Virus record (IMG/VR): IMGVR_UViG_2531839236_000006
Source: a virus
Lineage: Duplodnaviria; Heunggongvirae; Uroviricota; Caudoviricetes
Strand: one strand, 5' to 3'
Length of the DNA: 4,272 bases
Shown: one piece after another, positions 1 to 4,272 of the stretch
Layout of the letters: each line of letters opens with the position of its first letter
Position numbering within the stretch: the first letter of the stretch is position 1
Notes under the pieces: model-generated
Told to the model about the DNA's origin: nothing
What the model saw: the letters and a program-made list of their open reading frames with translations, nothing else
The model's database searches: none
Position numbers and translations under genes: made by a program

Positions 1-476
1 CTCAGATTGGCGCGATGACTGAACAGCAAATCCGGCAGGTCTGCCGTCAGTGCATGGACCGCTGCCGGGCGGGTGAAACGTGGCCTCCGGACCTGGCTGA
101 GTTTGTGGCGTTGATTTCGGAGAGCGGGGCAAATCCATTTGGCCTGACGGTGGATGCCGTGATGGAGGAGTACCGTCGCTGGAGGAATGAATCCTGGCGG
201 TACGACGGGAGTGATAAATACCCGTGGCCACAGCCGGTGCTGTACCACATTTGCCTCGAGATGCGTGACAGAGGGATTGAGCGGCAGATGACGGAAGGTG
301 AGTTAAAACGACTTGCAGAACGGCAACTGACGAAATGGGCAAAGCAAGTTGGTAACGGGATGAGTATTCCCCCGATCCGGAGACAACTCGCATCGCCGAA
401 GTGCCCGCAAGGGCCAACGCCAATTGAATTACTGAAACAGGAATACGAGCGCCGGAAGGCGGCTGGTTTTGTTTGA
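1..476 (+). CDS. Replication protein P-like (lambda P family), C-terminal part; 5' end lies upstream of the window
   Basis: Reading frame is open from the window edge (no stop in frame between 1 and the ATG at 15) to TGA 474-476. The translation shows motifs that I recall from the C-terminal half of lambda P (FVA..., YPW..., T-x-x-EL-[KR]-R-x-A-x-x-L), recalled from memory and not aligned. The ATG at 15 is probably an internal Met. Confidence 0.7.
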   Translation, partial: QIGAMTEQQIRQVCRQCMDRCRAGETWPPDLAEFVALISESGANPFGLTVDAVMEEYRRWRNESWRYDGSDKYPWPQPVLYHICLEMRDRGIERQMTEGELKRLAERQLTKWAKQVGNGMSIPPIRRQLASPKCPQGPTPIELLKQEYERRKAAGFV

Positions 477-509
477 ATCTGAGAAACGATTTTGTCGGAG
501 GAAATTTTA

Positions 510-1226
510 ATGGAAACCGTATCTGACGCACTGAAAGCACTGAAAAGAGCCTCTTCACATGTGGTGGCAGCTCGCCTTGGAATTAGTCGTGAAGAGGCTG
601 TCAACGAACTGTGGAAACTGAAACGCCGTGGAGAAGCGGATAACAAGGGGGCGATATGGTGGCTGACTCAGGCTGGTGAAAGTGAACCGGTGTCACCGGT
701 ACCGAAAGTGACGGCGCAAATGCTGACAGAGGCGATTGAACAACATGGCCCACAAACGGCGGATGAACTGGCATTGATGTTCGGAATTACCTCCCGCCGG
801 GCGAATTCATCGCTGGCAATGGCAATCAGCAAAGGGTGTCTGATTCGCGTGAATCAGGATGGTAAATTTCGTTACTGCATACCGGGCGTTGATTTACCGG
901 CAGAGCCGAAAGCAGCATCCGTAGCTGAAACGGAGGGTAAAGCCCTTCCTCAGCCAGCTGGTGTTGCGTTACCAGTCCAGGAAACGGCTGCACAGGAAGA
1001 AATTAAAACAGAAGCGGTGGAGGACATTGTGAAGTTGCAGCAATCGTTCACTGAAGCGAAAGCAGATGACCTGATTCTACCATCGCTGCATGTGGCTAAC
1101 CGCGAGCTGCGCCGGGCGAAAAGTAATGTTCAGAAGTGGGAGCGAGTCTGTGCTGCGCTACGGGAACTGAACAAACACAGGGATATTCTCCGGGATATTA
1201 CCGCCACCAGAGAGCAGCAGCGGTGA
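510..1226 (+). CDS. Hypothetical prophage protein, 238 aa: two winged-helix-like segments then a charged, coiled-coil-like C-terminus (possibly DUF1627-like)
   Basis: ATG 510 has GGAGG at 497-501 (8 nt spacing); the track's TTG at 492 lacks an SD. Long ORF in coding-like composition. The N-terminus ([25 protein letters not shown]) and a second segment ([31 protein letters not shown]) look like winged-helix recognition regions. Family name is recalled, not verified. Confidence 0.65.
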
Positions 1227-1540
1227 GTGGCTGGAAGAAGTGGCGCTGGGCTGAAATCCTGATACTCCGGCAGTGTGCGGGAACGATGAGAGTCGAAAGC
1301 ATCGGTTATCTGATTGGCCGTAGTGAGTCAGCCGTCAGGACGAAAGCGCGGGAACTGGGTATCAGCATGATGTTACGGGGTGATTATCACCAGTCAGCCA
1401 AATGTTCACAGCGTGATATTGAGCTGGCGTGGCAACTGCATCAGCGTGGTGTACCCCGACGGGAAATTGCCGAAAAGTTTGGGATGAAGTTGGGCGCAGT
1501 GAATAACTACGTTTATTTCGACAGGAGGGTTCAGGAGTGA
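1223..1540 (+). CDS. Small DNA-binding protein with two tandem HTH-like repeats
   Basis: GTG 1223 overlaps the upstream stop TGA 1224-1226 (GTGA coupling); alternative start ATG 1286. Two copies of a W-x2-[ED]-x3-L...G-x-S/P-x2-IA-x2-[LF]G-x7-V pattern (about 1232-1380 and 1410-1520). Stop TGA 1538-1540. Confidence 0.55.
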
Positions 1541-1839
1541 GGGTGAGGGTTTATATCGCCGGTCCGATGACGGGATATGAAAATTTTAACCGCGAGGCAT
1601 TTCACAAAACGGAAGAGGTGCTGAAACGGGAAGGGCATACCGTTTTAAACCCGGCAGTACTTCCGGACGGGCTGACTCAGCCACACTACATGGATATTTG
1701 CATGGCAATGCTCCGTTGCGTGGATGCGGTTTACATGCTGAAAGGCTGGCAGCAGTCGGCAGGTGCAGGGGCTGAGCTGGCACTGGAGGAGAAACCGGGC
1801 CATGCGGTGATTTTTCAGGAGGTGGGCAGTGAATATTGA
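1537..1839 (+). CDS. DUF4406 family protein (nucleoside 2-deoxyribosyltransferase-like fold)
   Basis: GTG 1537 overlaps the upstream stop (GTGA), with AGGAGGG at 1523-1529. The translation RVYIAGPMTG...N...F......L...GH.V.NP......D.V..L.GW..S.GA..E...A...G..V fits the DUF4406 / deoxyribosyltransferase-like signature as I recall it. Confidence 0.8.
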   Translation: MRVRVYIAGPMTGYENFNREAFHKTEEVLKREGHTVLNPAVLPDGLTQPHYMDICMAMLRCVDAVYMLKGWQQSAGAGAELALEEKPGHAVIFQEVGSEY

Positions 1840-2146
1840 CCCGGCGATAACGATTGATATGGCCCTGAACGCCGGCCTGGCACTTCTTGGTTATTTCTAC
1901 ATTATGTTCTGCAGCGGACGATGGCTGTCACTGTTGTTCATGAAAAAATGGAATAAACGCCGTAAGCAGGAGCAACGCCAGAAGGCAATGGATGCATTTT
2001 TCGAAGCCTTCGGAATTGACGGCATGGAACCAGGGGATCCAGCTCGCGCAATCAGCAGAGGGGGTGTAGTAATCCTTGTATATCGGAGTGAAGAGAAAAA
2101 TGACGATCACAAAACAACGTGTAGAAGAAATCATATCCCGCATTGA
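1829..2146 (+). CDS. Small membrane protein: one predicted TM helix followed by a basic stretch
   Basis: GTG 1829 is preceded by a strong SD AGGAGG at 1817-1822 (6 nt spacing) and overlaps the 3' end of the DUF4406 gene by 11 nt. Hydrophobic segment ALNAGLALLGYFYIMFCSGRWLSLLF is followed by KKWNKRRKQEQRQK. The 3' end overlaps the next gene by 47 nt in another frame, so the distal part is less certain. Confidence 0.45.
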   Translation: MNIDPAITIDMALNAGLALLGYFYIMFCSGRWLSLLFMKKWNKRRKQEQRQKAMDAFFEAFGIDGMEPGDPARAISRGGVVILVYRSEEKNDDHKTTCRRNHIPH

Positions 2147-2417
2147 AATGTATGGACATGGTGCAGGGTATATCGCAGACGAGGTTAATGATCTGGCTAT
2201 ACTGGCGCTGAATTTATCAAATATCGCGAACCTGAAGCGATACGAGCTTGATATGGGAGGTTGCGACTCGTGCGGTCAGGATTGTGGCGCTGATATGACT
2301 GAAGATCCTGATGGTGATTATGTCCTGTTTGATGACGTGGTTAAGTTGTTTGAATTTGATACAACCACTCAAAAGTTAGAAATCCCGGCAAAGGAGGCAG
2401 CCAGTGGGCAAGATTGA
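2100..2417 (+). CDS. Hypothetical protein, 105 aa, acidic C-terminal half
   Basis: ATG 2100 with GGAG at 2085-2088; the track's start at 2076 is a TTG without an SD. Stop TGA 2415-2417. No recognisable motif beyond a Cys/Asp-rich stretch (GGCDSCGQDCGAD). Confidence 0.6.
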   Translation: MTITKQRVEEIISRIEMYGHGAGYIADEVNDLAILALNLSNIANLKRYELDMGGCDSCGQDCGADMTEDPDGDYVLFDDVVKLFEFDTTTQKLEIPAKEAASGQD

Positions 2418-2841
2418 CTATCAGGCACTGCGTGAGGCAGCACAAAACTATCAATCGACGCTGGCGTGGTATCAGGCTACCCCGGACAGCCCAAATGCTG
2501 AACGGGATTGTGATGCGGCTCTTGCTGCGTTTAAGCGTCACATCCGTCATCGGGAAGCGGATATTATCGCTGATTTGCTGGATGGACTGGAAGAAGCAAA
2601 ATCACAACTCAACGAGCAGCGTGAGTATTACGAAGGCGTTATCTCTGATGGGAGCAAGCGTATTGCTGAACTGGAAGCGCGGGAAGTTCAATTACCGACT
2701 CGCTACGACCTTCGATATGGACACCCGATAAATGCAGATGAGCGACATGTCATGATACCTAAAGAAAATGGCAGTTGGCTTTACCTGATTGACCTAGAAC
2801 ACGCATTACGCGTCGCTGGCATTCGCATCAAAGGAGAGTGA
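2404..2841 (+). CDS. Hypothetical coiled-coil protein, 145 aa, possibly ead/Ea22-like
   Basis: GTG 2404 with strong SD AAGGAGG at 2391-2397 (6 nt spacing); overlaps the upstream gene by 14 nt. The N-terminus IDYQALREAAQ and a central heptad-like charged region resemble prophage Ea22-like proteins as I remember them; this is unverified. Confidence 0.6.
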   Translation: MGKIDYQALREAAQNYQSTLAWYQATPDSPNAERDCDAALAAFKRHIRHREADIIADLLDGLEEAKSQLNEQREYYEGVISDGSKRIAELEAREVQLPTRYDLRYGHPINADERHVMIPKENGSWLYLIDLEHALRVAGIRIKGE

Positions 2842-2842
2842 G

Positions 2843-3034
2843 ATGAACGGACAAATATCAATTGTTCGACCAGGAGCATGTGACGATCGCGAAATACGAA
2901 TGATTATTCGTCTGGCGATGGGGAAAACAATAACTGCTCTCATTACTCCAGAAAATCTCGCATTAGCATTAACAGGAAAGTCAGACATGCCAGTAGAGCT
3001 AAAGCTGCGAAATGTTGAGATTAAGGTGAAATAG
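2843..3034 (+). CDS. Small hypothetical protein, 63 aa, AT-richer than its neighbours
   Basis: ATG 2843 lies 1 nt after the upstream stop (TGA 2839-2841), with AAGGAGAG at 2831-2838. Stop TAG 3032-3034. GC is about 41% by my hand count versus the low-to-mid 50s elsewhere. Confidence 0.5.
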   Translation: MNGQISIVRPGACDDREIRMIIRLAMGKTITALITPENLALALTGKSDMPVELKLRNVEIKVK

Positions 3035-3036
3035 CT

Positions 3037-3594
3037 ATGACCACTATTACCAAAGATCGACTGCTGACAATCCAGCATTGGCGCGAAACATACGGACCGG
3101 GTAGCAACGTTGTGCTTCCAGCAGAAGAAGCGGAAGAGCTGGCACGGATTGCGCTGGCATCACTGGCAGCAGTATCGGATGAACGAGCAGCCTATGAATT
3201 ATTTATGGAGAAGCGTTTCGGAGAATCTGTAGATCGCCGCAGAGCAAAAAATGGCGATAGAGAATACATGGCATGGGATATGGCGCTTGGCTGGATTATC
3301 TGGTGTCACCGCGCCGCCATGCTTCAGGCTGGAAACTTTCGGGAAAATAAGGGTTCGTCAACCAATAATTTTCGGATAATCTCGGAAACGTCAACCAACT
3401 CTCCGGCAATCCCTGATGAGGTGTTGTCCGCAATCCTGAAGGTCGCCAGGCTTCGTGCAGATTTCGATGCTTCTGAAGTGGACAGGCGAGGTATCGGTAG
3501 TTGTCTGGATGAGGCCGAGCAAGAACTTATCGTTACCATTAACGAATACGCCAGTCAGATCGCAGTAGAAGCGACACAGGGGGAGAACCAATGA
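3037..3594 (+). CDS. Hypothetical protein, 185 aa
   Basis: ATG 3037 lies 2 nt after the upstream stop, with AAGGTGA at 3024-3030. Long ORF in coding-like composition; stop TGA 3592-3594. No motif I can assign. Confidence 0.65.
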   Translation: MTTITKDRLLTIQHWRETYGPGSNVVLPAEEAEELARIALASLAAVSDERAAYELFMEKRFGESVDRRRAKNGDREYMAWDMALGWIIWCHRAAMLQAGNFRENKGSSTNNFRIISETSTNSPAIPDEVLSAILKVARLRADFDASEVDRRGIGSCLDEAEQELIVTINEYASQIAVEATQGENQ

Positions 3595-3668
3595 GCCGGC
3601 CAGATGCATTTGCAGGCGTTGCTATAGCTATTGCTTTTCTAGTATATGTTATTTGTCGGTGGGGGTAA
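3591..3668 (+). CDS. Candidate 25-aa hydrophobic micro-protein (MSRPDAFAGVAIAIAFLVYVICRWG)
   Basis: ATG 3591 overlaps the stop of the upstream gene (ATGA) and is preceded by GGGGGAG at 3578-3584. Single hydrophobic helix-length segment; stop TAA 3666-3668. Absent from the ORF track because of its size. Confidence 0.35.
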   Translation: MSRPDAFAGVAIAIAFLVYVICRWG

Positions 3669-3703
3669 AAACGTTCGCCGGGATTCACACCAAGGGAGGG
3701 AAT

Positions 3704-3808
3704 ATGTCGGATGATATTTCACTGGTAATGGAAGGCGCTCTGGCTGTTATTGCTGTTGTGGGTGTTTACTGCCTGGTTGTGTTTTTGATGGAGCGCCTGG
3801 GGAACTGA
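3704..3808 (+). CDS. Candidate 34-aa single-TM micro-protein (MSDDISLVMEGALAVIAVVGVYCLVVFLMERLGN)
   Basis: ATG 3704 is preceded by AGGGAGGG at 3692-3699. Acidic N-terminus, about 20 hydrophobic residues, charged C-terminus; stop TGA 3806-3808. Confidence 0.4.
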   Translation: MSDDISLVMEGALAVIAVVGVYCLVVFLMERLGN

Positions 3809-3818
3809 ATTCATTCCG

Positions 3819-3834
3819 TATGGGAATTCCCATA
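3819..3834. promoter_or_regulatory. Perfect 16-bp palindrome TATGGGAATTCCCATA, candidate protein-binding site or RNA hairpin
   Basis: The reverse complement is identical to the forward sequence. It sits 11 nt after the stop of the 34-aa ORF and about 15 nt upstream of the putative hok -35 element. Confidence 0.4.
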
Positions 3835-3848
3835 TCGGGCAAAACGGT

Positions 3849-3876
3849 TTGCTGTAAAGCGAGAGTTAAGTAGAAT
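3849..3876 (+). promoter_or_regulatory. Putative sigma70 promoter of the hok mRNA
   Basis: -35 TTGCTG at 3849-3854, 16-nt spacer, -10 TAGAAT at 3871-3876. This places the transcription start at about 3883-3885, directly at the segment that is complementary to the 3' fbi-like element. Confidence 0.5.
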
Positions 3877-3882
3877 TGCTGC

Positions 3883-3930
3883 GGGTGCTTGAGGCTGTCT
3901 GCCTCGGGCATGCCACCGTAAGGCAGACAG
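3883..3930 (+). promoter_or_regulatory. hok mRNA 5' leader: tac-like 5' segment plus a 10-bp stem-loop
   Basis: 3883-3894 GGGTGCTTGAGG is complementary to 4257-4269. Perfect inverted repeat CTGTCTGCCT (3895-3904) / AGGCAGACAG (3921-3930) with a 16-nt loop. No U-tract follows, so it is not an intrinsic terminator. Confidence 0.55.
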
Positions 3931-4003
3931 AGAAAAGCCCCAGTTAACATTACGCGTCCTGCAAGACGCTTAACATTAATCTGAGGCCCAATCTATGCTT
4001 CAC
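3930..4003 (-). ncRNA. sok: Putative Sok-like antisense RNA (antitoxin of the hok locus); ends approximate
   Basis: The minus-strand promoter predicts a start near 4003. The transcript would be antisense to the mok SD (GAGG at 3983-3986) and mok start codon (3995-3997). On the minus strand a compound hairpin (outer stem 3937-3943 / 3981-3987 with one mismatch, inner stem 3954-3958 / 3965-3969) is followed by UUUUCUCU (complement of 3929-3936), which is terminator-like. Confidence 0.5.
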
Positions 4004-4207
4004 AAACGTAGGTTAGCCTCTTACGCGCCGAAAGGCAAGGAGAAGCAGGTTATGAAGCAGCAAAAGGCGATGTTAATCGCCCTGATCGTCATCTGTTTAA
4101 CCGTCATAGTGACGGCACTGGTAACGAGGAAAGACCTCTGCGAGGTACGAATCCGAACCGGCCAGACGGAGGTCGCTGTCTTCACAGCTTACGAACCTGA
4201 GGAGTAA
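3995..4207 (+). CDS. mok: Mok-like reading frame (modulation of killing), 70 codons, in frame with and extending hok
   Basis: ATG 3995 with weak SD GAGG at 3983-3986, running in the same frame through hok to TGA 4205-4207. Same layout as I recall for mokC/hokC in E. coli K-12. Confidence 0.55.
   Translation: MLHKRRLASYAPKGKEKQVMKQQKAMLIALIVICLTVIVTALVTRKDLCEVRIRTGQTEVAVFTAYEPEE
4010..4038 (-). promoter_or_regulatory. Putative sok promoter
   Basis: Read on the minus strand: -35 TTGCCT (complement of 4033-4038), 17-nt spacer, -10 TAACCT (complement of 4010-4015). Located inside the mok reading frame, as in the plasmid R1 hok/sok model. Confidence 0.4.
4052..4207 (+). CDS. hokD: Hok/Gef family type I toxin, 51 aa, HokD (RelF)-type
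   Basis: ATG 4052 with AAGGAG at 4037-4042. The translation MKQQKAMLIALIVICLTVIVTALVTRKDLCEVRIRTGQTEVAVFTAYEPEE has the Hok architecture (N-terminal TM helix, conserved Cys, periplasmic tail). It matches my memory of E. coli K-12 HokD essentially residue for residue and differs at several positions from HokC. Confidence 0.9.
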   Translation: MKQQKAMLIALIVICLTVIVTALVTRKDLCEVRIRTGQTEVAVFTAYEPEE

Positions 4208-4256
4208 GAGACCTGGCGGGGGAGAAATCCCTCGCCACCTCTGATGTGTCAGGCAT

Positions 4257-4272
4257 CCTCAACGCACCCCAC
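4257..4272 (+). promoter_or_regulatory. fbi-like (fold-back inhibition) element at the 3' end of the hok mRNA; may continue past the window
   Basis: 4257-4262 plus 4264-4269 (CCTCAA-c-GCACCC) pair with 3883-3894 (GGGTGCTTGAGG), 12 bp with one bulged C. This 5'-3' pairing is the hallmark of hok mRNAs. Confidence 0.5.

Follow-up and report, generated by a model that had tools for sequence, protein, structure and literature searches.

Enzymes of the nucleoside 2'-deoxyribosyltransferase (NDT) superfamily act through a Tyr-Asp/Asn-Glu triad, whose roles have been described together with the uncharged residues of the 5'-phosphate pocket (PMC12884076). [quoted passage not shown] Besides the NDTs themselves (PF05014; for instance, the L. 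leichmannii NDT and PDT), the described systems include the 2'-deoxynucleoside 5'-phosphate N-hydrolase DNPH1/Rcl, an hmdUMP hydrolase, and the CMP and hydroxymethyl-CMP N-glycosidases MilB and BcmB, of which MilB comes from antibiotic biosynthesis clusters and not from phages. The sole biochemically characterized phage-encoded member that we found is DmtZ, which acts on dNMPs; it is the dAMP hydrolase and deoxyribose-5-phosphate transferase of the Z-genome phages Ghobes (Gordonia) and Wayne (Arthrobacter) (PMC12884076).

The stretch of phage DNA analyzed here (4,272 nucleotides, hereafter the window) is the nin-like early-right operon of an O157:H7 Sp6-type, Rac/lambda-like prophage (Table 1). 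An initial annotation of the window had described a DUF4406 gene overlapping a small membrane-protein gene at positions 1537-2146. Both open reading frames are real: their coordinates were confirmed, their products match Pfam families, they evolve under purifying selection, and the RefSeq PGAP annotation of EDL933 gives the same two genes at positions matching those of the window, every codon of the DUF4406 gene being identical. The two genes are thus already known and annotated in E. coli O157:H7 prophages, and exactly these family names, DUF4406 and DUF4752, have been given to them across hundreds of E. coli genomes. The TGA stop of the upstream helix-turn-helix gene shares the tetranucleotide GTGA with the GTG start of the DUF4406 gene, and the PHROG 3126 gene, which overlaps the DUF4752 gene by 47 nt, is also the commonest gene on its 3' side (51 of 79 DUF4752 loci). 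Five successive junctions of the operon overlap, by 4, 4, 11, 47, and 14 nt; the 11-nt overlap between the DUF4406 and DUF4752 genes is therefore ordinary at this locus. Promoter-like and terminator-like sites occur in the operon at chance level, and the co-expression proposed for the two genes is plausible within this single co-directional, overlapping operon. The variable accessory region that holds the DUF4406 gene also contains moron-like genes, hok among them.

Table 1. Genes, signals, and notable codons of the prophage operon, in coordinates of the 4,272-nt window.
Feature	Position	Strand	Evidence and remarks
Upstream helix-turn-helix gene	1223..1540	+	PGAP coordinates; PHROG 323; sequence
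DUF4406 gene	1537..1839	+	GTG start 1537; 100 aa; Pfam PF14359, E=2e-33
Tyr6 codon	1552..1554	+	aligns with NDT Tyr7 and the equivalent DNPH1 Tyr (hhalign)
S74-A-G76-A-G-A-E80 codons	1756..1776	+	S-x-G-x-x-x-E; predicted active-site loop and helix start
R78G	1768-1770	+	allele-specific substitution in or just after the catalytic helix
A84E	1786-1788	+	allele-specific substitution in or just after the catalytic helix
L87P	1795-1797	+	allele-specific substitution in or just after the catalytic helix
AGGAGGTG Shine-Dalgarno and GTG start within the DUF4406 3' end	1817..1831	+	mosaic joint; alignment A5
DUF4752 gene	1829..2146	+	GTG start; 105 aa; Pfam PF15944, E=7.5e-39
DUF4752 hydrophobic segment, residues 11-37	1859..1939	+	Kyte-Doolittle; conserved in alignment A2
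Juxtamembrane basic cluster MKKWNKRRKQEQRQK, residues 38-52	1940..1984	+	8 K/R; conserved in alignment A2
PHROG 3126 gene	2100..2417	+	PHROG, E=2.5e-66
Ead/Ea22-like gene	2404..2841	+	Pfam PF13935, E=2e-13

The proposed DUF4406 assignment was borne out by the profile search, in which the protein scores 115.1 bits (gathering threshold of PF14359, 22) and its residues 4-92 align with profile positions 2-90 of 91. An in-frame GTG at 1543, preceded by GGAG at 1533-1536, is an equally plausible start and yields MRVYIAGP, the N-terminus of most homologs. The family comprises 17,644 clusters at 50% identity from many phyla and is present in 521 phage records; in E. coli prophages it is under strong purifying selection (dN/dS ~0.08, 898 allele pairs). 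The window protein was assigned to PHROG 355, a family named nucleoside 2'-deoxyribosyltransferase, and has no Pfam match at E≤0.1 to PF05014 (Nuc_deoxyrib_tr) or to TIR families. Among 51 longer DUF4406 relatives, three reach PF05014 (E≤1e-3) and two touch DUF1937; no second Pfam domain recurs in these proteins, and fusion partners were therefore dropped as a clue to function. The labels 'dCMP deaminase' and 'MazG-like' in phage records turned out to be annotation noise, attached to single-domain proteins of 122-126 aa and not to fusions. NCBIfam gave no matches, PADLOC gave none at E≤1 for DUF4406, DUF4752, and their two neighbors, and the PDB sequences yielded no relative, whether the query was the protein alone or a profile of 40 sequences. 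Our literature search retrieved incidental mentions of DUF4406 and no biochemical report on it; PF14359, DUF4752, and DUF1937 were mentioned nowhere in the texts searched.

Because the PDB sequence searches found no relative, the tie of DUF4406 to solved structures is one of fold comparison only. The predicted model (pLDDT 87.9, pTM 0.82) has the flavodoxin-like α/β fold common to NDT, Rcl, and MilB, and its best 26 PDB matches in Foldseek all belong to the NDT superfamily (NDTs, the DUF1937 structure 1t1j, and DNPH1/Rcl), with MilB and BcmB ranking below them. The protein confidently models as a minimal, ~95-residue, four-stranded member of the NDT/DNPH1/MilB fold. Conservation was counted in 70 diverse family members, where G9, F22, P39, P43, Y51, and S74 are invariant, as is a LNPxxLPxG loop; within the S-x-G-x-x-x-E segment, S74 occurs in 70/70 and G76 and E80 in 69/70 each, while position 6 is Tyr in 63/70 and Phe in 6/70. 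Three separate hhalign runs, against human DNPH1, the L. leichmannii NDT, and the DmtZ domain of phage Wayne, paired SAGAGAE with SLGVGYE, DVGLGME, and SWGVPAE, respectively (E=0.04-0.1); the alignments are collinear, but none is statistically significant. We verified the DNPH1 and NDT templates against their PDB sequences; PDB entry 8qhq is a DNPH1 variant with the aligned Glu replaced by Gln. Full-length alignments were obtained with the broader family alignment A4, whereas A1, a shallow alignment (Neff 1.7), produced fragments only. These weak alignments put E80 on the catalytic glutamate, which in the superfamily opens the helix following the penultimate strand and which the initial annotation had named as a residue to look for, and make E80 the predicted nucleophile; they also set the invariant S74 opposite the Ser of DNPH1 and Asp92 of NDT, and Tyr6 opposite its NDT and DNPH1 counterparts, again below significance. 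The third triad residue (Asp/Asn), which in the superfamily lies on the helix ahead of the Glu-bearing strand, has no clear DUF4406 equivalent in them: D53, invariant in close relatives, is found in 30 of the 70 diverse members, and the residue at position 55 is Cys in 47/70 and Asp in 9/70. The window protein also lacks the C-terminal ~50 residues through which neighboring subunits contribute to NDT and DNPH1 active sites, and its specificity, or even activity, could therefore differ from that of NDT and DNPH1.

Of the described enzymes, DNPH1/Rcl has a strand-1 Tyr and an identically spaced S-x-G-x-x-x-E motif that align with those of DUF4406, its catalytic Glu being matched by E80 and the Ser of its PSLGVGYE by S74. 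However, DNPH1/Rcl has ~145 residues and five strands against ~95 and four, its C-terminal part, with a second phosphate-binding Ser supplied by the partner subunit, is missing from DUF4406, and the sequence similarity is not significant (E=0.04). MilB and BcmB are nucleotide-specific hydrolases of the same superfamily, with 18% identity to DUF4406. The NDTs resemble DUF4406 in fold and, as aligned, in the Tyr and the position of the predicted Glu nucleophile; in contrast, their 5'-hydroxyl-binding Asp92 aligns with Ser in DUF4406, and DUF4406 is much shorter and lies outside PF05014. DmtZ, whose SWGVPAE aligns with the DUF4406 segment, is ~145 aa long and tied to dutZ and purZ0 in modified-DNA phages, whereas the lambdoid prophage studied here is without such genes; membership of DmtZ in DUF4406 was considered and rejected, since DmtZ has no Pfam match (also stated in PMC12884076). 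The similarly small DUF1937 family (PDB 1t1j, Pseudomonas PA1492) gives a weak Pfam cross-match to DUF4406 (E=0.011), but it adds no functional information because it is likewise uncharacterized.

The downstream gene product spans the entire 84-position profile of PF15944 with residues 7-90 (132.1 bits, cut-off 27). The 56 DUF4752 clusters come from E. coli or Shigella wherever a source name is given, and the protein matches no function-assigned sequence, its sole PHROG families (667 and 29388) both being of unknown function. Seventy-two pairs from E. coli prophages give a dN/dS of ~0.25, which indicates purifying selection. The AF2 model (overall pLDDT 70) consists of one long helix at residues 5-61 (pLDDT 83-89) and a hairpin at 72-85. 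The Kyte-Doolittle maximum of 1.54 (residues 11-29) is borderline against the usual threshold of 1.6, and DUF4752 is probably a small single-pass (bitopic) membrane protein. The positive-inside rule, applied to the flanking MKKWNKRRKQEQRQK cluster, would give it an N-out, C-in topology. Of the one-transmembrane protein with a basic tail that had been described, the eight Lys/Arg residues stand, but they form a juxtamembrane cluster and not a tail, and the hydrophobic segment qualifies only marginally; a short conserved β-hairpin follows the cluster, and the last 15 residues are variable and disordered. Small single-pass proteins are found among the accessory genes of lambdoid early operons, and DUF4752 is probably similar.

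The DUF4406 stop codon (TGA, 1837-1839) lies downstream of the DUF4752 start (GTG, 1829-1831), and eight nucleotides, AGGAGGTG (1817-1824), match the Shine-Dalgarno sequence, ending 4 nt ahead of this GTG, or 6 nt if counted from the GGAGG core; the overlap and the strong ribosome-binding site noted earlier are thus read directly from the sequence. In Rac-SA53 and L041 a common AGGAGGTG/GTG stretch is followed by ead/Ea22 instead of DUF4752, whereas the homology with VT2-Sakai covers the downstream DUF4752 part only (alignment A5). The break in homology falls exactly on the Shine-Dalgarno and GTG, and the locus is a clean example of a phage mosaic joint exactly at a Shine-Dalgarno and start codon. 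An Ead/Ea22-type gene stands directly 3' of DUF4406 in phage Rac-SA53 and, according to the downstream-gene census, in most relatives. The Shine-Dalgarno and overlapping GTG belong to the DUF4406 3' end and are used by whichever gene comes next. A true DUF4406-DUF4752 fusion or programmed frameshift, suggested by protein P0008, was rejected as an artifact or pseudogene: the joint has no slippery heptamer, and two frameshifts account for P0008, one of them a single-base loss around the TTTTTC stretch (1811-1816).

A functional pairing of the two genes, raised in the initial annotation, did not survive the neighborhood census: the membrane gene is not kept beside DUF4406 at other loci, which the initial annotation had itself named among the refuting observations. 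Such a two-gene module might consist, for instance, of a nucleotide enzyme with a membrane anchor or membrane regulator, and it would agree with the perfect Shine-Dalgarno at the 11-nt overlap and with the adjacency of the pair in 424 complete E. coli genomes out of 5,426. Of these 424, however, 278 are copies with an identity of 99% or more, and they match the O157:H7-type records that top the match lists; DUF4752 follows DUF4406 in 17/80 close DUF4406 loci and DUF4406 precedes DUF4752 in 16/79 DUF4752 loci, so that 63 loci on either side lack the partner. In 10 of the 17 the DUF4752 gene is frameshifted; two independent frameshifts of this gene occur beside an intact DUF4406 gene, and Stx phages carry DUF4752 in the early-left operon without DUF4406. 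The families also differ in range, many phyla against E. coli and Shigella names only, and both signals cited in favor of a module are shared, the Shine-Dalgarno and GTG with Ead/Ea22 in relatives and the overlap with the other junctions of the operon (4-47 nt). A wider census (one genome per species; the simple gene caller missed DUF4406 in 32/80 loci) revealed no conserved neighbor, DUF4752-like or other, in the 48 diverse genomes where the gene was called, the distant contexts consisting of generic phage genes (replication, recombination, methylase, or lysis). A functional link is not supported; the two genes adjoin through phage gene shuffling, and the module, largely refuted by these distribution data, is very improbable.

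Three other readings concern the activity of DUF4406, and all of them appear unlikely. A true NDT that swaps bases between deoxynucleosides, and not a nucleotide N-glycosidase, is what PHROG 355 and many GenBank phage records imply by name; NDTs also top the Foldseek list, and hhalign aligned the YIAGPM strand-loop with the similar strand-1 region of the L. leichmannii NDT (IYFGAGWF). Such names are copied by similarity, though, the same family being also labeled 'CMP N-glycosidase', 'MazG-like', and 'dCMP deaminase'; moreover, PF05014 is not reached even at E=0.1, and the invariant Ser74, which aligns with the 5'-hydroxyl-binding Asp, is the kind of uncharged residue that marks nucleotide-specific hydrolases. 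No better placed is a role in phage-host conflict instead of pool metabolism, as a counter-defense or prophage-encoded exclusion factor, with a TIR-like or NDT-like protein cleaving or binding NAD+-derived or other signaling or toxic nucleotides. The NDT-like effectors employed by retron Ec86, the moron-like surroundings, including hok, and the very wide phage distribution fit this role, but neither PADLOC nor the TIR profiles gave a match, Foldseek places NDT-superfamily enzymes clearly above TIR, S-x-G-x-x-x-E is an NDT-superfamily motif, and no conserved sensor or partner gene lies nearby. We are similarly doubtful that DUF4406 forms an unrecognized class of minimal ~95-residue nucleotide N-glycosidases with a substrate of their own, which would be a damaged, modified, or defense-derived nucleotide removed by phages in early infection; the invariant LNPxxLPxG loop and the prevalence of Cys at position 55 make a catalytic arrangement other than the classical Tyr-Asp-Glu possible. 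Somewhat less improbable, though still not expected, is that the O157:H7 Sp6 copy is an inactive or decaying remnant of an otherwise enzymatic family. Its substitutions R78G, A84E, and L87P, each one nucleotide away from the nearest alleles, all lie no more than 10 residues from the catalytic Glu; E84 and P87 occur in 0/39 close and 0/70 diverse homologs, G78 is found in 0/39 close homologs and is outside the six commonest residues of the diverse set, and A84, at least 90% conserved, corresponds in the alignments to the Ala of the ELGxA motif. The dN/dS of 0.29-0.66 against the nearest alleles exceeds the family value, with six non-synonymous and two synonymous codon differences to the closest relative. 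On the other hand, few substitutions were counted, the reading frame is unbroken with Y6, S74, G76, and E80 all kept, the Pfam score still amounts to 115 bits, and the allele is stably maintained in 278 complete genomes, although as near-identical copies.

The explanation that we favor as a whole, with moderate confidence, combines an accessory NDT-superfamily enzyme with an unrelated DUF4752 protein and no module. Most likely, DUF4406 would cleave the N-glycosidic bond of a 5'-phosphorylated nucleotide: the protein is a stripped-down superfamily member, probably dimeric like its relatives, and its mechanism would be that of DNPH1, MilB, and the DmtZ of phages. With Tyr6 setting its orientation, Glu80 would attack the C1' atom of a (deoxy)ribonucleotide and expel the base via a covalent glycosyl-enzyme intermediate; the sugar phosphate would then be handed on to water or, possibly, to a second base. 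A 5'-phosphorylated substrate is suggested because the invariant, uncharged Ser74 aligns with the 5'-hydroxyl-binding Asp of nucleoside-specific NDTs and because Gly76 aligns with the phosphate-contacting Gly99 of DmtZ. In this way the enzyme may modify or clean up nucleotide pools during early lytic growth. The allele in the window, with R78G, A84E, and L87P in and just after the catalytic helix, may be attenuated. The DUF4752 gene, in turn, would have recombined in at the Shine-Dalgarno/start-codon joint as a cassette with the PHROG 3126 gene, and would be co-transcribed and probably translationally coupled with DUF4406, like all genes of the operon, without forming a functional module with it.

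With both genes already annotated and the suggested pairing failing, the finding itself adds little. Its residual value lies in the DUF4406 family, which is very large, phage-associated, and under strong purifying selection. A function, once assigned, would cover thousands of phage genes, and the activity of DUF4406 would bear on whether the editing of nucleotide pools is routine among temperate phages.

Searched with all 4,272 bases, the window is 99% identical to E. coli O157:H7 sequence of the prophage Sp6/CP-933 type, the match falling into two pieces that make up 96% of the query. Its genes are co-directional and tightly packed. In E. coli O157:H7 EDL933, as annotated by PGAP, the counterpart of this block is flanked by replication genes and by RusA and an antiterminator; the window is thus the accessory, nin-like part of a Rac/lambda-like prophage's early-right region.

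Gene order in the window and the two mosaic joints
Feature	Position	Evidence or remark
Replication protein P	15-476	
DUF1627	510-1226	
Helix-turn-helix protein	1223-1540	
DUF4406	1537-1839	Pfam
DUF4752	1829-2146	Pfam
PHROG-3126 protein	2100-2417	PHROG
Ead/Ea22-like	2404-2841	
Two small genes	between Ead/Ea22-like and hokD/mokD-sok locus	
hokD/mokD type I toxin gene and sok	3883-4207	Pfam Hok, E=3e-23 for 3995-4207; Rfam sok RF01794, 114.9 bits, 3883-4057, reported on + strand
Mosaic recombination joint on SD/start-codon sequence	1817-1832 (AGGAGGTGGGCAGTGA)	relatives change downstream gene exactly there
Mosaic recombination joint on SD/start-codon sequence	2090-2103 (GAAGAGAAAAATGA)	relatives change downstream gene exactly there

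The protein encoded at 3037-3594, which has no Pfam match, is near-identical over its first ~120 residues to an EDL933 DUF551 protein (92% over 132 aligned) and unrelated to it over the C-terminal ~60 residues; judged from these sequences it looks like a domain swap, which is probably the source of the two-piece match to O157 genomes. An ORF at 3704-3808, preceded by a GGGAGGG Shine-Dalgarno (SD) site, encodes a very hydrophobic 34-aa peptide (MSDDISLVMEGALAVIAVVGVYCLVVFLMERLGN; Kyte-Doolittle 2.7), and EDL933 has at the matching place an ORF of equal length (105 nt) annotated only as hypothetical. The match of the Ead/Ea22-like protein to the MucB_RseB N-terminal domain (residues 65-116; 23.6 bits, Pfam cut-off 22.3) is probably noise arising in a helical stretch.

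Both ORFs that the initial annotation had placed at 1537-2146 are present at those coordinates and lie far above the Pfam thresholds; profile search confirmed the first as DUF4406 (E=2e-33) and identified the membrane-protein gene as DUF4752 (E=7.5e-39). The 11-nt overlap and the strong SD, AGGAGGTG in front of GTG 1829, can likewise be read directly in the sequence. EDL933 carries the same pair of genes under the same names, with a DUF4406 gene codon-for-codon identical to that of the window; the observation is correct, but it was already in the public annotation. DUF4406 has two equally good in-frame starts, GTG 1537, which overlaps the upstream TGA as GTGA, and GTG 1543, which yields the N-terminus found in most homologues (MRVYIAGP). 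Purifying selection acts on both genes in E. coli prophages: comparison of alleles gives a dN/dS of 0.08 for DUF4406 (898 pairs) and 0.25 for DUF4752 (72 pairs). Promoter-like (5 found, 4.2 expected) and terminator-like (4 found, 3.5 expected) sites occur at chance level, and the two genes are likely co-transcribed and translationally coupled. Such overlaps are the norm within the operon, where five consecutive junctions overlap by 4-47 nt each.

A functional link between DUF4406 and the membrane protein, a possibility left open by the initial annotation, was not supported by co-occurrence. DUF4752 lies downstream in 17 of the 80 closest DUF4406 loci (viral contigs, 85-99% identity), most of the others having an Ead/Ea22-like gene directly downstream; reciprocally, DUF4406 lies upstream in 16 of the 79 DUF4752 loci whose upstream sequence was long enough, and the commoner neighbours of DUF4752 are, downstream, the PHROG-3126 gene (51 loci) and Ea22 (26). 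Stx phages and PhiR49_2 carry DUF4752 close to ea22 in their early-left operon and have no DUF4406 beside it. Moreover, one of two independent frameshifts disrupts DUF4752 in 10 of the 17 pairs, next to a DUF4406 that is intact; the two are the deletion of 4 nt (ATGA) and the loss of 1 nt from a T5 run, seen in related prophages (viral contigs L011, 2943-3260, and L010, 3599-3916). Among complete E. coli genomes, 1,115 have DUF4406, 523 have DUF4752 and 424 have the two side by side; of these 424, 278 reach at least 99% identity and match O157:H7-type records. No conserved DUF4406 neighbour was found across 48 diverse genomes where the gene could be called. A database protein spanning both domains (P0008, from three Logan assemblies, equivalent to 1537-2146) results from one base lost around TTTTTC (1811-1816) plus a second frameshift, and is an artefact or pseudogene, not a programmed frameshift.

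DNA alignment gives the overlap another explanation. The window matches phage Rac-SA53 and viral contig L041 through AGGAGGTG...GTGA, where their next gene is ead/Ea22; from the DUF4752 start codon on, it matches sequence that follows an unrelated gene in phage VT2-Sakai, and a joint of the same kind lies on the 3' side of DUF4752, at GAAGAGAAAAATGA. Because homology breaks at the SD and start codon and other genes follow in relatives, the SD with its overlapping start is a reusable junction and not a sign of partnership.

DUF4752 comprises only 56 clusters in a search of 5.8 billion proteins, and every source-named cluster is from E. coli or Shigella. It has a conserved N-terminal hydrophobic segment of borderline hydropathy (Kyte-Doolittle maximum 1.54), a cluster of eight Lys/Arg and a short conserved hairpin (VVILVYR); in the 105-residue variants the C-terminal tail is variable and disordered, and its coding sequence runs into the following gene. 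The family corresponds to PHROG 667, where no function is assigned, and our literature search returned no paper that names it.

DUF4406, by comparison, forms 17,644 representative clusters (E<=1e-3) from Enterobacterales, Vibrio, Shewanella, Aeromonas, Burkholderiales, Planctomycetota, Chloroflexota and Actinomycetes, and occurs in 521 sequenced phages. It almost always stands alone, as a domain of some 95-100 residues, and the longer gene calls contain no recurrent second domain. Database names of the phage homologues disagree (NDT, CMP N-glycosidase, MazG-like, dCMP deaminase) and are not backed by assay. Kepler gp54 (MH834616.1) and Optimus gp161 (NC_041844.1), which are DUF4406-like, have a single domain and are 122-126 aa long, carry the labels 'deoxycytidylate deaminase' and 'MazG-like pyrophosphatase'; both labels are likely wrong and could spread to other records.

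Sequence search detected no solved structure for DUF4406; however, Foldseek with the DUF4406 model ranked enzymes of the nucleoside 2'-deoxyribosyltransferase (NDT) superfamily first (probability 1.00), which supports the proposed deoxyribosyltransferase-like class at the fold level. Among 70 diverse members, G9, F22, P39, P43, Y51 and S74 are invariant, whereas G76, E80 and a Tyr or Phe at Y6 are each found in 69. Profile-sequence alignments to human DNPH1 and L. leichmannii NDT (both full-length, sequences checked against PDB) and to the DmtZ domain of Arthrobacter phage Wayne (alignment covering residues 25-92, sequence from its GenBank record) are statistically weak (E=0.04-0.1). All three nevertheless concur in placing S74-x-G76-x-x-x-E80 on SLGVGYE (DNPH1), DVGLGME (NDT) and SWGVPAE (DmtZ), and thus E80 on the nucleophilic Glu; the weak DNPH1 and NDT alignments also put Y6 on the strand-1 Tyr. 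In the model, the E80 region consists of a strand, a loop and the first turns of a helix, in agreement with the position of that Glu. Nucleoside-specific NDTs hold the 5'-OH by Asp or Asn, where nucleotide-specific hydrolases have uncharged small residues, and in DmtZ a Gly located four positions ahead of the Glu contacts the phosphate (PMC12884076). Since DUF4406 has an invariant Ser and a Gly at these positions, the reading we favour is an N-glycosidase of the DNPH1/MilB/DmtZ type whose substrate is a 5'-phosphorylated nucleotide; the alignments behind this prediction are weak. No clear counterpart was seen for the third triad residue, and DUF4406 lacks the C-terminal third with which its relatives complete the pocket; an enzymatic role is reasonable, if unproven.

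The allele in the window carries three single-base changes within 10 residues of E80, namely R78G, A84E and L87P. A84E and L87P occur in none of 109 other sequences examined and G78 in none of 39 close homologues; A84, at least 90% conserved in DUF4406, falls on the Ala in the ELGxA motif. Between the allele and its nearest relatives, 2 codon differences are synonymous and 6 non-synonymous, and dN/dS is 0.29-0.66 against 0.08 for the family. This copy may be attenuated, but these numbers are small and its ORF is intact.

Among characterised enzymes, DNPH1/Rcl, MilB/BcmB, the NDTs and phage DmtZ come closest; they share with DUF4406 the fold and probably the Tyr...S/D-x-G-x-x-x-E signature, but DUF4406 falls outside PF05014 and is a third shorter. 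DmtZ, the only characterised phage example found, has no Pfam match and acts in a Z-genome pathway, which this prophage lacks. The locus itself is of low interest, whereas the DUF4406 family as a whole is a worthwhile target for simple biochemistry.

Follow-up and report, generated by a model that had tools for sequence, protein, structure and literature searches.

The perfect 16-bp palindrome just upstream of the hok promoter in this prophage is best explained as a remnant of a KilA-N/BstA-like gene, carried as an orphan passenger with respect to hok, a reading to which we assign a probability of roughly 0.5. The window (the whole stretch of 4,272 nt that was analyzed) is the nin region of an O157-type lambdoid prophage and contains the end of gene P, a DUF1627 gene, small genes, two micro-ORFs, and hok. 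In the model that we prefer, the palindrome is the surviving core of a 24- to 26-bp palindrome belonging to a KilA-N/BstA-like prophage gene, left on a fragment (3806-3839) at the mosaic junction where a micro-ORF meets the hok cassette. Ancestrally, the gene was probably intact and lay immediately upstream of hok in divergent orientation, an arrangement like that of one E. coli prophage today. We infer that a protein binds the palindrome, which would be a two-fold symmetric site for a dimeric DNA-binding protein, most simply the encoded KilA-N domain. The site would then be a cis-linked "self" mark, following the logic of the aba element of BstA with a different element. The window copy, which has no gene and has lost one base of its left arm, presumably lacks function and would be neither an operator of hok nor a terminator of read-through. 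The passenger reading is favored because such remnants are common in mosaic prophages, because most hok loci have no palindrome, and because the window copy is damaged.

The window palindrome and its source

Read directly from the letters of the window, TATGGGAATTCCCATA is its own reverse complement, which confirms the perfect 16-bp palindrome of the original prediction, and its placement between the micro-ORF and the hok promoter was correct as well: it begins 10 nt past the TGA of micro-ORF2 (3806-3808) and ends 13 nt before the -35 hexamer of hok, centered near -56. There is one copy in the window, even with three mismatches allowed, and no other perfect palindrome of at least 10 bp. Since a perfect palindrome of at least 16 bp appears in 6.0% of 20,000 first-order Markov shuffles of the window, TATGGGAATTCCCATA alone is only mildly unusual; it is the conservation of the sequence that argues against chance. 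The 16-bp symmetry stood, but a longer extent had been missed. The stretch around the core (Table 1) equals the 24-bp palindrome CCGATATGGGAATTCCCATATCGG minus one A of the left arm (CCG^TATGGG), which leaves T3835 unpaired. In relatives, TATGGGAATTCCCATA is the core of a perfect palindrome of 24 to 26 bp, CC(C)GATATGGGAATTCCCATATCGG(G), with perfect versions of 24 bp (L001), 22 bp (other prophages), and 26 bp (L133). PPompW phages have another gene upstream (paa/adfO), and the site there is the perfect 24-bp CCGATATGGGAATTCCCATATCGG. Folded as single-stranded DNA, the window copy reaches -6.5 kcal/mol versus -10.7 for the intact version; folded as RNA, window positions 3800-3860 reach -18.5 kcal/mol (z -2.4) versus -28.1 (z -5.8) for the intact version.

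Table 1. Coordinates of features in the window, with the accession of the E. coli parent-type protein
Feature	Positions	Strand	Details
Micro-ORF2	3704..3808	+	34-aa hydrophobic peptide with a strong RBS; annotated WP_001278460.1; stop TGA inside the gene remnant
Remnant of a KilA-N/BstA-like gene	3806..3839	-	~34 nt; codons P-D-M-G-I-P-I-S-E-(L>stop)-I
Extended imperfect palindrome	3816..3838	.	CCG^TATGGGAATTCCCATATCGG, equal to CCG^TATGGGAATTCCCATA-T-CGG
Palindrome core	3819..3834	.	TATGGGAATTCCCATA, perfect 16 bp; pairs 1-8 of the family palindrome
hok promoter	3848..3876	+	-35 TTTGCT 3848-3853, 17-nt spacer, -10 TAGAAT 3871-3876; read from the sequence
hok/sok cassette	3883..4207	+	mRNA 5' end with sok-complementary leader 3883-4057, Rfam RF01794
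mok and hok	3995-4207 and 4052-4207	+	in the hok/sok cassette
E. coli BstA-like protein			WP_000200358.1

The sequence beyond the palindrome identifies the source. The immediate flank matches the reverse complement of intact KilA-N/BstA-like genes at 13 of 14 nt, which makes 3806-3839 a gene fragment whose sense lies on the minus strand. Against intact E. coli genes, the window copy shows one mismatch over ~34 nt plus the missing A, and this 1-nt deletion shifts the frame of the remnant (..PDMGIPISE..). The hok-linked version with intact arms reads GATATGGGAATTCCCATATCGGAATGAATTCA on the minus strand, one base away from the GATATGGG[A/G]ATTCCCATATCGGAATTAATTCA of E. coli-type genes. Gene-less (orphan) copies align with the gene segment over 36-44 nt by BLAST, and all 24 unique hok-linked copies share one orientation. 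Longer remnants of ~50 nt, still reading ..SPDMGIPIS(R/G)L(T/I).., occur at hok in L294, L133, and L163, where they are followed by a 22-nt spacer and then the hok -35. In L296 (E. coli AR_0372), an intact KilA-N/BstA-like gene occupies the minus strand at 3433-4206, directly upstream of hok and divergent from it. As judged by these alignments, the origin of the palindrome as a fragment of such a gene is well supported. We further infer that the window-type right junction is approximately the product of a deletion between two ATCGGG repeats of the L294 type.

Several features of the surroundings were noted along the way. Two EcoRI sites (GAATTC) lie 17 nt apart at 3807-3812 and 3824-3829, the second forming the center of the palindrome; the first, in the remnant flank, reads GAATTC in the window versus TAATTC or GAATTA in intact genes. 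Micro-ORF1 (3591-3668), conserved like micro-ORF2, encodes a hydrophobic peptide of 25 aa ending in ICRWG, and its homologue in 933W lies directly upstream of hokW (L002, ~1420-1500); neither micro-ORF1 nor micro-ORF2 has a Pfam or PHROG match. Segment 3669-3840 is extra relative to 933W and is bracketed by the similar sequences TAAAAACGTTCGCC (3666-3679) and CAAAACGGTTTGC (3840-3852). In L296, the Hok/Gef gene (4729-4854) is in the nin region, and ORF1 (~3309-3386) lies on the far side of the KilA-N/BstA-like gene. In L294, an ORF6N-domain gene ends 19 nt before the palindrome, and a RelE/ParE toxin with an HTH antitoxin (3011-3719) immediately follows hok.

The parent gene and selection on its DNA

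The parent protein joins a canonical KilA-N domain (Pfam, 4.3e-27) to the C-terminal domain of BstA. PHROG 6287, "BstA abortive infection system," matches it over its full length (2.7e-89), PADLOC BstA matches the C-terminal half only (3.2e-21), and it is 32% identical to BTP1 BstA over 142 aa. The palindrome falls at about codons 55-63 of the gene, inside the KilA-N domain, and the residues that it encodes are an insertion relative to the APSES domain of yeast Mbp1 (PDB profile match), a loop that probably tolerates the residue changes dictated to it.

The original prediction had suggested a search for the same palindrome elsewhere in the host or prophage genome. The search found it in many genomes, and about half of the viral-contig matches listed in an exact 16-mer scan are unrelated to hok. 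Of the 41 unique contexts outside hok that were looked at first, 27 show a symmetry that continues for at least 3 bp on top of the 16-mer, for which the chance is 1 in 64 each, and ~18 fall within genes for KilA-N domains, where they coincide with the motif (D)MGIPI(S)ELIQ. Genes with C-termini other than that of BstA, such as P63C and T5orf172-like domains, are among those carrying it, so the palindrome tracks the KilA-N domain and not the BstA C-terminus. The genomes of those ~18 genes range from 22 to 56% G+C and include giant-virus MAGs. L127, L151, and L158, which are giant-virus MAGs and AT-rich contigs of 22-33% G+C, keep the motif as GGA ATT CCC ATA in KilA-N genes whose C-terminal regions look like T5orf172/GIY-YIG domains, which indicates that the palindrome is confined neither to bacteriophages nor to BstA. 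Arrays of half-sites beside intact genes were ruled out, further half-sites occurring only at chance level (11 of 50 loci with one mismatch allowed). A literature search found no description of a palindrome in KilA-N/BstA genes, and a search on GGGAATTCCC returned only NF-kappaB papers and a 16S sequence; the palindrome thus appears to be undescribed in this family.

For the analysis of selection, 80 homologues were taken from contigs at one genome per species, picked by the GTWVHP/AINLAQW motifs downstream of the site only; selection without reference to the palindrome avoids circularity. Their hosts are Proteobacteria, Verrucomicrobiota, Nitrospirota, Bacteroidota, CPR bacteria, and a member of the Bacillota. 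A perfect stem of at least 8 bp is found at exactly the same position in 55 of 78 homologues, with stem sequences that differ greatly from one to another (CCGAAACGGGAATTCCCGTTTCGG, CCGATGTCGGAATTCCGACATCGG, GGTCTATGGGAATTCCCATAGACC, CGATATCGGTATACCGATATCG, and CCGTCGTGC[atattc]GCACGACGG; one version reaches 34 bp). The residue pairs that flank G-I-P follow base complementarity: V..T, T..V, A..A, M/I..I, D..S, and S..D. Across 96 sequences, the 12-pair structure is 82.6% paired versus 66.5% in shuffles, the covariation score of 0.380 exceeds that of all 500 shuffles (0.141) and of the slid controls (0.07-0.13), and double-sided changes number 153 versus 48 expected. Pairing ends after pair 12.

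Codon use at the site is equally distinctive when compared with the remainder of the same ORFs (n=118): ATA for Ile in 97% versus 19%, CCC for Pro in 75% versus 16%, TCG for Ser in 95% versus 19%, ACG for Thr in 96% versus 24%, and GAT for Asp in 94% versus 57%. This third-position bias, together with arms that sit in shifted codon registers, rules out protein constraint alone as the cause. The mismatches in the stem comprise 26 G.T, 44 A.C, and 130 others. The lack of a G.T excess points to a constraint on DNA, whether a duplex site or a single-stranded hairpin, and not on an mRNA hairpin; statistically, symmetry is kept at third codon positions with no excess of G.U. An RNA hairpin was likewise ruled out by the lack of G.U enrichment on either strand and the lack of an Rfam family, no match over the palindrome being found in the window (E up to 10) or in the intact gene (E up to 5). 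In intact genes, then, as read from the pattern of substitutions, selection on DNA keeps the arms complementary even where the amino acids change.

Gene-less copies and the aba precedent

Orphan copies are far more common than the gene. Of 5,426 complete E. coli genomes, 139 have the intact gene segment and ~760 more have partial, gene-less matches; the places total 2,073, with ~1,900 orphan copies versus ~140 gene copies, so that ~14% of complete E. coli genomes carry orphans. The O157:H7 genomes listed have three to five copies each and the intact gene in none. Every E. coli copy examined is located in a prophage, next to hok or within a KilA-N gene, and each genome has one to eight such places, a distribution that rules out a REP/BIME-type repeat. 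Outside hok loci, 26 of 58 occurrences in viral contigs fall outside intact KilA-N ORFs. Some of the unextended ones are probably chance matches, of which our own estimate of the collection size predicts roughly 10-15 for a 16-mer, and about a dozen are short intergenic copies in unrelated viral contigs, several of them 22-32 bp. The neighbors of orphan copies were considered for a common theme and show none, being a mix of Bro-N, ClpP, AAA, baseplate J, KilA-N, and a sigma-like protein.

The copies next to hok bear signs of both decay and retention. The core is kept in all 24 unique hok-linked copies (158 loci), 7 of which carry substitutions, whether in the central 4 nt, in one compensated pair, or as a rare single mismatch, and it is kept in 117 of 117 loci found via the 3' end of micro-ORF2. 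The inner stems have 4 changes at 12 sites, 2 of which make up a compensated change of an A-T to a G-C pair (L109 group); elsewhere there are 5 changes in the central 4 nt, 6 at 4 sites of the left outer stem, and 8 at 10 sites of the left flank. The contrast in changed sites between the inner stem and the rest gives p ~0.03 in a rough calculation on closely related copies, and this conservation of the inner stems is suggestive but weak. The right arm with TCGG, on the promoter side, is the best-conserved part. Decay is seen in the 1-nt deletion of the window copy and in those six changes at four sites of the outer left pairs among orphans. The palindrome has nonetheless survived at least four left junctions and two right junctions, all within ~25 nt. 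Taken together, the conserved inner stems, the 117/117 retention, the surviving junctions, the excess of orphans, and the intergenic copies hint at retention for a reason.

One such reason would be that orphan copies act as decoy or immunity sites that neutralize the KilA-N/BstA-like proteins of other prophages, which would let a prophage lacking the defense gene multiply as an aba-like "cheater" in cells that possess it. We regard this as the main alternative, though less probable than a passenger. BstA is a prophage abortive-infection protein that is silenced by aba, a short element in its own locus; aba exerts its effect as DNA, is effective in trans when present at high copy, and shows specificity for the cognate BstA (PMC8585504). 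The palindrome is also a DNA-level element within BstA-family genes, with central positions that vary between lineages; the arms of the orphans are the same as those of E. coli gene alleles, their inner stems are conserved relative to center and flanks with one pair compensated, they outnumber genes and reach several per listed O157:H7 genome, short intergenic orphans occur in unrelated phages, and in one prophage contig the gene and a hok-linked orphan occur together. Against this stand the damaged outer stem of the window copy, the presence of the palindrome in KilA-N genes with non-BstA C-termini, and the small sample of closely related orphans, in which template-switch correction of quasi-palindromes could mimic compensation. 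The fuller claim, that the palindrome in KilA-N genes is the site of their own KilA-N domain and serves as a linked "self" mark, the cognate self-immunity element of KilA-N-type BstA-like proteins, and that the gene-less hok copies are anti-defense decoys, is in our estimate about as probable as the decoy reading or slightly less.

The comparison with aba itself also tells against a functional orphan. The only mapped aba, that of BTP1, covers 63 bp, 29 upstream of the gene plus the first 34 within it, and requires CCCGCC direct repeats at its ends (Owen et al. 2021, PMC8585504). The palindrome differs from it in sequence, in architecture, and in position, being 24 bp long and internal to the gene, and the two were ruled out as the same element; moreover, BTP1 bstA encodes another N-terminal domain and contains no palindrome. 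What the two share is shortness and a location within or overlapping a BstA-family gene. Action as DNA, demonstrated for aba, may apply to the palindrome as well, as the lack of G.U enrichment and the codon-level selection suggest. Differences in the palindrome between homologues could provide cognate specificity. A further difference is that the parent palindrome resides in BstA-family genes and the window copy has no such gene.

Two other systems offer partial parallels. Like other remnants in lambdoid mosaics (the nin region; morons such as hok), the passenger that we favor would be a fragment of a few dozen nucleotides left between exchanged modules, next to a self-contained nin-region cassette, hok, with variable upstream neighbors. 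It differs from them in that the piece kept coincides exactly with the portion of the parent gene on which selection acts at the DNA level, and in that it recurs with several junctions and outnumbers the intact gene. The origin of replication of phage lambda lies inside gene O, a case in which the coding sequence of a protein contains the DNA site to which that protein binds. There, too, a DNA site is superimposed on a reading frame and constrains codon choice; here the site is a single palindrome whose covarying arms force correlated amino acid changes, and its binding by the encoded protein is a prediction.

The interest of the palindrome is therefore not as a feature of hok, as which it is ordinary, but as a strongly selected palindrome in a defense-related family of phage genes. 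The family comprises DNA-binding proteins of phages and giant viruses, BstA-like proteins included, with the palindrome in the coding sequence, and many gene-less copies exist in pathogenic E. coli, several per EHEC genome. It offers a testable 24-bp candidate for how aba DNA silences BstA, or for what KilA-N domains target (PMC8585504). If the self-mark reading is true, the palindrome would represent a second type of aba with a different structure and would provide phage KilA-N domains with their first defined DNA target; it would also be an example of a protein whose amino acid sequence is shaped by the DNA site that it recognizes. Should the orphan copies be active, EHEC prophages would possess in them a widespread anti-defense device.

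The hok promoter and module boundaries

Most hok loci have no palindrome. Among 116 hok loci sampled from viral contigs by the hok 5' motif alone, it is present in 32 and absent from 84 (72%), with hokW of 933W among those without. The latter form three classes: that of hokW, in which the micro-ORF stop runs straight into AAAACGGTTTGC and the -35 region, a TTGGCGAGGT class, and a miscellaneous class. The hok -10 and the sequence downstream are common to all hok loci, and the sequence upstream of ~3841 differs by class. Homology between the classes breaks at window positions 3794, 3841, and ~3856-3871, which puts the palindrome at a module boundary and indicates that the majority of hok promoters manage without it. 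Among the loci that have it, the spacing to the -35 is not constant, being 22 nt longer in the L294 class.

These data bear on the role that was first proposed for the palindrome, namely control of hok transcription as an operator or protection of hok, through an RNA hairpin, against transcription running on from the early operon upstream. We consider either unlikely. The position 13 nt upstream of the -35, the stability of the predicted RNA hairpin in the window, and the good conservation of the right arm and TCGG beside the promoter are what speak for them. Yet the palindrome is missing from nearly three-quarters of homologous loci, the very comparison that the original prediction had named as able to refute a role at hok, and its spacing to the -35 varies. 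Its sequence is explained by descent from a gene that exists without hok nearby, the parent element has no excess of G.U pairs, and the window holds neither a second copy nor a candidate cognate regulator. The proposal of an operator or insulator of hok is left unsupported.

More specific elements were also considered. The hok/sok cassette of the window is well defined (Rfam sok, 114.9 bits, E 2.5e-27; Pfam HOK_GEF, 3e-23), and the hok mRNA and the Rfam sok model both begin at 3883, downstream of the palindrome. A regulatory element of hok/sok was ruled out by the location upstream of the -35 and outside the transcript and by the absence from most hok loci; that the palindrome is no hok/sok element is well supported. 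Its likeness to the known elements of the system (promoters, tac/fbi, ucb/dcb, and the Sok target) is one of physical neighborhood only: it lies outside the hok transcript and promoter and is missing from most homologous loci. The inverted repeats of the hok leader at 3884-3904/3921-3941 and 3950-3973 correspond to the 5' stem of hok mRNA and the Sok stem-loop region (TTACGCGTCCTGCAAGACGCTTAA), as expected of a hok/sok locus. An intrinsic (Rho-independent) terminator was ruled out, in agreement with the earlier view that no classical one was present: the palindrome has no U-tract, its stem being followed by CGGGCAAAACGG on the plus strand and AATGAATTCAG on the minus strand, and no terminator-like site was found in 3500-4272. 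An operator for a CI/Cro-type repressor was ruled out by the single copy in the window even with three mismatches. To our knowledge, the palindrome does not fit the consensus sites of CRP, FNR, LexA, PurR, or ArgR. The suggestion that it is a site for a phage protein is plausible, but the HTH or winged-helix proteins encoded upstream, which had been named as candidates, are not; the palindrome comes from KilA-N/BstA-like genes of many phyla and is native to phyla without the upstream genes of the window. No KilA-N protein is encoded in the window. For hok/sok, the outcome is a useful negative: no operator is hidden here, and hok promoters do not depend on a site of this kind.

An alternative of similarly low probability treats the palindrome as a hotspot of recombination or breakage, with mosaic joints forming at it, since it keeps its nucleotide sequence among otherwise divergent phage genes and reads alike on both strands, and leaving it functionless at module boundaries. 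Several independent junctions 12-25 nt to its left and 5-10 nt to its right, and the breaks in homology between the hok classes, would fit, as would the orphan in L191, which belongs to a different variant and lies a short way upstream of another KilA-N gene, and the direct repeats that flank the palindrome in L130. These junctions lie near the palindrome and not within it, however, and 24 bp is short for efficient homologous recombination. Ascertainment also matters, in that only remnants that retain the palindrome can be found by a palindrome search, and a hotspot leaves the DNA-level selection in intact genes unexplained. A chance palindrome without history, for which the 6% of shuffled windows might speak, is excluded, because hundreds of genomes share this sequence, with longer arms and in several contexts, and because the match to the gene continues beyond the palindrome.

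Three viral contigs carry further arrangements. In L191 (5869-5892 and 6232-6253), a KilA-N + P63C gene has the internal palindrome GGATACGGGAATTCCCGTATCC, and the other variant, GGTCTATGGGAATTCCCATAGACC, is intergenic, ~90 nt upstream of a TTGACA promoter-like site of the gene. The direct repeat in L130 (~6845-6920), GGCAACCAATGCGCGCA(C)AAATT, resembles a target-site duplication or a duplication junction. In L192 (13859-13920), two related palindromes lie ~30 nt apart in one reading frame (..DMGIPISPPADPVTGIPVSG..), the second being ACGGGAATTCCCGT.

Follow-up and report, generated by a model that had tools for sequence, protein, structure and literature searches.

Does a hokD gene that lies in a prophage away from relBE carry the whole regulatory apparatus of a hok/sok system, or is it a stump like its counterpart in Escherichia coli K-12? 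The window studied here is a stretch of 4,272 nucleotides from a virus of the Caudoviricetes (IMG/VR record IMGVR_UViG_2531839236_000006). A sequence-only reading had described at its end an apparently full hokD-type module with promoter, leader, mok, sok and fbi. These parts were recovered by ORF analysis, Rfam, Pfam, folding and comparison, and every element that had been named was found at or near its proposed place, far above chance. Positions 3848-4272, together with about 25 nt past the window, are probably a type I toxin-antitoxin locus, hok/mok/sok of the hokD type, that is intact in structure and belongs to the early region of a lambdoid prophage (Table 1). Loci of this type are already known and are quite ordinary, since they are very common, have been annotated since 1999 and have been tested experimentally.

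Table 1. Features of the hok/mok/sok locus, in positions of the window
Feature	Position	Strand	Basis
hok/mok promoter; weak -35 TTTGCT (3848-3853) or TTGCTG (3849-3854), -10 TAGAAT (3871-3876)	3848-3876	+	read from sequence
hok mRNA, full-length form, cut at window end	3883-4272	+	start by homology to 5' end of Rfam model and R1-type GGCGCUUGAGG
tac (translational activator element), GGGUGCUUGAGG	3883-3894	+	pairs with fbi in full-length fold
5' stem-loop of leader	3895-3930	+	fold; consensus helix 2
Sok antisense RNA (predicted), about 71 nt: 14-nt single-stranded 5' tail, long hairpin, UUUU	3933-4003	-	ends transferred from 933W sokW annotation
ucb / anti-Shine-Dalgarno, AAGCCCC	3935-3941	+	pairs with mok Shine-Dalgarno region 3983-3987 (full-length fold) or tac (truncated fold)
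Sok-target hairpin, complement of Sok hairpin	3942-3982	+	folds, Rfam
mok Shine-Dalgarno, GAGG, 8 nt ahead of ATG at 3995	3983-3986	+	read from sequence
mok ORF, 70 codons, in frame with hok, stop shared	3995-4207	+	ORF listing, translation
sok promoter: -35 TTGCCT (4038-4033), 17-nt spacer, -10 TAACCT (4015-4010)	4010-4038	-	read from sequence
hok Shine-Dalgarno, AAGGAG	4037-4042	+	read from sequence; invariant family-wide
hok toxin gene, 51 aa	4052-4207	+	ORF, Pfam, PHROG, identity to K-12 HokD
3' UTR hairpin, GGCGGGGGAG-AAAU-CCCUCGCC	4215-4236	+	fold; consensus helix 12
fbi (fold-back inhibitory element), CCUCAACGCACCC	4257-4269	+	12 bp with one bulge with tac in MFE fold; conserved, covarying

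The toxin gene encodes the peptide MKQQKAMLIALIVICLTVIVTALVTRKDLCEVRIRTGQTEVAVFTAYEPEE, which matches Pfam PF01848 HOK_GEF (82.9 bits, E=1.2e-23) and PHROG 251 'MokW-like host killing' (E=2.8e-33) and thus belongs to the small hydrophobic Hok/Gef toxins of about 50 aa. A match to K-12 HokD had been proposed, and alignment upheld it: 51 of 51 residues are the same as in HokD of an E. coli K-12 derivative. Overexpression of HokD has been reported to be toxic (bioRxiv 10.1101/2025.08.07.668861). The gene is overlapped by the upstream frame mok, which has a Shine-Dalgarno sequence of its own and runs in frame into hok. The same in-frame layout with a shared stop is found in the R1-type plasmid locus and in mokW/hokW of phage 933W; the idea that R1 mok is out of frame with hok was refuted, as the R1-type locus translates in frame. 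Upstream of the leader, the hok -10 TAGAAT lies 6 nt ahead of the GGGUGC start. A -10 at this fixed distance from the GGG start is kept in hokD-type loci, and TATAAT, TATATT or TACAAT is used in other genera.

The leader fits the family covariance model over its full length. Rfam RF01794 'sok' matches 3883-4057 at model positions 1-157 of 157, with 114.9 bits against a gathering score of 59 (E=1.4e-26). The minimum free energy (MFE) fold of 3883-4272 reaches -164.9 kcal/mol compared with -121.9 +/- 5.9 for shuffled sequences (z -7.26), and none of 100 shuffles reached it. This fold closes the molecule, with the first 12 nt (GGGUGCUUGAGG) paired to CCUCAACGCACCC in a 12-bp helix between tac and fbi, while CCCC at 3938-3941, within ucb, covers the mok Shine-Dalgarno sequence. 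Other pairings are predicted for other forms of the RNA. The first 33 nt, taken alone as the nascent transcript, are predicted to form a metastable hairpin that hides tac (-21.2 kcal/mol, z -4.3). When the last 32 nt are removed, giving a 358-nt form, tac is predicted to switch to ucb (3935-3941) and the mok Shine-Dalgarno sequence to pair instead with dcb, GCCUC at 4016-4020. The predicted folds of the 33-nt, 390-nt and 358-nt forms therefore include the metastable hairpin, the masking by ucb and the switch to tac/ucb and Shine-Dalgarno/dcb pairing; they are predictions, unlike probing data. Metastable, tac/fbi, tac/ucb and Shine-Dalgarno/dcb states have all been described for the hok mRNA of plasmid R1 (PMC9841398).

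Comparison across hok loci provides a second line of evidence for these helices. Loci were gathered from one genome per species, viral contigs, phage 933W, O157 strains and an R1-type plasmid, and 38 distinct full-length loci from Escherichia, Kluyvera, Photorhabdus, Pantoea, Citrobacter and the R1-type plasmid were aligned. An IncFII plasmid stood in for R1; its Hok is 100% identical to that of R1. The RNAalifold consensus of the 38 loci recovers the helix between the two ends, in which 99.6% of cells are paired and the pair at columns 4/427 occurs as UA in 24 loci and CG in 12. Over all 64 consensus pairs, 97.1% of cells are paired, compared with 37-45% when the partners are slid by 1-3 columns, and compensatory changes are present in 19 of the 64 pairs compared with 3-11 in the slid controls; none of 500 shuffles reached the observed values. 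Among individual helices, the 5' stem-loop (consensus helix 2) shows compensatory changes in 2 of its 8 pairs, with 99.7% of cells paired. The ucb/Shine-Dalgarno helix (consensus helix 3) has AU in 26 loci and GC in 12 at columns 77/119, and the 3' UTR hairpin (consensus helix 12) has compensatory changes in 3 of its 8 pairs. In a set of 93 distinct hokD-type loci the hok coding sequence varies by 0.038 differences per nt, and tac, fbi and the sok promoter are nearly invariant. The RNA elements of the locus are thus present, conserved and covarying, beside a toxin identical to a known one.

On the opposite strand, a cis-encoded antisense Sok RNA is predicted, with its putative promoter inside mok and a candidate terminator hairpin. 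The predicted RNA (4003-3933) folds with -29.2 kcal/mol (z -5.2). As we read primers YO-421 and YO-422 of PMC8621323, the putative sok -10 would be the same as the one mutated there to silence sokW. A strict consensus scan for promoters and terminators over 3600-4272 flagged neither the hok promoter, the sok promoter nor the Sok terminator, and support for these three signals is therefore comparative and does not come from consensus. The missed promoters, along with the weak hok -35, count against the working model. The sole match of the scan on the + strand, TTAACA-18-TATGCT (3970-3999), was treated as chance because its -10, which extends into the hypervariable mok start, shows no conservation. 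A weak match to the snoRNA ceN48 in the window (E=0.99) was likewise taken as chance.

The 3' end qualifies the description of the locus as complete. All the named elements are present, but the window stops 3 nt past fbi and cuts the locus before the terminator of the hok mRNA, which is absent and would lie just past the window end. In the O157 SS52 locus (99.5% identical), the intrinsic terminator AACCCGCTTCGGCGGGTT with its T-run starts 6 nt past fbi (at 6468-6485 of that locus, followed by the T-run), and the corresponding terminator is expected about 3-25 nt beyond the window. The + strand mRNA had been put at roughly 390 nt; with a terminator expected past the window end, the predicted full transcript is about 420 nt. 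A further point against the working model is that the window copy lacks 1 nt immediately 3' of fbi, a deletion seen in few relatives (2 of 93). The missing terminator and a consensus scan that found none of the proposed signals could be taken to mean that the region is a degenerate remnant or a chance resemblance in which a functional hok/sok is absent. This is refuted by the Rfam match across the full model (E=1.4e-26), the Pfam match (E=1.2e-23), two open reading frames, a fold with z -7.3, a terminator that is present in the 99.5%-identical locus, and conservation of the locus in 78% of E. coli genomes.

How, then, does the locus relate to hokD of K-12? In the Qin prophage of K-12, hokD (relF) follows relB and relE, encodes the identical 51-aa toxin, and has been reported to be co-transcribed with relBE (PMC5120126). 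The sequence-only reading had described this gene as one without an upstream regulatory region of its own, and alignment agrees, as homology is confined to the part from window position 4038 onward. There it starts with AGGAGAAGCAGG at the hok Shine-Dalgarno sequence, 14 nt before the hok ATG, and continues at 98.3% DNA identity to the window end, through the 3' hairpin and fbi; the terminator is shared too. All that K-12 keeps of the leader is this part from 4038, including AGGAG of the hok Shine-Dalgarno sequence. The hok promoter, tac, 5' stem-loop, ucb, Sok target, and mok Shine-Dalgarno sequence and start are lacking, as are the sok -10 and most of the sok -35, and in place of the leader there are relB, relE and a 71-nt spacer. 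The breakpoint, 4037/4038, splits the sok -35, and K-12 has thereby lost the promoter of hok, tac, ucb, the target of Sok, the start of mok and the sok promoter. A relic of a hok leader in the relE-hokD spacer had been suspected by eye from GCTTTGCG, which is common to the R1 leader. This idea was dropped because Rfam gave no sok match, at E up to 10, in the region upstream of K-12 hokD including the spacer; other weak Rfam matches from the spacer search were taken as chance, a similarity to isrK excepted.

The surroundings of the two loci point the same way. Downstream, both have a small hypothetical gene, a DUF968 gene and a Q-type antiterminator, so K-12 hokD is at the same prophage position and is a derived form. 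Upstream, the window has phage genes and a full leader, an arrangement distinct from the relBE-hokD (relBEF) operon of K-12. Genes unrelated to relBE had been noted there, and those found code for replication protein P, DUF1627, DUF4406 and Ead/Ea22. Since the toxin is identical to HokD, K-12 homology starts only at 4038 and phage genes lie upstream, the window locus is the intact form of what remains in K-12 as a stump truncated by relBE, as had been proposed. That the integration of relBE shortened an ancestral hokD frame of 70 codons is already in print, in the passage of PMC6379469 that cites Ramisetty and Santhosh (2016), and inactivation of K-12 hok loci by IS elements or rearrangements is attributed to Pedersen and Gerdes (1999) where PMC12214031 and PMC7232551 cite that work. 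The truncated arrangement is the minority form. The K-12 relE-hokD junction occurs in 1177 of 5426 complete E. coli genomes, compared with 4252 (78%) for the leader (3849-4040, coverage >= 80%), which has a median of 2 copies and a maximum of 9. A leader 100% identical to that of the window is carried by O157:H7 PV15-279.

Within the prophage, the module sits between a replication/Ead block and a DUF968-RusA-Q block. Bases 1-3418, which also encode a D5-like regulator in addition to the upstream genes named above, are 99.7% identical to Sakai prophage Sp6, and bases 3148-4269 are 99.5% identical to another O157 prophage; such a junction is typical of mosaic prophages.

Among known hok systems, the closest comparison is with mokW/hokW/sokW of the Stx2 phage 933W and Sakai Sp5 (AF125520), which has 92.3% DNA identity over 429 nt, the same 169-nt leader, a 70-codon in-frame mok, and a 51-aa Hok with 47 of 51 residues identical. 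It also lies in a lambdoid prophage, and its sok -10, sok -35, tac and fbi sequences are the same as in the window. The two differ in four C-terminal Hok residues (TA..P..E in the window, VD..S..K in 933W/Sp5), in 3 of the 14 nt of the Sok 5'-tail target, in the terminator sequence, and in position, as the 933W locus is near attR between hypothetical genes. The plasmid R1/IncF hok/sok (parB) has the same order throughout: tac, ucb, Sok target, mok Shine-Dalgarno sequence and in-frame mok, then the sok promoter inside mok, dcb, hok and fbi. The complementarity of tac and fbi is kept by compensatory changes, with GGCGC/GCGCC in R1 and GGGUGC/GCACCC in the window. R1 Hok is strongly diverged from the window Hok, and HokW has 44% identity to R1 Hok (PMC8621323). 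The Sok-target hairpin of the window is longer than that of R1, the R1 5' stem-loop has an extra insertion, the terminators differ, and the R1 locus is on a plasmid whereas that of the window is in a prophage. The third relative, hokC (gef)/mokC/sokC, has 82% Hok identity, the same tac GGGUGCUUGAGG, a near-identical fbi (the variant CUUCAACGCACCC) and an in-frame mok. Its leader is 20 nt shorter because its Sok-target hairpin is shorter, and it occupies a fixed chromosomal site and not prophages.

The mechanism proposed for the locus follows the R1 paradigm as summarised in PMC9841398, and expression, 3' processing, Sok turnover and killing for the window copy are assigned by analogy with R1 and hokW-sokW. 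A weak constitutive promoter would give a stable mRNA of about 420 nt, the nascent 5' end of which would be held in the metastable hairpin. Once the transcript is complete, the 5' tac would pair with the 3' fbi and ucb would mask the mok ribosome-binding site, so that the mRNA would be neither translated nor bound by Sok. Slow 3' trimming would then remove fbi, shift tac to ucb, and expose the mok Shine-Dalgarno sequence and the Sok target. The unstable 71-nt Sok, transcribed from the promoter inside mok, would pair through its 5' tail around the mok start codon, and the duplex would be destroyed. If sok transcription stopped, mok would be translated and the coupled hok with it, and the 51-aa Hok peptide would depolarise the inner membrane.

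What would stop sok transcription in a lysogen is suggested by the hokW-sokW system, in which HokW is toxic and protection is given by sokW under its own promoter (Takada et al., 2021; PMC8621323). In that study sokW RNA was seen on northern blots and was gone after mitomycin C, mutation of the sokW -10 led to toxicity, HokW built up in the inner membrane after mitomycin C in a RecA-dependent manner, and deletion of hokW-sokW halved Sp5 phage release. By analogy with this 92%-identical locus, the most likely trigger for the window copy would be loss of Sok at prophage induction, with the toxin assisting lysis; other possible triggers are prophage loss and infection by a different phage.

The latter triggers correspond to an active module whose main role is prophage addiction or abortive infection and not help in lysis. 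R1 hok/sok is the textbook case of post-segregational killing and, in work cited in PMC8621323, has been reported to lower T4 plating; hok is about four times enriched in prophages (bioRxiv 10.1101/2025.08.07.668861); and host transcription shut-off by an infecting phage might deplete Sok as rifampicin does. Such a main role is nevertheless rather unlikely. The sole experiment on a prophage homologue found a lysis role in favour of the phage (PMC8621323), and addiction would have little to act on because excision of integrated prophages is presumably rare. The survey also found hok not enriched near defence systems (bioRxiv 10.1101/2025.08.07.668861), and neither Hok nor Mok matched a PADLOC defence-system model, a result still compatible with an abortive-infection effect.

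Alternatively, the locus may be intact but phenotypically silent, either little transcribed or permanently repressed, as hitch-hiking selfish DNA. The weak -35 of the hok promoter would fit this. Related copies number up to 9-10 per genome, and in polylysogens with 5-6 related loci Sok from another copy might keep the window copy silent; apart from its 5' tail, the Sok of the window has only 2 positions that are not shared with the Sp5 and Sp6 copies. Other intact chromosomal loci have been reported to be inert, which keeps this account in play: wild-type hokA, hokB and hokC gave neither post-segregational nor rifampicin-induced killing (Pedersen and Gerdes, 1999, as cited in bioRxiv 10.1101/2025.08.07.668861). 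Silence is still judged unlikely. All regulatory helices are kept through compensatory changes, and this conservation, together with the low variability of the toxin coding sequence across the 93 loci, is hard to reconcile with a dead element, and activity has been shown for the 92%-identical hokW-sokW in the prophage to which it belongs (PMC8621323). Release of the toxin upon loss of Sok at induction remains the preferred account.

A separate observation concerns the 14 nt that face the Sok 5' tail (window 3990-4003). At least seven major alleles of this target exist in hokD-type loci that are nearly identical elsewhere. The target differs at 0.33 per nt compared with about 0.04 for the rest of Sok and the hok coding sequence; relative to the remainder of the locus, its variability is about 7 times as high. 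The allele of the window is almost always single-copy, with 539 places in 508 genomes and a maximum of 2 per genome, and the sampled O157 and O26 carriers of this allele hold 5-6 loci. It is possible, though doubtful, that this diversity is the result of diversifying selection on antisense recognition, by which each co-resident prophage would keep a private Sok-hok pair. If so, the Sok of a neighbour would be unable to neutralise the toxin mRNA, and the system would resemble, at the level of RNA, plasmid incompatibility or immunity groups. The variability of the Sok-tail target is the one item that may repay follow-up.

A published survey reports hok in about 80% of Enterobacteriaceae genomes and catalogues thousands of prophage hok genes, with a fourfold enrichment in prophages (bioRxiv 10.1101/2025.08.07.668861). 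The practical value of the present locus lies in annotation: PGAP labels the toxin HokD but places no feature over the leader or the sok RNA, and in the Sakai record the mok ORF carries a wrong name, 'MokC for HokC'. For the family, the textbook hokD of K-12 is a derived, truncated form, and intact copies are carried, often several at a time, by 78% of complete E. coli genomes.

The most variable block of the transcribed region is the one that carries the target of the Sok 5' tail, the mok ATG and mok codons 2-6. In pairwise comparison of 93 distinct hokD-type loci, the 14 nt targeted by the tail show 0.33 differences per nt; the remainder of Sok shows 0.045 and the hok CDS 0.038. The same 93 loci encode 17 distinct Sok tails, at least seven of which are major alleles. 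Of 5426 E. coli genomes, 508 have the tail-target allele of the window; the median number of copies per genome is one and the maximum two. Despite this median of one copy, sampled carrier genomes each hold five to six hokD-type loci, and in all three genomes inspected the tail-target alleles within a genome were all different.

Fusions and truncations of hok are also seen outside K-12. In Kluyvera sp. CHPC 1.2972 (L030:2300-3216), a relBE cassette with its spacer is fused to hok no more than 3 nt from the K-12 junction. The cassette and spacer are approximately 96% identical to those of K-12 by our own arithmetic, and relE in this copy has a premature stop. The hok allele is another than that of K-12, with approximately 72% identity to hokD and 92% to the intact-leader locus of Citrobacter youngae. 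Nearly the same junction on two hok alleles means either that relBE captured hok twice or that recombination is focused there. Photorhabdus khanii carries two tandem hok genes (L048:2544-3153), and the second of these is a further truncation with its breakpoint beside the hok SD, because only about 20 nt of leader, starting at GGCAAGGAG, is kept.

The window itself contains a mosaic junction. Positions 1-3418 are 99.7% identical to the Sakai prophage Sp6, and positions 3148-4269 are 99.5% identical to a second O157 prophage (strain SS52, at 2.57 Mb), with the crossover located within a 185-aa ORF. Two small hydrophobic ORFs lie directly upstream of the hok promoter; a PHROG search matched neither of them, and the SS52 and Sakai annotations have a 105-nt hypothetical CDS at the corresponding position.

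Further features of the window
Feature	Window position	Sequence or remark
185-aa ORF	3037-3594	contains crossover
Mosaic junction	3148-3418	
25-aa hydrophobic ORF	3591-3668	MSRPDAFAGVAIAIAFLVYVICRWG; own ATG overlaps stop of preceding gene
34-aa hydrophobic ORF	3704-3808	MSDDISLVMEGALAVIAVVGVYCLVVFLMERLGN; strong SD
Variable block	3987-4010	
Tyr47 codon and next G	4190-4193	UACG
Equivalent of isrK match	4216 to past window end	

Annotation of these loci is incomplete or misleading in places. In Sp6 the toxin is of HokD type, yet the mok ORF (Sakai ECs_1520, L004:8033-8245) bears the name “regulatory protein MokC for HokC”. PGAP gives no feature for the hok leader or the sok RNA in any sampled E. 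coli RefSeq genome. The K-12 hokD 3' UTR (L003:3179-3260) has a weak, sub-threshold match (E=0.003; 25.1 bits, where the gathering score is 50) to isrK, a Salmonella prophage sRNA (Rfam), spanning the hok 3' hairpin, fbi and terminator.

The Tyr47 codon of hok, UAC, together with the next G forms the motif of TadA A-to-I editing. Editing at UACG recodes Tyr to Cys and is reported to reach approximately 6% in K-12 hokD (PMC12214031). Editing at Tyr47 would be a possible additional layer of control on toxin activity.

Follow-up and report, generated by a model that had tools for sequence, protein, structure and literature searches.

A short toxin gene of the hok family, the reading frame mok that runs in frame into it and, on the opposite strand, a putative gene for the antisense RNA Sok lie at the 3' end of the window, by which the whole stretch of 4,272 nucleotides analysed here is meant. 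The two reading frames are bracketed by a pair of complementary segments referred to as tac (translational activator element) and fbi (fold-back inhibitory element). The features are listed by coordinate, together with the basis on which each was assigned.

Around 3848-3854, plus strand: weak -35 element (TTTGCT/TTGCTG), read from the sequence.
3871-3876, plus strand: -10 box TAGAAT of the hok/mok promoter, 6 nt before G3883, read from the sequence.
3883-3894, plus strand: tac, the 5' arm of the fold-back, at the mRNA 5' end; fold probability 0.97-1.00, covaries with fbi.
3885-3911, plus strand: predicted metastable 5' hairpin of the nascent RNA (3885-3894 with 3902-3911), from a fold of the first 46 nt.
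3933-4003, minus strand: putative gene for the antisense RNA Sok, assigned from its homology to sokW as annotated in 933W (1593-1663 of locus L002, minus strand).
3935-3941, plus strand: ucb (upstream complementary box, anti-Shine-Dalgarno), AAGCCCC, from the folds.
3983-3986, plus strand: mok Shine-Dalgarno sequence GAGG, placed 8 nt before the start codon of mok (ATG at 3995).
3995-4207, plus strand: reading frame of mok (70 codons), which shares both the frame and the stop of hok; mokW is annotated at the equivalent position of 933W.
4010-4038, minus strand: putative sok promoter, -35 TTGCCT (4038-4033), 17-nt spacer, -10 TAACCT (4015-4010), identified by eye.
4017-4020, plus strand: dcb (downstream complementary box), CCTC, paired with the mok Shine-Dalgarno sequence in all three truncated folds.
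4052-4207, plus strand: hok toxin gene, 51 amino acids, MKQQKAMLIALIVICLTVIVTALVTRKDLCEVRIRTGQTEVAVFTAYEPEE; Shine-Dalgarno sequence AAGGAG at 4037-4042; PF01848 match.
4214-4237, plus strand: 3' UTR stem-loop with no T-run after it, a 10-bp hairpin in all folds, kept in all relatives.
4257-4269, plus strand: fbi, the 3' arm of the fold-back, with C4263 bulged; from folds, duplex energy and covariation.

The Hok open reading frame matches the Pfam family PF01848 (HOK_GEF) with an E-value of 1.2e-23 and 82.9 bits against a cut-off of 22, and the NCBIfam Hok subfamily models match it below their strict cut-offs. The protein is identical to the Hok of many prophage loci and is annotated as hokD in near-identical E. 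coli loci. The leader upstream of it was matched by the Rfam model RF01794 over its full length (model positions 1-157, window positions 3883-4057, plus strand) and scored 114.9 bits, where the gathering score is 59; this model carries the name "sok", and the full-length match on the plus strand therefore means that it recognises the hok mRNA leader. A further Rfam match, to ceN48, had an E-value of 0.99 and was dismissed as chance.

At the nucleotide level, 493 bases of the window (3780-4272) share 99.4% identity with hokD-annotated prophage loci from E. coli O157:H7 and other strains, and 4,728 of 5,426 complete E. coli genomes contain a match. The longer segment 2800-4272 shows 97% identity to the best of the complete E. 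coli genomes. No exact copy of 3883-4272 was found among 82 loci (SS52, 933W and 80 viral loci). In SS52, the neighbouring genes encode Cro/CI, the replication protein P and a DUF1627 protein, followed downstream by DUF968, RusA and Q, a setting that is the early/nin region of a lambdoid phage.

The transcript is predicted to start at G3883, both from the spacing to the -10 box and from the alignment of position 1 of RF01794 to this base, and relatives carry a -10-like hexamer (TAGAAT, TATAAT or TACAAT) at an equal distance from their 5' ends. Neither the hok nor the sok promoter was reported by a consensus promoter scan, in the case of hok because its -35 element is weak; a plus-strand site which the scan did report at 3970-3999 was regarded as chance. 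The layout of the putative sok promoter matches that of an R1/F-type plasmid sequence (TTGCGC, 17 nt, TATCCT), and the Sok RNA is predicted to fold into a 14-nt single-stranded 5' tail and a long hairpin (-29.2 kcal/mol, z = -5.2). Judged from the letters of the sequence, the Hok and mok reading frames, the homologues of the sok gene and its promoter, and the 3' stem-loop are all intact. It is highly probable (about 0.9) that 3871-4272 is an intact hok/mok/sok type I toxin-antitoxin cassette of the hokD/hokW type, located in the early region of a lambdoid prophage and equipped with a tac-fbi fold-back switch.

The original prediction had pointed to a 12-bp complementarity with one bulge, its arms about 375 nt apart and flanking mok and hok, and its coordinates and sequences proved exact. 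The 5' arm, GGGTGCTTGAGG, occupies 3883-3894 and the 3' arm, CCTCAACGCACCC (that is, CCTCAAcGCACCC), occupies 4257-4269, the two being separated by 374 nt. The helix consists of 12 Watson-Crick pairs, in which 3883-3888 pair with 4269-4264 and 3889-3894 with 4262-4257, leaving C4263 bulged. Exactly this helix was returned by the minimum-energy fold of 3883-4272, whether or not a terminator tail was appended, with pair probabilities of 0.97-1.00, so that the folding proposed as a check on the pairing bore it out.

The earlier suggestion that the element might be incomplete at the window edge holds in part only: fbi itself is complete inside the window, and it is the downstream terminator hairpin that lies beyond the edge. 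A consensus scan found no terminator-like site in 3700-4272, and thus no predicted end of the transcript before 4257, which the original prediction had named as a finding that would speak against it. The downstream sequence used in the folds was taken from SS52 (L001) and from a second locus, L032, with the window's own terminator lying outside the sequence. A canonical terminator starts 6 nt past fbi in SS52 and consists of AACCCGCTTCGGCGGGTT and a subsequent T-run. The window ends in ...CACCCCAC, with a one-base deletion after fbi (CACCC-CAC); L032, about 96% identical to the window over 3841-4272, is the only fetched locus that shares this deletion, and it continues as TTAACTCGCTTCGGCGGTTTTTT, which forms a weaker hairpin. 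In 933W, there is no terminator hairpin at the position after fbi. The terminator context downstream of fbi is variable.

The pairing was then followed across 169 hok loci, comprising SS52 and 933W (L001 and L002), 80 viral contigs that encode an identical Hok, eight R1/F-type plasmid loci and 79 loci from a one-genome-per-species set that were found with a four-protein Hok alignment. The genera covered are Escherichia, Shigella, Kluyvera, Photorhabdus, Pantoea, Citrobacter, Pseudocitrobacter, Mixta, Sodalis, Buttiauxella, Leclercia, Dryocola, Siccibacter and Klebsiella. The 5' ends can be sorted into a few types, and to each type belongs a matching 3' block:

Window and hokD/hokW: tac GGGUGCUUGAGG, fbi CCUCAAcGCACCC.
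hokC-type: tac GGGUGCUUGAGG, fbi CUUCAAcGCACCC.
Kluyvera: tac GGGUGCUUGAGA, fbi UCUCAAcGCACCC.
Photorhabdus (no bulge): tac GGGCGCUUGAGA, fbi UCUCAAGCGCCC.
Citrobacter youngae: tac GGGUGCUUGAAG, fbi CUUCAuAGCACCC.
Sodalis and Mixta: tac GGGUGCUCUGGAUC, fbi GAUC..GAGCACCC.
R1 type: tac GGCGCUUGAGG, fbi CUGAAGCGCC.

A structure-blind MAFFT alignment was made of 52 distinct constructs, each joining the 5' 20 nt to the 3' UTR, from Escherichia, Kluyvera, Photorhabdus, Pantoea, Sodalis, Mixta, Citrobacter, Buttiauxella and R1/F-type plasmids, and the helix was scored in the register of the window. Paired cells made up 89.3% of the total, compared with 28-58% when the 3' partners were slid by 1-3 columns, and changes on both sides were seen in five of the 12 pairs. 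Pair 4, for example, is UA in 30 constructs, CG in 19, UG in two and another combination in one. The covariation score of 0.229 exceeded that of shuffled alignments (0.161 +/- 0.008), with none of 500 shuffles reaching the observed value; since these sequences are related rather than independent, this figure, like the permutation figure given below, overstates significance and is not to be read as a probability. In the distal half of the helix, bulged and unbulged families are offset by one column in this alignment, and pairing at pairs 8-12 is understated for this reason.

For the distal half-helix, each locus therefore had to be analysed as a duplex in its own register, a procedure that leans towards pairing and that covered 39 distinct tac/fbi combinations. 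Compensatory types were found at position 4 (UA 17, CG 19), position 8 (UA 33, CG 3), position 10 (AU 29, GC 2), position 11 (GC 33, AU 1) and position 12 (GC 24, AU 11). The tac and fbi of the same locus formed duplexes of -20.8 kcal/mol on average, compared with -17.9 kcal/mol for partners swapped between loci, a difference which none of 10,000 permutations reached. Without recourse to any alignment, at least eight of nucleotides 1-12 were paired within the homologous fbi block in the full-length minimum-energy folds of 51 of 51 relatives. The covariation across hok loci on which the original prediction could have foundered was thus seen, and decisive for the predicted pairing are the several distinct compensatory pair types that occur in different clades. 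The assignment of 3883-3894 and 4257-4269 as the tac and fbi of a hok-family mRNA is supported, as the matches to RF01794 and PF01848, the identity to hokD/hokW, the compensatory changes and the folds according to the R1 model all agree on it.

Several characterised systems resemble the window locus to different degrees. The hok/mok/sok (parB) locus on plasmid R1 and the flm locus of F share with it the general layout, tac, ucb, the mok Shine-Dalgarno sequence, dcb and the putative Sok target, as well as the 3' stem-loop, fbi, a terminator that for the window would lie beyond its edge, and the predicted three-state folding pathway. They differ in being carried by a plasmid, in the case of R1, rather than by a prophage, and in their toxin, the window Hok being only about 41-43% identical to that of R1/F. 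The arms differ too: tac is GGGUGCUU in the window and GGCGCUU in R1, and fbi is CCUCAAcGCACCC in the window and (A/C)CUGAAGCGCC in R1, so that the helix of the window has one extra G-C pair, a U-A pair replacing C-G, and a bulged C replacing a G-G mismatch. Much closer is the hokW/mokW/sokW cassette of 933W and of the Sakai prophage Sp5, with about 92% nucleotide identity over 3841-4269, identical tac and fbi, a toxin region that aligns closely with the window at the nucleotide level, and a host element that is likewise a lambdoid phage. The 933W cassette is found near the end of its record beside a ygiW-like gene, whereas that of the window lies downstream of replication genes. The hokW-sokW pair of Sp5 is a functional type I toxin-antitoxin system, in which the toxin is toxic, is neutralised by sokW and promotes phage release (PMC8621323). 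Shorter hokW RNAs have also been seen in Sp5, without being characterised (PMC8621323).

The relBE-hokD (relF) locus of the E. coli K-12 type presents a different picture. Its Hok is identical or near-identical, and it has the 3' stem-loop and fbi of the window as well as the terminator expected past the window edge, but relE replaces the upstream sequence, and tac, ucb, mok and sok, of which the window has the complete predicted set, are lost, so that these copies are unable to form the fold-back. Five relBE-linked, degenerate hokD copies that keep fbi and terminator were encountered among the loci, and fbi alone is consequently no proof of an intact system. The argument of the original prediction that the pairing speaks for a regulated locus rather than a decayed one therefore needs qualifying: fbi by itself would not suffice, and the window locus is judged intact because both arms and every other element are present. 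From its sequence, what the prophage carries is a complete and probably functional hok/mok/sok module, not a remnant of the relF kind.

An intact structure could still belong to a functionally silent locus, its fold-back persisting as a conserved relic that the prophage passively carries along. The chromosomal hokA, hokB and hokC gave no post-segregational killing, as cited in bioRxiv 10.1101/2025.08.07.668861, and since several chromosomal hok loci failed in this way, an intact sequence is no proof of activity; the clearly degenerate relBE-linked copies, which nevertheless keep fbi, point in the same direction. Such silence is unlikely here, however, as every element is intact and the Hok protein does not differ from the form prevalent in prophages, a toxic effect is shown for the close relative hokW-sokW of Sp5, together with its neutralisation by sokW and an influence on phage release (PMC8621323), and the compensatory evolution of the arms implies ongoing selection on the pairing.

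The way in which an active fold-back switch would operate is illustrated by the predicted folds. In the full-length RNA, tac and fbi are closed upon each other, and three of the four bases of the mok Shine-Dalgarno sequence are held by ucb, with G3983, G3985 and G3986 pairing with C3941, C3939 and C3938, respectively. When the RNA is truncated at 4240, 4245 or 4250, tac (3883-3890) pairs instead with ucb (3935-3941), U3886 being bulged, and the mok Shine-Dalgarno sequence shifts to dcb (4017-4020). The predicted bulge of U3886 in the tac-ucb stem fits a freedom of this base to covary with fbi alone. The first 46 nt, representing the nascent RNA, fold into a hairpin of 3885-3894 with 3902-3911, which would keep tac occupied during transcription and is the counterpart of the transient nascent structure of R1 hok mRNA (PMC9841398). 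In silico, the folds of the window reproduce the whole model of plasmid R1 with its three states.

Work of the 1990s on R1 established the tac/fbi fold-back (Thisted 1995 and Franch 1997, cited in PMC9841398), and the R1 mechanism, including slow 3' processing and the neutralisation of Hok toxicity by Sok, has been described (PMC9841398). While the window and its relatives supply the evidence for the pairing and for its conservation and covariation, for the structural switch as predicted and for the intactness of the parts, it is from the work on R1 and Sp5 that we infer the transcript ends, the processing at the 3' end, the coupling of translation, the action of Sok and the toxicity. Briefly, the hok mRNA would start at G3883, and its first 12 nt (tac) would pair with fbi to close a full-length transcript of about 410-430 nt. 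In this closed state, the free ucb (3935-3941) would sequester the mok Shine-Dalgarno sequence (3983-3986), and because of this sequestration mok and the coupled hok would stay untranslated and the Sok target hidden. Slow exonucleolytic trimming from the 3' end up to the stem-loop at 4214-4237 would remove fbi. By analogy with the truncated mRNA of R1, whose last stem-loop shields it against exonucleases (PMC9841398), this stem-loop is expected to protect the 3' end of the processed mRNA. The freed tac would then capture ucb, with U3886 bulged, and the mok Shine-Dalgarno sequence would move to the weaker pairing with dcb (4017-4020), leaving a trimmed mRNA that could be translated and that would be open to Sok RNA (about 4003 to 3933, minus strand). 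Sok would normally trigger decay of this mRNA; once Sok is lost, Hok would be made and the cell killed.

A real pairing might also serve mainly to protect the mRNA ends from RNases, translation being controlled essentially by Sok alone. End-pairing does close both termini in the predicted fold, alternative structures lower the degradation of hok mRNA in R1 (PMC3851714), and mutations in the 3' stem-loop act via RNase sensitivity (PMC9841398), but it is the state of tac and fbi that decides between the hold of ucb and that of dcb on the mok Shine-Dalgarno sequence in the window folds, and this Shine-Dalgarno switch is documented as a translational switch for R1 (PMC9841398), which makes protection as the main task very unlikely. 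Stabilisation of the mRNA and translational silencing are not mutually exclusive.

Taken singly, the window sequence places the tac-fbi pairing only moderately beyond chance. A search of the whole window for 12-bp inverted pairs that have one bulge or none and arms 200-600 nt apart returned tac-fbi together with one unrelated pair (1324-1336 with 1666-1679), and about 1.2 such pairs per window are expected by chance according to our own estimate. When the match was anchored at transcript nucleotide 1 and limited to the 65-nt 3' UTR, an equal one occurred in 87 of 300,000 shuffles (3e-4). The duplex energy of -20.6 kcal/mol was equalled or bettered in 92 of 5,000 dinucleotide shuffles, a p of only about 0.02 because both partners are rich in G+C. 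Compared with every 65-nt tile of the window, the 5' 14-mer finds its best partner in that of the 3' UTR. The notion that two G+C-rich 12-mers are complementary by coincidence and have no biological role can draw on the equally good second pair and on the shuffles that match the duplex energy, but it has a negligible likelihood and is effectively refuted by covariation, given the compensatory changes at several positions across genera, the better fit of partners from the same locus and the folding together of the ends in 51 of 51 relatives. The tac-fbi pairing is taken to be real because, besides covarying, it starts at the predicted first nucleotide of the hok mRNA and directly precedes the terminator of the relatives.

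This pairing belongs to the known elements, and the locus that carries it is a near-identical copy of an annotated one. Conservation of tac/fbi in the hok mRNA family was reportedly described by Gultyaev in 1997 and by Pedersen and Gerdes in 1999. A comparable arrangement exists outside the hok family in the aapA/IsoA type I toxin-antitoxin system of Helicobacter pylori, where a long-range 5'-3' interaction keeps the full-length mRNA inert and 3' trimming activates it, with a toxin and sequences unrelated to hok. A member of that system, aapA3, is mentioned in PMC9841398. The conservation of the fold-back in the hok family has also been described by Steif and Meyer 2012 (as cited in PMC3851714), and prophage hok loci are common (bioRxiv 10.1101/2025.08.07.668861).

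A more far-reaching idea, for which we see little likelihood, is that the hok cassette is a self-contained mobile RNA switch with borders set by RNA structure and a terminator supplied by the downstream sequence; the one-base deletion and a weakened terminator, as in L032, could then shift the full-length 3' end and the timing of activation. The value of the present locus lies mainly in its correct annotation, and it raises no new question. A complete hok/mok/sok module would bear on the maintenance or release of the prophage, as shown for Sp5. The comparison also provides an in silico illustration of a conserved R1 folding pathway, which extends from prophages of Escherichia as far as Photorhabdus and Sodalis and is accompanied by compensatory changes.

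In phage hok cassettes, homology to the window stops exactly at 4269, the last base of fbi. The borders of cassette homology between unrelated phages coincide with the promoter (3841, or 3871) on one side and with this last fbi base on the other.

Unrelated phages (933W, Stx phages and P1-like phages) carry hok cassettes whose homology to the window begins at position 3841 or at 3871, the first base of the -10 box, and stops precisely at 4269, where the fbi, the 3′ UTR partner of the 5′-terminal tac element, has its last base. The promoter and the fbi seem to be the limits of a mobile hok unit. Directly after the fbi, a terminator hairpin is present in SS52-type loci, the E. coli hokD prophage type, and is absent from that position in 933W.

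The sequence immediately upstream of hok carries two tiny hydrophobic ORFs, neither of which had a match in Pfam or NCBIfam:

3591-3668, tiny hydrophobic ORF of 25 aa, MSRPDAFAGVAIAIAFLVYVICRWG
3704-3808, tiny hydrophobic ORF of 34 aa, MSDDISLVMEGALAVIAVVGVYCLVVFLMERLGN

The second of these corresponds, by position only, to a 34-codon hypothetical protein annotated in SS52 (L001 4925-5029). Between its stop codon and the hok promoter lies a perfect 16-bp palindrome, TATGGGAATTCCCATA (3819-3834), and the homology to the 933W-type cassette begins just past it, at 3841.

At the other end of the cassette, the window (4269-4272) and a single fetched locus, L032, have in common a one-base deletion directly 3′ of the fbi, reading CACCC-CAC versus CACCCGCAC. 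In L032 the site is located in the 3′ UTR, starting about 65 nt past the hok stop codon, and the terminator downstream of the deletion is weakened (AACTCGCTTCGGCGGTTTTTT).

The hokD copies linked to relBE (L034, L038, L094, L099 and L116) are devoid of tac, ucb (the upstream complementary box), mok and sok because relE replaces the upstream sequence, while the 3′ stem-loop, fbi and terminator are all retained; the fbi sequences of these copies are orphan elements without a partner.

Another inverted pair of 12-13 bp with one bulge, formed by TGAGTCAGCCGTC (1324-1336) and GACGGGCTGACTCA (1666-1679), occurs inside the coding region, its arms 342 nt apart, and the frequency of such pairs is consistent with chance (~1.2 expected per window).

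The Rfam family RF01794, named 'sok antitoxin', matches the hok mRNA strand (window 3883-4057, +), whereas Sok itself would be encoded on the minus strand, from about 4003 to 3933. An annotation that takes its strand from the name of the family can therefore go wrong.

Enterobacterial hok loci were also encountered in genome contigs (L100, L110, L117 and L160-L162) whose records are titled as a Veillonella MAG, Acinetobacter idrijaensis, Xanthomonas pisi, a Ferruginibacter MAG, Streptomyces morookaense, and Oscillibacter. Their Hok proteins are either 96-100% identical to that of the window or of the R1 type, and, since most of these contigs are short, contamination during assembly or binning is likely.
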